Shown one piece after another: positions 1 through 64,000 of a stretch of 64,000 bases of DNA. Under the pieces are notes generated by a model. The model was given only the letters and a program-made list of their open reading frames with translations, was not told the origin of the DNA and did not search any database. Positions within the stretch are counted from its first letter, which is position 1. Every line of letters starts with the position of its first letter. The translations under genes and the position numbers were made by a program. Source of the DNA: Gemmatimonadota bacterium (GTDB taxonomy: Bacteria; Gemmatimonadota; Gemmatimonadetes; Gemmatimonadales; GWC2-71-9); the NCBI GenBank assembly GCA_041500125.1, contig JBGQLP010000004.1, positions 9,332 to 73,331 on the forward strand, read 5' to 3'.

Positions 1-157
1 CTCGCGCCCGTTCCGTCGCTCGAAGACTGTCCGCCTCCGCTCGACCCTCACCCACGTCCGCACTTCGCACCCAAGAGCGGGCCGGCCGGCCGCAAGCGGC
101 CCCGATCGCGACCAGCGCTCCGAGAGCCGCAGCCTGAACTCGACCTGACCTGATCAT
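1..157 (-). CDS. Lipoprotein, N-terminal fragment (gene runs off the window start)
   Basis: Absent from the ORF track because it is open at the window edge. Minus-strand ATG at 157..155 with GAGGAGAG 5 nt upstream. Translates MIRSGRVQAAALGALVAIGAACGRPARSW: basic n-region, hydrophobic core, lipobox-like GAAC. Confidence 0.4.
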   Translation of the reverse strand, partial: MIRSGRVQAAALGALVAIGAACGRPARSWVRSADVGEGRAEADSLRATERAR

Positions 158-307
158 GTTGGCTCTCCTCGGGCTGGATGGTGAGTCGGAATACTAGAGC
201 TTCGCGATCAAGGATGGGAACCAGGGATCGTGCCGATTGTTGTCAGATTGATCGGGCGGCCTCTAGGACCGGCCATAGGATCCCACCTTCAGATAATGAG
301 AGTAGCG

Positions 308-1216
308 ATGTCGCTCCGCCCAGTTAAGGAGATCATTCACACCACGCCGACCATCGAGGGCGCCGGCGTGAAACTCCAGCGCGCCTTCGGGTTTGGCAAG
401 ACCAGAGAGTTCGATCCCTTCCTGTTGCTGGATGATTTCCGCAATGAGAACCCATGGGACTATCTGGCCGGATTCCCCTGGCACCCGCACCGCGGGATCG
501 AGACCATCACCTACGTGCTCGCCGGCTCGGTAGAGCATGGTGACAGTCTCGGCAACCGGGGCAAGATGACGGCCGGAGACGTACAGTGGATGACGGCGGG
601 CAGCGGGATCCTGCACCAGGAGATGCCCAAGGGCGACGCCCAGGGACGGATGCACGGCTTTCAGCTGTGGGCCAACCTGCCCTCGACGCTCAAGATGACC
701 GACCCGCGCTACCAGGACATCCCGGCGAGCGCGATTCCCGAGGTCACGGACGACGACGGCACCCGGGTGCGGGTGATCTCGGGTGAGTTCTGGGGAAAGC
801 GGGGGCCGGTGGAAGGCGTGGCCGCCGATCCGAGCTACCTTGACATCTCGGTCCCGCCCGGCAAGCGGAAGCAGCTCAAGGTCGAGACCACCCGCAACGC
901 GTTCGCCTACGTGTTCGCCGGCTCGGGCACGTTCCGCGACGCCTCGGATCCGCAGGCAGTGCTGACCGAATCAGGAGCCGACCCGAATGCGCCGGCCCGG
1001 TACGACGCCAGCAATCACTCGCTGGTGCTGTTTGACCGGGGCGACGAGGTCGTGGTGCGGGCCGGTGCCGAGGGGATCCGCTTCCTGCTGGTCTCGGGGA
1101 AGCCAATCGAGGAGCCGGTCGCCTGGCACGGCCCCATCGTGATGAACACGCAGGACGAGCTGGAGCAGGCGGTCACCGAGCTTAGGGCCGGCACCTTCAT
1201 CAAACGGCGCCCGCCC

Positions 1217-1234
<18 letters not shown>
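308..1234 (+). CDS. Pirin family protein
   Basis: ORF 230..1234. Start moved to ATG 308 (MSLRPVKEI...), a typical pirin N-terminus. Cupin metal-site motif [13 protein letters not shown]; bicupin length. Confidence 0.85.
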
Positions 1235-2632
<1,398 letters not shown>

Positions 2633-2700
2633 CCGGCACGCTCCTGAAGGTGGGATTGGCAGAGTGATAGTGTCTGCGGGCCCGTCTCGCCAGGGGGGTG

Positions 2701-2853
2701 CTATCTGATGCCGTACTCGTCATGCCGGCGCCACCACACGTACGGCGGGGTCTGGGGCCAGCCTTCGGGCGAATCCTCCCAGTCTTCCTGCCGTCCGAGC
2801 GGCGTCAGATCGAGGAAGACGCCCGGCATGGCCTTCCTGTCTTTGGTTTTCAT
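2701..2853 (-). CDS. Small hypothetical protein (50 aa), below the ORF-track length cutoff
   Basis: Hand translation: [53 protein letters not shown] at 2853..2851, TAG at 2703..2701. Lies 32 nt downstream of the 168-aa hypothetical gene on the same strand. GC3-rich codons. Confidence 0.3.
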
Positions 2854-2885
2854 GATGCAGGTTCCCCGTCTAATGGGTACGAGTG

Positions 2886-3392
2886 CTAGGCGGGCGGACG
2901 GCGCCGGATCATCTCCGCCACCACCACCCGCAGCCCGGCGACGTCATCCGGGCTTGGCTCGCTGGGAGTCGATTCCCGCTCTGGTTCCTCGTCGCCTACG
3001 GAGTCAACGGTGATCGAGTGCCAGCGGGTTCCGCGGAAGCTGCCGTCCGGCTCGAACCGTCCACCGACGCTCTCTTGACGAATCATGACCGGCGCATCGC
3101 ACTCGGATGGCGGAAGACCTCGGCTCAGCCCCATGCGGTAGAGCACGGCATCGGATGCGCTGAGTAGCGCTCCCTCGCCGTCGAGGATCACCAGGATCAT
3201 GCGTGAGCCGGTCAGGCCGGCCGAGAGGTAGAGAGCCAGTTGCTCCCAGCCTGCCACGGCCCAGCCGGTTGGACTCGCCAGCACCTCAGGCGGAGCAACT
3301 GGTTGCCGCCGAGGCACGGCATCCGCCGGGAGTGGTCCCAGCAGCACGTGCCAGGGAGGCCGCGATGGCGTATCGGAGCTCTGATCTACCAT
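2886..3392 (-). CDS. Hypothetical protein
   Basis: 168-aa ORF with ATG start and plausible composition. No motif I recognise. Acidic and Pro/Ser-rich C-terminal part. Confidence 0.5.
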
Positions 3393-3659
3393 GGTCTTTC
3401 GTTGAATGTCGCGGCGTCACTCGGCTGGTGCCATCTCGCTAGTCCGGATCCTCCTTGCACATTGCCCGGGCGGGGCACCCGGTCTGCCCAAGCATGACCT
3501 CACGGAGGGGATGAGGTCGAGGCTCCATGTTGTTGGTAAATAACTGATTGTCAGCGATGGTCGCGAGACGACATCAACCGCGTAGCTGTTTCACGATCCT
3601 TGCTCAGTTCGGTCCTCCCGCCACCATCAAAACCAGGAGTCGAGGGAGGTCTGAACCAT

Positions 3660-4304
3660 ATGAGCCAGCCATTTTCCGGGATCCCCGATCCAGGCGCCCC
3701 GCGTCCGTTCAAGAGGCGCTTTCAACCGAGTGTCGTGCAGGACATGCTGCGGGCGGCGCTGCACGGTGCGCAGCGGCATTGCGATGGAGCGCTTCGCGGA
3801 GCGAAGCGGTACGGCCAGGAGCTGTGGTACCGGGGCAGGCGCCATCCGCGCACCGTCGGCATCATTGGCGGAGCCGTCGCAGTGACGCTGGTCGGCGCGT
3901 ACGCCCTCAGCGCCTCCGGAGCCGGGCGATCGCTGTGCCCTACGGGTGGCCCGAAGGCGCCGCAGTTTCTCCTGCTGATGGACCCAGTGCTCAATCCGAC
4001 AGCGGGATCGGAGCTGGACATCCATTACGATGTGTGTGGATTGACCTCGGGGACGCCTTATCGCGGTCGGGTGCAACTCTCCCAGCAGAAGCCGGGCGGA
4101 AAGAGCGGAAAGAAACGGTCACCCAAGCCCAAGCCGCTGGTGGCCGCATTCCACGGTAAGGTCGATGGCGTCGCTACCCGCCTGAGCCAGCAGCTGGATC
4201 TCGCTTACACCAAACCAGGCACCTACGCCCTCGAGCTTTCCGTGGTGGATAATCAGGGGCGGGAGCGCAAGCGAGTACAGAAGGTTGTGATCACGGCGAA
4301 GTAA
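3660..4304 (+). CDS. Hypothetical single-pass membrane protein with extracytoplasmic beta-rich domain
   Basis: ORF 3600..4304. ATG 3660 follows GAGGGAGG about 10 nt upstream. One TM (IIGGAVAVTLVGAYALSA), then a beta-strand-like C-terminus (YALELSVVDNQGRERKRVQKVVI). Confidence 0.55.
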   Translation: MSQPFSGIPDPGAPRPFKRRFQPSVVQDMLRAALHGAQRHCDGALRGAKRYGQELWYRGRRHPRTVGIIGGAVAVTLVGAYALSASGAGRSLCPTGGPKAPQFLLLMDPVLNPTAGSELDIHYDVCGLTSGTPYRGRVQLSQQKPGGKSGKKRSPKPKPLVAAFHGKVDGVATRLSQQLDLAYTKPGTYALELSVVDNQGRERKRVQKVVITAK

Positions 4305-4309
4305 TCTCC

Positions 4310-4816
4310 TCACCGCCGGGTGTCGGCGGTGGGGCCGTACAGCGAAGGTAGCGGCACGTTGCGCAGCCGGAGGTACACCGAGAGCTGGCCGCGGTGATGG
4401 ATCAGGTGGCTCAGGATGAAACCGCGCAGGACCGCGGCGCGCGGCATCGAGAATATCGTGGTCCCCCGATTCTTCAGTGTCCAGGTCACGCCCATGGCGC
4501 CGTCGGCTACCGAGCCGAGTGCGGCGCGGGCCTCGCGCACGTGCCGGTCGAACCGCTCGAGCAGCTCCGGAACAGTCGTGAACGGCTCCTGGGCGATCGA
4601 GGCGTTCGCCGGCGAGCCGAGGTCGAGCTCGGGCTGCTCTAGAACGCACTTGGCCCAGAGGGGCAGCGTCGCAATGTGGGCGGCGAGCTCGCCCAGCGGG
4701 GATGACTTGGGATGCGGCTTCCACGCCGCATCGGCTGCGGGCACGACTTCGAGCAGTTTCCGCGTGTTCGCCATCTCATGATCGAACTCGGGCAGCAGGG
4801 TCTGAGCGATGGACAT
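4310..4816 (-). CDS. DinB family protein
   Basis: 168 aa. DinB/YfiT-like four-helix pattern with His motifs (ELAAHIATLP, HLIHHRGQLSVYLR). GGAGG 5 nt upstream of the ATG. Confidence 0.85.
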   Translation of the reverse strand: MSIAQTLLPEFDHEMANTRKLLEVVPAADAAWKPHPKSSPLGELAAHIATLPLWAKCVLEQPELDLGSPANASIAQEPFTTVPELLERFDRHVREARAALGSVADGAMGVTWTLKNRGTTIFSMPRAAVLRGFILSHLIHHRGQLSVYLRLRNVPLPSLYGPTADTRR

Positions 4817-4930
4817 TGTAGCCTCCGTACTGCGACAAGGGCGATGGCCCGAGCGCCCGTTTTCCGCTCCAGGCGAGCCGCCCGCGTTTCGGCCGCCGCG
4901 GACGAATGGTGCGGCTCGCGAGCAGATCCC

Positions 4931-5224
4931 CTATAGTAGCATCTCCCTCAGGGTGACGTGTAGGCTGGAGACTACCGCCCTATCGCTAACCCAGGCGAAG
5001 GTCTGGTCGGTACTGGTGCTACCGGACTCTTCGGCCCCCTCGGCAGCAGCTCGGGCAGGTTCGCCAGCTCCCACCTGCAGGTTCCGCATTACTTCGGAGC
5101 GGTTCATCGCCTGATCGACCAGCCGCCCGACACCCGCGGTGTCAACGACGGGCTGGGGCGCGGCAGTTTGGGCGGCCACAGGAGCGGTGCCGGCCAGGGT
5201 CAGTAGCAAGCACAAGAGCCGCAT
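4931..5224 (-). CDS. Small secreted hypothetical protein
   Basis: ORF 4931..5368 trimmed to ATG 5224, giving signal peptide MRLLCLLLTLAGTAPVAAQ. The remaining roughly 75 aa are low complexity. Weak call. Confidence 0.35.
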   Translation of the reverse strand: MRLLCLLLTLAGTAPVAAQTAAPQPVVDTAGVGRLVDQAMNRSEVMRNLQVGAGEPARAAAEGAEESGSTSTDQTFAWVSDRAVVSSLHVTLREMLL

Positions 5225-5331
5225 GGGCCAGATGCCTTCATGTTCAGGTGGAGGTAAATGCGCCATGGGTTTTATACCGGTGGAACGCCGCCGTGCAAGT
5301 GGCTTCCTTGAGTCCCGCCATCCCTCTATAG

Positions 5332-6708
5332 TTGGAGATGACCACCGAACTCCGAAAGCCTCCACCACTGAGGACCCCGCTCGTGGCCAAGGAAAGCCTC
5401 ACACTCACCGACAACCGCACCGGCAAATCCTACGAGGTGCCGATCGCGGACGGTACCATCAAGGCCACCGATCTGCGCCAGATCAAGGTGTCGGAGGACG
5501 ACTTCGGCATGATGACCTACGACCCCGCGTTCATGAACACCGCCGCCTGCCGCAGCGCCATCACCTTCATCGACGGCGACAAGGGAATCCTGCGCTATCG
5601 CGGATACCCGATCGAGCAGCTGGCCGAGCGGGCGTCGTTCCTGGAGGTGGCGTATCTGCTGTGCGAAGGCGAGCTGCCCAATCGGGAGCAGCTGACGAAG
5701 TGGGAAGAGGAGATCAAGTTCCACACCTACGTCCACACCAATATCACCAAGTTCCTCGAGGGCTTCCGCTACGACGCCCACCCCATGGGCATGCTGCTCG
5801 GCGTGGTCGGCGCGCTCTCCACCTTCTATCCCGACGCGAAGAACATCCACGATCCGGCCAACCGCTACCTCCAGAGGGTCCGGCTCCTGGCCAAGCTGCC
5901 CACCATCGCGGCGTTCGCCTTCCGCCACTCTCGCGGGCTGCCCTACGAGTTCCCCCGGAACGACCTGGATTACATCGGGAACTTCGTGAACATGACATTC
6001 AGCATCGGGGGGCGGCACCAGCCCAACAAGGTGCTGCAGCGCGCGCTGGAGATTCTACTCATCCTTCACGCCGACCACGAGCAAAACTGCTCCACCAGCG
6101 CGGTGCGCGCCGTCGGCTCGTCTCACGTAGACCCCTTCTCCGCGGTGAGCGCGGGGATTGCCGCGCTGTACGGCCCGCTGCACGGGGGAGCCAACGAGGC
6201 CGTGCTCCAGATGCTGGACGAGATCGGCGAGGTGAAGAACATCCCGGCCTTCATCGAGAAGGTGAAAGGCGGCTCCGACCGGCTGATGGGGTTCGGGCAC
6301 CGGGTGTACAAGTCGTACGATCCCCGGGCCAAGCTCATAAAAAAGGTAGCCTACGACGTCTTCGAGCAGACCGGGCTCAGTCCCAAGCTGGAGATCGCGC
6401 TCGAGCTGGAGCGCATCGCGCTGGAAGATGAGTACTTCATCAAGCGGAAGCTCTATCCCAACGTGGATTTTTATTCGGGCTTGATCTACCAGGCCATGGG
6501 ATACCCGACCGACTACTTCACCGTGCTCTTTGCCATCGGGCGGGCGCCCGGCTGGCTGGCGCAGTGGGAGGAGATGCTGCTGGACAAGGACCAGAAGATC
6601 GCGCGCCCCCGGCAGATCTACGTGGGGTCGGAGGAACGGCCGTATCTACCGGTCGAGAAACGAGGAGATAGACGCAAAGTCGAGAGGGAGAGAGTCAGCA
6701 AACGGTGA
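5332..6708 (+). CDS. gltA: Citrate synthase (type II)
   Basis: 458 aa. Motifs GYPIEQLAE, GPLHGGANEAV, GFGHRVYKSYDPRA. TTG 5332 or ATG 5338 as start. 14-aa basic C-terminal extension running into the repeat element. Confidence 0.95.
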   Translation: MEMTTELRKPPPLRTPLVAKESLTLTDNRTGKSYEVPIADGTIKATDLRQIKVSEDDFGMMTYDPAFMNTAACRSAITFIDGDKGILRYRGYPIEQLAERASFLEVAYLLCEGELPNREQLTKWEEEIKFHTYVHTNITKFLEGFRYDAHPMGMLLGVVGALSTFYPDAKNIHDPANRYLQRVRLLAKLPTIAAFAFRHSRGLPYEFPRNDLDYIGNFVNMTFSIGGRHQPNKVLQRALEILLILHADHEQNCSTSAVRAVGSSHVDPFSAVSAGIAALYGPLHGGANEAVLQMLDEIGEVKNIPAFIEKVKGGSDRLMGFGHRVYKSYDPRAKLIKKVAYDVFEQTGLSPKLEIALELERIALEDEYFIKRKLYPNVDFYSGLIYQAMGYPTDYFTVLFAIGRAPGWLAQWEEMLLDKDQKIARPRQIYVGSEERPYLPVEKRGDRRKVERERVSKR

Positions 6709-6783
6709 GAAGTGAGAGGTAAGAAGTGAGAGGGGAGAACCAGCCGCGTCTCCCTCTTACCTCTTACCTCTTACCTCTTACCC
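6705..6783. repeat. Family A heptad palindrome (GTRAGAR arm / CTCTTAC arm), copy 1
   Basis: Left arm GGTGAGAAGTGAGAGGTAAGAAGTGAGAGGGGAGA, apex cagccgcg, right arm TCTCCCTCTTACCTCTTACCTCTTACCTCTTACCC. Fills the whole gltA/speA convergent gap and contains both stop codons. Confidence 0.75.
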
Positions 6784-8757
6784 TTTTCTCTCCCCGCTCA
6801 CGCTCTCTTCTACCGGAACATCGCCTTCCAAGTAGGTGTAGCCTTCGAGTCCTGCGACATAATCCGCGATAAAGCTGTTGGCCTCCTGCCGGCTCAGATC
6901 CTTGGCGTTACCGACCTTGCGGCGGAATGTCGCCAGGAGATCGGAGGCGCTGAACTGCACGTAGTTGAGCACCTCGGTCACCGTGTCCCCATGGACCAGA
7001 TCGGTGACTTCGTAGCCGTGCTCGGTGAGCCGGACGTGCACCGCATTGGTGTCGCCGAAGAGGTTGTGCAGGTCGCCCAGAATCTCCTGGTAGGCGCCGG
7101 TGAGGAAGATGCCGAGGATGTACGGCTGGCCTTCATCCACCGGATGCAGCTCCAGCGAGGGCTTGCCCTTGCGGCCGCCGGTGAAGCGATCGATGACTCC
7201 GTCCGAGTCGCAGGTGACGTCCTGGAGCGTGCCCCGGCGGGTGGGAGGCTCGTTCAGCCGGTGGATGGGCATGATGGGAAAGAGCTGATCGATGGCCCAG
7301 TTGTCCGGCAGCGACTGGAAGACCGAGAAGTTGCAGAAGTAGCGGTCCACCAGGGCCGACTCGATGTGGTTCACGATCTCGGGGAACGAGGTCTTGTCCT
7401 CGCCCATGGCGTTGGAAATGGCGTTCAAGGTGACCAGGTAGAACTGATCCGCGTCCGCCTTGTCCCGGAGGGAGAAGACCCCGCTGGCGAAATATTCCTG
7501 GGCCCGCTCCTTGGCGAACACGACGTCGTGGAAGACCTCCTCGATCCGGTCCTGGGTGAGACCCTCCAGATTCTCCGCCATCTCGACCAGGAGTGGGTGG
7601 GGCTCTTCCCGTAACTTCGGCGCTATGGGCTCGACCTGGGACTCGACGTCGATGACGTTGATCAGCAGCAGCGAATGGTGGGCGGTCAGCGCGCGGCCCG
7701 ATTCCGAGATGATGTGCGGCATCGGCAGCTCCTCGGTCCGGCACACCGAGCCGAGGGTGTACACCACGTCGTTGGCGTATTCCCGCATCGAATAGTTCAC
7801 GCTGGCGGGACGGGTCGAGCGGGAACCCTCGTAGTCCACGCCCAGTCCTCCACCGACGTCCACATGGGTGATGTCGAATCCCATGTTCCGGAGCTCGGCG
7901 TAGTAGCGGCCGATCTCTTCCAGCCCCGCCTTGACGTAGCGGATGTCGGTGATCTGGCTGCCCAGGTGGAAGTGAACCAGCTTGAGGATGTCCTTCCGGT
8001 CCAGACGGTCGAGCCGGTCGAGGAGCTTCATCAGTTCGACCGAGTCCAGTCCGAACTTGGACCGTTCCCCGCCGCTCTTGGCCCAGCGGCCCGAGCCTTC
8101 GGTTGCCAGTTTGATGCGCACCCCAGCGGTCGGCTTGACGTTCATCTCGTCGGCCACCTTGAGCAGGACCTCCAGCTCGCTGAGCTGCTCCAGGACGATC
8201 ATCACGGTGTGCCCCAGCTTCTGGCCCATCAGGGCCAGCCGCATGAACTCCTCGTCCTTGTATCCGTTGCAGACGATGAGATGGTTGGTTCCCTCGTTGA
8301 GGCCAAGCACGGCCTGCAGCTCCGGCTTGCTCCCGCACTCGAGGCCCACCCCGTGCGGGGCGCCGAACTCCACGATCTCCTGCATCACGTGCCGCTGCTG
8401 GTTCACCTTCACCGGGTACACCGTGGTGTAGGTGCCCTCATAGCCGAACTCCTTGATGGCGTTGCTGAACTCGGTGGCGAGCGCCTGGATCCGGGAGCGG
8501 AGGATGTCGGAGAAGCGGAGCAGGAGCGGCAGTCCGACTCCCTGGGCATGGAGGTCCATGGCCAGGTGGTAGAGATCGAGGCCGCGCTTCCGGTTCGCGT
8601 CGGGATGAACGGTGACGTGACCCTCGGGGTTGACCCGGAAATAGCCCAGGCCCCACCCGCTCATGTTGTAGAGCTTCTCGGCGTCCTTGGTGGTCCAAGT
8701 GGGCGGGGCAACGGTCGTGGCGATGGTGGATCTCCTGGAGGGAAGGCGAAGGGGCAA
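6778..8757 (-). CDS. speA: Biosynthetic arginine decarboxylase
   Basis: 659 aa. N-terminal WTTKDAEKLYNMSGWGLGYFRVNPEGHVTVHP and PLP-Lys context TTVYPVKVNQQ. The ORF-track start is TTG 8757. There is an AGGAGA further in, but no canonical start codon follows it, so the start is uncertain. Confidence 0.9.
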   Translation of the reverse strand: MPLRLPSRRSTIATTVAPPTWTTKDAEKLYNMSGWGLGYFRVNPEGHVTVHPDANRKRGLDLYHLAMDLHAQGVGLPLLLRFSDILRSRIQALATEFSNAIKEFGYEGTYTTVYPVKVNQQRHVMQEIVEFGAPHGVGLECGSKPELQAVLGLNEGTNHLIVCNGYKDEEFMRLALMGQKLGHTVMIVLEQLSELEVLLKVADEMNVKPTAGVRIKLATEGSGRWAKSGGERSKFGLDSVELMKLLDRLDRLDRKDILKLVHFHLGSQITDIRYVKAGLEEIGRYYAELRNMGFDITHVDVGGGLGVDYEGSRSTRPASVNYSMREYANDVVYTLGSVCRTEELPMPHIISESGRALTAHHSLLLINVIDVESQVEPIAPKLREEPHPLLVEMAENLEGLTQDRIEEVFHDVVFAKERAQEYFASGVFSLRDKADADQFYLVTLNAISNAMGEDKTSFPEIVNHIESALVDRYFCNFSVFQSLPDNWAIDQLFPIMPIHRLNEPPTRRGTLQDVTCDSDGVIDRFTGGRKGKPSLELHPVDEGQPYILGIFLTGAYQEILGDLHNLFGDTNAVHVRLTEHGYEVTDLVHGDTVTEVLNYVQFSASDLLATFRRKVGNAKDLSRQEANSFIADYVAGLEGYTYLEGDVPVEESVSGERKG

Positions 8758-9010
8758 TTGTAATTAGATCGAGAGGCCGAGGAAAGCGGGTTTCGCGCCC
8801 CAGTCCCAGTAGCGGGCGCGCTACAGGAGCGGTCTGTCAGGCCCACGCCTCACTCGGGAGCGGCCCACTAAATCATTCCGGTACAAGCTCTTCGGCTGAG
8901 TCAGCCCGGCCCATTCTCCCCGGCAGCATCGGCACAAAGATCGCATTCCTGAAGGGGCGTAAGTGCAAGAATCACCACTGCCAAGCTGCTAATCCGCAAT
9001 CGAGGATTGA

Positions 9011-9670
9011 ATGAAACGGTTTTCCGCTGCCACCCAACTCCGGGTTCAACTGGTCTTTGCGCGGGCGCTGGAGGCGCTGGCGGAGACCTATCAACTGCAG
9101 GCGGCCGAGTTCGTCCGCCGACTCAAGTCCCGCCTCACGGTGGACGAAGCGCTCCAGCGTTACTTCCGCGAGGTCGGCGTGCCCGCGGCCCTGGAGGAGA
9201 CGGTTCGGGCGCGCGCGTTGATCTCGTTGTCCGGGCTGATCGAAAACGGCTCCCGGCAGGAGACCCGGGCAACGAACTGGACCATCCTTCGGCCGGACCA
9301 GCTGCTGATGGCGCTGCGCCGGCGGGTGCAGTACGTCGAGGAGACCAATCTCGATTGCCGGCTGGCGGCATCGATCTCGGGCGAGGCCGTGGCCGCGACC
9401 CACGTCCGGATGGCGCTGGAGACCGCCGAGGTGCTGGCTGATGAGGTGGCGCCAAACGAGGCCATCATGCTCTACATCCGCAGCTTCAATCTGCCTTCCA
9501 TCGATGCCCAGGTGGTCTACCGCACGGCGATGGCGCAGTGGGCCGAGCTGCACCCGCTTCCGGGTGAAGCCCAGGCACCGGGACGGCTGCCGGCTCCTCC
9601 GATCACGGCGGGACGCCCCCGGCTCGAGCTGCGTTCCCGTCCTGAGTTCGGCTTGCGGGTGATCGTGTAG
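9011..9670 (+). CDS. Hypothetical protein (predicted all-alpha)
   Basis: 219 aa. ATG with GAGGA 5 nt upstream. Balanced composition, unlike the Arg-rich antisense ORF 8972..9832. No recognisable motif. Confidence 0.6.
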   Translation: MKRFSAATQLRVQLVFARALEALAETYQLQAAEFVRRLKSRLTVDEALQRYFREVGVPAALEETVRARALISLSGLIENGSRQETRATNWTILRPDQLLMALRRRVQYVEETNLDCRLAASISGEAVAATHVRMALETAEVLADEVAPNEAIMLYIRSFNLPSIDAQVVYRTAMAQWAELHPLPGEAQAPGRLPAPPITAGRPRLELRSRPEFGLRVIV

Positions 9671-9785
9671 AGGGAGCGGGGAAGCGGGAAAGCGGGGAGG
9701 CAACAACGAGGTAGCGCAGCGCGGCGCCGTGCCCGGCCGGCTCCCGGTTATGTTTCTCCGGAGCGGACCGAGCGAGGGCGCGGCA

Positions 9786-10862
9786 ATGAAATGGTCGTAT
9801 AGGATCGGACAGATCGCAGGCACCGACATCAAGGTGCACGTGACGTTCGTGCTGTTGGTGGTTTGGTGGGGGGTGATGGGCTACCAGGAGGGCGGGCCGG
9901 GCGGCGCGCTCACGGGCGCTTTGTCCCTGCTCGCCCTTTTTGCGTGCATTCTCCTCCATGAGTTCGGCCACATTCTGATGGCACGCCGCTTCGGGGTGCG
10001 CACTCCCGACGTCATCCTGCTTCCCATCGGCGGCGTGGCCCGGCTGGAGCGAATCCCGGACGAGCCCAAGCAAGAGCTGCTGATCGCCCTGGCGGGCCCA
10101 GCCGTGACGCTGGCGATCATCGTCCTGCTCTACCTCATCCTTCAGCTCGGTGGTGGCCCGGTCACGATCGGCGAGTTGACTCCGGACACGCCTTTTCTGG
10201 CGCAGCTGATGGCCGTCAACATCTACCTGCTGCTCTTCAATCTGATTCCGGCGTTTCCTATGGATGGTGGCCGAGTGCTGCGGGCCATATTGTCGAGCCG
10301 GCTGGGTCTGGTCCGGGGCACCCGGGTGGCGGCGAAATTGGGGCAGATGCTCGCGGTCGTGGGTGGGCTGTACGGGATCACCAAGCCCGCACCGCTCCTG
10401 GTGCTGGTGGCCTTCTTCGTGTTTCTGGGCGCCAATGCCGAGGCGACCTCGGTGGAGACCCGTGTGGCTGGTGAGGGGCTGCAGGTGCGGCAGATGATGG
10501 TGACCAATTTCCGCACCGTCCCGGTGCACGCGACGCTCAATCAGGCGGTGGAGCTGTTGCTGAGCGGGGAGCAGCGGGAATTCCCGGTGGTCGACAATCT
10601 GGGCCGCACCGAGGGAATTCTCACCCGCGACAATCTGATTCGGGGCCTGGCACAGCGAGGGGCCGACTCGACGGTGGCGGACGCCATGACCGCTGGGGTT
10701 CCAAGCGTGGCGCCCACGTTGAGCTTTCAGGAGGCGCTCGAGCGGCTGCGCTCCAGCCGGTTGCCGGCCTTGCCGGTGATCGACAGCGCCGGGTCGCTGG
10801 TGGGTCTCTTGACGCTGGACAACATCACCGATTTGCTGCTGGTCCGGCGTGCGCGAGGCTGA
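9786..10862 (+). CDS. Site-2 protease family (M50) metalloprotease with C-terminal CBS pair
   Basis: ORF 9729..10862 trimmed to ATG 9786 (MKWSYRIGQIAG). HEFGH and NLIPAFPMDGGRV motifs, multiple TMs, CBS-like C-terminus. Confidence 0.85.
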   Translation: MKWSYRIGQIAGTDIKVHVTFVLLVVWWGVMGYQEGGPGGALTGALSLLALFACILLHEFGHILMARRFGVRTPDVILLPIGGVARLERIPDEPKQELLIALAGPAVTLAIIVLLYLILQLGGGPVTIGELTPDTPFLAQLMAVNIYLLLFNLIPAFPMDGGRVLRAILSSRLGLVRGTRVAAKLGQMLAVVGGLYGITKPAPLLVLVAFFVFLGANAEATSVETRVAGEGLQVRQMMVTNFRTVPVHATLNQAVELLLSGEQREFPVVDNLGRTEGILTRDNLIRGLAQRGADSTVADAMTAGVPSVAPTLSFQEALERLRSSRLPALPVIDSAGSLVGLLTLDNITDLLLVRRARG

Positions 10863-10904
10863 CCCGCCCCGATCCTCCCCGAGCGAATTATCAGTAGTTG
10901 GGCC

Positions 10905-11049
10905 GGGGGTGGAGCAGGCGGCACGGCCATGGGTTCGAAGGCAGGCTCCCAGGGGAGTGGTGAGGTGGTTGTCGAGGAGCCTGCCGGAGAGCCCATGTCC
11001 GTGACTGCCTGCGCGGGGTGGGGGCCTGCCTTCGGGATAGCTCCACCCC
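10905..11049. repeat. Composite long inverted repeat in the M50/M1 convergent gap
   Basis: Outer pair GGGGTGGAGC (10905-10915) / GCTCCACCCC (11039-11049). Inner pair CGAAGGCAGGC (10936-10946) / GCCTGCCTTCG (11024-11034). Asymmetric internal loops. Confidence 0.4.
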
Positions 11050-11071
11050 ACCCATCCCCCACCGGTGGACT

Positions 11072-12979
11072 CTAATGTGACCGCTCGTTATTGGAGCGAT
11101 CCACGTCCGGCAGCGCCCGCCGCGGATCCACCACCACCTTTGTGACCGATTTTCCCTCCCGAATCCGATAGGCAAAGCGGGGCCCCAGGTTCCACATCTC
11201 GACCGGGAGCTTGATCCGCTCGGTCGATCCGTCCCCGTAGGTGAGCTCCATCTCCAGCGGCAGCGTCATGGTCCCCCGGTTGGCCAGAAAGATCTTCTCC
11301 CCACCGATCGAGTCGACGGCCTGATCCAATCGAGCCGTGGAGTAGATCCAGTCGCGCCAGAACCAATCGAGATCGACCCCAGACGCATCGCGCATCACCC
11401 GAAAGAAGTCGGCCGGCGTCGGGTGCTTGAACGCCCAGGCCTTGATGTACTCCCGGAAGGCGTGATCGAAGCGAGGCTTGCCCAGCACCTCATAGCGCAG
11501 GGTCTGCAGCATGAGCGCGGGCTTCTGGTAGCCAGTCCAGAATAGATCCTTCGACTCGACCGGCCGGCTGATCAGCGGCTGCTCCTGCCCCGGGGCGGTG
11601 TGATCCGGATACAGGTGCAGCGGGTGGACCTCGATGGTATCGCCGTACTGGGTGCCATCAAAGTAGTGCGCCGCCCCCGCCAGATCGATGAAGGTGTTGA
11701 AGCCTTCGTCCATCCAGGGGTAGAGCCGCTCGTTGGAGCCCACCACCATGGGGAACCACTCATGTCCGAACTCGTGGGAGAGCACCCACTGTTGCTCCTC
11801 CCGGGACGGGCTGTTGGGCACGAAGGTGAGCATGGGATACTCCATGCCCTCGATCGGACCCTCGACCGTGGTGGCCTGGGGATAAGGATAGCGGTACCAC
11901 TGCTCGCTGAAGTACTTGATCGCCTCGTGCGCCATCCGGTTGGCCTCTTCCCAGCGGTTGGCCTTCGGGCGATAGAAGGTCTGGATCAGGATTCCGTCAT
12001 ACGAGCTCGCATCCCAGCGCAGCTCCGGTCCGGCGGCAAACGCAAAGTCGCGGACATTGTCCGCGGTGAACCGCCAGGTGAGCTGTCCCTTGCCCGAGGG
12101 CCGGGTTCGCTCCGCGTGCCCCGCCTCATCCGCGGTGATGATTGCCACCGGGTGGGTGGAAGTCCGCGCGATGGCCAGCCGGCTCCGCTGCCCTGCGGTG
12201 AGGACCTGCTCCGGGTTCCGCAGGACGCCGGTGGCAGCGACTACATAGCCCATGGGCACGGTGAGAGTCACATCGAAGCTGCCGTACTCCAGGTAGAACT
12301 CCCCCGCCCCGATATAGGGCTCGTGGTTCCATCCCCGGACGTCGTCATACACCACGAGACGAGGGTACCACTGGGCGATCTCATAGAGCGACCCGTCGTG
12401 GCCCATGCGGCCCGCGCCGTAGTCGGGCACCGGAAAGTGCCACGCCAGCTCGAGGTCCAGGGCTCCGCCGGGCGGAAGGGGCCGGGGAAGATCGACCCGC
12501 ATGGTGGTCCCGTAGACCACCGGGCGCACTGGGCGCCGGAGCACGGTCACCCGCTCGAGCGTCACGCCGCCGTTGAATCCCTTACAGGAGAAGTCGAAGG
12601 TCGAGCCGAGGAAGACCAGCGCAGGCTGATCGAGCTGATTGGTGACACTGGTGGGAGCGCAGATGTTCTGCTCTACGAACATCCAGAGATAGGAGAGCGT
12701 GTCGGGCGAGTTGTTGGTGTAATGAATGGTCTCCCGCGCTTGCAGCCGGCGTTGCGCGGTGTCGAGCGTGGCCGCAATTCGGTAATCGGCCCGCTGCTGC
12801 CAGTAGCGTGGCCCGGGACGGCCGGAGCCGGAGCGGTATTCGTTCGGAGCGGGCAACGGGAGCGGCCGGAACGGAGAGAGCGGAGCAGCTACCGTGTCGC
12901 CGGAAGGCCGCGTCTGCGCCTGGACCGAGCCCTGGAGGGCGGCGACGAGAATGAGCACTCCGAGAACGGCACGCGCCAT
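11072..12979 (-). CDS. M1 family metallopeptidase (aminopeptidase N-like), secreted
   Basis: ORF 11072..13045 trimmed to ATG 12979, giving signal peptide MARAVLGVLILVAALQGSVQAQ. Gluzincin motif HEFGH-X18-E (HEFGHEWFPMVVGSNERLYPWMDEGF). Confidence 0.85.
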   Translation of the reverse strand: MARAVLGVLILVAALQGSVQAQTRPSGDTVAAPLSPFRPLPLPAPNEYRSGSGRPGPRYWQQRADYRIAATLDTAQRRLQARETIHYTNNSPDTLSYLWMFVEQNICAPTSVTNQLDQPALVFLGSTFDFSCKGFNGGVTLERVTVLRRPVRPVVYGTTMRVDLPRPLPPGGALDLELAWHFPVPDYGAGRMGHDGSLYEIAQWYPRLVVYDDVRGWNHEPYIGAGEFYLEYGSFDVTLTVPMGYVVAATGVLRNPEQVLTAGQRSRLAIARTSTHPVAIITADEAGHAERTRPSGKGQLTWRFTADNVRDFAFAAGPELRWDASSYDGILIQTFYRPKANRWEEANRMAHEAIKYFSEQWYRYPYPQATTVEGPIEGMEYPMLTFVPNSPSREEQQWVLSHEFGHEWFPMVVGSNERLYPWMDEGFNTFIDLAGAAHYFDGTQYGDTIEVHPLHLYPDHTAPGQEQPLISRPVESKDLFWTGYQKPALMLQTLRYEVLGKPRFDHAFREYIKAWAFKHPTPADFFRVMRDASGVDLDWFWRDWIYSTARLDQAVDSIGGEKIFLANRGTMTLPLEMELTYGDGSTERIKLPVEMWNLGPRFAYRIREGKSVTKVVVDPRRALPDVDRSNNERSH

Positions 12980-13120
12980 GAGAGCCCCAGTGGGTGATTG
13001 ATCGCGAGAACATACCAGAGGTGGGCGGGCGGGCAAGCGGCCCAAGTCGCCCCTGGCGCAGCGGGCTCTGCGTGCGCATTCTTGGCGCGCTCAGTTTTTC
13101 ACCCCTCAACAGGAGATCGT

Positions 13121-13993
13121 ATGCGCCGTTCGGGTAGCCTATCTGGCCTGGCAATGGTCGCCGCCTGCACCCTGGTCGCTTGCAGGTCTGACCGCCCCAC
13201 TCCTCAGGTTGCCGACTCGACCACGACCTCGACCGTCACCCCGCGCTCGGAAACAGTAACTGTCACCGCTACCGATTACGCCTTCGATGCCCCGGCGCAG
13301 GTGCCGGCCGGAGCCACGACGCTACGCCTGGTCAACCGGGGGAAGCAGCTGCACCACGCCCAGCTCATCAAAATGGAAGAAGGAAAGACGGTAGAGGATG
13401 TGCTCAAGGCGATGCGGACTCCCGGTCCGCTACCCGGCTGGATCAAGTTCGTGGGCGGGCCGAACGCCGTCGTGCCCGGGCAGGAAGCGGTGGCGACCTC
13501 AGGTCTCGCTCCCGGTCACTATGCGTACCTGTGCTTCATTCCCGGAGCGGACGGAGTGCCCCATATGGCCAAGGGGATGATCCGGCCCTTCGAGGTCACC
13601 GGCACCGCCGCCGAGTCCGCGGAGGAGCTTCCCGCCGCTGACGTGACCATCACGCTGGCGGACTATGATTTCCGAACCTCCGGGCCGCTCACTTCCAGTA
13701 CCCACACCATCAGGGTCGAGAACGCCGGGCCGCAGTTACACGAGTTGGTCCTGCTCAGGCTGGCCCCGGGGAAGAAGGTCGAGGACTTTGCCCACTGGGC
13801 CGAAACCGGGATGAAGGGGCCGCCCCCGGCGGAGCCGGTCGGAGGCGTAGCGGGTCTGGATAAAGGAGGCCGCGGATCTTTCACGGCAAACCTGACCCCC
13901 GGCGACTACGGCCTCATCTGCTTCGTTCCGGACGCCAAGGACGGAAAGCCGCACCTGGCACATGGGATGATGAAAACGATCAAGGTGGGCTGA
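13121..13993 (+). CDS. Lipoprotein with two tandem cupredoxin-like domains (putative copper-binding)
   Basis: ORF 12998..13993 trimmed to ATG 13121 with AGGAGA upstream. Signal plus lipobox (LVAC). Two homologous halves each carry H...C-X9-H-X4-M (YLCFIPGADGVPHMAKGM and LICFVPDAKDGKPHLAHGM). Confidence 0.6.
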   Translation: MRRSGSLSGLAMVAACTLVACRSDRPTPQVADSTTTSTVTPRSETVTVTATDYAFDAPAQVPAGATTLRLVNRGKQLHHAQLIKMEEGKTVEDVLKAMRTPGPLPGWIKFVGGPNAVVPGQEAVATSGLAPGHYAYLCFIPGADGVPHMAKGMIRPFEVTGTAAESAEELPAADVTITLADYDFRTSGPLTSSTHTIRVENAGPQLHELVLLRLAPGKKVEDFAHWAETGMKGPPPAEPVGGVAGLDKGGRGSFTANLTPGDYGLICFVPDAKDGKPHLAHGMMKTIKVG

Positions 13994-14567
13994 GGCAGCG
14001 TTTTCGGCGAAAATCACCGGGCAGGCACTCGAAGCCCGACCCAGACCACAGGCCCGTGCGCCGCGCGCGGGCCTCTTTTTGCGCCCGTTCCAGACGCTCG
14101 GCATACTTGACGTTGGGAGGCACGGTGTACAGCACCGCCCAGCCGTCTTGCACCATGGCCTCGTTGACCAGCGTCGAGCCGATCCACACGTAGGCCAGTA
14201 CCCGGCCGTAGCGGTCGGTGGGGGCGACATCGCGTTGGAGCACGACGGTGGTCCCAGGAGGCAGAAGTTTGAGCAGAGCTCGGCGGGCCTGGTCCCCGAA
14301 CGGACGCTGCTGGCGTTCAGGGCTATCCACGCCGATCAGGCGAACCTTTTGCCCATCCCGGCAGTAAAAGGTGTCGCCGTCGACCACGTGGCTCACCACG
14401 CAGCCAGCCTCTTGCGGTGGTAACCGCGGAGGTGCCGCGCAGGCCAAGGGTTTGACGCTGAGGGCGAGCCCGCAGAGGACGGCGGTTCGAGTCAACACGG
14501 CCGGAATGTAGAGAGCCCAGAGCACAATGGCATCATCTTTCGAGCGCGAAGGCCCCGGATTCCACAT
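13980..14567 (-). CDS. Thermonuclease (SNase-like) family protein
   Basis: SNase motifs VVDGDTFYCRDGQKVRLIGVDSPE and DRYGRVLAYVW. Start ambiguous: TTG/ATG candidates at 14609, 14594 and 14567, or GTG at 14525. All but the last overlap the divergent gene. Confidence 0.7.
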   Translation of the reverse strand: MWNPGPSRSKDDAIVLWALYIPAVLTRTAVLCGLALSVKPLACAAPPRLPPQEAGCVVSHVVDGDTFYCRDGQKVRLIGVDSPERQQRPFGDQARRALLKLLPPGTTVVLQRDVAPTDRYGRVLAYVWIGSTLVNEAMVQDGWAVLYTVPPNVKYAERLERAQKEARARRTGLWSGSGFECLPGDFRRKRCLSPP

Positions 14568-15486
14568 CGCGGTGACGGGCGGCAGCGGTCTCATCGGCGC
14601 CGCACTCATCCACCATTTGATGCCGGATCAACACCACCGCATCACCCGCCTGGTCCGGCGCCCGGCTGGCCCGGGTGAGCTTACCTGGGATCCTGTGGGG
14701 CGCAAACTGGATCCAACCGCGCTCGAGGGGCTCGATGCCGTGATCCACCTGGCAGGAGAGAACGTGGGGGCGCGCTGGACCGCTGCCCGCAAGCGGCGGA
14801 TCAGGGAGAGCCGGGTGACCGGTACGAAACTGATCAGTGAGACCATCGCCCGTTTGCGGCGACCTCCCGGAGTGCTGATCTCCGCCTCGGCGGTGGGCAT
14901 CTACGGAGACCGGGGTGACGAGACTCTCACTGAAGCCAGCACCGTCGGAGACCCAAGCAGCGATTTTCTGGTCTCAGTGTGCCAGGAGTGGGAGGCGGCG
15001 GCCGACGCGGCGCGGGCGGCCGGGGTTCGAGTGGTGCACCCCCGGTTCGGGGTGGTGCTGAGCCCGGCCGGCGGAGCGTTGGGAAAGATGCTGCTCCCGT
15101 TCCGGCTCGGTCTCGGCACGCAGATGGGCCGAGGCACTCAATGGGCGAGCTGGATCTCGATCGACGACGCGGTGGGAGCGATCCATCACGCGCTGAAGAC
15201 CGACGGGTTGCGCGGGCCGGTGAACGCCACCGCCCCCAATCCGGTGACCAACCGCGATTTCACCCGAACCCTCGGCCGAGTGCTCCGGCGCCCGACTCCA
15301 CTCAGGCTGCCGGCAGCGGCGCTTCGGCTGGCTCTGGGAGAAATGGCGGAGGAAACCCTCCTGGCCAGCGCGCGGGTGTTGCCGGCCGGGCTGCTGCGGT
15401 CAGGGTATGAGTTTCGCCATCCCGATCTGGAGACGGCGCTGCGCCATGTGCTGAGGAAGGAGCCCGGGAGTAAGTTTCCAGTATGA
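14527..15486 (+). CDS. TIGR01777/YfcH-like epimerase family protein (SDR with DUF1731 C-terminus)
   Basis: 319 aa. Rossmann motif [12 protein letters not shown] close to the N-terminus. Family-typical length and C-terminal [12 protein letters not shown]. Confidence 0.8.
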
Positions 15487-16196
15487 CCCAGCAGCCGAAA
15501 GCCGTGGTTCTTCTGAGTGGAGGGATGGACTCGGCCACCACGGCGGCCATTGCCCTGAGCCGCAGTTTCGACGTGCATGCCCTGACCTTCCAGTACGGCC
15601 AGCGCCACGCAGCCGAGCTGGAGGCGGCGCGCCGGGTCGCGAGCCACCTGGGAATTCGCCGGCACATCGTGTTGGATATCGACCTCCGCCCTTTCGGAGG
15701 ATCCGCGCTCACCGGCGAGCTGGAGGTACCCAAGGACACGCCGATGGAGCAGATCGGACAGCGGATCCCGGCCACCTACGTCCCGGCCCGGAATACCATC
15801 TTCCTGTCGTTTGCCCTGGGCTGGGCCGAAGTGCTCGGCGCCTCCGACATCTTTATCGGGGCGAACGCGATGGACTACAGCGGCTACCCTGACTGCCGGC
15901 TGGAATACATTCAGGCGTTTCAGCGTATGGCGGACCTGGCCACGCGCGCCGGGGTGGAAGAGGGGCGGCGGCTTACCATCCACACCCCCCTCATCGAGCT
16001 GTCGAAGCGAGAGATCGTGGAGCGCGGGCTGGCGCTGGGCATCGATTACGCGATCACCCTCACCTGCTACGATCCCGCGCCCGACGGCGCCGCGTGCGGC
16101 CGCTGCGAGGCCTGCCTGATCCGGCTCAAAGGGTTCCGGGAGGCGGGCCTGGAAGATCCCGCTCCGTATCAGACGGTGAGCGGGGAAGCAATATGA
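15483..16196 (+). CDS. queC: 7-cyano-7-deazaguanine synthase
   Basis: PP-loop [12 protein letters not shown] and C-terminal zinc cysteines [14 protein letters not shown] overlap with the upstream gene. Confidence 0.95.
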
Positions 16197-16828
16197 CTTA
16201 TGCGGTGAAGGAGATCTTCTATACCCTCCAGGGAGAGGGCGCCAACACCGGACGCGCGGCGGTGTTCTGCCGCTTTGCCGGTTGCAACCTGTGGACCGGC
16301 CGGGAAGAGGATCGCGCGGAGGCAACCTGTCAGTTCTGCGACACTGACTTCGTGGGCACCGACGGTCCGGGCGGGGGCAAGTTCGCCTCGGCGGAAGCGC
16401 TGGCCACGGCCGTTGCCGCAGCCTGGCCCGACACCAATCCGGCGCGACGCTTTGTGGTCTGCACCGGCGGGGAGCCGCTCCTCCAGCTCGATGCCCTGCT
16501 CATCAGTGCACTCCACGCCGAGGGGTTCGAGGTGGCGGTGGAAACCAACGGGACGTTGCCGCCGCTCGACGATATCGATTGGCTCTGTGTGAGCCCCAAG
16601 GCCGCGGCCCCGTTGGTCCTTCGGGCGGGCGACGAGCTCAAGCTGGTGTTCCCGCAGCAAGGGGTAGATCCCGCGCAATTCGAGCAGCTCGGGTTCGAGC
16701 ACTTCTTCCTTCAGCCGATGGATGGCCCTGAGCTGGAGGCCAACACCACTTCGGCGCTCCAGTACTGCCTGGCGCATCCGCGCTGGCGGCTCAGCCTGCA
16801 GACGCATAAGCTTCTCGGGATTCCGTAG
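16193..16828 (+). CDS. queE: 7-carboxy-7-deazaguanine synthase (radical SAM)
   Basis: ORF 16094..16828 trimmed to ATG 16193 (ATGA overlap with the queC stop). [31 protein letters not shown] followed by C-X14-C-X2-C cluster spacing. Confidence 0.9.
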
Positions 16829-16926
16829 GCGGGGCAGACGGGCAGCGGGGCAGTTCGCCCTGTTGAGCGCTGTCTTTGTGTGCGCTATTGCCGCCCCGCC
16901 GCCCCGCTGCCTCCTCTGCCCCGCTG
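16826..16926. repeat. Family B GGGGCAG-arm palindromic element, copy 1
   Basis: Starts on the queE stop: TAGGCGGGGCAGACGGGCAGCGGGGCAG. Core contains CTGTCTTTGTGTGCGC. C-rich arm CCGCCCCGCCGCCCCGCTGCCTCCTCTGCCCCGCTG ends 3 nt before the next start codon. Confidence 0.65.
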
Positions 16927-16929
16927 AGA

Positions 16930-17547
16930 ATGAACGGCTACTCCGACCGCATCAATCACGCGTTCGCCTTTGCCGCGAAATATCACGGTGCCGTTGCTCC
17001 AGCCGGAGCCGGCATGGATTACCTGGCGCACCCGGCCAACGTCGCCATCATCCTGTCCCGGTACGACTGCGACCAGATCACGATCGTCGCGGGGATCCTG
17101 CACCACGTCTTGGAGGACGCCGTCCCTGCCCAGCGGGCGGTCCTGGAACGCAAGATCGCGAACAAGTTCGGGCCGGTGGTCCTGGCGGTGGCCAAGGATG
17201 CGCTCGAGCCCAGGTTCGACCCCCGAGGTAGCGAGCGCGCGTGGCAGGCTCGGAAGCAGGAATACCTGACCCAGCTCTCCATTGCAGAGCCCCGAGCGCT
17301 GGACATCTGCGTGGCCGACGAGATCCATGCCTGCGGATCCACCATGACGGCCCTGCGCCGTCTGGGAGTCGAGTACCTCCGGGCCGTGTCCCGGGCCGGC
17401 TCGGAGCAGACCATCTGGTGGTACCGCTCGATGCTGGAAATTCTGGCGGCGCGCTCGGACTGGCCCCAGCGGGAAATGATCTCGGAATTGAGACTGATGA
17501 GCGCAGACCTGGTGCGCAGCCTGCGGCAACGAGAGGTGGATCTGTGA
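16930..17547 (+). CDS. HD-domain protein (RelA/SpoT-type hydrolase-like), variant HH motif
   Basis: ORF 16876..17547 trimmed to ATG 16930. Motifs AAKYHG, YLAHP and GILHHVLED, where the family normally has LHDVxED. Confidence 0.7.
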   Translation: MNGYSDRINHAFAFAAKYHGAVAPAGAGMDYLAHPANVAIILSRYDCDQITIVAGILHHVLEDAVPAQRAVLERKIANKFGPVVLAVAKDALEPRFDPRGSERAWQARKQEYLTQLSIAEPRALDICVADEIHACGSTMTALRRLGVEYLRAVSRAGSEQTIWWYRSMLEILAARSDWPQREMISELRLMSADLVRSLRQREVDL

Positions 17548-19058
17548 GGCGGTTCCGAACGCTGGCGTGGGTGATCGCGGTCGCGGGGTGCGCGGGCAAC
17601 GCGCCGCCCCCCATTCCGCTCAACCCGGTTCGTTTCTTATCCATCAACGATGTGTACGTCGCCGACACTCTGGCCGACGATCGCGGCGGGCTGGCACGGG
17701 TCGCGACGGTCAGAAAGCGCCTGGCCGATCAGGGGCCGATCGTATTCGTGCTCGCCGGCGACGTACTCAGTCCCAGCCTTACCAGTAAGTATTATCGGGG
17801 CCGGCAGATGATCGAGGCGCTGAACGCGGCTAAGCTCAACTACGCCACGTTCGGCAACCACGAGTTCGACTTCGACGCCGACACCCTCCTCGCGCGGATC
17901 GCCGAGTCCGATTTCAAGTGGATCTCCAGCAACTGTACCCGGCCTGACGGCACGCCCTTTCCCAAGGTGCTCCCCTGGGACACGCTGAGAGTCTCGGGGC
18001 ACAAGGTGGGATTGTTCGGGCTAACCCTGGAGGACACCTACCCGAGCTATGTGCGGTGCTCCAATCCCGATACCGCGGCGCACCGGGTCATCGAGACGCT
18101 GAGCTCGGAAGGCGCCGATCTCATCGTGGGTCTGACCCACCAAACCATGGACGCGGACCGCAACCTGCTGGGCCGAGAATCGAAGCTCGATCTGATCCTC
18201 GGCGGCCACGAGCACGAGGCCCAGGACTCCGTCGTGTCCGGTCGTCACGCGGTCAAGGCTGACGCCGACGCCAAAACCGCCCAGTTCGTCACCCTGTGGG
18301 GCGGCAAGGGCAACTGGCGCCAGGCCGTTGGCCTGGTCGTGATCAACGGCGCGCTCCCTGCGGATACTGCCGTGGCCAAAGTGGTGGCCCAGTGGGGCGA
18401 CAGCCTGCAGCGTCAGCTGGGCCCGGCACGCCCGGTCGGCCGAACAGCGGTCTGGATCGGTCCCTCGAACGGAGTGTCCCGGCGCAAGGAGTCGGTGCTG
18501 GGTGACCTGGTCACCGACGCCATGCGAGCGGGCACCGGCGCCGATGTCGCGCTGCTCAACTCGGGCACGCTCCGGCTGGATCATCCCATTCAGCCGGGCC
18601 CCATCACCAATCATGAGCTGGAGGCGATCTTTCCCTTTGCCGACCAGACCCGGGTGATCACCTTCCCGCTGACCGGTGCCCGGCTGAGGCATCTGTTGGA
18701 GCATGGGGTTTCGGAGACAACCCTCGGCACGGGAGGATTTCTCCAGGTGTCGGGCCTGACGTTCACGTACGACCCTCACCGTCCCTCGGGGACCCGGGTC
18801 GTGGGCGATCTCCACCGGGCCAACGGCAAGGTGGTCGCCCCGGGAGATACCGTCACCGCGGCGTTCGGCGTCTACATGGCGTGCGAGGGGGGAGATGGGT
18901 ATTCGGTGCCCGAGGCGGAATCTGCCTGCGGCCAGAGGCTCTCTGCCCCCAGGGCGGTGGACCTGCTCACCCGATACATCACCGACTCATTGGCAGGGCG
19001 GATCGACGCACCCAAGGATGCCCGGGTGGTGGAGGCCAAAACGACAAATCCCGGCTGA
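17544..19058 (+). CDS. 5'-nucleotidase / metallophosphoesterase lipoprotein
   Basis: ORF 17241..19058 trimmed to GTG 17544 (GTGA overlap with the HD gene stop, GAGAGGTGGA upstream). Signal plus lipobox VAGC. Motifs GDVLSPS, GNHEFD, GGHEHE. 5'-nucleotidase C-terminal domain. Confidence 0.85.
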   Translation: MRRFRTLAWVIAVAGCAGNAPPPIPLNPVRFLSINDVYVADTLADDRGGLARVATVRKRLADQGPIVFVLAGDVLSPSLTSKYYRGRQMIEALNAAKLNYATFGNHEFDFDADTLLARIAESDFKWISSNCTRPDGTPFPKVLPWDTLRVSGHKVGLFGLTLEDTYPSYVRCSNPDTAAHRVIETLSSEGADLIVGLTHQTMDADRNLLGRESKLDLILGGHEHEAQDSVVSGRHAVKADADAKTAQFVTLWGGKGNWRQAVGLVVINGALPADTAVAKVVAQWGDSLQRQLGPARPVGRTAVWIGPSNGVSRRKESVLGDLVTDAMRAGTGADVALLNSGTLRLDHPIQPGPITNHELEAIFPFADQTRVITFPLTGARLRHLLEHGVSETTLGTGGFLQVSGLTFTYDPHRPSGTRVVGDLHRANGKVVAPGDTVTAAFGVYMACEGGDGYSVPEAESACGQRLSAPRAVDLLTRYITDSLAGRIDAPKDARVVEAKTTNPG

Positions 19059-19243
19059 GCTGAGTGCTCGCCGGGACCGGAGCTTTAGCAGTTTTAATCA
19101 CCCAGGCTGCAAAGCCAAAATCCCTGGGGCCCCAAAGGGCTATGTCCCTCAATTGCTTGCTGAAGGAATGTAATCGGCACCCGGCTGCGGCACAACCCAC
19201 CTAAACGCCTCCCCCCAGCCTCGGGGTGCGAGTATTATAGCAC

Positions 19244-20578
19244 ATGGGTTTAACTCCTCACCCATCGCTCGCCACACTACCCAGCGCCTTTGCAGCCGCC
19301 TGCCGGCTCTCCCGGACCGAGGGGGAGCTGTTCGAGCGCTGCCGGATCGCGCTGGTTCGTCGATTCCAGAGCGAACGGATCTGGCTCAACCTGGTCTCCC
19401 CGGCCGATTCCGTCCGCCGGGTGGGCCCGGGGACGGGGTACGAGGACGCCGTCGAGGTAGCCCGTCTGGCCAGCGGCCAGACCGAGGTCATCATCCACGC
19501 CGACCCTTTGGTCGCCCAGGAGATGCGCCCGGTGGCCATGTCGCTGGCCCTGGGCCTGAGCGTGGTCCTGGAGCTACGCAGCATCCTCCTGGAGCGACAG
19601 GCGGCGCTGGATGATGCCGTCTTCCAGCTCCGAGCTCTCCGGCAAGTGGCTCGCCTGCTCTCATCGGTGCATTCGACCGAAGAGACCGAGCAGCTCATCC
19701 TGGATTTCATGGCCGAGGTCTTCTTTGCCTGGTGGGCCTGCCTCTATCGGCCGCAAGGCGAAAGCTACACCCCCAGCGTGTTTCGCTCGCTCAACGACCG
19801 GCTGCGGCCGGCGCCGATTGACCGCATCACCCTGGACCAGGCGCTACCGCCGGGGAGCACTGCCATCGGCGGTGACGATGTCTCGGTGGCGGATCTGGTC
19901 GGGCCGGGGGCCGAGCTGGTGGTCCCGCTCGACGCGGGGCCCGAGCGAATGGCCGTGCTGGTGCTGGGATCGCGCATCAGCGACAAGCTGTATGGCCGGG
20001 CCGAATCGGAGCTCGCCGGGACTCTCTCCTTTGCGGCGGCGATCGCGCTCAAGAACTCCGAGCTGGTCGAGCAGCTCCACAGCGCCGCCACCACCGACGA
20101 GCTGACCGGGCTGTGCAATCGACGAGCCCTGGAAGACCGGCTCGCCGCGGAAATCTCCCGCAGCCTGAGGCATCAGCTCCACACCAGTGTGCTCCTCCTC
20201 GATCTCGACCGTTTCAAGGTGGTCAACGACACCATGGGTCACGCCGCCGGCGACCGCCTCCTGGTGCAGGTGGGCCAGGTGCTGCGGCGGCAGTGCCGGG
20301 CGCTCGACGTGGTTGGACGGCTGGGTGGGGATGAGTTTCTGGTGATTCTGCCGATGACCAAGCCCGCGGAAGCCCGGGTGTTCGTGGCGCGAGTGCAGGC
20401 CAGCCTGCGGGAGATCGAGAAGACCAACCCGGAATTCGGCGCCTGCACCCTGAGCATGGGAATTGCCGAATCGCCCCAGCACGGTACCACGGTCAGCAGC
20501 GTCCTGGCGGCGGCGGACAACGCCCTCTATCGCGCCAAGCGCGGCGGCAGGAACACAGTCGAGGTCGCGGAGGCCTAG
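19244..20578 (+). CDS. Diguanylate cyclase (GGDEF) with N-terminal GAF-like sensor region
   Basis: DELTGLCNRRALEDRL, LLLDLDRFKVVND, GRLGGDEFLVIL. I-site RALD lies 5 residues before GGDEF. Confidence 0.9.
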   Translation: MGLTPHPSLATLPSAFAAACRLSRTEGELFERCRIALVRRFQSERIWLNLVSPADSVRRVGPGTGYEDAVEVARLASGQTEVIIHADPLVAQEMRPVAMSLALGLSVVLELRSILLERQAALDDAVFQLRALRQVARLLSSVHSTEETEQLILDFMAEVFFAWWACLYRPQGESYTPSVFRSLNDRLRPAPIDRITLDQALPPGSTAIGGDDVSVADLVGPGAELVVPLDAGPERMAVLVLGSRISDKLYGRAESELAGTLSFAAAIALKNSELVEQLHSAATTDELTGLCNRRALEDRLAAEISRSLRHQLHTSVLLLDLDRFKVVNDTMGHAAGDRLLVQVGQVLRRQCRALDVVGRLGGDEFLVILPMTKPAEARVFVARVQASLREIEKTNPEFGACTLSMGIAESPQHGTTVSSVLAAADNALYRAKRGGRNTVEVAEA

Positions 20579-20584
20579 CCGACA

Positions 20585-21130
20585 ATGTCGCAATCGGAGT
20601 TTACCCTGCTGGGTGACGCGCTCTGGCTGGACTTCGTGAACACCGCCCGGGGCCGCACGCCTCTCCCGCCTGACCTCCTGCCCGACGGGGCCGCGATGGA
20701 GCGCTGGGCGCTGGCCCAGAGTCTCCATACCAACGGTGATTCCCTCCTCCTGCTGGATGTTCTGCGACTGCGGGACCGGCTCACGCTCTTGGCCGAGGCG
20801 CTGCACGGAGGACTGCAGCCTCCCGCGGGTTCGATTGCAGCCATCAACGAACAGCTCGCCCGGGGTGACGGGTGCCACCAGCTCACCCGAGTGGGAGGCG
20901 GGTGGCAGCTGCGGTTTGCCCCCATCCGGCGACCGGGGCTGCTGGAGGCAATCGCGCAATCTGCGGCGTCCAGCCTGGCCAATCCCTTGCTCTTCGTCCG
21001 CCGCTGCGCCGGCGACGGCTGCTCCCTCTTTTTCGCCGACGACTCCCCCAATCAGAGCCGGCGCTGGTGCAGCGCGACGGTCTGCGGCCGGGAGGTCAGA
21101 GTCGAGCGACGCCGCGGGCTCCTGCGCTGA
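20585..21130 (+). CDS. CGNR zinc-finger domain protein (ABATE + zf-CGNR)
   Basis: 181 aa. C-terminal RRCAGDGCSLFFADDSPNQSRRWCSATVCGREVRV. Confidence 0.85.
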   Translation: MSQSEFTLLGDALWLDFVNTARGRTPLPPDLLPDGAAMERWALAQSLHTNGDSLLLLDVLRLRDRLTLLAEALHGGLQPPAGSIAAINEQLARGDGCHQLTRVGGGWQLRFAPIRRPGLLEAIAQSAASSLANPLLFVRRCAGDGCSLFFADDSPNQSRRWCSATVCGREVRVERRRGLLR

Positions 21131-22881
21131 CCGCGACGGAGCCGCTTCGCTACTTCCAACGCACCCAGGACGCGTTGGGCGCCCGCTATCGGCTGGAGCG
21201 GACCGTGGCCGCGACGTCCGAGCAGGTTCTCTTCGAGGCCCACGACCAGATCCTGAAGCGCCGGGTCAGCCTCCGGGTGAACTTCTACTCCGAGGCCGCC
21301 ACCCGCGCCTGGTTTCTCCGGGAAGCGGAAGCACTGGGCCGGCTGGATCACCCCGCCATCCGCCATGTCTACGATGCGGGCATCATCGGCGATCTGGCCT
21401 ACCGGGTGGGCAACTGGATTGACGGGGAAGGCCTGCAACAGGCGCTGCATCGGGGGCCGCGTCCCATCCCCATGGTGCACAGCCTTGCCCGGGACATCCT
21501 GAGCGCGCTGGAGCACGCGCATGGCTACGGCATCATCGTCCGGCGCATCGTTCCACCTTCGGTGCTGCTGAGCACGGCAGGCCGGGGGACGGTGACCGAT
21601 CTGCGCTTCTGCAGTTATGTGCTGCCCGCCATCCCCCCCGGCATCGTGCCGGCGGCACTGAGCTATATGGCCCCCGAGGTGCGGAATGGGGCGCCCGGCG
21701 ACGCCACCAGCGACGTGTACACCGCAGGGGCCTTGCTCTACGTCGCGGTCACTGGACAGGAGCCGGCCCTCGATCCGAGCGCCGTTCGACGGCCAACCGA
21801 ACTGAGGCCGGCCTGTCCCCGCGCGCTCGAGCGCATCATTCTCCGGGCGCTGCAGCCGGCTCAGGACGACCGCTACCTCACCGCAGCGGAGATGCTGGAG
21901 GACTTCCTGTCCGATGCAGGCACCTTCGAGACCCCGGCCGTGGCGGTGAGCCCGGGCTCGCTGGCAGACGCGGAGGATAATGCCCGCTGGGAAAAACGGC
22001 TGCGCCGGGCGCTGGGCGACGACTACGAGCTGCTCAGCCTGCTCGGCACCGGCGGATTCGGCCGGGTGTACCGGGTGCGGGACCTCCAGCTGGAACGAAT
22101 GGTGGCGCTCAAGGTGCTGCAGCCGCTCCTGACCCGCGATCCCGAGGTCGTCGAACGATTCCGGCGGGAAGCTCAGCTGGCGGCGGGGTTGAGCCATCCC
22201 AACATCGTGAACATCTACGACATCGCCGGGCGCTCCGGACTGCTCTGGTACACGATGGAACTGATCAACGGGCCGAGCCTGGCCCAGCTGGTCGAGCGGG
22301 AAGGACCGCTTCCTCTCGATCGGGTGCTGCGGCTGCTGCGGGAGGCGCTCTCCGCCCTGGCTCACGCGCACGGGTCGGGCCTCGTGCACCGCGATATCAA
22401 ACCGGAGAATATGCTCATCGACCAGACCGGGAGCCTGCAGATCACGGACTTTGGGCTCGCCCTCGCGCTCCGGGGAAAGTACGGCGGCGCCACCAGCCAG
22501 AGCGGGACGCCCCAGTTCGCCAGCCCGGAGCAGCTCCTGGGAGAGCGGGTGGATCAGCGGTCCGATCTCTACAGCCTGGCCGCGGTGGCATACTACGCCC
22601 TGCTGGGAACCGCGCCGTTCCCAGGGATGACGGTAGAGCAGGTGTTGGCCAAGCAAACTACCAACCAGTTTCCCACCTCGCGGGGGCAGCGGGACGACGT
22701 GAGCGAGGCGCTGGAGCAGGTGCTCGACCGGGCCCTGAGCGCGGACGTGGATCAGCGCTACTCCTCGGCGGCGGAATTCCTCCAGGCGGTGAACCAGGCG
22801 ACGGGCAGTCCAGCACGAGAGCCCGTGGCCGATTGGGCTCGGGCGGCGGCCCGCTGGTTCCGCGGCTCCCCCCTTGACTAA
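21067..22881 (+). CDS. Tandem pseudokinase-kinase Ser/Thr protein kinase
   Basis: First domain is degenerate: G-loop AATSEQ, VSLRV for VAxK, VRRIVPPS for HRDxKPxN, DLR for DFG. Second domain is intact: GTGGFGRVY, VALKV, HRDIKPEN, DFG, SPE. Start uncertain (GTG 21067 in frame; alternatives CTG 21127, TTG 21175). Confidence 0.85.
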   Translation: MQRDGLRPGGQSRATPRAPALTATEPLRYFQRTQDALGARYRLERTVAATSEQVLFEAHDQILKRRVSLRVNFYSEAATRAWFLREAEALGRLDHPAIRHVYDAGIIGDLAYRVGNWIDGEGLQQALHRGPRPIPMVHSLARDILSALEHAHGYGIIVRRIVPPSVLLSTAGRGTVTDLRFCSYVLPAIPPGIVPAALSYMAPEVRNGAPGDATSDVYTAGALLYVAVTGQEPALDPSAVRRPTELRPACPRALERIILRALQPAQDDRYLTAAEMLEDFLSDAGTFETPAVAVSPGSLADAEDNARWEKRLRRALGDDYELLSLLGTGGFGRVYRVRDLQLERMVALKVLQPLLTRDPEVVERFRREAQLAAGLSHPNIVNIYDIAGRSGLLWYTMELINGPSLAQLVEREGPLPLDRVLRLLREALSALAHAHGSGLVHRDIKPENMLIDQTGSLQITDFGLALALRGKYGGATSQSGTPQFASPEQLLGERVDQRSDLYSLAAVAYYALLGTAPFPGMTVEQVLAKQTTNQFPTSRGQRDDVSEALEQVLDRALSADVDQRYSSAAEFLQAVNQATGSPAREPVADWARAAARWFRGSPLD

Positions 22882-22957
22882 AAACGGTCGCTATACAGAT
22901 TTGTCCCCGCGATTTGGTCACTACCTGAAGGCTGACCTACCGGTGTAACGGCACTCA

Positions 22958-22996
22958 GAGACCCGGCTGCATCGCGGCGGGTCTTTTCATTTTTTA
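22958..22996 (+). terminator. Intrinsic terminator after the kinase gene
   Basis: GACCCG-gctgcatcgcgg-CGGGTC followed by TTTTCATTTTTT. Confidence 0.6.
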
Positions 22997-23082
22997 TGAC
23001 GCAGGACGGGCCTGCGCTCATAAAAACTCGGCGTTCCGGACAGCCCGGCGCCGGCGCAGGCAATAAACATGGAGTAGGCGCA

Positions 23083-23295
23083 ATGGCTCGCACCATCGGC
23101 ACGGTGAAGTGGTTCAACGACGCAAAGGGTTTTGGTTTCATCACCCCGGAGAATGGGGACAAGGACTGTTTTGTCCATCACACCGCCATCAAGGCGGAAG
23201 GCTTCCGCAGCCTTTCCGAGGGCGACCGGGTTGAGTTCGACATCGTGCAGGGTGCGAAGGGCCCCGCCGCAGAGAACGTGACCAAGGTGAAATAG
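23083..23295 (+). CDS. cspA: Cold-shock protein (CspA family)
   Basis: ORF 22996..23295 trimmed to ATG 23083 (GGAGTAGG upstream). [36 protein letters not shown] (RNP1/RNP2 motifs). 70 aa. Confidence 0.95.
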
Positions 23296-23363
23296 GGCGC
23301 ACCTCCTCGTGCGCCTGGTCTAAAACCAAACGGGCCGCTCTCAACGAGCGGCCCATTTGGTTT
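23296..23363. terminator. Two hairpins after cspA, the second a bidirectional-type terminator
   Basis: GCGCAC-ctcctc-GTGCGC, then AAAACCAAACGGGCCGCTC-tcaac-GAGCGGCCCATTTGGTTT (A-run before, T-run after). Confidence 0.6.
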
Positions 23364-23447
23364 GGTCTAGGGTCTAGCCGTCTAGGGCCTAGCAGTAGTA
23401 GACGTCTTTATTTAGACGTCCTTCCTAGACGTTTGACCTAGACCCTA
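23364..23447. repeat. Family C CTAG-rich heptad palindrome
   Basis: GGTCTAG GGTCTAG CCGTCTAG GGCCTAG CAGTAG TAGACGTC ... TAGACGTCC ... CTAGACG ... CCTAGACCCTA. Six CTAG in about 85 nt. The infA stop (TAG 23447..23445) is the first unit of the minus-strand arm. Confidence 0.6.
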
Positions 23448-23663
23448 TTTGTGTCTATAAATCACCCGTCCTCGCGTCAGATCATACGGCGACAACACCA
23501 CGCTCACCCGGTCGCCCTCCAATACCCGAATCTTGAACTTGCTCATCTTTCCGGCCGCATAGGCCAGAATCTCGTGCCCGTTCTCCAACATCACCCGGTA
23601 GTTCCGGTCAGGCAAGACCTCGGTCACCACCCCTTCCATCTCGATTCCTTCTTCTTTGGCCAT
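23445..23663 (-). CDS. infA: Translation initiation factor IF-1
   Basis: ORF 23445..23678 trimmed to ATG 23663. [40 protein letters not shown]... 72 aa, S1-like fold. Confidence 0.95.
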
Positions 23664-23754
23664 CCAGTATCTCCACAAGAATTACCGGGAATCCTGGTAC
23701 CCGGAGGGCCAGGAGGAAGGAAGCGCTTCAATCTTGCCGCACCAGCGGCGGGAA

Positions 23755-25467
23755 TCAACTGCGGGGGAGCTCCGCCCGGACTTGCGCGATGTGGCTCTCC
23801 ACCAGCTGGACCAGCTCTCCGATGGCATCGGCGTCGAAGGTGAGCTGGGCACCGGCGGTGCGGTAGATCTCCGGAAGGCTGTGAACGGCACCCAGTCCCA
23901 GCGCTCTGCGGTAGCGGGCGACGGCACCCCGAGGATCCTTCAGGCTGTTGCGCCAGATTTGCAGTGCACCGATCTGGGCAATGCCGTACTCGATATAGTA
24001 GAAAGGGTACATGAAGATGTGGAGCTGCCGGTACCAGCGGGCCACCCGCTCCTGCTCCAGCCCACTCCAGTCCACTCCTCGCTCGAACCGGCTCCTCAGC
24101 CGGAGCCAGGCCTGGTCTCTCGCGGAGGGATCGTCGCCCTGACCGCTGGTGTAGATCCAGGTCTGGAACGCATCAACCGACGCGATATGGGCCAGGCTGA
24201 TGAGCACATCTTCGAGGTGTTCGAGCCAGGCCCGTCGGGCATCGTCCGAGCTGAAGTATCCGGTCGGCTCCGCCAGATAAGGCGCCGCGAGAAACTCCAT
24301 GGACATGGAGGCCAGCTCGGCGGCCTCGGACCCGGGGTGACGTTGCCAGATGAGAGGAAGGGGGTGGGAAGCAAAGGCGTGGAAGGCGTGCCCCGCCTCG
24401 TGAAGCAAGGTCATGACGTCTTCCACCAGCCCTACCGCGTTCATGAAGATGAAAGGCCTGCCGTGAAAGTGCAGGGTCTCGCAGTATCCCCCCGGCGCCT
24501 TGCCCTTCCGGCTCTCCAGATCCAGCAGACCCTCGTCGATCATGGTCTGGAATTCGCCCCCGAATGCGGGGTCCACCCGCTCGAACACCTGCTTGGCTTT
24601 GTTGACCAGCTCGCCGGCGTCGGCGAAGGCCCGCAGCGGCTTGTCCCGGTAAGGATCCACCGAAAGATCCCAAGGGCGGAGCACATCCACACCGAGCTGT
24701 CGGCGCCGGGCCTCCAGTACCCGTTCGACCGCCGGAGCGACCCAGCGCTCGATGGCCTCGTGAAAGCGCTCACAGTCCGCCGGCGTGTAGTCGAAGCGGA
24801 ACTTGGCGGGAAAGACGTAGTCCCTGAAGTTGGCAAAGCCCGCGTTCCGGGCGGCCTGGGTACGAAGCTCGTACATCCGGTTGAAGAGACCGGCCAGCTC
24901 TCCACGCTTCTGAACGTACGGCTGGCTGCCGGCGCGGAACGCTCGCTCCCGAACCGCCCGGTCGGGGCTCTTGAGAAAAGGCTGCAGCTGGGGCAGCGGC
25001 CGTTCCACCCCATCCCACTCGACGGTCATCGATCCGGTGATGCGCTGGTACCGGGTGCTGTGCTCCTCCAGCTCCGCGAAGATGGGGACGTTCTCATCGC
25101 GGAAGATCTCGATCTGAGTGCGGAAGCGCGCCAGCGTGGTGGACAGCGCCGGCGTGGAATAGCCCGACTCCACCAGCCTCCGAGCCAATTCCACGCTTCG
25201 CTCCTCCATCCGAGGGAGAACCTCGGTGGAGAATCGAAGGTGATCGGCCTCCTTTTCCTGGTTCCCGGTCTCGACCGTGTAGGCGATCATGGCCCGCGCG
25301 GCGGCTTCGGTAACCAGCTCCTCCAGCCGGGACCACTCGCGCAGCCATCCAGGGATCGTGGCGGGCTCCAGTGGCCGCGCGGCGAGATCGTCGAAGTAGG
25401 GGGCAACGTCTCCCCAGGTCGCCTTGGCAAAGGCTGCAGGAGACGGGGGCAAAAGAGACACGGTCAC
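23755..25467 (-). CDS. pepF: Oligoendopeptidase F family (M3B) metallopeptidase
   Basis: HEAGHAFH zinc motif. ORF 23755..25596 trimmed to the GTG at codon 44 (25467), which has AGGAG 5 nt upstream. N-terminus VTVSLLPPSPAAFAKATWGD. Confidence 0.85.
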   Translation of the reverse strand: MTVSLLPPSPAAFAKATWGDVAPYFDDLAARPLEPATIPGWLREWSRLEELVTEAAARAMIAYTVETGNQEKEADHLRFSTEVLPRMEERSVELARRLVESGYSTPALSTTLARFRTQIEIFRDENVPIFAELEEHSTRYQRITGSMTVEWDGVERPLPQLQPFLKSPDRAVRERAFRAGSQPYVQKRGELAGLFNRMYELRTQAARNAGFANFRDYVFPAKFRFDYTPADCERFHEAIERWVAPAVERVLEARRRQLGVDVLRPWDLSVDPYRDKPLRAFADAGELVNKAKQVFERVDPAFGGEFQTMIDEGLLDLESRKGKAPGGYCETLHFHGRPFIFMNAVGLVEDVMTLLHEAGHAFHAFASHPLPLIWQRHPGSEAAELASMSMEFLAAPYLAEPTGYFSSDDARRAWLEHLEDVLISLAHIASVDAFQTWIYTSGQGDDPSARDQAWLRLRSRFERGVDWSGLEQERVARWYRQLHIFMYPFYYIEYGIAQIGALQIWRNSLKDPRGAVARYRRALGLGAVHSLPEIYRTAGAQLTFDADAIGELVQLVESHIAQVRAELPRS

Positions 25468-25531
25468 GATGACTCCTCGTTTCTGGAACTTTGACCGACA
25501 AGTCCCAGATATAACGACGGTCCGGCGGCGG

Positions 25532-26929
25532 TCACAATCCCGGCGGCCGCAGCCGGTGAAATCCAGTGCGCTCCTGATAGCGGATTCCGATCGCAAGCAG
25601 GGTCTCCTCCGACAGGGCCCGGCCGGTGAGCTGGAGGCTGGTCGGTAATCCTGCCTCTCCCACGCCGTTCATCAGAAAGAGTCCCGGCACCCCACAGAGA
25701 TTGGCCGCCCCCCCGATGCTGGCGCCGCCCGGGTGGTTGGGATACACCTTGTCGAACGCGCTGTCGAGGGGCCATGCGACGGTAGGAAGTGACGGAGCGG
25801 CGATGGCGTCGACTCGGCTCAGCAATCGATCCAGCGCCTCCGCGCCCAGCCGGCGGACCCGGAGCGCCCGGAGGTAGTCCTTGGCCAGGATCACCTGTCC
25901 AGGATAGCCGCCCAGCCGATCCTCCGGAGCGGTGAGCTCGGTGATGCGGCCGCTCTCGAATAGCGGCTCGAACGCGCTGGCAGCCTCCGCGTCGATGATG
26001 AGGCTGGCGGCCGGGTCGAAGGGGAGCTCGGGAAGCTCGAGATCCTCGATCAGATCGCCTTCCTCCCGCAAGATCTCGATCGAGGCCTCGAAGTTCCGCA
26101 ACACCTCCGGCTGAGTCTTGTCCCGGGTGCCACGAAGAATTCCCAGACGATATGTGCGGGAGCGACCCTTGCCCGGAGCCACGAACCTGGCCGCGATAGC
26201 GGTGGGATCCTGCGGGTCGGGTCCCGCAATCGCGGCAAGGATAAGCCCACAGTCATGGGCGGTGTGCGCCAGCGGACCCAGCTTGTCCATGGTCCAGCTC
26301 AGTGCCATGGCGCCATGGCGACTCACCCGGCCGTAGGTGGGCCGCAGTCCGGTCACGCCACAAAACGCCGCTGGAAACTGGATCGAGCCCCAGGTCTCCG
26401 ATCCAATGGCAAACGGCACCAGCCCGGCCCCCACCGCCGACCCGGGCCCACTGGAAGAGCCGCCCGACCATCGCGCCGTATTCCAGGGAGACTTGCCCGG
26501 ACCGGTGAAGCTGGCAAACGCCTGGTTGTATCCCATCCCGCCCGCGAGCTCGACCATGCTCAGCTTGGCACACAGCACGGCCCCGGCCTGCCGAAGCCGG
26601 TGAACCACCGTGGCATCGCCCTGGAGCATCTGGTTGCGATACGGCTGCGCCCCCCAGGTGGTGGGTGCGCCCTGGGTCGCGAGCAGATCCTTGACGCCGT
26701 ACGGAATGCCGTGCAGGGGGCCGCGAATCTTGCCGCCGTGCATCTCGCGGTCGCGCTGGCCCGCCTCAGCCAACGCCGACTGCCGGAGCACCGTGACCAC
26801 CGCGTTGTACCGAGGACCGAGCAGCTCCAGCCGCTCGAGAAAATGACGGGTCAGCTCGGTGGCGGAGACGCGCCCGGAGCGCAACAGCGCACCGAGCTCC
26901 GATATTGATAGGAATGAGGGATCGGTCAC
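25532..26929 (-). CDS. Amidase signature (AS) family amidase, no signal peptide
   Basis: 465 aa. Catalytic Lys in GIPYGVKDLL and Ser-cisSer in GGSSSGPGSAVGAG. GatA-like fold. ATGA overlap with the upstream small gene. Confidence 0.9.
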   Translation of the reverse strand: MTDPSFLSISELGALLRSGRVSATELTRHFLERLELLGPRYNAVVTVLRQSALAEAGQRDREMHGGKIRGPLHGIPYGVKDLLATQGAPTTWGAQPYRNQMLQGDATVVHRLRQAGAVLCAKLSMVELAGGMGYNQAFASFTGPGKSPWNTARWSGGSSSGPGSAVGAGLVPFAIGSETWGSIQFPAAFCGVTGLRPTYGRVSRHGAMALSWTMDKLGPLAHTAHDCGLILAAIAGPDPQDPTAIAARFVAPGKGRSRTYRLGILRGTRDKTQPEVLRNFEASIEILREEGDLIEDLELPELPFDPAASLIIDAEAASAFEPLFESGRITELTAPEDRLGGYPGQVILAKDYLRALRVRRLGAEALDRLLSRVDAIAAPSLPTVAWPLDSAFDKVYPNHPGGASIGGAANLCGVPGLFLMNGVGEAGLPTSLQLTGRALSEETLLAIGIRYQERTGFHRLRPPGL

Positions 26930-27258
26930 GGACGCGGGGTCCGGCGGGGAGCCATGAGGAGAAAGTCGGGCTCATCCCCATTGGTCAGCTCCACCTTCTT
27001 GAGCTGGTCCACCCGCTCCAGTCCGGACTGAATCTGGCGGGCAATGCCGGCGAGATCTTCCGACGACAGCCGCGACCCGTACTGAGCCCGAATCACCTCG
27101 GTCAGAGACTTGGCGAGCGCACCGGGGTCTGCTCTGACTGCTTCGGCTCCGCCGGTCCAGAGAGGCAGGCGGATGGACTCCGGTGGCGAGCCGATCAGAG
27201 GAGCAAGCGCCGCCGCAGCGAGCGATTCGGCGAAGGCGCGGCGGGAGATATCGCTCAT
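26926..27258 (-). CDS. Small protein with twin-arginine signal and GatC-like C-terminus
   Basis: 110 aa. MSDISRRAFAESLAAAALAPLIG (SRRxF plus h-region). C-terminal LSSEDLAGIARQIQSGLERVDQLKKVELTNGDEPDF resembles GatC/AtzG-type amidase partner subunits. Start and stop codons overlap both neighbouring genes. Confidence 0.6.
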   Translation of the reverse strand: MSDISRRAFAESLAAAALAPLIGSPPESIRLPLWTGGAEAVRADPGALAKSLTEVIRAQYGSRLSSEDLAGIARQIQSGLERVDQLKKVELTNGDEPDFLLMAPRRTPRP

Positions 27259-29198
27259 GAAATGGTCTCGCCCTGCCCCGCCGACCCGGCGCGGCCTTGC
27301 CGATGGTAGAGGTACGCCAGCAGCAGAAAGACCAGACCGAGAATGAAGACGGAGCCCACCCGATAGAGCGCGTCGAGCGACGAAAGGTCGAAGACGAGGA
27401 CCTTCACCACAGCGAGTCCGGCCACCCCGAGTCCGGCAACCCGGGCCGGCTTGAGCTCACGGCGGAAGCCCACCACGACGAGCGCGGCCGCGAACACCAG
27501 CCACCAGGCGCTCACCGCCAGACCCGCGGAAAGGCTGGCGGTCTGGGCCGAGAGGGACCGCAGCACGAAGTAGCGCTGGATCTCGCCGGTGACGCCGAAG
27601 AGCACCATCGCACCGGCCACCACCCACAGGATGGCCTGCACCACGGGGCCAGGACCGGATTCCGAGGTCACCTTCCAGAGTTTTCCAGCCAACGCGACGG
27701 TCACCGCTGCCGCGCCCCAGAGCGCCAGCGCCCAGGATCCCACGAAGGCGGGATCGGCGGGCGTCCGCTGCGCGACCGCGCCGGTGAAGAGCTGGTCGAG
27801 GGCGGCCCACAGCGTGGCGACCGCGTACCAGCGGCCATCCTCTCGATTGAGCCGGTGATCGAGCGCCGCCCAGAGCACGGCGAGCGCCAGCAGCGCCCAC
27901 ACCCGTTCGATGCCGTCCCAGTGCCGCCACACGGCAATGCCCAGCGCGGCCGCCGCGACGACCGCGAAGATCGGGCGGGGCCGCTGGTATCCCGCAATCA
28001 GGTACGGCACGGCCACGATCAGCGAAACCATGCCCTCATGCCCGTCGAACCATGGCGGCGCCAGGCCATGCACCGCCCATCCGAGCAGAAATGGCGTCAA
28101 GAAAAAGTAGACCGCCTCACCCAGGGACCAAGTCGGCACACTGGAATTCGGCAGTCGGAAGATCGGCAGGGTCAAATCGGAGCGCAGCGCGAACCACCAG
28201 ACCGGCGCGGCCAGCACGATCCCGCCGAGCAGGACGGCCCAGGGGCTTCCGAGCTGGTGACTAGCGGCGCTCACGAAAGTCCAGCCACCGGCAAACGACA
28301 GGAACCTGGTCTCCGGCCAGCGCTCCCGGAGGCCGACGTGGATGCCGGCACTCCCCCCGAGCACGCCGTACAGCAGAACCCCCCAGGCGGAGCCACGGTC
28401 CGCCGCGCCGACGTAGGCCACGCCGAAGAAGCTCAGCGCGACGATGAACATGGCCAGGCGCCAGCGGCGGCGTGCGGCCACGAAGCCGAGCCCAGCGGCC
28501 ATGCACGCGAGGTAGAGAAGAAGCAGATCGGCGTCGGCCTGGTTCCGGCCCAGCAGCAGCGGAGCGAAGAACGCGCCCAGGGCTGCCGTGGTCCCCAGCG
28601 CCTCGACGTCGATGGCATAGGCGATCATTGCCAGGGCGACGGAGACCAACGCCAATCCGATGATGCCGGTGGTGGGCGGCAGGACCCCGTACAAGCGCGC
28701 CGCGGCCCAGACACTCAGATAGATGATGGCGGCGCCGCAGCCGATCAGGGCCGCGCCATAAGTGCGGTAGCGCGGATGGAGCCGCCAGCCGACCGCTCCC
28801 ACGATGAAGCCGGAGATGGCTCCGCCGATACAGCGCATCAGGGGTGAGATCCAGCCCCGATCGAACGACAGCCGGAGGAGATAGCCGGCGGCGAGGATGA
28901 GGGCGATCACGCCGACAGCCAGGAGGACGCGCTGGCCGATCCATTGTTCGGAGGAGAGAAGCGGGGCCGCGGGGCGGAGGGGCGGCGGGGCAGATGTGGG
29001 CGGAGCGACGGAACGGGGTGGCGGGGCAGGTGACGACGGAATTGGCGTTGCTGTTTGCGTCACCGCTCCCCGGCTTTCCTGCGGCGCCGCATGCTGCCCC
29101 ACCACCCCGCTGCCCCGCTGCCCCACCAGCGCCCCCACCAATTCCTCGAGCTGGGTCACGCGCCTCTCAAGGCGCTCGATCCGGGCGTCCTCGCTCAT
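27255..29198 (-). CDS. DUF2339-like polytopic membrane protein
   Basis: 647 aa. N-terminal coiled coil (RIERLERRVTQLEELV), Pro-rich linker, then roughly 18 hydrophobic segments. This architecture is typical of DUF2339. Confidence 0.75.
   Translation of the reverse strand: MSEDARIERLERRVTQLEELVGALVGQRGSGVVGQHAAPQESRGAVTQTATPIPSSPAPPPRSVAPPTSAPPPLRPAAPLLSSEQWIGQRVLLAVGVIALILAAGYLLRLSFDRGWISPLMRCIGGAISGFIVGAVGWRLHPRYRTYGAALIGCGAAIIYLSVWAAARLYGVLPPTTGIIGLALVSVALAMIAYAIDVEALGTTAALGAFFAPLLLGRNQADADLLLLYLACMAAGLGFVAARRRWRLAMFIVALSFFGVAYVGAADRGSAWGVLLYGVLGGSAGIHVGLRERWPETRFLSFAGGWTFVSAASHQLGSPWAVLLGGIVLAAPVWWFALRSDLTLPIFRLPNSSVPTWSLGEAVYFFLTPFLLGWAVHGLAPPWFDGHEGMVSLIVAVPYLIAGYQRPRPIFAVVAAAALGIAVWRHWDGIERVWALLALAVLWAALDHRLNREDGRWYAVATLWAALDQLFTGAVAQRTPADPAFVGSWALALWGAAAVTVALAGKLWKVTSESGPGPVVQAILWVVAGAMVLFGVTGEIQRYFVLRSLSAQTASLSAGLAVSAWWLVFAAALVVVGFRRELKPARVAGLGVAGLAVVKVLVFDLSSLDALYRVGSVFILGLVFLLLAYLYHRQGRAGSAGQGETIS
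28971..29126. repeat. Family B-like GGGGCAG-arm element embedded in-frame in the DUF2339 gene
   Basis: Plus-strand G-rich arm 28971-29030 (GCGGGGCCGCGGGGCGGAGGGGCGGCGGGGCAG...GGTGGCGGGGCAGG). Core with CTGTTTGCGTCACC. C-rich arm 29093-29126 (CTGCCCCACCACCCCGCTGCCCCGCTGCCCCACC). Same polarity as the intergenic copies. Confidence 0.45.
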
Positions 29199-30424
29199 CA
29201 GGCTTCAGCTCCTTCCGCCGCCGGCTTGGCGACTCTGGGATGCACGTCCACCTGGAACGCCATGATGCCTACCAGCGCCACAACGCCGCCCGCCACGTAA
29301 AAGGGCCAGCCATGGCCCAGCCGCTGGAAAGTGATGGTCGCGAGGATGGGGGCCAGCACCCGGGCCAGACCAGCGAAGGTCTGGGCCACGCCCATGGTGG
29401 TTCCCAATTCTCCCGGCTCAGAATATCGCGACATCAGCGAGGTCGTGGCCGGAAACAGGAGTGCCGTACCGATGGGTACCAGCGGAATGACGACTGCGAG
29501 TGTCCAGAGATCGCGAGGAAGCGGATATAAAGCAAGCCCGAGTACCAGAAGAACGGTGCCGATGCGCATCGCCCAGGTCTCGCCGATCTGATCCACGATC
29601 GGGCCCAGCAGCAGGCTTCGCATGACGAAGGAAAGGACCCCGACGTAGAGAAAGATGTACCCGATGCTCTTCTCGTCGATCCCGAACTCGGCCCCCAGGT
29701 AAAGGGCGAGGACTGACGTCATGGACGCGAATGCGATCATGCCAACGCCATAGATCCACAGCAGCCTGGCGATGGGTGTACCCGGATGCCGCAATGCCAT
29801 CCAGGCCGGATGCCAGATCGGCTTCCGGCCTCTGGCCGGCAAGGCGCTGGGCTCCGTATGCGACTCGGGCAGCCATTTCCAGGCAAAGAAGACATTGATG
29901 AGGCACAGCGCCGCGGCGATCATCCCCGGAGCCGCCTGACCGAAGTGGGCCGCAAACGATCCGATCGCTGGTCCCAACATGACGCCGGCGGACGTCGCGG
30001 CCGAGAGCCAACCGAGCGCCCGGGCTCGATCGGCCGGGTCGACGGTATCGGCCACATACGCCTGGGCCACCCCCGTGGTTCCTCCGCCCGCGCCCTGCAC
30101 CAGGCGGGAGACAAAGAGCAGCCAGACCGAGTGGGCCAGTCCGAACACGACGTACGCCGCGGCCGACGCGCTCAGTCCGATCAGCAGCGCAGGCCGCCGG
30201 CCATAGCGGTCGGACACCCGTCCCCAGATGGGTGCGGACACCAACTGCGCCACGGAAAATGATGCGATGAGCCGCCCGATGGTCTCGGGCGTGGCATGGA
30301 GTTTCAGCGCGTAGAACGGAAGCAGTGGCAGCACGATCATGAACCCGATCATGTCCACGAAATTCACGGCGATCAACACGGCGAGCCGGCGGAACTGACC
30401 GCCCGTACGACGAGCCTCGCTCAT
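29198..30424 (-). CDS. MFS transporter
   Basis: 408 aa, about 12 TMs. MFS signature GRVSDRYGRRPALL between TM2 and TM3. Confidence 0.85.
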   Translation of the reverse strand: MSEARRTGGQFRRLAVLIAVNFVDMIGFMIVLPLLPFYALKLHATPETIGRLIASFSVAQLVSAPIWGRVSDRYGRRPALLIGLSASAAAYVVFGLAHSVWLLFVSRLVQGAGGGTTGVAQAYVADTVDPADRARALGWLSAATSAGVMLGPAIGSFAAHFGQAAPGMIAAALCLINVFFAWKWLPESHTEPSALPARGRKPIWHPAWMALRHPGTPIARLLWIYGVGMIAFASMTSVLALYLGAEFGIDEKSIGYIFLYVGVLSFVMRSLLLGPIVDQIGETWAMRIGTVLLVLGLALYPLPRDLWTLAVVIPLVPIGTALLFPATTSLMSRYSEPGELGTTMGVAQTFAGLARVLAPILATITFQRLGHGWPFYVAGGVVALVGIMAFQVDVHPRVAKPAAEGAEA

Positions 30425-32079
30425 CCGGCGTTCCTTCGCTCGGCACCGACGGCAAACACCGCCGCGCTCACCGCCATCAGCACGACCCCATACGCCGCCG
30501 CCACGCCGACGTCGGACTGCCGGAGGCTGGACAGAATCTCCATCGAGATCGGCCTGGTGTCATAGGTATAGAGCATGACGGAAGTCACGAAATCGCCGAA
30601 GGCGGTCACAAAGGCCAGGCTCGCTCCCGCAACCAGCGCGGGCCGGAGGAGGGGAAGCGTCACCCGCCGGAGCGTGCGCCAGCGTCCGGCTCCCAGCGTT
30701 GCGGCGGCTTCGTCGAGCGAAGGATCCAGCGCCCGGAATCCGGCGAGCACAGCCCGGCTGGTGATCGGCAGATTCCTTACGAGATAGGCCAGGGGAAGGA
30801 TCCAGAGCGTTCCCACCAGGATGAACCGCCCGGCCAGGGGCGCATGAACGCTGAATGCGGTTGCCAGGGCGATGGCAAACACGGTACCCGGGACCGCCCA
30901 GGGGAGAGCGAGCAGCCCCTGAATGGCACCTCCAACCCGCTCCCGGCGGCGAACCGATACGATACCGGCGACCACCGCGATGAGCACCGCGGCAATCGTG
31001 GCGGCGCTGGCCAGCCAGAGACTGTTGAGCAGCGGGCGGGCTCGCACCGGGTCTTGGATCAGGGTGAGATAGTTGCGCCAGGTGTACGCCGGAGGTACCG
31101 GCTCAGTGGTCCAGGTTCCGGCCGGCACAAAAGAAACCAGCAGCAGGGTGAGATGGGGAAGCAGAAGCACCAGGGCCAGACTCCACCCTACCACGGCAAT
31201 GGTCACGCGCACGGCGGGGCGCCGAATGGGCACCAGCGCCGGAGCCACGCCCTTCCGTCCTCCTGCCGGGCTCTCCACCACCCGGGATCCCCGCAGCAAC
31301 CAGAGGGATGCGAGCGCTACGAGCGTGAGGGAGACGGTTTCAATCATCGCGAGCTGGTCGTCGCCATTCAGCCGGGTGGCCACGATCTGAGTGGTCATGA
31401 CGCGGAAGCCGCCGCCGAAGATGTAAGGAGCGCTGAACGAGGCGAGCGCGGTCATGAAGGTGAGGAGGGCGCCCGCTCCGAGCGAAGGATACAAGAGCGG
31501 GAGCACCACCCGCCGGAGCGTCCGTATGCGACCCGCGCCGAGGCTGGCGGCGGCCTCGAACACGGCGGCGTCGAGCGAAGCCAGCCCGGCGCGGGTGAAG
31601 AGATAGAAATACACGTACATCGAATAAGCGTGTACCAGGAGGATGGCACCGGCGCCCTGCAGCCGCCACGGCGGCTGCTCGAGGCCGAGGAGCCGTTGAA
31701 CCAGCAGCGACGCGAAACCGCTCTCGCCGTAGAGAAACAGAAAGGCGATCACCCCGACCAGCGGCGGGAGCACCGCGGGAAGTGCGACCAGGGCCCCCAG
31801 GATCCTGCGGCCGGCAAAGTCGTAGCGCCAGAACAGGAAGGCGAGGGGAATACCGATGGCGCCGGCCAGCGCCACGGTGGCCAACGAGATCCACAGACTG
31901 CCCCAGAGCGCGTAGGCCTCGTTGCGCCGGTGCAAGAAGAGCCGAACGAAGTCGAGGGTCCATCCCTCGGGGCCGCGAAAGCCGCCTACCAGGACGAGGA
32001 CGAGAGGGTAGACGATGAGCCACACCAGGAGCACGAGGAGCGCCCCGCCCAACCATCCAACCCGCCGGCCGCGGATCAT
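30421..32079 (-). CDS. ABC transporter permease, fused two-domain type (iron(III)/thiamine-class)
   Basis: ORF 30421..32367 trimmed to ATG 32079 (ATGA overlap with the ATPase stop). Two MetI-like halves, each with an EAA-type loop (FEAAASLGAGRIRTLRRVVLP and DEAAATLGAGRWRTLRRVTLP). Confidence 0.85.
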   Translation of the reverse strand: MIRGRRVGWLGGALLVLLVWLIVYPLVLVLVGGFRGPEGWTLDFVRLFLHRRNEAYALWGSLWISLATVALAGAIGIPLAFLFWRYDFAGRRILGALVALPAVLPPLVGVIAFLFLYGESGFASLLVQRLLGLEQPPWRLQGAGAILLVHAYSMYVYFYLFTRAGLASLDAAVFEAAASLGAGRIRTLRRVVLPLLYPSLGAGALLTFMTALASFSAPYIFGGGFRVMTTQIVATRLNGDDQLAMIETVSLTLVALASLWLLRGSRVVESPAGGRKGVAPALVPIRRPAVRVTIAVVGWSLALVLLLPHLTLLLVSFVPAGTWTTEPVPPAYTWRNYLTLIQDPVRARPLLNSLWLASAATIAAVLIAVVAGIVSVRRRERVGGAIQGLLALPWAVPGTVFAIALATAFSVHAPLAGRFILVGTLWILPLAYLVRNLPITSRAVLAGFRALDPSLDEAAATLGAGRWRTLRRVTLPLLRPALVAGASLAFVTAFGDFVTSVMLYTYDTRPISMEILSSLRQSDVGVAAAYGVVLMAVSAAVFAVGAERRNAG

Positions 32080-33146
32080 GCCGGGCGTCCGGGAAAGAGA
32101 TGGATACCACCGCCCGCTCTCCGGCTCGGCATCACCCCGACGCGGTCGCCGGCCTTTACCGATCGGGGTGGGCCGCTCACCTCCAGCGACGCGCCGCCAT
32201 CGGTCACTACGGTATAGAGACTGGCGGAACCGGTAAACCGACGTTCTACGACTCTCCCCATCAAGGCCCCGGGTGTGGGCGCCAACAGACGAAGCGCCTC
32301 TGGCCGGATCAGCATGAGCGCCGGACCCTGCAGCGGACTGGGCGTCACTCCCTCGGTGAGGTCCCATTCGACCCCCTCGACCGAGACGCGCATGCCGCGA
32401 TCACTCGGGCCCAGCACCGTCACTGGAATGCTGCTCGACCGCCCCACGAACTCCGCGACAAACTCGTTGGCGGGCGCGGCGTACAGATCCTCGGGCGTGC
32501 CAGCCTGCTCCAGCCGGCCGGCCCGAAGGACCGCGACACGATGACCGAGATCGAAGGCCTCGTCCTGCTCGTGGGTGACGAACACCGTCGTGATTCCCAC
32601 CCGGCGGATGAGCTCGCGAATCTCCCGCCGGGTCCGTTCCCTGAGCGCGGGGTCGAGATTGGAGAGTGGCTCGTCCAGCAACAGGACCCGCGGCTCTGGG
32701 GCGAGCGCCCGGGCCAGTGCCACCCGCTGCTGCTGCCCGCCCGACAGCTGGCCGATCCGCCTGCGCTCGAAGCCGGCGAGGTCGACCAATGCCAGAGCCC
32801 GCGCCACTCGTCGCGCGAGCTCGTCGCCCCGCACACCCAGTGACTCCAGGCCAAAGGCCACATTCTCTCCCACATCGAGGTGGGGGAACAAGGCATAGTG
32901 TTGGAAGACCATGCCGAAGCGGCGGGCCACCGGCTCGACGCCGGTCACATCGTCCCCCTCCACCCAGACCCGGCCTTCGTCCGGAATCTCGAAACCGGCG
33001 AGCAGTCGCAAGGTTGTCGTCTTGCCGCTGCCGCTGGGCCCCAGCAACGCGAGCATTTCCCCTCTTTCGATCGAGAGGGAGAGGTCATCGACCGCGGTGA
33101 TGCCGTCGAAGCGTTTGGTCAGGTTTTCCAGGCGGAGGAAGGTCAA
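32076..33146 (-). CDS. ABC transporter ATP-binding protein (FbpC/PotA-like with C-terminal TOBE-like domain)
   Basis: Walker A GPSGSGKTT, signature LSGGQQQRVALARAL, Walker B LLLDEP. TTG start. Confidence 0.9.
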   Translation of the reverse strand: MTFLRLENLTKRFDGITAVDDLSLSIERGEMLALLGPSGSGKTTTLRLLAGFEIPDEGRVWVEGDDVTGVEPVARRFGMVFQHYALFPHLDVGENVAFGLESLGVRGDELARRVARALALVDLAGFERRRIGQLSGGQQQRVALARALAPEPRVLLLDEPLSNLDPALRERTRREIRELIRRVGITTVFVTHEQDEAFDLGHRVAVLRAGRLEQAGTPEDLYAAPANEFVAEFVGRSSSIPVTVLGPSDRGMRVSVEGVEWDLTEGVTPSPLQGPALMLIRPEALRLLAPTPGALMGRVVERRFTGSASLYTVVTDGGASLEVSGPPRSVKAGDRVGVMPSRRAGGGIHLFPGRPA

Positions 33147-33167
33147 GGACGCTCGAGGAGCTAGAGT

Positions 33168-34196
33168 CTAAGGCCTACCAGTTCCGCGCACGTGCTGATC
33201 CCAGTAGCTCATCCATGCCGGTCCCAAGCGTGATAGGAGGTCCCAGTCCATGTCGGCGACCACCATCTCGCGCTCGACATTGGCCACCCAGGCTGGAACC
33301 GAGTCCAGTGGCAGATCGGTCCGGGCGGGGAGGCGGAACACTTCCCGTGCTGCCAGCAGCTGCGCTTCTCTGCTCCCGACGTAATCAATGAAGGCTCGGG
33401 CTGCTCCAGGGTGTCTGCTTCCCCGCACCAGCCCGATGGCATCATCGATCACAACGGTCCCGCTGCGAGGAAAGACGTAACCCAGCGGCATGCCTTTGGC
33501 CTGGCTAATGAGGATGTCCTGCAGGTCCCACAGACTCACCAGGCCCTCCTGCCGCGCGAGCTTCTCGTACAGGAGCGCCGGGCTGACGGTGTAGGTCTTC
33601 GTCTGAGCGTCGAGACGCCGCAGCCACTCCATCGCCCGGGTTGTGTCGCCGGTCTCCCGCAGGCTGCGCAGAATGATGAGACCCCAGATGGCCCGCATAG
33701 TTCCGCTCGCCATCGGGTCACGAATGATGACTTTGTCCTTCCAGCGAGGGGCGAGAACGTCGTCCCAATCCTGAGGTGCCTCGGCCCGCGGCACCGCGCG
33801 GCTGTTGAAGGCAATGACCGCCGGGGTTCGATACGCTGGGTAGTAGAACCCAGTCCGCCGTTCGGCGTTTGCGGCCAGGTGGTCGGCCCAGTCTGGACGG
33901 TACGGCTCGAGCACCGAGTCATGAACTCCGCGATCGAAGATGGTGGATGGTCCACCAAACCAGACATCGGCCTGCGGATTCACCCGTTCGAAGCGCAAGC
34001 GGTCCAGTATTTCCTGGGAGCCCATGTCGAGCCACCGCACGTCGATGTCCGGATGGCGCCGCTCGAAGGCATGCTCCAAGAGCTCCAACTGATCGCGACC
34101 ATGCGGCGAGTAGAGCACGAGGGGGGTGCGGGTGTCGTGAGTGCAAGCCGTCAGGAGGGCGAGGGCGGAGAGGACGGCGAGGACCCTCTCCGTCAT
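33168..34196 (-). CDS. ABC transporter periplasmic substrate-binding lipoprotein (family 1 SBP)
   Basis: 342 aa. Signal plus lipobox LLTAC. Iron(III)/thiamine/polyamine-type SBP features (VLYSPHG..., DVWFGG). ATGA overlap with the PIG-L gene stop. Confidence 0.8.
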   Translation of the reverse strand: MTERVLAVLSALALLTACTHDTRTPLVLYSPHGRDQLELLEHAFERRHPDIDVRWLDMGSQEILDRLRFERVNPQADVWFGGPSTIFDRGVHDSVLEPYRPDWADHLAANAERRTGFYYPAYRTPAVIAFNSRAVPRAEAPQDWDDVLAPRWKDKVIIRDPMASGTMRAIWGLIILRSLRETGDTTRAMEWLRRLDAQTKTYTVSPALLYEKLARQEGLVSLWDLQDILISQAKGMPLGYVFPRSGTVVIDDAIGLVRGSRHPGAARAFIDYVGSREAQLLAAREVFRLPARTDLPLDSVPAWVANVEREMVVADMDWDLLSRLGPAWMSYWDQHVRGTGRP

Positions 34197-36940
34197 TTCC
34201 TAAGCGCCAACAGATTCGCAAACAACCGGTAGGCCCCCGGCACCCCCGCCGGCAGCTGACGGAAGAAGCTCAGGCCGGTGTAGACGTAGGTTCCCTTCCC
34301 CACCGGCGCGATCAGCAGTCCGCCCTCGAGCGGCGCTTCCCCAGGATCATGAGTCTCCAACACTGGCCGATAGTGCCGGTCCCAGCTTCGGGCGAAATAG
34401 AGTCCCCGCTCCTGCACCCAGCCCTGCCAGTCGGCGTTCGTCAGCCGATTGGGGAATCGTACGGCGAGATGGTCTGCCGCGAGGATGTGCACCGGCGCGT
34501 TCTCGTCCACCACCCGGTCGTGACTGACCGGAGGACCAGGCCGGGACGGCGCGGTCCCCCCGGTCCGGCCGCCGGGGCCTTCATCCAGACGGAGCGGCTG
34601 CCCGCCGACCTTCATCGGGTAGGGCGCGAATCGTCCATTGAAGAATGGATGCTGCTGATACTGTACGATGACGAGACCGCCCCTCCGGGCGTAGCTCAGG
34701 AGGCGGTCGTTGTTCTCGACCAAGGCCGAATCGGTTTCATATGCCCGCGGTCCCACGATGATGGCGTCGAACCGGTTCAGATTCCCCCGCTCCAGGGTCC
34801 CCCGGTCCAGCAGCACCACGGGCACGCCGACACTCTTCAAAGCCTCGGGCACCAGGTCGGCTGCACCGCGGATGTAGCCCACTCGCGCCAACCGCGGCAG
34901 GAGCAGGGACCCTACTCGGATGGTGGCCAGGGCCGGCTTGGTGTAGGACCGGGGACGGATGTGCGGGTAGTCGACGGTAAACACGCCGACATCGTACGTC
35001 TCCCCGCTCTTGTCCTGCGCGACTGCCCGGATCTGGGCGCTGGCGCTCGCAAGCTTTGCGGGCGGTCTCACATCGAAGCTGAACGTGCCCCGCTCGTCCT
35101 CCCGATCGAACCGGAACTGCTGCGGCGCCACCGCCGGCCAGCCTCGGGGCATCTTGAGGGTGACGGTGCCGGAGGTCGAATCCCTGGCGCCGTGGGTCAG
35201 CGTGACGGTAAAGCGATGCGGAGCGGTGGAGCTCACCGGCCAGAGCTCGGTCGCCGGATCGATTTTCACATCCACGCGTGGCACCACCGTCACCGGCCGG
35301 CGCACCTCGCCGCGCGCCTGGTCGTTGAATCGAAATACCGCCTCTTCCAGTCGGGCCGCGCCGAGGCTGTCGGATTCCCCGGAGTTCACCTCGACCGAGC
35401 CGAGAAAGGTGGGCGACTCGAACGGCTCTCCATAGGGCAGGCTGCCGGTGAGATGACCCTGATCCTGGGCTTCGGGCCAGCGATAGAGATCTCCATCGCG
35501 GGGCAACATGAGGAAGTACGGAGTGGACGGCGGCTGCTCGAGAACGGTGTAATCGACCGCGACGGTCCCCACCTGGCCAGGCGGGATAGTCTGCGGACTG
35601 GGATCGTGCTCCGGGCTATCACAGTCGCCCAACGGGATGCACTCGGCCGCACGCATGTCGGCGATGCGAGTCTGATCCGAGGCATTCCACGAAGAGAGCG
35701 TCCAGGCCAGCTTCTGCCCGGTCACCACCCGGTCATCGTCTACCACCACATCGAAGACCACCCGACCCAGATGCCATGCGGCCGCGTTGAGGTGGCCGAG
35801 CTGGTCCTCCAGCTCGATGCCACGGGTGTAAAGGACGCCTCGCTGAGCCGATGACGCCTGGGGAGGGGCTGATACGGCCCGGTCCAGATCGCGGGCGGCC
35901 CGGGCCAACAGGCTTCGCTGGCGCGACAGATCGCCTCGAGCCGCGACCACCGAATCGATCCGCACCGCGTAGCGGCCCAGCTCCGGCACTGGCTCCGTGG
36001 CATGGACCAGCTCGGCGGATTGGGCAGTCCGCCGCTCACCCAGCGGCATGGCCGCAATAGTGGTGTCGATGCCGGCAAACAACCCAGCGGCGCCGGCGCC
36101 GGTGCGATCTTCGATCAGCGCCAGCCGGACGTTGGATGGTCCGATCCGCTGTAGCTGCCCCATGTCCTGCGAACGGTGCAGACTCCGCCCCGCCATTGCG
36201 ATCTGATGATAGGACTTACCGACGGCCGGGTCGAGCACGCCACCGTTCAGCGTCAGAGTGGTGGCCGTCGTGTCGAAGCGAGTGCTCCGGTACAGCTTCG
36301 AGGGACTCCAGGGAACTAGCCCCTCCTCGCTGAACAGCTCCCGAAAGCGAGTGGAATCTCCGGCCACCCGGAATGCTTCCTGGGCGGCCCAGCCGGCGGC
36401 CTGGTGCTGTCCGTGCCCATCTCGCGGCGTTCCGCTGAAGATTGACACGATGATCTGGGGACGAAATCGCCGAACGATACGTACCACATCCTTGAGGATC
36501 GTGTCCCGGGGCCAGTGTTGCCAGGTCTCTTCCAGGGTCTTGGAGTAGCCGAAATCGTAGGCCCGGGTGAAGTACTGGCGAGCGCCATCCAGCCGGCGTG
36601 CGGCCAGCAACTCCTCGGTCCGAAGCAGCCCGAGCGCCTCACCCAGCTCCGGGCCAATGAGGTTCTGGCCCCCCTCTCCCCGGTTGAGCGAGAGGTACCC
36701 CGCCTCGGCCCCCATTCCTCGGACCAGAATGGTCAGGAGCTCGGTGTCCTCGTCATCCGGGTGCGCGCCAATCATCAGCACCCGCTTGTAGTGCCCCAGC
36801 ATCCGGAGCTCCTGATCCAGCGCCACGGCTCCGCCGCTCGACGGCGGCTCGAGTTGCCCCGGGAGAGGTGGTGTCAGGTAAAAGAGCAGAGCGAAGAAGG
36901 AGAAACCGACGGAGAGCGATCGGCGACGCACAGACCCCAA
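34193..36940 (-). CDS. Large PIG-L/LmbE family de-N-acetylase with C-terminal ThuA/GATase1-like region, secreted
   Basis: 915 aa. Signal peptide. PIG-L motif VLMIGAHPDDEDTELL...NRGEGGQN. The long C-terminal extension ends in a putative amidotransferase-like fold. Confidence 0.8.
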   Translation of the reverse strand: MGSVRRRSLSVGFSFFALLFYLTPPLPGQLEPPSSGGAVALDQELRMLGHYKRVLMIGAHPDDEDTELLTILVRGMGAEAGYLSLNRGEGGQNLIGPELGEALGLLRTEELLAARRLDGARQYFTRAYDFGYSKTLEETWQHWPRDTILKDVVRIVRRFRPQIIVSIFSGTPRDGHGQHQAAGWAAQEAFRVAGDSTRFRELFSEEGLVPWSPSKLYRSTRFDTTATTLTLNGGVLDPAVGKSYHQIAMAGRSLHRSQDMGQLQRIGPSNVRLALIEDRTGAGAAGLFAGIDTTIAAMPLGERRTAQSAELVHATEPVPELGRYAVRIDSVVAARGDLSRQRSLLARAARDLDRAVSAPPQASSAQRGVLYTRGIELEDQLGHLNAAAWHLGRVVFDVVVDDDRVVTGQKLAWTLSSWNASDQTRIADMRAAECIPLGDCDSPEHDPSPQTIPPGQVGTVAVDYTVLEQPPSTPYFLMLPRDGDLYRWPEAQDQGHLTGSLPYGEPFESPTFLGSVEVNSGESDSLGAARLEEAVFRFNDQARGEVRRPVTVVPRVDVKIDPATELWPVSSTAPHRFTVTLTHGARDSTSGTVTLKMPRGWPAVAPQQFRFDREDERGTFSFDVRPPAKLASASAQIRAVAQDKSGETYDVGVFTVDYPHIRPRSYTKPALATIRVGSLLLPRLARVGYIRGAADLVPEALKSVGVPVVLLDRGTLERGNLNRFDAIIVGPRAYETDSALVENNDRLLSYARRGGLVIVQYQQHPFFNGRFAPYPMKVGGQPLRLDEGPGGRTGGTAPSRPGPPVSHDRVVDENAPVHILAADHLAVRFPNRLTNADWQGWVQERGLYFARSWDRHYRPVLETHDPGEAPLEGGLLIAPVGKGTYVYTGLSFFRQLPAGVPGAYRLFANLLALRK

Positions 36941-37011
36941 CCGTAAGAGTTGAGGCTGGAAGCTAATGGGTCCGGGGCGCCTCGGGCGGGATGATCCCGG
37001 TCCGGCCTTGG

Positions 37012-37515
37012 CTACTGTGGGGCGTCGCCCAAGGGGGTATTCCGGCAGGCGGTCCGGAAGTCCGGATGGCGGAGCCAGAGATAGAGTCCCATGCAGAGCG
37101 CCGCGAGCGTGTTGGCGATCACGACTGCCCAGAAGGGGAAGAGCTCGTTGGTGCGCTCGGAGAACACCTCGAGCAGGCCATAGAACAGCACCTCGAACAC
37201 CAGAAACACGGGCAGCAGGGCGTAGCGAACGACCGGGTCGCGGACCCCCCAGTGGATCAGGATGACCAGGCCCATGCCGAGCAGCGCGAAGACGGCAAAG
37301 TGAAAGGCGGTATAAACCAGGATCGCGCCAAACACGAGGTGGCTGGTGTCCGGCGTCGAGTCGCCGAACAGGACCACCTGTCCCAGCAGGCTGGGGGTCT
37401 GGAAGGGATGGCCGGCAATCGTATCGAGGATCAGAAACCAGATGGCGACCGAGAGACCGCCGATGATCCCGACGTCGGTACCCTCCGACAGGGTCGAGTG
37501 GGAGTTATCCAGCAT
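37012..37515 (-). CDS. Hypothetical integral membrane protein
   Basis: 167 aa, about 4-5 TM segments. No recognisable motif. Confidence 0.6.
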   Translation of the reverse strand: MLDNSHSTLSEGTDVGIIGGLSVAIWFLILDTIAGHPFQTPSLLGQVVLFGDSTPDTSHLVFGAILVYTAFHFAVFALLGMGLVILIHWGVRDPVVRYALLPVFLVFEVLFYGLLEVFSERTNELFPFWAVVIANTLAALCMGLYLWLRHPDFRTACRNTPLGDAPQ

Positions 37516-37616
37516 GGCTACCCTCCGGAGCAGCCCCTCGAATCAGTGACGTGCAATAACTGGGTTTGCATCACATTGGGGCGGGCGGGTCCAGAACGCA
37601 AGGCATCGGGGGAGCG

Positions 37617-37943
37617 TTACCTGGGCTTAGCCGCGGCGCAGCGATCGCAGAGGCAGAGGCGAAGCAGCTGCTCAAAAGTGTAGATGCCGGTCCCGTGGCC
37701 GTCGCTCCAGTTCACCCGGAGCCCATAGGCGCCAACCAACTGGAGCGACAGTGGACGGATGTCGGATGGCACGGCTGCGGGATCGAGGAGGGGGCGGCCG
37801 CTCATTTCTTCCACACAGCCGGCGCAGGGGCACGCCAGGCGGAGCCCGCGGGCTGGGAAGAAGCCCTCGTGCTCCTGCTGATCCCATTCGATGAGGATGC
37901 CGTCGTCCCGGCGGTTGATGGCGTGGGGGATGGGGTTGTTCAT
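37617..37943 (-). CDS. DUF971 domain protein
   Basis: 108 aa. [34 protein letters not shown]...[15 protein letters not shown] matches the DUF971 (gamma-BBH N-terminal-like) pattern. Confidence 0.8.
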
Positions 37944-38042
37944 GGCTATGGGCTATTGGCTATGGGCAAATCAAAACAAGAAACCCCCCGGATCACCGGA
38001 GGGTTTCCGACCATCGGAGCAGCCAACAGCGAATAGCCAAGA
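37944..38042. repeat. Family D GGCTATG-heptad inverted repeat flanking a canonical terminator
   Basis: Arm 1 is GGCTATG GGCTATT GGCTATG GGC (37944-37967), abutting the DUF971 start codon. Arm 2 is CAGCCAACAGCGAATAGCCAAG (38020-38042), just after the sigma gene stop. Confidence 0.5.
37968..38009 (-). terminator. Intrinsic terminator of the sigma-factor gene
   Basis: Minus-strand RNA: GGAAACCCUCCGG-uga-UCCGGGGGGUUUC followed by UUGUUUUGAUUU. Confidence 0.7.
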
Positions 38043-38047
38043 GACCT

Positions 38048-38941
38048 TTAAGCCACCAGATCCCGGAGCCGGTCCCCAGTTTCGCCCTCTCGCAGCCGAA
38101 GCAATGCCCGGTCGCGTAGCTGGCGGATCCGTTCACGGGTGACTCCCATCATCCGGCCGATCTCTTCGAGCGTGCGGCTATTCCCGTCATCCAGGCCAAA
38201 ATACAGTCGCAGCACCTTGGCGTCCCGGGGCGGGAGGGCGGCGAGGGCCGCTTCGATGTCCCGCGTCTGGCTGTTAGCCATGGTCGTCATGTCGGTGCTT
38301 TCCTGCTCCCCGCTGGTGAACCGCTCGATCCGTTCGTTGCCCTCGCCATCCCGGGTGGGATGGTCGAGCCGCACCGCTTCGGAGTTGAGGGCGCTCAACG
38401 AGCGTACCGCCTCCACCGTGAGACCGGTGGCGCGGGCGAGCTCCTCGGTTGTCGGCATCCGACCCAGACGATCCTTCAGCAGAGTCGTGGTCCGGCCGAG
38501 CCGGCTGAGGTCGGCAGTACGGTTGAGCGGTACCCGGACCGGCCGGCCGTGGCGGGCAATGGCTGCCTGGACCGCCTGGCGAATCCACCATACGGCATAC
38601 GAGATGAACTTGACGCCACGATCGGGGTCGAACTTCCGCGCGGCAGTCATCAGTCCGAGGTTTCCTTCGCCGATCAAGTCGACCAGGGGCACCCCACGAT
38701 TTTGGAACTTCTTGGCCACCGAGACCACGAACCGGACGTTGTGCCGCGCCAGCTTTTCCTGGGCTGTCACGTTGCCCTTGAACGCCCGGCGGGCGAGCTC
38801 CATCTCCTCCTCGCGATTGAGGAGGGGAACGCGGCTGATCTCGTCGAGATAGAGATCGAGGCTCTCCCGGCCTTCATCGATTGCACGGGCGATCTGCGCC
38901 GGTCGTACGGGGCGACGCTTGCTACGCGCCTTGATTGTCAC
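38048..38941 (-). CDS. RNA polymerase sigma-70 family factor (RpoD/RpoS-like, short form)
   Basis: 297 aa. Region 2 (VRFVVSVAKKFQNRGVPLVDLIGEGNLGLMTAARKFD, YAVWWIRQAV) and region 4.2 (TLEEIGRMMGVTRERIRQLRDRAL). GTG start with GGGAGG upstream. Confidence 0.9.
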   Translation of the reverse strand: MTIKARSKRRPVRPAQIARAIDEGRESLDLYLDEISRVPLLNREEEMELARRAFKGNVTAQEKLARHNVRFVVSVAKKFQNRGVPLVDLIGEGNLGLMTAARKFDPDRGVKFISYAVWWIRQAVQAAIARHGRPVRVPLNRTADLSRLGRTTTLLKDRLGRMPTTEELARATGLTVEAVRSLSALNSEAVRLDHPTRDGEGNERIERFTSGEQESTDMTTMANSQTRDIEAALAALPPRDAKVLRLYFGLDDGNSRTLEEIGRMMGVTRERIRQLRDRALLRLREGETGDRLRDLVA

Positions 38942-39218
38942 GCTACTAGCCTCCCTAAGGGACCCTGTCCCCCTGCTCGGTTACCAGCCACGACTGAGGC
39001 CGAGCCAAATTCGAAGTCGGCCAATATAGCACCTAAGATGCGAGAAATCAACACCTTAGATAAACCGTGGCGGGACGGATAGTTGCGGCGACTCCGGGAA
39101 GGAAACCGGCCACACGAGTCTTACGACGTCGCTGTATGCAACTTTGGCAGGACGACGGTAGTGGCGCGAGCTGCTTCGTGCCAGTCTGAAACGATGGACT
39201 AGGTGAGAGTATTCCCCG

Positions 39219-39866
39219 CTATTTCGAAGGTCCTCCCATTCCGGGCATCTCCTGAGGCTTCTCGGTGATCGAGGACTTGGCCCCATTTCCCTGCGATGTC
39301 AGCTCCATCTGATGGTTCTCGCCCACTGACTTGACCAGCGAGAAGGGCACCCCGGGAGAGATCCAACTATCGGAACCGTACTTGGCGCTGTGATAATGCT
39401 GGGCCTGGAAACGGCCGGCCGGGACCGTAACGGCTTCCTTGCCGACCAGGGTCACGTCCTGACAGATGTCACTATACAGGTTCTGCTTTTCCATCTGGCC
39501 CCGAATCATCTTCATCATCATGCCGTTCATCTTCATGGCCGGTTTGTCGCCGGCCTTGAACACGATTTCCTCGACATCCCCCATCTGCATTAGCGAGCCG
39601 GGGACCAGCATTTGATAGACTATGTTGCGCTCTTTGTTGTCTCCCTTCATCCGAAGCTCGACCCAATCCATGGTCTTGCCACCCCGCTGCTCGGCTCCGA
39701 TGACCGCGTAGCGCACGGTGTAGGGGTCCTTCTTGTTGTACAGGGCCTTGTACTCGGCCCAGCGGCCGACCGCGGGAAACTTGATCTGGTCCAGGCAGTT
39801 GGCCTGGGCGAGAGCCGGGAGGTTCACTCCCGCCGCCAGGGCCAGTGAGAGGGTAAGCGCTCGCAT
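39219..39866 (-). CDS. Secreted hypothetical protein, Met-rich segment
   Basis: 215 aa. Signal peptide MRALTLSLALAAGVNLPALAQA. Met cluster PAMKMNGMMMKMIRGQM. GAGGA upstream. Visibly lower GC than its neighbours. Confidence 0.6.
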   Translation of the reverse strand: MRALTLSLALAAGVNLPALAQANCLDQIKFPAVGRWAEYKALYNKKDPYTVRYAVIGAEQRGGKTMDWVELRMKGDNKERNIVYQMLVPGSLMQMGDVEEIVFKAGDKPAMKMNGMMMKMIRGQMEKQNLYSDICQDVTLVGKEAVTVPAGRFQAQHYHSAKYGSDSWISPGVPFSLVKSVGENHQMELTSQGNGAKSSITEKPQEMPGMGGPSK

Positions 39867-39891
39867 ACTGCGTCCTCAGTGTAGGTGTGAC

Positions 39892-41298
39892 CTAATGCAT
39901 GCCCGAGCCGGAGAGCTGCTTGACCAGCTCACCGACCACGTTCTTGGCGTCACCGAATAGCATCCAGGTTCGATCGGAAAAGTATAGCTCGTTATCGATC
40001 CCGGCGAACCCGGGATTCTTGCTCCGCTTGATGGCGAACACCGTCCGTGCCTTGTCGGCGTCGATGATGGGCATCCCGAAGATGGGACTGGTCTTGTCGG
40101 TGCGAGCCGCGGGATTGACGACGTCGTTGGCCCCCACCACCAGAGCCACGTCGCACTGAGGCATCTCCGAGTTGATCTCGTCCATTTCCACCAGATCAGT
40201 GTATGGAATATTGGCCTCGGCGAGCAGCACATTCATGTGACCAGGCATGCGCCCAGCCACCGGGTGGATGGCAAACTTGACCGTCACTCCCCGCTTCTTG
40301 AGCTGGTCGTAGAGCTCGCGGACTTTGTGTTGCGCCTGGGCCACCGCCATGCCGTAGCCGGGCACAATGACGACTAGGTTCGCTTCCTCCAGAACCTGAG
40401 CAGCCCCCTCGATCGTCTCCGACTTGTAGGTCTTCTGTTCGCCACCTGCGGCAACCTGCTTCGTCTGGCCGAACGCGCCGAACAGCACGTTGGTGAACGA
40501 CCGGTTCATGGCCCGGCACATAATGATGGCCAGGATCAGGCCGCTGGAGCCGTCGAGGGCGCCGGCCGTGATCAGCAGCTTGTTGTCCAGCACGAATCCC
40601 ATCGCCACCGCCGACAGGCCGGCGTAGGAGTTCAGGATGGCGATGACCGTCGGCATATCCGCCCCGCCGATGGGGATGATCAGCAGGACCCCGAACAGGA
40701 GGGCAAGGACGATGATGACGGGAAAGACCATGGGGGCCCAGGACGCGGCCGGGTTCAGCGTGAGCGCGGCGCCCACCAGCAGGGCGCAAGCCAGCAGGCC
40801 GAGGTTGGTCAGATTCTGGAGCGGGTAGGTGACCGGACGCTGGGGAATCCATTTCACTTCCTGCAGCTTGCCCGCTGCCATCAGGCTGCCGGTAAAGGTG
40901 AGATACCCCAGCAGGATCTCCACGATGATGGCAACCATCCGGAAGGTGGTGAGGTTCTCCGGTCCTTCCGACACCCAGAGGTAATACTTGGCGGTGCCGA
41001 CGAGACCCGCGGCCAACCCGCCGAAGGCGTGGGACAAGGCGGTTCGCTGCGGCACCGCGGTGAGCGGCACCCGCGAGAGCGGCACCCCCACGATGAATCC
41101 GGCGATGATGGCCAGCGCGATCCAGCCGTGGTGCACCACCTCGGGCTGAGCCCAGGTGGCCACGATGGCGATGGCCATCGCCGCCACGCCGGAGTAGACG
41201 GCTTTCCGGGCGGTAGCCGGCGTGTTCATCCAGTGCAGCGCGAAGATGAAGAGCACCGTCGCGACCAGATAGGCCAGCTGGACGATCCCGTGAGTCAT
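39892..41298 (-). CDS. pntB: NAD(P) transhydrogenase subunit beta
   Basis: 468 aa. N-terminal TM domain plus C-terminal NADP(H) domain (GYGMAVAQAQH, HPVAGRMPGHMNVLLAEA). Confidence 0.95.
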   Translation of the reverse strand: MTHGIVQLAYLVATVLFIFALHWMNTPATARKAVYSGVAAMAIAIVATWAQPEVVHHGWIALAIIAGFIVGVPLSRVPLTAVPQRTALSHAFGGLAAGLVGTAKYYLWVSEGPENLTTFRMVAIIVEILLGYLTFTGSLMAAGKLQEVKWIPQRPVTYPLQNLTNLGLLACALLVGAALTLNPAASWAPMVFPVIIVLALLFGVLLIIPIGGADMPTVIAILNSYAGLSAVAMGFVLDNKLLITAGALDGSSGLILAIIMCRAMNRSFTNVLFGAFGQTKQVAAGGEQKTYKSETIEGAAQVLEEANLVVIVPGYGMAVAQAQHKVRELYDQLKKRGVTVKFAIHPVAGRMPGHMNVLLAEANIPYTDLVEMDEINSEMPQCDVALVVGANDVVNPAARTDKTSPIFGMPIIDADKARTVFAIKRSKNPGFAGIDNELYFSDRTWMLFGDAKNVVGELVKQLSGSGMH

Positions 41299-41609
41299 GG
41301 GCGCTGGTCCGGCCCGGGCTTCCGCTCGGTCTTGAACATTTTGAGCATCCGGTCGGTGATCAGGAAACCGCTCACGATGTTGGTCATGGAGGCAAAGAGG
41401 GCGATGGCCCCGAGAATCCGGATCCCCCGCGGGTAGTCCGCGCCAGTCACGATGATCGAGCCGACCACGGCGATGGCCGATATGGCGTTGGTGATGGACA
41501 TGAGCGGGGTATGCAGCAGGCGGGACACCCGTCGAATCACCCCAACCCCAATGAATGACGCGAGCACGAAGACGAACATCATGGACCAGAGATCGAGCGG
41601 CTGGGTCAT
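41295..41609 (-). CDS. pntAB: NAD(P) transhydrogenase subunit alpha part 2
   Basis: 104 aa, 3 TMs. Overlapping start and stop codons with both pnt neighbours. Confidence 0.9.
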   Translation of the reverse strand: MTQPLDLWSMMFVFVLASFIGVGVIRRVSRLLHTPLMSITNAISAIAVVGSIIVTGADYPRGIRILGAIALFASMTNIVSGFLITDRMLKMFKTERKPGPDQRP

Positions 41610-42757
41610 GTTCCCACCTTCTTCAGAGCGTCCTGGGTCTTGGGGTGTCTCACCGCACCATCGTGCGTGATCACCGCGCCTTGCTGGATGTCGTCGCTGA
41701 GGTCGAGCTGAAAGGCTTTGTCTTTAGTGAAGGCCTGGACAAAGGCGGTAAGGTTTCGGGAAAACAGCAGGCTCGCGTGCAGCGGCATGGTAGCCGGGAG
41801 GTTGAGCGGGGCAAGGATGGTGATTCCATTCACCATCACGGTCTCTCCCGGGCGGGCCAGCTCACAGTTGCCTCCGCCGTCGGCCGCCAGGTCCACGATC
41901 ACTGCGCCTGGCTTCATGGTCCTCACCATCTCCGCCGAGATCAGCTTCGGGGCGAACACTCCTCCGATGAGCGCAGTGGTGATCACCGCGTCCGACTGGG
42001 CGCACTGCGCCGCCAGGAGCTCCCGTTGGCGCAACCGGTCCTCCTCGGTCAGCTCCTTGGCGTACCCCCCTCCGGCTGATGCCTCCTCCTTCAGCTCGAT
42101 GCCGACATACTTCCCGCCCACGCTCTCGATCTGCTCCTTCACCTCCGGTCGCACATCGGTGGCAAAGACGTTTGCTCCCAGCCGGCGCGCCGTGGCGATG
42201 GCCTGAAGGCCAGCTACACCCGCGCCAATCACGAACACTTTGGCCGGAGGGACGGTCCCGGCGGCGGTCATCAGCATGGGGAAGTACTTGTTCAGCTCGA
42301 CCGCAGCGAGGAGCACGCCCTTATACCCGGCGATGTTGGCCATGGAGGAGAGTGTATCCATGGACTGGGCCCGGGTGGTCCGGGGGATCGCATCGGTGGA
42401 GAAGGCGGTAACCCGGCGTGAGGCAAGGGCCTGGACGGCACCGAGGTTTCGAAGCGGCATGAGCGAGCCGACATAGATAGCGCCAGAACGCATCCACCCC
42501 ACCTCATCCCGTCCGGCTTCCCTGCCCGCCGGGGGGTTCACCTTCAGAACGATGTCGGCGCCGAGAACGGCGGCGGGATCGGATTCGATAGCCACACCGG
42601 CTTCCCGATAGGCCGAATCGGGGAAACCCGCGGCGTCGCCGGCGCCGGCCTCGACCGAGATCGCGTAGCCGGCCTGAATTAGTTTCTTTGCGGACTCGGG
42701 CACGAGCGCGACACGGCGCTCGCCCGCCGAAGTCTCCTTCGGGACTCCGATGCGCAT
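41606..42757 (-). CDS. pntAA: NAD(P) transhydrogenase subunit alpha part 1
   Basis: 383 aa. AlaDH/PNT N-terminal and NAD domains (VIGAGVAGLQAIATARRLGA). Confidence 0.95.
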   Translation of the reverse strand: MRIGVPKETSAGERRVALVPESAKKLIQAGYAISVEAGAGDAAGFPDSAYREAGVAIESDPAAVLGADIVLKVNPPAGREAGRDEVGWMRSGAIYVGSLMPLRNLGAVQALASRRVTAFSTDAIPRTTRAQSMDTLSSMANIAGYKGVLLAAVELNKYFPMLMTAAGTVPPAKVFVIGAGVAGLQAIATARRLGANVFATDVRPEVKEQIESVGGKYVGIELKEEASAGGGYAKELTEEDRLRQRELLAAQCAQSDAVITTALIGGVFAPKLISAEMVRTMKPGAVIVDLAADGGGNCELARPGETVMVNGITILAPLNLPATMPLHASLLFSRNLTAFVQAFTKDKAFQLDLSDDIQQGAVITHDGAVRHPKTQDALKKVGT

Positions 42758-42790
42758 TGGATTCCACTCTAATTGGTGATCGTTCAGTAC

Positions 42791-42813
42791 GAAGTCTAGA
42801 GTCTAGACCCTCA
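42791..42813. repeat. Family C mini-copy (GTCTAGA GTCTAGA CCCTCA)
   Basis: On the minus strand the stop TGA (42813..42811) is followed directly by GGGTCTAGACTCTAGAC. Compare TAGGGTCTAGG after infA. Confidence 0.4.
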
Positions 42814-43293
42814 CAACTTAATCTTGGGCAGCTCGATCCCCGGAGCCAGTCCGCCCGTTAGGCGCTTCAGCTCGGCGTTCAGCTGCTTCTCGACCTCGTC
42901 CAGCCGCAGCTTCTCGGTCTGCACTCGTCCAGTCGCCTCCGACTGCACCGAGGCAATCTGCCGCTTGATCGGCTCCACCTTATCGCCAACCAGACTGTCG
43001 ACCTTCGCCCGAGCCATCTTCTCGGCCTTCGCGATCTCTTCGCCCATGACTGCCTGAATCCGGGAAGCGACTGCTTTGTCGAGATTACTCGAGACGGAGA
43101 ATGTCGGCTTGGCGAGGCTGCCGCCGAGCTCGGCCACGACCTGGAGGTCGTTCAGCCCCGAGATCACCCGCATGACCAGCCGCTCGAGGTCGTTCAGGTT
43201 TCGTCCTGCCGTGTCAGCAATCCAGCTCACCTTCTTCGACGCGATCGACCAGCGGCCGAGCAAATCGGCCGGGTGTTGGTCCAGTCGGTCCAT
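42811..43293 (-). CDS. Coiled-coil protein, possibly the 3' remnant of a TIGR03545/AsmA-like gene
   Basis: ORF 42811..43386. First ATG at 43293 overlaps the upstream ORF in another frame. C-terminal 130 aa are coiled coil (SNLDKAVASRIQAVMGEEIAKAEKMARAKVDSL...). No N-terminal domain. Confidence 0.4.
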   Translation of the reverse strand: MDRLDQHPADLLGRWSIASKKVSWIADTAGRNLNDLERLVMRVISGLNDLQVVAELGGSLAKPTFSVSSNLDKAVASRIQAVMGEEIAKAEKMARAKVDSLVGDKVEPIKRQIASVQSEATGRVQTEKLRLDEVEKQLNAELKRLTGGLAPGIELPKIKL

Positions 43294-43577
43294 ACCGGCC
43301 GGAGAGACGGTGCCGTGAGCAGGCTCAGGCCTATTTTGTCGAACAGAGGATCCAGCAGAAACCCGATCGGCACGAACAACGCCCACCCCAGCATGCCGCC
43401 CCCGAACGACAGATTGAGCAGCACCAGGAGGGAGAAGATCACCAGGTTATGCAGATTGACCAGAGGGGTGAGCCCCAGCGCCGAGCCGAGCGCCATGCCG
43501 GCGGCCACCTGGCCGGGTGTCCCCGCCGAGTGCAGCGTCTTGATGATGGACTGGATCAGCTTGAGGAGGGCAAGCAT
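43227..43577 (-). CDS. TIGR03546/DUF2062-like small membrane protein, apparently C-terminally truncated
   Basis: 116 aa. MLALLKLIQSIIKTLHSAGTPGQVAAGMALGSALGLTPLVNLHNLVIFSLLVLLNLSFGG...DPLFDKIGLSLLTAP. Ends in an Arg-rich out-of-character tail (CSAAGRSRRRR) where a final TM would be expected. Confidence 0.5.
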   Translation of the reverse strand: MLALLKLIQSIIKTLHSAGTPGQVAAGMALGSALGLTPLVNLHNLVIFSLLVLLNLSFGGGMLGWALFVPIGFLLDPLFDKIGLSLLTAPSLRPVWTDWTNTRPICSAAGRSRRRR

Positions 43578-43591
43578 AGGGGGAAAAGTAT

Positions 43592-43655
43592 GGGAGCCAG
43601 GAGTCAGGAGCTAGGAGTCGGGAGCCGCCTGCTGGCTCCTAGCTGCCGACTCGCA
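43592..43655. repeat. Family E: five tandem RGGAGYY heptads plus partial complementary arm
   Basis: GGGAGCC AGGAGTC AGGAGCT AGGAGTC GGGAGCC (43592-43626), then gcctgct GGCTCC TAGCTGC CGACTC. Lies in the divergent gap upstream of thrA. Confidence 0.5.
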
Positions 43656-43677
43656 GCTATGTTATCCTCTCGAATCT

Positions 43678-46194
43678 ATGCCACGACCCCGCCGCGCACC
43701 GCAGGTGCATAAGTTCGGCGGCGCCTCGCTGGCCGACTCCGCCGCCGTCCGTCACGCCGTCGAGATCATTCAGAGCTACCGTCCGGAGCCCACGGTCGTG
43801 GTCGCCTCCGCAATGGCGGGCGTGACGGATGCGCTCCTCGAGGTGGCTCGGCAAGCCGGAAGCGGCGACGAGCGCACCGTCGCCTCGCTCATCTCTCAGC
43901 TGCGGTCCCGGCACGCCGAGGTGGCGCGCGCGCTGTTGCCCGCGGGCCGCTCCCGCGCGGGGATGCTGGCGCACGTGGCCGAGGTGTTCCAGGAACTGGA
44001 GGCGCTGGCGCAAGGACTGCGGCTCCTTCGAGAGCTCACGCCCCGGACCACCGACTACTTAATTGCGCGAGGCGAACGGCTCAGCGCCCGCCTGTTCGCC
44101 GAGGTCCTGGACCAGACCGGCCACAAGGCGAAGTACGTCGACGCAGCCGATCTGGTGCACACCGACGCGGCCTTCGGCCACGCCTCGCCCGACTTCGGAC
44201 GGACGGACCGCAGCGCGCAGCGCCTGCTGCTGCCGCTCCTCGCTCGTGGCCTCATTCCGGTGGTTCCCGGATTCGTCGGCGTCACCCCCGGAGGAGAAGT
44301 CGCGACCCTGGGGCGGGGCGGTTCGGACCTCACTGCCACGCTCCTGGCGCGAGCACTCGGCGCCTCTCAGGTCTCCCTCTGGAAGGACGTGCCCGGTTTG
44401 CTCACCGCCGACCCGCGGGTGGTGCCCGACGCCCGGGTGATTCCCCAACTGCATGCTCGGGAAGCGGCGGAGCTAGCCTACTACGGTGCCAAGGTGCTTC
44501 ACCCTCGCGCCTTGATTCCGCTGGCCGGGCGGCGCATCCCCATTTACATCCGGCCGTTCGCGGATCCCAAATCGGAGGGAACCGAAGTCTCCGAGCGGGT
44601 GGCGCCGGGACGCTTTCCGGTCAAAGCGCTGACGGCGGCTGGCGGGCAGGCCCTCATAACCGTCACCGGTAACGGGATGCTCGGGGTACCCGGCATCGCG
44701 GCTCGCACGTTCGCAGCGCTGCATACCCGCAAGATCTCGGTCTCGCTCATCTCCCAGGCATCCTCGGAGCATTCGATCTGCTTCAGCGTGCCGGAGCCTT
44801 TTGCCGAAGCCGCGCAGCAGAGCCTGCTGCGGGAGTTTCAGGGAGAGATCGGCCGACGGGAGATCGACGGCGTGGAGGTGAGCCCCGGGATGGCCACCGT
44901 CGCCGTGGTCGGACTCGGCATGCACGGCACCCCGGGAGTGGCCGCGGCGGCGTTTTCGGCGCTGGCCGCCGGAGGCATCAACGTGGTGGCAATCGCCCAG
45001 GGCTCGTCCGAGCTGAACATCTCCGTGGTGGTGGCCGCCGAGGAAGCGGCTGAAGCCCAGCGCCGCATCCACACTGCTTTTCAGCTGTCACGCATCGCTG
45101 GCGGGTCGGTGGTCCAGCCCGAGCGCATGGAGCTGGTGCTCCTCGGGTTCGGCCACATCGGACGAGCCCTCGCAGCGCTCCTGGGGCAGGTGGAGCGGCC
45201 GTCGCTTTCCCTCCGGGTGGCCGCGGTCATCGACCGCTCCGGTTTCGTGTTCGATCCCCAGGGGATCAGCACTCGGCGGCTGGTCTCTCTGGCGGCGGAG
45301 AAGAAGAAGGGACGGCCGTTGGCCGAGCTGCCCCAGGGGACTCGGGCCAGTACCGAAGAAGCGGTGGCGCACATTGCGGGTTACGCACTGACCCGTCCAG
45401 TGCTGGTGGACCTCACTGCTGACGACACCGCGCCGGCTCTGGAACAAGCCCTGACTCGGGGCATGGATCTCGTCCTGGCCAACAAGCGTCCGCTGGCAGA
45501 TCGGCGCAGCGTGAGCGATGCCCTGTGGCAGACAGCGCGGGCCCGAGGCCGGCGCATCCTACACGAGGCGACGGTAGGAGCCGGGCTTCCAATCATCGAC
45601 ACCTACCACAAGCTGGTCGAATCGGGTGACCGGGTCGAACGGATCGAGGGACTTCTCTCCGGCACCCTGGGCTACGTCATGAGCGAGGTGTCGGCCGGAG
45701 TTCCGTTCTCGCAGGCGGTGCGCAGCGCGATGAAAAAGGGCTACACCGAGCCGGACCCCCGCGATGATTTGTCGGGAATGGACGTCGCACGGAAAGCTCT
45801 CATCCTGGCCCGGCTACTCGGCTATCCCGGAGAGTTGCGCCGCAACTCGGTGGAATCACTGGTTCCGAAGTGGGCGCGCTCCATCTCGCTGAAAGAGTTT
45901 CTCGAGCGGCTCGAGGTGATCGATCCGGTCTGGAAGCGGCGGATGGAAACCGCCGCGGACGAAGGATGCGTCCTACGCTATGTGGCGCTGGTGACCCCGG
46001 CGAGAATCGCCGTCGGAGTGCGGTCGGTTCCGACGACCAGCCCGTTTGCCGGCATCAAGGGCTCCGACAATCAGCTGGTCTTCACCACCGCGAGATATAA
46101 GTCCAACCCGCTGGTGATCACGGGGCCGGGAGCTGGCGCGGAGGTTACCGCGGCGGGCGTGCTGAACGACATTCTGAGGCTGGCGGGAGCGTGA
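43678..46194 (+). CDS. thrA: Bifunctional aspartokinase / homoserine dehydrogenase
   Basis: 838 aa. VHKFGGASLADS kinase N-terminus, two ACT regions, C-terminal homoserine dehydrogenase domain. Confidence 0.95.
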   Translation: MPRPRRAPQVHKFGGASLADSAAVRHAVEIIQSYRPEPTVVVASAMAGVTDALLEVARQAGSGDERTVASLISQLRSRHAEVARALLPAGRSRAGMLAHVAEVFQELEALAQGLRLLRELTPRTTDYLIARGERLSARLFAEVLDQTGHKAKYVDAADLVHTDAAFGHASPDFGRTDRSAQRLLLPLLARGLIPVVPGFVGVTPGGEVATLGRGGSDLTATLLARALGASQVSLWKDVPGLLTADPRVVPDARVIPQLHAREAAELAYYGAKVLHPRALIPLAGRRIPIYIRPFADPKSEGTEVSERVAPGRFPVKALTAAGGQALITVTGNGMLGVPGIAARTFAALHTRKISVSLISQASSEHSICFSVPEPFAEAAQQSLLREFQGEIGRREIDGVEVSPGMATVAVVGLGMHGTPGVAAAAFSALAAGGINVVAIAQGSSELNISVVVAAEEAAEAQRRIHTAFQLSRIAGGSVVQPERMELVLLGFGHIGRALAALLGQVERPSLSLRVAAVIDRSGFVFDPQGISTRRLVSLAAEKKKGRPLAELPQGTRASTEEAVAHIAGYALTRPVLVDLTADDTAPALEQALTRGMDLVLANKRPLADRRSVSDALWQTARARGRRILHEATVGAGLPIIDTYHKLVESGDRVERIEGLLSGTLGYVMSEVSAGVPFSQAVRSAMKKGYTEPDPRDDLSGMDVARKALILARLLGYPGELRRNSVESLVPKWARSISLKEFLERLEVIDPVWKRRMETAADEGCVLRYVALVTPARIAVGVRSVPTTSPFAGIKGSDNQLVFTTARYKSNPLVITGPGAGAEVTAAGVLNDILRLAGA

Positions 46195-47156
46195 AGCCAA
46201 AGGAGCAGAGCTTTACCGCGTTCGCCCCTGGTGGGGTGGGTAACATCGGGCCCGGACTCGACATCCTCGGACTCGCGCTCGCCGGCGAGGGCGACACGGT
46301 GCGGGCGGAGTGGAGTGGAACACCCGGCATTCAGATCCGCGACCCGGGACATCGCGATCTCCCTCGTGATCCGGCCCGTCACACCTCGGGCCTCGCCGCG
46401 CGCGCGGTCCTGGACAAGGTGGATGACCGTCGCCATCTGGAGCGCGGTATTGCGCTCACGGTGCGGAAGGGCCTGCCGCTCTCCGGTGGCCAGGGCGGAA
46501 GCGCCGCCTCTGCCGTCGCGGGCGCGGTGGCGGTGAATGCCCTGTTGGGGGAGCCGTTGGACCGGCTGGAGCTGGTCAACGCGGCTCTCGCGGCTGAAGA
46601 GAGGGTCGCTGGCCGGCACGCCGACAACATCGCGCCAGCATTATTCGGCGGCATTGTCCTCATTCGCTCGATGGAGCCGCTCGACCTGGTCCCGCTTCCG
46701 GTCCCCGCCGAGCTGCTGGTGGTGGTGGCACGGCCCAACCAGCGAATGCGAACCGCTGACGCGAGAGCAGTCCTGCCGGCAGCGGTCTCCCGTGCGGTGG
46801 CGCTCCATCAGGCCGCGCAGGTCGGCGCCCTGATTGCCGCCCTCGCCAGCAACGATTACGAGTTGCTCGGCCGCGCGATCGACGACCGCATCGCGGAGCC
46901 AGTGCGGGCCGGGCTGCTCCCCGGATTTCGCGAGGCAAAGCTGGCCGCGCTGGCGGCCGGAGCACTCGGCAGCTCGATTTCCGGCAGCGGGCCCACCGCC
47001 TTTGCCTTGGTGCGGGGACCGGATGTCGCCAAGAAGGTGGCGGAGGCTATGGCGGCAGCCTACGCCGCCTCGGGCCAGCGAAGCGAGGTACGGGTGACAA
47101 CGGTGGACCGCGAAGGGGCTCGGCTGGTTCCCGACCTGGAGGGAGCACATCGGTGA
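46191..47156 (+). CDS. thrB: Homoserine kinase
   Basis: GHMP kinase motif GLPLSGGQGGSAASAVAG. Overlapping start and stop codons with thrA and thrC. Confidence 0.9.
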   Translation: MKPKEQSFTAFAPGGVGNIGPGLDILGLALAGEGDTVRAEWSGTPGIQIRDPGHRDLPRDPARHTSGLAARAVLDKVDDRRHLERGIALTVRKGLPLSGGQGGSAASAVAGAVAVNALLGEPLDRLELVNAALAAEERVAGRHADNIAPALFGGIVLIRSMEPLDLVPLPVPAELLVVVARPNQRMRTADARAVLPAAVSRAVALHQAAQVGALIAALASNDYELLGRAIDDRIAEPVRAGLLPGFREAKLAALAAGALGSSISGSGPTAFALVRGPDVAKKVAEAMAAAYAASGQRSEVRVTTVDREGARLVPDLEGAHR

Positions 47157-48448
47157 GATTCCAGACCCAGCGCCCGGCGAGCTGGCAGACCTGCATCGCC
47201 TGCGGGAACGAGGTGGTGGAGACCGATCCTCATCCCCGCTGCGGCCTGTGCGGCGGCCTACTGGAGATCCATCACCGGCCTCCGGCCATCACCGCCCAGG
47301 AGCTGATCCAGCGCTTCACCGAGCGGCGCGGGGGGCCACCGGGAGCAACTGCATCCGGCGTGTGGCGCTTCCGCGAGATCGTGTTGCCCTCGGCAGACGC
47401 AGTGGTGTCGCACCCCGAGGGAAACACGCCGCTGCTGCACCGGGTGGCGCTCGACCGCTGGGTGGGGCTCGACCACCTGCTGCTCAAGCACGAGGGCCAC
47501 AATCCGACCGGCTCCTTCAAAGACCGCGGCATGACGGTCGGAGTGACTCAAGCGCTCCGGATCGGCGCCACGGCAGTGGCTTGTGCCTCGACCGGTAACA
47601 CCTCCGCGTCGTTGGCGGCCTATGCCTCGCAGGCAGGGCTGCCGGCGCTGGTGTTGGTGCCGCTGGAGGGAGTCGCCTCCGGCAAGCTGGCGCAGGCCCT
47701 CGCCTATCGGGCTCGAACCATTCTGGTACGGGGCGATTTCGACGATTGCCAGCGCCTGGTAGAACAGGCCAGCAACGAGCTGGGAGTCTATCTGCTGAAC
47801 TCGATCAATCCGTTTCGGATCGAGGGCCAGAAGACCATCGTACTGGAGCTGTTGCAACAACTCTCCTGGGACCCGCCCGACTGGATCGTGCTCCCCGCCG
47901 GCAACCTGGGGAATACGGCCGCATTCGGGAAGGCGCTACGCGAGGCGCAGGAGTGGGGATTGATCTCGCGACGCCCCCGCCTTGCGGCGGTGCAGGCATC
48001 GGGTGCCGCTCCCTTCGTTCGCAGCTTCGAGCAGGGCTTTGCCCAGCGGCACCGGGTCAAGGCGGACACAGTGGCCACGGCGATCAAGATCGGTAACCCG
48101 GCCTCGTACGATCGAGCGGTGACCGCGATTCAGGAGACCAACGGAGTCGTGCTCTCGGTCCATGACGCCGAGCTGCTCGAGGCCAAGGCGGCGATCGATG
48201 CCTCGGGGGTGGGATGCGAGCCGGCCAGCGCGGCGGCAGTAGCCGGGGTGCGGCAGCTCGTCACCCAGGGCCTGATCCAGCCATCCGATCGAGTGGTGGC
48301 GATCCTGACCGGACACATTCTCAAGGACCCGGGTCTCCTGCTCCGGTACCATCAGGAGATGGAGCCTCCTCCGCCGGGGGCCAACCGACCCATCGAGATC
48401 GAGGCCGACCTGGCGGAGGTCGAGCGGGTGCTGCGCCATAAGGGGTGA
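47153..48448 (+). CDS. thrC: Threonine synthase
   Basis: 431 aa. PLP-Lys motif GSFKDRGMTVG. N-terminal Cys4 zinc ribbon. Confidence 0.95.
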   Translation: MRFQTQRPASWQTCIACGNEVVETDPHPRCGLCGGLLEIHHRPPAITAQELIQRFTERRGGPPGATASGVWRFREIVLPSADAVVSHPEGNTPLLHRVALDRWVGLDHLLLKHEGHNPTGSFKDRGMTVGVTQALRIGATAVACASTGNTSASLAAYASQAGLPALVLVPLEGVASGKLAQALAYRARTILVRGDFDDCQRLVEQASNELGVYLLNSINPFRIEGQKTIVLELLQQLSWDPPDWIVLPAGNLGNTAAFGKALREAQEWGLISRRPRLAAVQASGAAPFVRSFEQGFAQRHRVKADTVATAIKIGNPASYDRAVTAIQETNGVVLSVHDAELLEAKAAIDASGVGCEPASAAAVAGVRQLVTQGLIQPSDRVVAILTGHILKDPGLLLRYHQEMEPPPPGANRPIEIEADLAEVERVLRHKG

Positions 48449-48540
48449 GAAGTGAGAGGTGAGAAGTAAGAGGTTCAGCTACGAACCAGGCCGCTCACCT
48501 CTCAGCTCTCACTCTTACCTCTTACCTCTTACCTCTTACC
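48444..48540. repeat. Family A heptad palindrome, copy 2
   Basis: GGTGAGAAGTGAGAGGTGAGAAGTAAGAGG ... CTCACCTCTCAGCTCTCACTCTTACCTCTTACCTCTTACCTCTTACC. Contains the thrC stop (TGA 48446-48448) and the convergent gene's stop (TAA 48538..48536). Confidence 0.75.
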
Positions 48541-49786
48541 GCTCTTTCGACACCTTCCAGATCTTCTGGTTCTGATCGGCCGAGATGTAGAGCGATCCAT
48601 CGGGGGCCACAGCGAGCCCGCTGGCGCGGAGATCCGTAGGCCCCTCCTTAGATGTCGCGAAGGTCGAGTACTCCCCGGAAGGCCGTCCATCCTTGAACGG
48701 CACGAACACGACGCGGTAGCCCGCCTGGGGCAGTGGGGCGCGATTCCACGATCCATGGAACGCCACGAAGAGCCCGCCCTGGTATTGCGGCCCGAACTGA
48801 TCGCCGTTGTAGAACGCGAGCGCCAGAGGGGCCCAGTGGCCGGGGAAGGCCAGCAGCGGGTTCTTGGCTGAGGCGCAACGACCGACCTTCTGTCCGTCGC
48901 CGCCGTACTCGGGGGCGAGCACCTTCTTCTTGTAGTCGTTGCTGTAGTAGCAGTAGGGCCACCCGAAATCATCGCCTCCGCCCACCTTCACCAGCTCCTC
49001 CGCCGGATTGTCGGCGTTAGCCTTGTCGCTGAAGCCCCAGTTGTCCCCCAGCTGATCGCGGCCGTGCACTGCGGCGTACAGGTCTTCACTCCCGGTATTG
49101 GTCGTGAGCGCCAGCGGATTCCTCAGCCCCGTGGCAAACCGACGTCCGTCTTCGAACCGCTGGCCCACCCGGTCGGCAGAGAACTGCCAGATCCCCGCCC
49201 GCCGCTCCAGCTCTCGACACGGGTCCAGGCCGGGTGAGTGATCCCGGCGATCGGACCTCTGACAGCTGTTGCTGGCCGATCCGACGCTCACGTACATCTC
49301 CCCACCGGGACGAAAGGCCAGACTCTTGGCCTTGTGGTTGCCATCGTCGGGAAGACCGCTGACCACTGTTTCGCCCTGGCCTTCCGGTACCAGCTTACCG
49401 GGTGTGAGTCGATATCGCAGGATCCGATCGTTCAACGCGAGATAGAGATACCCGTTCCGAAGCTGCACGTCGTTGGCCCCGCCGGGTCCAAAGCTCGCGC
49501 GCTGGTCGGGCTTCCCGTCGCCATTGGTGTCGCGCAGTGCGAGCACACCATTCGCGCCGCTGGCAATGGCCGCGTAGAGATCGCCGTTGGGAGCCACCGT
49601 CAGCTGACGCACCGCGCCGATGCCGCTCGCCACCACCGTCGCGCAAGCGCCTTGGGGGAGCACCAGCCCGCCGTTATCAGGATCGCATCCCGAGGGAGTC
49701 TGAGAGGGAGAAATCGTCATCCAGCCGAGGATCAGCGGCGTCATTGCTAGTGTCGCGGCTCGGAGAATGGGATATGAAGACGCCAT
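48536..49786 (-). CDS. PQQ-dependent sugar (sorbosone/glucose) dehydrogenase-like beta-propeller protein, secreted
   Basis: 416 aa. Signal peptide. GLRNPLAL..., GRDQLGDNWGF, DDFGWPYCYY are typical of the SGDH family. Confidence 0.8.
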   Translation of the reverse strand: MASSYPILRAATLAMTPLILGWMTISPSQTPSGCDPDNGGLVLPQGACATVVASGIGAVRQLTVAPNGDLYAAIASGANGVLALRDTNGDGKPDQRASFGPGGANDVQLRNGYLYLALNDRILRYRLTPGKLVPEGQGETVVSGLPDDGNHKAKSLAFRPGGEMYVSVGSASNSCQRSDRRDHSPGLDPCRELERRAGIWQFSADRVGQRFEDGRRFATGLRNPLALTTNTGSEDLYAAVHGRDQLGDNWGFSDKANADNPAEELVKVGGGDDFGWPYCYYSNDYKKKVLAPEYGGDGQKVGRCASAKNPLLAFPGHWAPLALAFYNGDQFGPQYQGGLFVAFHGSWNRAPLPQAGYRVVFVPFKDGRPSGEYSTFATSKEGPTDLRASGLAVAPDGSLYISADQNQKIWKVSKER

Positions 49787-50019
49787 GAAGAGAACCGTTC
49801 TTGGAGTTATGAGAGGGAGCCGGAGCCCCGGACCACCGCTGGAAGATACAGTGGCCCGGCCTTTGCCAGAGGGGCCGCGGAACCCCCCGCAGGGGTTTTC
49901 AGAGGGGAAATGTGGTTTTGCCTATTGCAACTGGGCGGCGTCTGTTTACTGTTGGACACGGTAGTTCTGCTAGTTCCCGAGGCACCACACGGTTCTCACC
50001 CATTTTTGGGAGACTCGCG

Positions 50020-50385
50020 ATGGCCACCAAGAGGAGAAAGACTGCCGGTAGGAAATCAGCCAAGAAGCGCGCGAAGCGGCCAGCTGCACGGAAGAAGACC
50101 GCGAAGAGAGCCAAGAGGAAGTCCACCACCAAGCGCAAACCGAATCCCGCGTTCATGAGGCCGTTACAACCCAGCTCGACGCTCGCCAACGTAATCGGCA
50201 GCAGCCCCATGCCCCGGACCCAGGTCATCAGCAAGCTCTGGGCGTACATCAAGAGAAACGGACTGCAGGACTCGAAGAATCGCCGGGCCATCAATGCCGA
50301 CGAGAAGCTCCGCCCGTTGTTCGGGGGCCGGAGTCAGGTCACCATGTTCGACCTGGCAAAGATCGCGAACAAGAACCTCAGCTAG
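50020..50385 (+). CDS. SWIB/MDM2 domain protein with Lys/Arg-rich N-terminal tail
   Basis: ORF 49912..50385 trimmed to ATG 50020. Tail MATKRRKTAGRKSAKKRAKRPAARKKTAKRAKRKSTTKRK, then SWIB core MPRTQVISKLWAYIKRNGLQDSKNRRAINADEKLRPLFGG. Confidence 0.85.
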   Translation: MATKRRKTAGRKSAKKRAKRPAARKKTAKRAKRKSTTKRKPNPAFMRPLQPSSTLANVIGSSPMPRTQVISKLWAYIKRNGLQDSKNRRAINADEKLRPLFGGRSQVTMFDLAKIANKNLS

Positions 50386-50410
50386 ACCCGGCACTGCCGG
50401 CGCAGTACCG

Positions 50411-50442
50411 AGGGCGCTCCCGCTGGGGCGCCCTTTTTATTT
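50411..50442 (+). terminator. Intrinsic terminator after the SWIB gene
   Basis: AGGGCGC-tcccgctgg-GGCGCCCT followed by TTTTTATTT. Confidence 0.6.
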
Positions 50443-50472
50443 GAAGGAGGCCCCCTCTATCTTCCTCGCCCT

Positions 50473-52146
<1,674 letters not shown>

Positions 52147-52149
<3 letters not shown>

Positions 52150-52284
52150 GCGGGGCAGCGGGGCGGCGGGGCAGGTTCCTTCTGAGCCAAGCACCTGTCA
52201 TCCCGAGCTTAGCGGGACCACTTCGAGGCTCTCACTGTCTTGGTGTGCACCGTCTACCGCCCCGCTGCCCCGCTGCCCACCTGC
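52147..52284. repeat. Family B GGGGCAG-arm palindromic element, copy 2
   Basis: Starts on the ettA stop: TAGGCGGGGCAGCGGGGCGGCGGGGCAGG. About 80-nt core containing CTGTCTTGGTGTGCAC. C-rich arm CCGCCCCGCTGCCCCGCTGCCCACCTGC. Confidence 0.65.
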
Positions 52285-52294
52285 GCCGCTATTA

Positions 52295-54454
52295 TTGGCC
52301 ATGATTAACCCACAGAGCAGCATCCCTTACCTGCCTGCCCGAGTCGAGGGACTGGCAGAGATCGCGATGAACTTGTGGTGGAGTTGGAGCCGCGAAGCCC
52401 GCGCTCTCTTCCACTCCATCGACGAGGCCCTCTGGCATCGCACCCGCCACAATCCGCTCGAGCTGCTCTGTCGGGTCGATCCGGCCCGGATCGCCGCCTG
52501 CGCCAGCGACAGCGAGTTCCTCCGCCGTTACGACGAAGTCATGGAACGGATGGCGCAGGAGGGGGACCACGGCAACACCTGGTTTGCCCGCAATTACCCG
52601 AATCTGAACGGCCGGCCGGTGGCGTACTTCTGCGCCGAGTTCGGGCTGCATAACTCGGTACCCATCTACTCCGGCGGTCTGGGCGTGCTGGCCGGCGACC
52701 ACTGCAAGTCGGCCAGCGATCTGGGGGTGCCGATGGTGGGCGTGGGGCTCTTCTATCGTAAGGGCTACTTCGACCAGCGTCTGAGCCTGGAAGGGTGGCA
52801 GGAGGACAGCGACGAGGAGTACGATGTCAGCTCCACTCCTCTGGTGCCGGTCAGCGGACCGAACCGCCAGCCCTGGCTCACCACCGTTCAGACTTCGGGT
52901 CGTCCGGTCCATGTGCGGGCATGGCGCATGATGGTTGGACGGGTACCGATCTACCTGCTCGACACCAATCTGGAAACCAACCACCCGGAAGATCGGGGAC
53001 TGATGAACAAGCTCTATGCCGGCGGGCCCGAGCTCCGCGTCCGCCAGGAGTGGATTCTCGGAGTCGGTGGTGTCCGCGTGCTCCGGGCCATGGACATCAA
53101 TCCCGGGGTGTGGCACGCCAATGAGGGCCACGCGGCCTTCATGCTGGTCGAGCGAGTCCGGGAATTGGTCTCCGGCAGGACGCCGTACCAGGAGGCGCTG
53201 CATCAGGTCCGCCAGCAAAGTGTCTTTACCACCCATACCCCGGTTCCCGCCGGGCATGACGCGTTTCCCGCCGATCAGTTGGAAGCCTGCACCGGGCCGA
53301 TCTGGGAAGAGATGGGCATCGATCGCAAGACGCTCTTCGCCCTGGGCGCGCACCCCTCCCTTCCCGGACAGTTTCACATGACAGTGGTGGCCATGCGGCT
53401 CTCCGGCCGGGTCAACGGGGTTTCCCGCCGGCACGGCCAGGTGAGCCGGAATCTCTGGCGCGATCTCTGGCCTAATCGCCCGTGGGAAACGGTGCCGATC
53501 GGCCACGTGACCAACGGAGTGCACCTGGCAACCTGGATGGCGAGCCCGATCATGGCGCTGCTGGACGAGCACCTGGGTCCGGATTGGGGAGATCGAATGG
53601 AGGAGCCGGGTTTTTGGGATCAGGTGCTCACCTTGAACCACGGCAAGCTCTGGGAGGCGCATCTGCGGCAGAAGCGAGCGCTCGCCAACTTCATCCGGGA
53701 GGACGCGCGGCGCCGCTTTGCCGGACAGCTGAAGGAAGCATCCCAGGTCGTCGGTGCCGGAACTCTGCTCGATCCGATGGCGTTCACCATCGGCTTCGCC
53801 CGCCGGTTCGCCACCTATAAGCGGGCCAACCTGATCTTCCGGGACATCGAGCGGCTGCGTCGCATCCTGGCCGATCCCTGGCGGCCGATTCAGATCATCT
53901 TCGCCGGCAAAGCGCATCCCGCGGACAACCCGGGCAAGGAGGTGCTGCAGAGCGTGTATCAGTTCACCCGGGACCCCACGTTCGAAGGGAGGGTGGCCTT
54001 TCTCGAGGACTACGACATGCACCTGGCCCATCTGCTGGTGCAGGGCGTGGACCTCTGGCTCAACCTACCGAGGGTTCCGCTGGAAGCGTCGGGGACCAGC
54101 GGCATGAAGGCGGCGCTGAACGGCGTCCCCCAGCTGAGCACGCTCGACGGCTGGTGGCAGGAGGGCTACGATGGGCTGAGCGGATGGGCCATCTCACCTG
54201 CGGGGGAAGGCGCGGATGCCGACGCGGCCGACGCGGAAGACTTCTACCGCCTCCTGGAGGAACAGGTCGTTCCGCTCTATTACACCCGGAACGCGCAAGG
54301 AGTGCCGCTGGGCTTCGTAGAGAAGATGCGCCACGCGCTCCGTCTGGCGGGAAGCCGGTTCACCGCGCGGCGGATGATGCGAGAGTACGTACAGGAATAC
54401 TATGCCCCAGCGATGGGCGGGGAGACGTCAGGCGACGACCCACCCACGGCGTGA
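52295..54454 (+). CDS. glgP: Alpha-glucan phosphorylase (GT35, TIGR02094 type)
   Basis: 719 aa. YFCAEFGLHNSVPIYSGGLGVLAGDHCKSASD. PLP-Lys context EASGTSGMKAALNG. Confidence 0.9.
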   Translation: MAMINPQSSIPYLPARVEGLAEIAMNLWWSWSREARALFHSIDEALWHRTRHNPLELLCRVDPARIAACASDSEFLRRYDEVMERMAQEGDHGNTWFARNYPNLNGRPVAYFCAEFGLHNSVPIYSGGLGVLAGDHCKSASDLGVPMVGVGLFYRKGYFDQRLSLEGWQEDSDEEYDVSSTPLVPVSGPNRQPWLTTVQTSGRPVHVRAWRMMVGRVPIYLLDTNLETNHPEDRGLMNKLYAGGPELRVRQEWILGVGGVRVLRAMDINPGVWHANEGHAAFMLVERVRELVSGRTPYQEALHQVRQQSVFTTHTPVPAGHDAFPADQLEACTGPIWEEMGIDRKTLFALGAHPSLPGQFHMTVVAMRLSGRVNGVSRRHGQVSRNLWRDLWPNRPWETVPIGHVTNGVHLATWMASPIMALLDEHLGPDWGDRMEEPGFWDQVLTLNHGKLWEAHLRQKRALANFIREDARRRFAGQLKEASQVVGAGTLLDPMAFTIGFARRFATYKRANLIFRDIERLRRILADPWRPIQIIFAGKAHPADNPGKEVLQSVYQFTRDPTFEGRVAFLEDYDMHLAHLLVQGVDLWLNLPRVPLEASGTSGMKAALNGVPQLSTLDGWWQEGYDGLSGWAISPAGEGADADAADAEDFYRLLEEQVVPLYYTRNAQGVPLGFVEKMRHALRLAGSRFTARRMMREYVQEYYAPAMGGETSGDDPPTA

Positions 54455-54457
54455 AGG

Positions 54458-55978
54458 ATGAGGATGGCAACCCTGCATCAGCCGGCGCGCGAGCCAGCGA
54501 GCTCATCGCCGCCGCTCAGAACCGCCGGAGGCCAACCGGTCTCGGTCGTTCATGTGACCGCGGAGTACTACCCTTACGCCCGGACCGGTGGCCTGGCTGA
54601 AGCGGTGAGCGGTCTCGCCAGGTTCCAGCGGGCTGCCGGGCTCAACGTTGCCGCCATTCTCCCGCTCTACCGTACCGTTCGTGATGTCGACCCCGACCTG
54701 GAGCCGGTCGGACAGCCCTTCATGGTGCCGATGGGATCGCACAATGAAGAGGCCCGGGTCTTTCGGGTGGCCGGTGCCCCCGCCGGGCCGCAGGTCTTCT
54801 TCATCGAGCACCTCGACTACTTCAACCGGCCCGGCATCTACGGCGAGAACGCGGTCGACTATCCCGACAACGCCCGACGGTTCGCCTTCTTTGCGCTGGC
54901 CGCGGCCACTGTGCTCCCCCGTCTGGTCCCTGGCCCGGTCCTGCTCCACGCCCACGACTGGCACACCGCGCTGACACTGGTCTATCTCCGGACGCTGATG
55001 GCGGAGCACTCCAACGGGGTGACCGCGGTCCTCTCGGTTCACAACCCCGGCTATCAAGGCCATTTTCCACCGGACGTGATGACCCAGATCGGATTGCCGT
55101 GGGGGCTCTACAACTGGCGGCAGCTCGAGTGGTACGGGAAGGTGAACTTCCTCAAGGGCGGGCTGGCCTTTGCCGATTTCGTCACCACGGTGAGTCCGAC
55201 CCAGGCCGAGGAGCTGCGCACAGCCGGGGGAGGATTCGGCTTGCACGACGTCTTCATCTGGCTGGCGGACCGGCTGGTCGGCGTGCTGAACGGGATCGAC
55301 CAGAAGACCTGGAATCCCGCCACCGACAACCAGATCACCGCTCAGTATTCGGCGGAGGCTCTCGAAGGAAAGCGACGATGCAAGGCGGCGCTGCAGCGCT
55401 CGTTCGGCCTTCCCCAGCGTCGGAAGGTCCCTCTCTTCGGAATGACCGGACGGATGGTTACCCAGAAGGGATTGGACCTGATCCTCCAGAGCAGCGACCT
55501 GCTGGCCATGGATGCCCAATTCGTGTTTCTGGGCAGCGGCGAACAGAAATACGAGAGCGCCCTGGTCGAGCTGGCTTCGTCCGCTCCGGACCGCTTCGGC
55601 GTGCAGCTGGACTTCACCTACCGCCTGGAGCACCGGCTCATGGCCGGCGCAGACCTTTTTCTCATGCCGTCGCTGTACGAGCCGTGTGGGCTCACCCAGA
55701 TGCGGGCGCAGCGATACGGCTCACCCCCGATCGTGCGCCACGTCGGCGGACTGGCCGATACCGTGGAAGACGCGCTGACCGGTTTTGCCTTCGATCCCTA
55801 CACGCCGGAGGCCTTTCAGGAGGCAACTTTCCGAGCGCTCGATACTTTTCATCATCCCTCGAGGTGGCACACCATCATGCGGCAGGGCATGGCCCGCGAC
55901 TTTAGTTGGGAACGGTCGGTCGCCACTTACCTGGACGTCTACCGCCGGGCCGTAGCCCGGTCGGGCGCAGCCCGGTGA
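54458..55978 (+). CDS. glgA: Glycogen synthase (GT5)
   Basis: VVHVTAEYYPYARTGGLAEAV (KTGGL-type motif) and C-terminal EPCGLTQM. N-terminal roughly 28-aa extension, so the start could be later. Confidence 0.9.
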   Translation: MRMATLHQPAREPASSSPPLRTAGGQPVSVVHVTAEYYPYARTGGLAEAVSGLARFQRAAGLNVAAILPLYRTVRDVDPDLEPVGQPFMVPMGSHNEEARVFRVAGAPAGPQVFFIEHLDYFNRPGIYGENAVDYPDNARRFAFFALAAATVLPRLVPGPVLLHAHDWHTALTLVYLRTLMAEHSNGVTAVLSVHNPGYQGHFPPDVMTQIGLPWGLYNWRQLEWYGKVNFLKGGLAFADFVTTVSPTQAEELRTAGGGFGLHDVFIWLADRLVGVLNGIDQKTWNPATDNQITAQYSAEALEGKRRCKAALQRSFGLPQRRKVPLFGMTGRMVTQKGLDLILQSSDLLAMDAQFVFLGSGEQKYESALVELASSAPDRFGVQLDFTYRLEHRLMAGADLFLMPSLYEPCGLTQMRAQRYGSPPIVRHVGGLADTVEDALTGFAFDPYTPEAFQEATFRALDTFHHPSRWHTIMRQGMARDFSWERSVATYLDVYRRAVARSGAAR

Positions 55979-55989
55979 GCGCGCGCTCG

Positions 55990-57672
55990 ATGGACTTCGT
56001 GTTCACCTTGCACAGTCATTTGCCCTATGTCCTGAACCACGGCCGCTGGCCCCACGGGAGCGACTGGCTCTGCGAAGCGGCGCTCGATACCTACCTGCCG
56101 CTGCTCGAAGTGTTCCGCGGACTGGCATCCGATGCGGTACCGGCGCCAGTGACCATCGGCTTCACCCCAGTGCTCGCCAACCAGCTCACCAATCCGACCT
56201 TCGTCACTGAAATGGAGGCTTTCTTCGATCAACGGATCAAGGCCTGCGATGAGGCGCCGGGCTCGCTCTCTGCCACCGGGGAAAGTCACCTGCTTCCCCT
56301 GGTCGGCTTCTGGCGGGAACGGCTGGTCCGGCTCCGCCGGCTGTTCGACGATATCGATCGAGACTTGATCGGAGCGTTCCGTGCCCTCGAAGCGGCAGGT
56401 CGCATCGAGATCATCGGGTCGGCCGCCACTCACGGCTATCTCCCACTGCTCGCCCGGGATGAGAGCATCCGGCTCCAGCTGGCCGTCGGGGTCTCGGAAC
56501 ACCGCCGCATTTTCGGCCGCTCGCCCAGCGGATGCTGGCTGCCGGAGTGTGCCTACCGCCCGCGCGGCGCCTGGGAACCCTGGCCGACAGCTCCTCGCAC
56601 CGGGATCCGGCGGGGCATCGAGGAACATCTGGCCGATGCGGGGTTCCAGTTCTTCTTCGTCGATGCCCATCTGGCGGCGGCCGGCCGGCCTCTCGGTCTC
56701 TCCGGCGATCCTGCGGGCGATCCCATCGTCCACGCGCCGGCGTCTCCTGGAATTCCCACCGAGCCGCTGCGGTCTCCGTACCGCGCGTACCGAGTCGCCC
56801 ATGGACCCGTGGCCGCCTACGTGCGCGATCCCCGCGCCTCGATGCAGGTCTGGAGCCGCTTCGAGGGCTATCCCGGGGACGCGTGGTATCTCGAATTCCA
56901 TAAGATGCGCTGGCCCGGCGGGCTCAAGTTGTGGCGGGTGAGCGGTCCCGGCGTCGACCTCGGCGACAAACAACCGTACAACCCCGAGGCCGCGGCCGAC
57001 CGGGCCCGAGGCCACGCCGAGCATTTCGCTCATCTGCTGGCGGGAATCTCCGCCGGTCAGTCGCAGAACCGCGAGGGGGTGGTGGTCGCGCCGTTCGATA
57101 CCGAGCTCTTCGGGCATTGGTGGTTCGAGGGTCCGGACTTTCTGGGAGATACCTACCGAGCCCTGAACCAACACCTGCATGCGATTCACCCCACTACCGG
57201 CTCGCGCCACCTGCAACAGCATCCCCCGCGGGCAGCGATCCGGCTGCCCTGGGGATCCTGGGGCGCCAACGGTGACAGCAGCATGTGGCTGAGCGAGCAG
57301 ACGGCGTGGACCTGGGAGCGACTCTGGCCGCTGGAGCAGTCGTTCTGGGATGTCGCGCCCAGCGCCCTCGCCTCTCCAGCTGCCGGCCCGGTGCTGGCTC
57401 AGGCCGCCCGGGAGTTGTTGCTGGCTCAGTCATCGGATTGGCAGTTCATCATCTCTACCGGCGCGGCAGCGGACTATGCTGAGCGGCGGTTTCGGGAGCA
57501 TTGTGCGGACGCCGAGCAGCTGATCGCGGCCCTGAGTCCGGGTCGAGAGCAGGATCTGGAGTCAGCGCAACGGCGCGCGGAGGAGTTGGGACAGCGGGAC
57601 CAGGTCTTCCCCAATGTCCTGCCGGCGATTGCAGCGGCGCTCGGCGGCTCCCGCTCGCTGGTCGTCAGCTGA
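55990..57672 (+). CDS. GH57 family 1,4-alpha-glucan branching enzyme-like protein (DUF1957 type)
   Basis: ORF 55906..57672. ATG 55990 gives MDFVFTLHSHLPYVLNHGRWPHG, a typical GH57 N-terminus. Alternative start GTG 55975 overlaps the glgA stop. Confidence 0.8.
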   Translation: MDFVFTLHSHLPYVLNHGRWPHGSDWLCEAALDTYLPLLEVFRGLASDAVPAPVTIGFTPVLANQLTNPTFVTEMEAFFDQRIKACDEAPGSLSATGESHLLPLVGFWRERLVRLRRLFDDIDRDLIGAFRALEAAGRIEIIGSAATHGYLPLLARDESIRLQLAVGVSEHRRIFGRSPSGCWLPECAYRPRGAWEPWPTAPRTGIRRGIEEHLADAGFQFFFVDAHLAAAGRPLGLSGDPAGDPIVHAPASPGIPTEPLRSPYRAYRVAHGPVAAYVRDPRASMQVWSRFEGYPGDAWYLEFHKMRWPGGLKLWRVSGPGVDLGDKQPYNPEAAADRARGHAEHFAHLLAGISAGQSQNREGVVVAPFDTELFGHWWFEGPDFLGDTYRALNQHLHAIHPTTGSRHLQQHPPRAAIRLPWGSWGANGDSSMWLSEQTAWTWERLWPLEQSFWDVAPSALASPAAGPVLAQAARELLLAQSSDWQFIISTGAAADYAERRFREHCADAEQLIAALSPGREQDLESAQRRAEELGQRDQVFPNVLPAIAAALGGSRSLVVS

Positions 57673-57675
57673 CGC

Positions 57676-59661
57676 ATGGCCCCAATCCGCTTCGTCTTCG
57701 GCGTTCACCTGCACCAACCGGTCGGCAACTTCGACCACGTCTTCGAGCAACACGTCCGCGACGTCTACCGCCCGATCCTCGAACATCTTCCCGAGCGCGG
57801 ATTTTTTCCCATCGTGCTGCACCTCTCGGGGCCGCTGCTCGAGTGGCTGGAGGCGCACGACACCGTCTACCTCGACTGGCTGGGCCGCCTGGTAGCTGAC
57901 CGTCAGGTGGAGCTGCTGCTGGCCGGCTTCTACGAGCCGGTGCTCGCCTCCCTGCCCCGGGCGGATCGGGTGGAGCAAATCCAGTGGATGCGCGAGGCTA
58001 TCCGGGGCCGCTTCGGGGTCGACGCTCAGGGTCTCTGGCTTACCGAGCGGGTCTGGGAACCGGAGCTCGCCGCCGATCTCGCCGATGCCGGAGTTCGCTA
58101 CGCATTGGTGGACGACCGTCACTTCCTGGTATCCGGTTTTGCCGCCGAGCGGCTACACGCCCCCTTCTATACCGAAAGCGACGGCAAGCGGGTGGCGCTC
58201 TTCCCCATCGACGAGCGGCTGCGGTACCTGATCCCGTTCCGTCCACCGGAGGAGACGGCCTCCTACCTGCGCGAGCTCCGGGGCGCGGGCCAGCGACTCG
58301 CCGTTCTGGCCGACGACGGCGAGAAGTTCGGCGGATGGCCGGGCACCAAGGAGTGGGTCTATGAGCGGGGATGGCTGGATCGTTTCGTGGCAACCATGGG
58401 TGAGCTGGTCGAGCGGGAAGAAGTCCAGCTCAGCACCTTGACCGATGCCCTCGACCAGGTACCGAGCGGCGGTCTCGCGTACCTGCCGACGGCATCGTAC
58501 CGCGAAATGGAAGGCTGGTCCCTCCCACCCGACGCGGCGCTCAGGTTGATCCGGCTCGAGCGCGATCTGGGCGAGGCCCGCCTTGCCGGCCCCGATGGAG
58601 CGCTGATCCGCGGGGCTCACTGGCGCAATTTCCTGGTGAAGTACTCCGAGTCCAATCGGATGCACAAGAAGATGCAGGCGCTCTCCCTGATGTGCCGGGC
58701 CGCGGGAGATCCGCCCAGGGCTCGGCGCGCAATTGGCCGGGCGCAATGCAACGACGCCTACTGGCACGGCGTATTCGGAGGGCTGTATCTGCCTCACCTC
58801 CGGGAAGCCATCTGGCGAAACTTGGCCCAGGCCGAGCGGGAGCTGCGCCAAGAGGAGCAACTGAGAGTGGAGGTCGTGGACATCGATGGCGACGGACACG
58901 ATGAGATCTGGGTGCACTCGGACCAGTTCTCTGCCACCGTGAGTCCCCGGCGAGGCGGTGCAGTCGAGGAGTACACCCTCTTTGCTACGGAGACCAACTA
59001 TGCCAACACCCTGACTCGCCGCCGGGAGGCTTATCACGACACCGCGCTCGAAAACCAAGCCGAGGCGACGCGTGACTCGGACTCCGGGATGTCCAGCATT
59101 CACGACATCGAGGAAGGACTCCGGCTGGACCAACGGCCGCCGCTCGACGCAGAGGATCGCGCGCTCTTCCTGGATCGGGTACTGCCGGGCGCACTCCCCC
59201 TCGACTCCTACTCATCCGGAGACTACTGGCCGGTTCGATCCTGGGCCCAGTCGCCCTGCCAGTTCACCATCGAGCGCTCAGCCGACGCGGTCGAGATCCG
59301 CTGTTCCTTCGCGGGTCCCGATGGAAGTCATGAGGCTTTGAGCAAACGGTTCCGGTTCGAAGCCGATGGCGCCCTGACGGTGAGCTATCGTTGGAACCCC
59401 GCCATCGGCCACCCGGACGACCGCTTCGCGCCCGAGCTCTCGCTCTTCGCGCCGCTCGAGCTGCGGACGGAGCCGGACGCAGAGATCTGGACCTTCGCGA
59501 TCGAGACGGTGGCAAAGTCGGAGCGTGGGTTGGATCGCACCAGGCAGGGAGAGTCGGTGACGCTGCGGTGGCCGGTCCACCTGGGAGAGGCAGTGGTGGA
59601 GCTCGGGCCCGCAAGCCGCACGATCGCCGTGCATGCGGAGGCCGGGAAGGCAGCGGACTGA
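57676..59661 (+). CDS. GH57 family alpha-amylase / 4-alpha-glucanotransferase-like protein (DUF1925/DUF1926 type)
   Basis: 661 aa. N-terminus MAPIRFVFGVHLHQPVGNF. EKFGGWPGT and NDAYWHGVFGGLYLPHLR motifs. Confidence 0.8.
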   Translation: MAPIRFVFGVHLHQPVGNFDHVFEQHVRDVYRPILEHLPERGFFPIVLHLSGPLLEWLEAHDTVYLDWLGRLVADRQVELLLAGFYEPVLASLPRADRVEQIQWMREAIRGRFGVDAQGLWLTERVWEPELAADLADAGVRYALVDDRHFLVSGFAAERLHAPFYTESDGKRVALFPIDERLRYLIPFRPPEETASYLRELRGAGQRLAVLADDGEKFGGWPGTKEWVYERGWLDRFVATMGELVEREEVQLSTLTDALDQVPSGGLAYLPTASYREMEGWSLPPDAALRLIRLERDLGEARLAGPDGALIRGAHWRNFLVKYSESNRMHKKMQALSLMCRAAGDPPRARRAIGRAQCNDAYWHGVFGGLYLPHLREAIWRNLAQAERELRQEEQLRVEVVDIDGDGHDEIWVHSDQFSATVSPRRGGAVEEYTLFATETNYANTLTRRREAYHDTALENQAEATRDSDSGMSSIHDIEEGLRLDQRPPLDAEDRALFLDRVLPGALPLDSYSSGDYWPVRSWAQSPCQFTIERSADAVEIRCSFAGPDGSHEALSKRFRFEADGALTVSYRWNPAIGHPDDRFAPELSLFAPLELRTEPDAEIWTFAIETVAKSERGLDRTRQGESVTLRWPVHLGEAVVELGPASRTIAVHAEAGKAAD

Positions 59662-59666
59662 GATCC

Positions 59667-60320
59667 TCAGGCTGAGCGAGGGGCCCGAGCCGGGTCCGGG
59701 GCGCGGCGCCACCCGAGATAGAGGAAAACCACCGCGATGGTCTGCACCAGGTGGTACACCGCGTTGTGGTCGAAGTAGACCGGATGGAGAGTCACCCGCG
59801 CCTGCTGCAGCACCGCCGCCCCGGCGGAGAGGAGTAGACCCGCGAGAATTAACCTCCACCCTACGCTGTGGCTGCGCACCGATTGCCACGCTGAGGCCAG
59901 GAGCAGCAGGATAAGACTCGGGACGTAGAAGCGCACGATGCTGGTGAACGAGTCGTCCAGGAGAATCACAACCACGGCAAAAGCTGCCGCATAGGCGAGC
60001 ACGACCGACCGGCGGAGCCGTGGCGCCAGCTGCGGCAGCAACAGACCGAGACCGAGGTCGAGCATGGTGGCCCCGGCGACCACGATGGAGAGCGCCACCG
60101 GCTTCCACGCAAGCGACCCGGGCAGAGTGGTCGTCCCGGCGGGGAAGAAGGCGTGGAAGACCGCGCCCCAGGCGGCCGCGCTGGCTAGAGCTGCCAACAG
60201 GACCGCGCCGGTTCGCTGCAACCTCCGCCCGGCGGCGTCCCTCCAGAGTCGCCACCCCAAGTAGGCCGCCAGGAGAGCCAGCGCGACGTCGGTACCAGCG
60301 ACATCGGGATCGTGGATCAC
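59667..60320 (-). CDS. Hypothetical integral membrane protein
   Basis: 217 aa, about 6 TMs. Start overlaps the GDPD gene stop (ATGA-type). Confidence 0.55.
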   Translation of the reverse strand: MIHDPDVAGTDVALALLAAYLGWRLWRDAAGRRLQRTGAVLLAALASAAAWGAVFHAFFPAGTTTLPGSLAWKPVALSIVVAGATMLDLGLGLLLPQLAPRLRRSVVLAYAAAFAVVVILLDDSFTSIVRFYVPSLILLLLASAWQSVRSHSVGWRLILAGLLLSAGAAVLQQARVTLHPVYFDHNAVYHLVQTIAVVFLYLGWRRAPDPARAPRSA

Positions 60321-61303
60321 TGATCCCGCAGCTGCTTGGCTAGAATGGGCCGATCCGTGATCACCCCGTAGGGATTCTTCGCCAACGCGCGCCGGATGTC
60401 GCTCTCGTTGTCAGGGGTCCAGATGAAGCTGGGCCAGCCTTTCGCGATGAGCCGGTTGATCACCTTCTCGTCCACCTCGTGGTTGATGCTCAGCATATCG
60501 GGCTTCACGATCTTGCGCAGCGCACGGCGGATGAACTCCTGCCGCAAGATCCAGGGAAGATTCACCAGGTCTCCCTCCTTGATCTCCGCCCGCAGCTGGG
60601 GATTCCAATTGGTATCCATGAAGATGAAAGCCGTGCGTACGAACGGATCGAGGCGCTTCACCCGGTAGAGCACCAACGGGTTGAACGAGCTGAGTACGAC
60701 GCTCAGGTGGGCATCGTATCGCTCGATGATCTCGACCGCTCGCTGCTCGATGCCGGTAGGCGCCAGGCCGGGCACCTTCAGCTCGACCATGAGGGTGCCA
60801 CGTCCCTTCACCGCGCGCACGAAATCCGCGAATGTGTGCACGTTGGCTCCCGTCAGTCCAGCCTGATACTTGGGGCCCAGATCGAGGGCGAGCATCTCCT
60901 TCAGCGTCTTGTCGGCCACCCGTCCGGTGCCTGAAGTCAGCCGGTCGACGCTCAGGTCATGGAAGATGACCAGCTCGCCGTCCTGGGTGAGCTGCCCATC
61001 CAGATCTACTCCATCCATGTCCACGTCCAGCGCGTGCTCGACGGCAAAGAGGCTGTTGTCCGGGCCATGATCGCCGAAGCCGCGATGGGCAAAGATGAGT
61101 GGGTGGGGTGTCGGCACCACCAGGGTGCCGTGATAGGCCGGCTCACACCCGAAGAAGTAGATGGCCACCAGCGCCAGCAACCCGCCGACGGCCCGAACGA
61201 CGTGACGCCGGCGCAGGCGATACCGCGGCGGAGGCGGCTTAGCGCGCCCGGTTACGACCGTAAAGGGCGTAGAACTGGTTGCTGAAGGTTTCATCGGGGT
61301 CAT
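60317..61303 (-). CDS. Glycerophosphodiester phosphodiesterase family protein, membrane anchored
   Basis: LIFAHRGFGDHGPDNSLFAVEHAL...DGVDLDGQLTQDGELVIFHD. ORF 60317..61420 trimmed to ATG 61303 (alternative 61294). Either start overlaps the 3' end of the upstream gene by about 60 nt. N-terminal TM (VGGLLALVAIYFF). Confidence 0.75.
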   Translation of the reverse strand: MTPMKPSATSSTPFTVVTGRAKPPPPRYRLRRRHVVRAVGGLLALVAIYFFGCEPAYHGTLVVPTPHPLIFAHRGFGDHGPDNSLFAVEHALDVDMDGVDLDGQLTQDGELVIFHDLSVDRLTSGTGRVADKTLKEMLALDLGPKYQAGLTGANVHTFADFVRAVKGRGTLMVELKVPGLAPTGIEQRAVEIIERYDAHLSVVLSSFNPLVLYRVKRLDPFVRTAFIFMDTNWNPQLRAEIKEGDLVNLPWILRQEFIRRALRKIVKPDMLSINHEVDEKVINRLIAKGWPSFIWTPDNESDIRRALAKNPYGVITDRPILAKQLRDQ

Positions 61304-62747
61304 AGAACCTCTTCCGTTCGAAGGCTGCTCGTGCCGTGGGGTAGGCGCGATTGAGCTGCTCGGCGGTGGGATAGAGCTGGTAAGTGAGGTAGTAGGTTCC
61401 GTCTTGTTCGATCGCGGCATCGACCAGCTGCCGGGTGACGGCTGCCGCGTGATCCTGAGCGGCGCGGTCCAGCCCGACGTTGCTCATCTGGATGATGGCG
61501 AAGGCTGCACGCCGCGGTGCGTAGGCCAGGGCCGGCGTGGCATTGGGAGACACGTAGCGCACCGTCGAGCTCAGGACGTTCATCTTGCCGGCCACCAGGA
61601 TGTTCCTGAAGCGATCCATGAAGAGGACGAAGTTCTCGACCGGCACGTAGTATTCCTGGATGATGTCGGTGTTCCGCGGCGACCGGTAATCCAGCAGCTC
61701 CAGGGGCGCGAGCGGAGGACGCATCGAATTGTTGCGGGACATGATGCGAGCGTCTCCCGACCCCAGTTCGACTCGCTTCTGAAGCTTCCACCGCAGTGAC
61801 TTGGCCCACTCGAAGCGGCGGGAGAGACCGAAGAAGAACTTGTCCCGCCAGACGTTGGTCTCCTCGGTGAGCTCAAAGCTGCCGGCCTGGCCAGGCCGGG
61901 CCCGCCGCCAGCTCACCACCACCATCTCTCGCAGGAAGGAAGCGGGGCTGGGATCGATCGAAGGACGGGCCAGCATCAGCACCACTGCAGAGTCAGCTTT
62001 GATGTGCTGCGCGAAGTAGGCTGGAAACTCGGTGTAGTCCATGGAGGTCGCCCGCTGCTCATAGAGCTCGTCGCGGGTAACCCTGAGGGTCACATCCAGG
62101 ATCACGCCATACATACCGTACCCGCCAATGACGAGCGAGAAGAGCTCGGGGTTCTCGCTCCGGCTCACCGAGACCACCCGGCCGTCGGCCAGGAGCAGCC
62201 GGAAACTCTCGACCACCTCCACGAACTGGGTGACGTCGATATCGCGGCCGTGCGCGTTGGCGCTCAGTGTGCCCCCGACGGTGAAGATGTTCGACGACTG
62301 CATCACCTTGAGGGCCAGACCCCGAGGGGCGATCGCGCGTTGCACTTCATCCCAGGTGGCTCCGCTCTCGACCGTGATGGTCATCGCCACCGGATCGATG
62401 TCCCGAATCCGGTTGAAGCCGCGCATGTCGAGCACAATGCCGCCGGGCGTGTAGGTGTGGCCTCCTTGGCTATGCCGGCTGCCGGAGATCGACACCTTGA
62501 GCCTGCGCTGCCGTGCCTCCCGCAGAACAGCGCGCAGCTGCTCCAGCTCCCGGACCCGGTCCACTCGCTGCACCCGGGCCGGCGCCAGGCGGGCAACGTC
62601 GCTCCGAACCAGGGGATCATGCTTCCGGAAGATCTCGCCGTAGTCAATGACGAAGCTGCTGGAGTAGATGACCAGCAGGAGCAGAGTGCCGCCGAGAACG
62701 GCCGCCAGCCGTCCCGGAGAAAGGCGGCGGGTTGCTCGCCTCAGCAT
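61239..62747 (-). CDS. FAD-binding (FAD_binding_4 / PCMH-type) oxidoreductase with N-terminal membrane anchor
   Basis: 502 aa. TM (LAAVLGGTLLLLVIY). ISGSRHSQGGHTYTPGGIVLDMRGF and TVGGTLSANAHGRD motifs. Confidence 0.8.
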   Translation of the reverse strand: MLRRATRRLSPGRLAAVLGGTLLLLVIYSSSFVIDYGEIFRKHDPLVRSDVARLAPARVQRVDRVRELEQLRAVLREARQRRLKVSISGSRHSQGGHTYTPGGIVLDMRGFNRIRDIDPVAMTITVESGATWDEVQRAIAPRGLALKVMQSSNIFTVGGTLSANAHGRDIDVTQFVEVVESFRLLLADGRVVSVSRSENPELFSLVIGGYGMYGVILDVTLRVTRDELYEQRATSMDYTEFPAYFAQHIKADSAVVLMLARPSIDPSPASFLREMVVVSWRRARPGQAGSFELTEETNVWRDKFFFGLSRRFEWAKSLRWKLQKRVELGSGDARIMSRNNSMRPPLAPLELLDYRSPRNTDIIQEYYVPVENFVLFMDRFRNILVAGKMNVLSSTVRYVSPNATPALAYAPRRAAFAIIQMSNVGLDRAAQDHAAAVTRQLVDAAIEQDGTYYLTYQLYPTAEQLNRAYPTARAAFERKRFYDPDETFSNQFYALYGRNRAR

Positions 62748-62842
62748 GGGTCACCCGAGATGGTCGACATGGACTTCAGTATCGGAGGGGGTACAGCGGG
62801 TCTTAACGAAAACGGGGCGGCGGCCTTGGGGTTGCTGTCGCC

Positions 62843-63094
62843 CTACTTCCCCAGCTCCCGGGCACGCGCATCCACTGCATCCTTCGCGGTCTTGAGGTCG
62901 ACCCCGTGCAGCTGCCGGTACGCTTTGATAGCGGCGATCTTCTGGCCGGTCTGAAGCAGACCATCGATCCCTTCCGGACTTGGTGGGGCCGCGCCCAGAC
63001 TGGGCCGCCCGGCAGTACCGGCGCGCTCACCCCGCCGGCTCAGCGCCCCCAGCAAGAGAACCAGCGCGATGGCGCCCAACCAATACCAGCTCAT
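62843..63094 (-). CDS. Small membrane-anchored protein with ribosomal L7/L12 C-terminal-like motif
   Basis: 83 aa. TM (WYWLGAIALVLLLGAL), then GQKIAAIKAYRQLHGVDLKTAKDAVD, which resembles the L7/L12 CTD helix-turn pattern. Confidence 0.5.
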   Translation of the reverse strand: MSWYWLGAIALVLLLGALSRRGERAGTAGRPSLGAAPPSPEGIDGLLQTGQKIAAIKAYRQLHGVDLKTAKDAVDARARELGK

Positions 63095-63109
63095 TGACTC
63101 GTCTCCATC

Positions 63110-63421
63110 TCAGCCGGCTGACTCGGTTGGGAGCGGGACTGCGGCCTGGGGGCCGACTACCGTCGTCCAGGGCCGCACTCGCCATCGAGTCACCAGCCCC
63201 TGTTTGACGTACGGGTCACCCGCCGCGAATTCCTCGGCCACCGCCGGCGTCTCGCTCTCGAACAACAACACCGCGCCGTCAACCGGCTCCGCCAGCGCCC
63301 CGGCCAGCACCAACTCACCCCGCTCGACGAAGGGATGCGCGTACTGCAGATGGGCCCTTCGGTACGGCTGCCGGCGGGCCACATAGTCGTTCGCAACCTC
63401 ATAGAAGAGCAAATAGTGCAT
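63110..63421 (-). CDS. YciI family protein
   Basis: ORF 63110..63538 trimmed to ATG 63421. MHYLLFYEVANDYVARRQPYRRAHLQYAHPFVERGELVLAGAL...DPYVKQGLV. 103 aa. Confidence 0.85.
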   Translation of the reverse strand: MHYLLFYEVANDYVARRQPYRRAHLQYAHPFVERGELVLAGALAEPVDGAVLLFESETPAVAEEFAAGDPYVKQGLVTRWRVRPWTTVVGPQAAVPLPTESAG

Positions 63422-63518
63422 GCAGCCCTCCATCCCCGCAAACCCCCGGGGAGAACGAGTTTCACCGATGGCGCGTGTCTTGCCTTTCGCACCGCTATCC
63501 CCAACCGATGCGGCCCCG

Positions 63519-64000
63519 ATGCTCAGGAACAGTGCCAATCATCATGTCCGATTGCAATACGCGCTCGCGGTTTGCGGGACGCTGGTGCTGGCAGCCTGCG
63601 CCTCCAAGTACTCCCAGGTTCCGGCTCGCCTGGAACTGGCGCCCTACGGTCGCGTCGCGCTGGTCACCTTCACAGCCGATCAACCCAACACTGGAATGAG
63701 CTCGCTCGCCACCCAGCGATTTGCCGAAGCGCTCCTGGCGAGCCAGACCGGCTTCGAGCTGCTCGAGCTGGGCGGCGCCGATTCATCGCTGAAGGATCTG
63801 TCCCCGAGCACCGATGCCGCTGAGCTGGCCCAGGCGCTGGGCAAGAGGAAGAACGTGCCCGCGGTATTCGTGGGCTTCCTCAAGGTGTCGAACATGAAGC
63901 CGAGCGGACATATCGATGGCTCGGGAATGAACGTCCGGGCCGGTGTCTCTGCCGAGCTCACGGTACGCTTGCTGTCCACCAGCACCGGTGGAACGGTGTG
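63519..64000 (+). CDS. Lipoprotein, N-terminal part (gene runs off the window end)
   Basis: Absent from the ORF track (no stop inside the window). ATG 63519 gives MLRNSANHHVRLQYALAVCGTLVLAACASKYSQVPARLELAPYGRVALVTFTAD..., with lipobox LAAC. Open reading frame to position 64000. Confidence 0.55.
   Translation, partial: MLRNSANHHVRLQYALAVCGTLVLAACASKYSQVPARLELAPYGRVALVTFTADQPNTGMSSLATQRFAEALLASQTGFELLELGGADSSLKDLSPSTDAAELAQALGKRKNVPAVFVGFLKVSNMKPSGHIDGSGMNVRAGVSAELTVRLLSTSTGGTV

Follow-up and report, generated by a model that had tools for sequence, protein, structure and literature searches.

Short tandem heptamer repeats (STRR) of cyanobacteria were reportedly described by Mazel et al. in 1990, and small dispersed repeats are said to have been found inside heptamer arrays by Elhai et al. 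in 2008. These heptamers and the TAACTGA repeats are abundant, intergenic, lineage-specific and patchily distributed; horizontal spread is suspected and no mechanism has been established (PMC4679880). The TAACTGA repeats form 169 direct sets and 1 inverted set, lie just 5′ of start codons and have been proposed to be binding sites for a translational regulator (MacGregor 2015, PMC4679880). In Xanthomonas (GGGAATC) and Nostoc (GGGGAYT), tandem G-rich units are dispersed over the genome, with 70–75 convergent pairs per genome, a preference for four units and positions within tens of nucleotides of stop codons, and they are kept at orthologous sites while varying in length (PMC4692102). They were not linked to PF05635 genes in that study, and in its supplementary table GGGAATC repeat #15 overlaps the start of XCC0516 (Rehm et al. 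2015, PLoS One, PMC4692102). Intervening sequences (IVS) with an S23p/PF05635 ORF are found in Coxiella burnetii, Leptospira and Salmonella and are regarded as selfish, their mechanism of mobility not being established; the IVS in the Coxiella 23S rRNA has a 28-bp terminal stem, a variable number of tandem GACAGAT heptamers and an S23p ORF (PMC4990558).

The G-rich heptamer repeats of Xanthomonas and Nostoc and the S23p-carrying 23S rRNA intervening sequences are the closest known kinds to the element described here, a single copy, without a gene, of a palindromic repeat that is abundant in the genome; it lies between ettA and glgP in a Gemmatimonadales soil bacterium (genome G000). It occupies positions 52150–52289 of the window, the 64,000-nt stretch that was analysed, and its arms repeat the 8-base unit GCGGGGCR in opposite orientations. 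In reading order, three units are followed by a core of 82 nt and then by four units in the inverse orientation. The features of the locus, and the other two copies in the window, are as follows.

50473–52149, + strand: ettA, energy-dependent translational throttle ABC-F protein, 558 aa (TIGR03719, 948 bits; NF008775, 938 bits; ORF list)
52150–52175, + strand: left arm, GCGGGGCA GCGGGGCG GCGGGGCA GG (sequence; repeats D1/D3, inverted repeats I1–I3; family census)
52176–52194, + strand: left part of the core, TTCCTTCTGAGCCAAGCAC (by-eye comparison with other cores)
52195–52234, + strand: extra segment of the core, opening with CTGTCATCCCGAGC (no second copy in the genome; motif matches)
52235–52257, + strand: right part of the core, with the conserved motif CTGTCTTGGTGTGC at 52235–52248 (local alignment, shuffles)
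52258–52289, + strand: right arm, CGCCCCGC TGCCCCGC TGCCCACC TGCGCCGC (sequence; inverted repeats I1–I5; stem in the MFE fold)
52290–52295, + strand: TATTAT, a −10-like hexamer 5 nt upstream of the glgP ATG (similar hexamers in relatives)
52301–54454, + strand: glgP-type alpha-glucan phosphorylase (TIGR02094, 769 bits)
16829–16916, + strand: queE copy, a short form in which a 41-nt core separates three units from C-rich units (orthologous junction compared across 28 species)
28961–29126, + strand: third copy in the window (ortholog with the same arrangement in G008, L095)

The TAG stop of ettA (52147–52149) directly adjoins the left arm, which consists of three octamer units plus GG and is G-rich on the + strand. 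As the original prediction had proposed, the queE copy, which sits between the queE stop (TAG, 16826–16828) and the following ATG, has exactly the same junction, TAGGCGGGGCAG (16826–16837). The right arm is the reverse complement of the left and has four units, the outer two degenerate. It had been placed as ending at 52284, about 10 nt before glgP, but it continues 5 nt further, to 52289, and the ATG at 52301 is 16 nt after 52284. The TATTAT hexamer beyond it is, judging by (c)TATACT-like hexamers found shortly upstream of the ATG in relatives both with and without the element (L009, L010, L011, L191), native glgP upstream DNA outside the element. No full sigma-70 promoter was called there by a consensus scan. 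A TTG in frame with glgP is found at 52295. The third copy lies in frame within the N-terminal linker of a minus-strand membrane-protein gene.

The arms contain an inverted repeat of 17 nt without mismatch and one of 20 nt at 95%. The predicted RNA fold of the element has −85.8 kcal/mol (z = −4.4), and whether as single-stranded DNA or as RNA the sequence would pair into a GC stem of 20 bp or more, within the ~20–30 bp given by the terminal inverted repeats of IVS. Further points of likeness to IVS are the palindromic insertion with a terminal stem of ~28 bp, tandem heptamers beside the stem and an optional four-helix-bundle ORF, and the gene-bearing copies found in the genus have exactly the IVS layout. 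The ettA copy itself is ORF-less (the sequence and ORF list contain none in the 82-nt core) and lies between protein genes, whereas IVS lie in helix 25 or 45 of 23S rRNA; among copies with these arms, a PF05635 ORF is found only in G016:C184 and G002:C56. The arms studied here also differ in being long pure arrays, in an order without detectable RNase III.

The original prediction had assigned the element to a repeat ‘family B’, and a real dispersed family was recovered. With as many as 2 mismatches allowed, the 15-mer GCGGGGCAGCGGGGC has 13 occurrences in the window (1.6 expected), a number that none of 100 shuffles reached. The genome contains about 17 GCGGGGCR pairs, all with the G-rich array before the C-rich one, and a strict pattern gave 12 G>C pairs and 0 C>G. 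The family is, though, just one of at least 10 unit families of like build, with units of 7–9 nt, in this genome, which carries 374 tandem arrays with 6–10-nt units, 25 of them GCGGGGCR arrays. Over all units, neighbouring arrays form 77 G>C, 0 C>G, 7 C>C and 2 G>G pairs, and 14 of the 77 lie inside genes. Cognate arms have a common unit (distance 0–2, with non-cognate pairs averaging 1.9), while the numbers of units in the two arms are uncorrelated (r = 0.006). The ettA copy is an ordinary member of this family.

Dispersed G-rich tandem units, convergent pairs, a mode of four units, stop-codon proximity and retention at orthologous sites are all shared with the Xanthomonas and Nostoc repeats; against the genome-wide mode of four, the ettA copy has three units plus GG on the left and four, two of them degenerate, on the right. 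The differences are that the unit here is an octamer, among at least 10 families of 7–9 nt in one genome of another phylum, that units change in concert at orthologous sites, and that divergent regions, under-represented there, are not avoided here (10 of 58, against a background rate of 17%). The STRR and TAACTGA repeats are likewise short, tandem, intergenic, lineage-specific and patchy, but TAACTGA arrays are almost all direct and close to start codons.

GGGG tracts with 4-nt loops between them are good G-quadruplex (G4) formers, and four units is the commonest number (144 of the 374 arrays; 18 of the 25 GCGGGGCR arrays), in keeping with the four-tract rule of Rehm et al. (PMC4692102). A G4 element, whose G-rich arms would form quadruplexes in DNA or RNA and regulate replication or expression as proposed for GGGAATC, is nevertheless a very improbable explanation. 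Four runs of at least three G would be expected of a G4-forming array of the Xanthomonas and Nostoc kind; by sequence, each arm of the ettA copy has only three. Several sister families here cannot form G4, the units GGCTGTT, GAGAGGT, GTCGCCA and AACGGCT having no G3 runs with the same architecture and polarity, and the complementary arm would compete for pairing. The jump from one unit to four also has an ordinary reason, since in coding DNA the number of octamers changes in frame only by threes (24 nt).

Most cores of the family are unrelated to one another, and a subset that includes the queE and ettA copies shares a short motif. The predicted correspondence of CTGTCTTGGTGTGC to CTGTCTTTGTGTGC in the queE copy holds at 13 of 14 positions, and in local alignment only 0.15% of 2000 shuffles scored as high (p ~0.0015). 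As (T)GGTGTGCnGTTGCTG the motif is also present in short-form copies of five species, at non-orthologous loci. The exact motif is confined to the insides of elements in this genome; a search with 3 mismatches was uninformative, yielding 137 matches versus 72 for the reversed control. By eye, positions 52176–52194 loosely resemble the start of the ~41-nt short-form cores (CAGTT..CCTG..GAGC) of the queE copy, C61:12441 and copies in G008, G002, G020, G015 and G016, a likeness that is weak alone.

The extra segment of the ettA core (52195–52234) has no second copy in the genome. The hairpin foreseen within it, TCATCCCG-agcttag-CGGGAC, is present at 52198–52218. The segment opens with CTGTCATCCCGAGC, which agrees within 2 mismatches with the terminal motif (GTGTCATCCYGAGCGnAGCGARGGATC) of a second family of palindromic repeats. 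Intact members of that family are found at C28:1096, C5:61741 and C12:23041; in G020 it is nested in hairpin loops (L193, L194), and in G014 it occurs at a hairpin site. The extra segment is most likely a decayed nested insertion of a fragment of the second repeat in the loop.

When relatives were examined, matches to the triple octamer were found in 13 of 25 genomes of the same genus (counts 0 to 218) and were essentially missing from the 16 genomes of other genera of the order (at most 1 each). Every member of one clade has them, and sister species hold hundreds. G020, with 218 matches to GCGGGGCN, is the sole such genome in its clade, its neighbour G014 having none. The ettA–glgP and queE junctions are short and empty in most relatives, and filled and empty sites occur side by side, which supports a dispersed repeat family. 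The ettA–glgP spacer is shorter than 65 nt in nine relatives and is filled by hairpins with different units in G020 (L011), L009 and L022. Among 28 species, the queE junction is empty in 14 (original spacer 5–26 nt), intermediate in seven and full in seven, the full sites belonging to one clade and bearing three different units. Filled sites in relatives bear hairpins that differ in both units and cores. Whole elements of G020 are missing from its sisters at sites 1 and 8. At orthologous sites of G000 and G008 the core is similar and the unit has changed in both arms (GCGGGGCR versus GGCGGACR, GCGGGTAR or GCGGGGAG).

The original prediction had also described a non-autonomous mobile or recombinogenic family with shared termini, and suggested a search for a full-length relative with a transposase between the same arms. 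Shared arms were found, with a core motif in a subset, but no target-site duplication or defined end was visible in five comparisons of filled with empty sites. The same arms do frame a gene in two sister species, but the gene encodes a PF05635 protein and no transposase: G016:C184 has arms (AGCGGGGC)x4.6 and (CTGCCCCG)x9.2, and G002:C56 has (GGGCAGCG)x6.8 and (GCCCCGCC)x2.9, both built from GCGGGGCA. No gene-bearing copy with GCGGGGCR arms was found in G000, where the closest (C29:3603–4213) has GGCGGGTA arms. A MITE derived from an IS with a DDE transposase was rejected on both counts. An autonomous transposon between distant arms was also set aside, as the G..C intervals hold no transposase in G020 or G000: those of 5.2 and 7.4 kb in G020 contain CheA, a pseudouridine synthase, a D-Ala-D-Ala carboxypeptidase and AroB, and those of 250–2500 nt in G000 contain PF05635, GxxExxY, HslV, or a DnaE-like gene between two separate hairpins.

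REP/REPIN sequences, whose RAYT is an IS200/IS605-type Y1 transposase, resemble the elements in being non-autonomous palindromic doublets of fixed orientation and many copies, in their vertical inheritance and in a single-copy gene framed by the same repeats (PMC3116915). The arms studied here are tandem repeats without a conserved GTAG, and the sole RAYT of G000 (C54:10886–11224) is flanked by a different palindrome, GTAGGGCCACCCTCATGGGTGGCCC. The occurrence of RAYT does not track that of the arrays: with 95 array matches G008 has no RAYT, and G003, G005 and G009 have RAYT and no arrays. REP/REPIN was accordingly rejected, as was repeat addition templated by a reverse transcriptase, since RVT_1 is found in just 8 of 31 genomes and is absent from the array-rich G020, G002, G015, G016, G017, G023 and G024. 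Matches to Rfam were limited to sub-threshold microRNA precursors, attributable to the long hairpin, and no Rfam identity was accepted.

All 16 PF05635 genes examined are framed by inverted arrays (4 of 4 full-length genes in G000 and 12 of 12 in relatives). PF05635/TIGR02436 is a four-helix-bundle protein, the ‘23S rRNA intervening-sequence protein’, for which no catalytic activity is known; among solved structures, XCC0516 of X. campestris (PDB 2GSC) is the nearest to the G000 protein. One gene-bearing member of the class encodes a GxxExxY PD-(D/E)XK protein instead; in G000 a GxxExxY protein is encoded on C102. Protein identity tracks the arm unit, being 75–81% within the GCGGGGCR/GGCGGGTA group, 54–61% between this group and the GGCGGACA group and 26–47% between it and the heptamer groups. 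Genomes without PF05635 have 0–5 arrays and those with it a median of 47 (Mann-Whitney p = 0.003, with two unit families counted and no correction for phylogeny). The idea that the short-form core arose from subterminal DNA in gene-bearing copies was considered and dropped; the similarity, ~10/16 by eye, is weak, and descent is therefore not demonstrated.

We favour, with moderate confidence, the view that the element is a gene-less member of a class of palindromic tandem-unit elements whose gene-bearing members carry PF05635. The short ettA–glgP spacer would first have been colonised by the element, and the loop would later have acquired the fragment of the second palindromic repeat. The arms may be held near-perfect by concerted evolution of the DNA, slippage altering the number of units and template switching from arm to arm restoring complementarity. 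The family, the polarity of its arms, the turnover of sites and the association with PF05635 genes are observed, and the mode of copying and any part played by the PF05635 protein are inferred.

A purely mutational by-product is a less likely alternative. Here a short G-rich seed beside a weak complement would grow by slippage, and quasipalindrome template switching, in which the newly made strand is templated by the opposite arm, would perfect the pairing, with no element-encoded factor; PF05635 and GxxExxY genes would merely sit, tolerated, in the loops. Imperfect inverted repeats are known to be perfected by template switching (PMC7202029), unit number varies between orthologs and the arms vary independently. 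At sites 4 and 5 of G020, the left arm has three extra units (24 nt, in frame) on a single GCGGGGC already present in the sisters, a new inverted array forms the right arm, and between them lies a native core of coding or 5′ sequence. In mutS the arrays replace existing Gly/Arg-rich and Pro/Ala-rich loops with a native core and barely any change in length (218 versus 214 nt). The native cores in mutS and at sites 4 and 5, with expansion from an old unit at the latter, favour growth in situ without an element-encoded factor, and such recent copies fit slippage plus template switching better than classical MITE transposition. What the by-product explanation leaves unaccounted for is the convergence of more than 100 loci of one genome on the same unit, the burst of matches in G020 alone of its clade, the core motif recurring at non-orthologous loci in five species, and the PF05635 genes, all array-framed with the unit tracking the protein subfamily. 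By itself it does not explain the 77:0 arm polarity either.

A repeat family had originally been preferred to independently evolved terminators, and this was upheld by the ~17 copies and the filled and empty sites, together with the absence of a U-tract and of any folding bias. An intrinsic terminator was rejected: the loop is 82 nt (versus 3–8 nt), the tail TATTATTGGCC has no U-tract and none was called by the scan. An RNA device under selection more generally, whether a terminator, a stabiliser of mRNA 3′ ends or a processing site splitting the ettA and glgP transcripts, is improbable. The strong stem does begin at a stop codon, of the 58 array ends that face a stop codon 32 are located between −6 and +5 nt from it, some hairpin is kept at 13 of 16 orthologous sites of G008 and G000, and IVS stems of like build are RNase III substrates in other bacteria (PMC4990558). 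The proximity to stop codons is explained by the small original spacers seen at the empty queE sites. Sense and antisense folds are equally stable (24 versus 28 pairs, p = 0.43) with symmetric G-U pair counts (193 versus 207), tandem, convergent and divergent gene contexts (38, 10 and 10) match the genomic background, and the intragenic pairs also speak against such a device. Processing by RNase III, suggested by the analogy with IVS, was dropped for G000, where no RNase III domain (PF14622, PF00636) is detectable; PF14622 is missing from 40 of 41 Gemmatimonadales genomes, and excision by this enzyme cannot be the fate of the RNA in an order where it is undetectable. We saw no sign of selection as a terminator or other RNA device.

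A broader and rather doubtful reading would join the tandem-unit hairpins, the Xanthomonas and Nostoc heptamers and the S23p-carrying IVS in one widespread class of mobile elements. A PF05635 pentamer, resembling its relative Avd, would read the 4–5 tandem units of its own arms. By itself or together with a GxxExxY nuclease, it would promote the copying of arms, whether or not they carry cargo, to fresh locations and to seed units already in place. On this view the ettA element would be a MITE-like, non-autonomous derivative, and the unit families would be specificity classes co-evolving with the protein.

Short tandem heptamer and octamer repeats (STRR, GGGAATC, the TAACTGA of Beggiatoa) have been catalogued for decades with their origin and mechanism lacking, and the same is true of the 23S rRNA IVS. 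The genus studied here is a compact test case, with hundreds of hairpins in at least 10 unit families, strict polarity, rapid concerted change of the arms, a recent burst in G020 beside its clean sister G014, and gene-bearing copies whose protein tracks the unit. The elements also break metagenome-assembled genome (MAG) assemblies and put translated low-complexity loops into MutS, the E2 of the 2-oxo acid dehydrogenase complex, PstB and signal peptides, which confuse gene calling and the choice of start codons. With this genus, the question of the origin of such repeats becomes approachable by bench experiments.

The family B element between ettA and glgP, a palindromic repeat whose arms are inverted arrays of the octamer GCGGGGCR, lies in a 3.48-Mb Gemmatimonadales MAG (G000; 65% G+C), of which the window covers C4:9332-73331. 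Its parts, in window coordinates, are listed below.

50473-52149: ettA (EttA; TIGR03719, 948 bits)
52147-52149: ettA stop codon, TAG
52150-52175: left arm, GCGGGGCA GCGGGGCG GCGGGGCA GG
Between the arms: core, 82 nt
52258-52289: right arm, CGCCCCGC TGCCCCGC TGCCCACC TGCGCCGC
After the right arm, 5 nt upstream of the glgP ATG: hexamer TATTAT
52301: ATG of the alpha-glucan phosphorylase gene (glgP; TIGR02094, 769 bits)

On re-inspection the original description of this element was found to be right, the sole amendment being that the right arm reaches 52289. The arms form an inverted repeat that is perfect over 17 nt and extends to 20 nt at 95%, and the RNA fold of the element was calculated at -85.8 kcal/mol (z = -4.4). 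The 15-mer arm word was matched 13 times in the window (1.6 expected). The junction TAGGCGGGGCAG is the same in the queE copy, another family B element of the window, and the core motif CTGTCTTGGTGTGC agrees at 13 of 14 positions, with 0.15% of 2000 shuffles scoring as well. TATAAT-like hexamers (TATTAT, TATAAT, TATACT) were seen 5-8 nt upstream of ATG start codons, that of glgP among them (window 52290-52300; L191 in the relative G020; loci L009-L011 from relatives). Hexamers so near the ATG suggest leaderless or very short-leader transcripts and, if the hexamer is a -10 with a short leader, the -35 region would be taken up by the right arm of the hairpin.

A Tandem Repeats Finder (TRF) census of G000 (units of 6-10 nt, at least 2.5 copies) recovered 374 arrays in at least ten unit families, and family B is one among many. 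Counted by TRF consensus with related variants pooled, GAGAGGT-type units accounted for about 60 arrays, GGCGGACR for 34, GCGGGTAR for 28, GCGGGGCR for 25 and GCGGGGAR for 18, with fewer for several 9-mer units. Among neighbouring arrays of any unit less than 400 nt apart, 77 pairs ran from G-rich to C-rich and none in the reverse order, with seven C-C and two G-G pairs; the GCGGGGCN unit by itself gave 12 G-to-C and no C-to-G pairs. This polarity was predicted by no slippage or hairpin argument that could be constructed. Cognate arms have a common unit, at a distance of 0-2, the mean for non-cognate pairs being 1.9; copy number in one arm shows no correlation with that in the other (r = 0.006). 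The most frequent copy number per array is four.

Copies with GCGGGGCR arms were found at approximately 17 loci in G000, arranged as (GCGGGGCN)n, core, (NGCCCCGC)n, together with several lone arrays. The cores are mostly unrelated to one another. A subset, the short form, is recognised by a core some 41 nt long, which begins CAGT(T) and finishes (T)GGTGTGCnGTTGCTG; it includes the queE copy and C61:12441 in G000 and, in relatives, L093, L098, L099 and the reversed L092 in G008 as well as copies in G002, G016, G020 and G015. From its sequence, the ettA copy looks like a short form with about 40 added nucleotides. The added segment occurs once in the G000 genome and opens with CTGTCATCCCGAGC, a match to the end motif GTGTCATCCYGAGCGnAGCGARGGATC of a second palindromic family, which has intact members at C28:1096, C5:61741 and C12:23041. 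Members of this family frequently lie inside the loops of tandem-unit hairpins, as in the octamer hairpins of G020 L193 and L194, or replace the hairpin at the same site, and one hairpin site is occupied by the family in G014. The extra segment with its own hairpin that had been noted earlier is present, and is read here as a probable decayed nested insertion of the second family. Besides these sites, that family was noted at C18:8892/8977, C20:4386/4471 and L214, its match in the ettA copy being at window 52195-52208. A small hairpin module, CGGGT(A/G)CCC...GGGCGG(G/A)TGG, also recurs in two variants within or beside octamer arrays (among others C12:49617, C13:21167, C15:17838, C15:18006, C22:624, C36:1996, C40:4558 and C61:7702 in G000), including within mutS and the linker of the E2 (2-oxo acid dehydrogenase) gene. 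At the mutS pair it is in the right arm in G000 and G023, in the left arm in G016 and absent from G008.

The original prediction had favoured a non-autonomous repeat family over terminators, and this largely held, on the basis of the family census, the lack of a terminator-like tail and the lack of strand asymmetry. The 77 G-to-C pairs comprised 38 in co-directional, 10 in convergent and 10 in divergent spacers, 14 intragenic and 5 at contig edges, and the intergenic split matches the background of 67/16/17%, respectively. A scan of 51900-52500 called neither a terminator-like tail nor a sigma-70 promoter, and an Rfam search of the element returned nothing real. Across the 52 pairs whose direction of transcription was defined, RNA folds of the sense and antisense strands did not differ in stability (24 versus 28, Wilcoxon p = 0.43) and G-U pairs stood at 193 versus 207, indicating that the symmetry belongs to the DNA and not to one transcript. 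The stop-facing array ends lie -6 to +5 nt from the stop codon in 32 of 58 cases. The stop-codon junction shared by the copies is real and has an ordinary explanation in small original spacers, as empty orthologous spacers at the queE junction are only 5-26 nt and occupants must abut the stop codon.

In several genes arrays and entire hairpins are translated in-frame as low-complexity loops, for example in MutS, both linkers flanking the E3-binding domain of E2, the PstB N-terminus and a signal-peptide N-terminal extension (window 28961-29126; C13:21013-21188 in mutS and C17:36605-37412 in the 2-oxo acid dehydrogenase complex E2 gene of G000; L101 and L102 in G008; L196 and L197 in G020). The unit number of translated octamer arrays shifts by threes (24 nt).

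Triple-octamer matches were found in 13 of 25 genomes of the same genus (range 0 to 218), and the 16 genomes from other genera of the order had at most one each. A second unit, GGCGGACN, is distributed differently, with for example 184 GGCGGACN and no GCGGGGCN matches in G024. Both short and hairpin-filled spacers occur at orthologous ettA-glgP junctions. The spacer is under 65 nt in nine Gemmatimonadales relatives, and is filled by GCGGGGCR arms around an unrelated core with a nested palindrome in G020 (L011), a (GGTCGCA)4 hairpin in L022 and GGAGCG-type arms in L009; no arrays are present in the long spacers of L010 and L018. At the queE junction, 14 of 28 species are empty and seven are full; the other seven, classed as intermediate, have small hairpins or C-arrays on their own. 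The species with full junctions group in one clade yet differ in unit (GCGGGGCR, GCGGGGAA or the 9-mer GGACGGGAA), and of their cores only those of G000 and G008 are related to each other. Trees of the queE flank and the mutS region agree in placing the GCGGGGCN-bearing species, G020 excepted, in one clade. When sixteen G008 elements were compared with the orthologous G000 sites, some repeat hairpin was present in both at 13. At several of these the core was recognisably alike and the unit had been swapped in both arms (GCGGGGCR at L098 versus GGCGGACR in G000; L092 versus GCGGGTAR at the G000 site; (GCGGGGCR)x4 versus (GCGGGGAG)x2 in mutS), so arms evolve in concert and faster than cores.

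G020 (MAG MFD09206.bin.1.208) carries 218 GCGGGGCN and 91 GGCGGACN triple-unit matches, whereas G014, its nearest sampled relative, has 0 and 5. Such a contrast in counts suggests that the units were acquired horizontally or multiplied in a recent burst, and the two genomes are a good pair for junction analysis. Six G020 sites were compared with G014, G004, G021 and G043. At sites 1 and 8 the entire element is found in G020 only, that at site 8 having a reversed short-form core. At both site 4 and site 5, a single GCGGGGC unit that the sisters carry in coding DNA has gained precisely three more (24 nt, in frame) to make the left arm. The core there is native, a start region in one case and a signal peptide's hydrophobic stretch in the second, and a newly formed array in inverted orientation supplies the right arm. 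In mutS, two arrays stand in place of Gly/Arg-rich and Pro/Ala-rich loops, and the length hardly changes (218 versus 214 nt). No target-site duplication was visible at any compared site. Two modes seem to coexist, complete elements arriving and arms growing around native DNA, the latter fitting slippage with quasipalindrome template switching (PMC7202029). A further example of native DNA enclosed by inverted arrays is hslV (G000 C57:1155-1875), which has a heptamer array of AGGTAAG on one side and of CCTCTTA on the other.

The expectation of a MITE with a transposase partner failed, as growth is partly local and the full-length, arm-framed relative carries a gene of the PF05635/TIGR02436 four-helix-bundle family. 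The four full-length PF05635 genes in G000 all lie between inverted arrays, G-rich arm first.

C97:4917-5489: PF05635 gene, arms of GGCTGTT
C29:3603-4213: PF05635 gene, arms of GGCGGGTA
C3:140231-140725: PF05635 gene, arms of GGCGGACA
C5, about 9060-9499: PF05635 gene, arms of GGACGGAGA

All 12 PF05635 genes examined in relatives are likewise framed. Those in G016:C184 and G002:C56 have GCGGGGCA arms and are gene-bearing relatives of family B. The copy at G008:C136 has short GCGGGGCN arms and a left flank matching that of the C29 gene, which suggests the same site. Protein identity tracks the arm unit (75-81% within the GCGGGGCR/GGCGGGTA group, 54-61% between it and the GGCGGACA group, and 26-47% between it and the heptamer groups). 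Arrays of the two counted units numbered 0-5 in six genomes lacking PF05635 and a median of 47 in nineteen that have it (Mann-Whitney p = 0.003; Spearman rho = 0.50, kinship not corrected for). A single GxxExxY PD-(D/E)XK gene (TIGR04256, PF13366; C102:5068-5409) lies among CACAGAGGA/CCTCTGTGT 9-mer arrays (C102:4863-5463) in G000.

Other candidate partners were rejected. The single RAYT-type Y1 transposase gene in G000 (C54:10886-11224) is followed, within C54:10300-11900, by an inverted pair of classical GTAG-bearing REP (GTAGGGCCACCCTCATGGGTGGCCC); its flanking REP differ from the arrays and its distribution does not track them, and this REP/RAYT is a separate system, unrelated to the octamer arrays. 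Reverse transcriptase is missing in most array-rich genomes, and the intervals between distant G..C pairs in G020, considered as a transposon, hold housekeeping genes.

Similar arrays are known elsewhere. For Xanthomonas and Nostoc, Rehm et al. 2015 (PMC4692102) report arrays of GGGAATC and GGGGAYT that form 70-75 convergent pairs per genome, with four units preferred, lie near stop codons, are kept between species with length change and form G4 in vitro. Among solved structures, X. campestris XCC0516 (PDB 2GSC; E = 9e-22), itself a PF05635 protein, is nearest to the G000 PF05635 protein. In supplementary file 2 of Rehm et al., GGGAATC repeat #15 overlaps the XCC0516 start codon, a link to PF05635 that goes undiscussed in the accessible part of the paper. 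The Coxiella 23S IVS, termed a selfish element, has a 28-bp terminal stem, an S23p ORF and tandem GACAGAT heptamers of strain-variable number, and is excised by RNase III; a long-standing hypothesis assigns the ORF a role in mobility (PMC4990558). PF05635 is similar to the diversity-generating retroelement accessory protein Avd (PMC10053308), and TAACTGA repeats are another heptamer family, with suspected horizontal spread (PMC4679880).

Cleavage of the stem by RNase III, considered from the IVS analogy, was dropped for G000 (99.3% complete) because no RNase III domain was detectable, neither PF14622 nor PF00636 having a match. PF14622 was matched in one of 41 Gemmatimonadales genomes and in 8 of 14 control genomes, and the order may be without classical RNase III. 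Its absence may be part of the reason that operons and genes tolerate long perfect stems. The ettA element, which carries no gene, is real and ordinary, one member of an abundant class of palindromic repeats at the DNA level.
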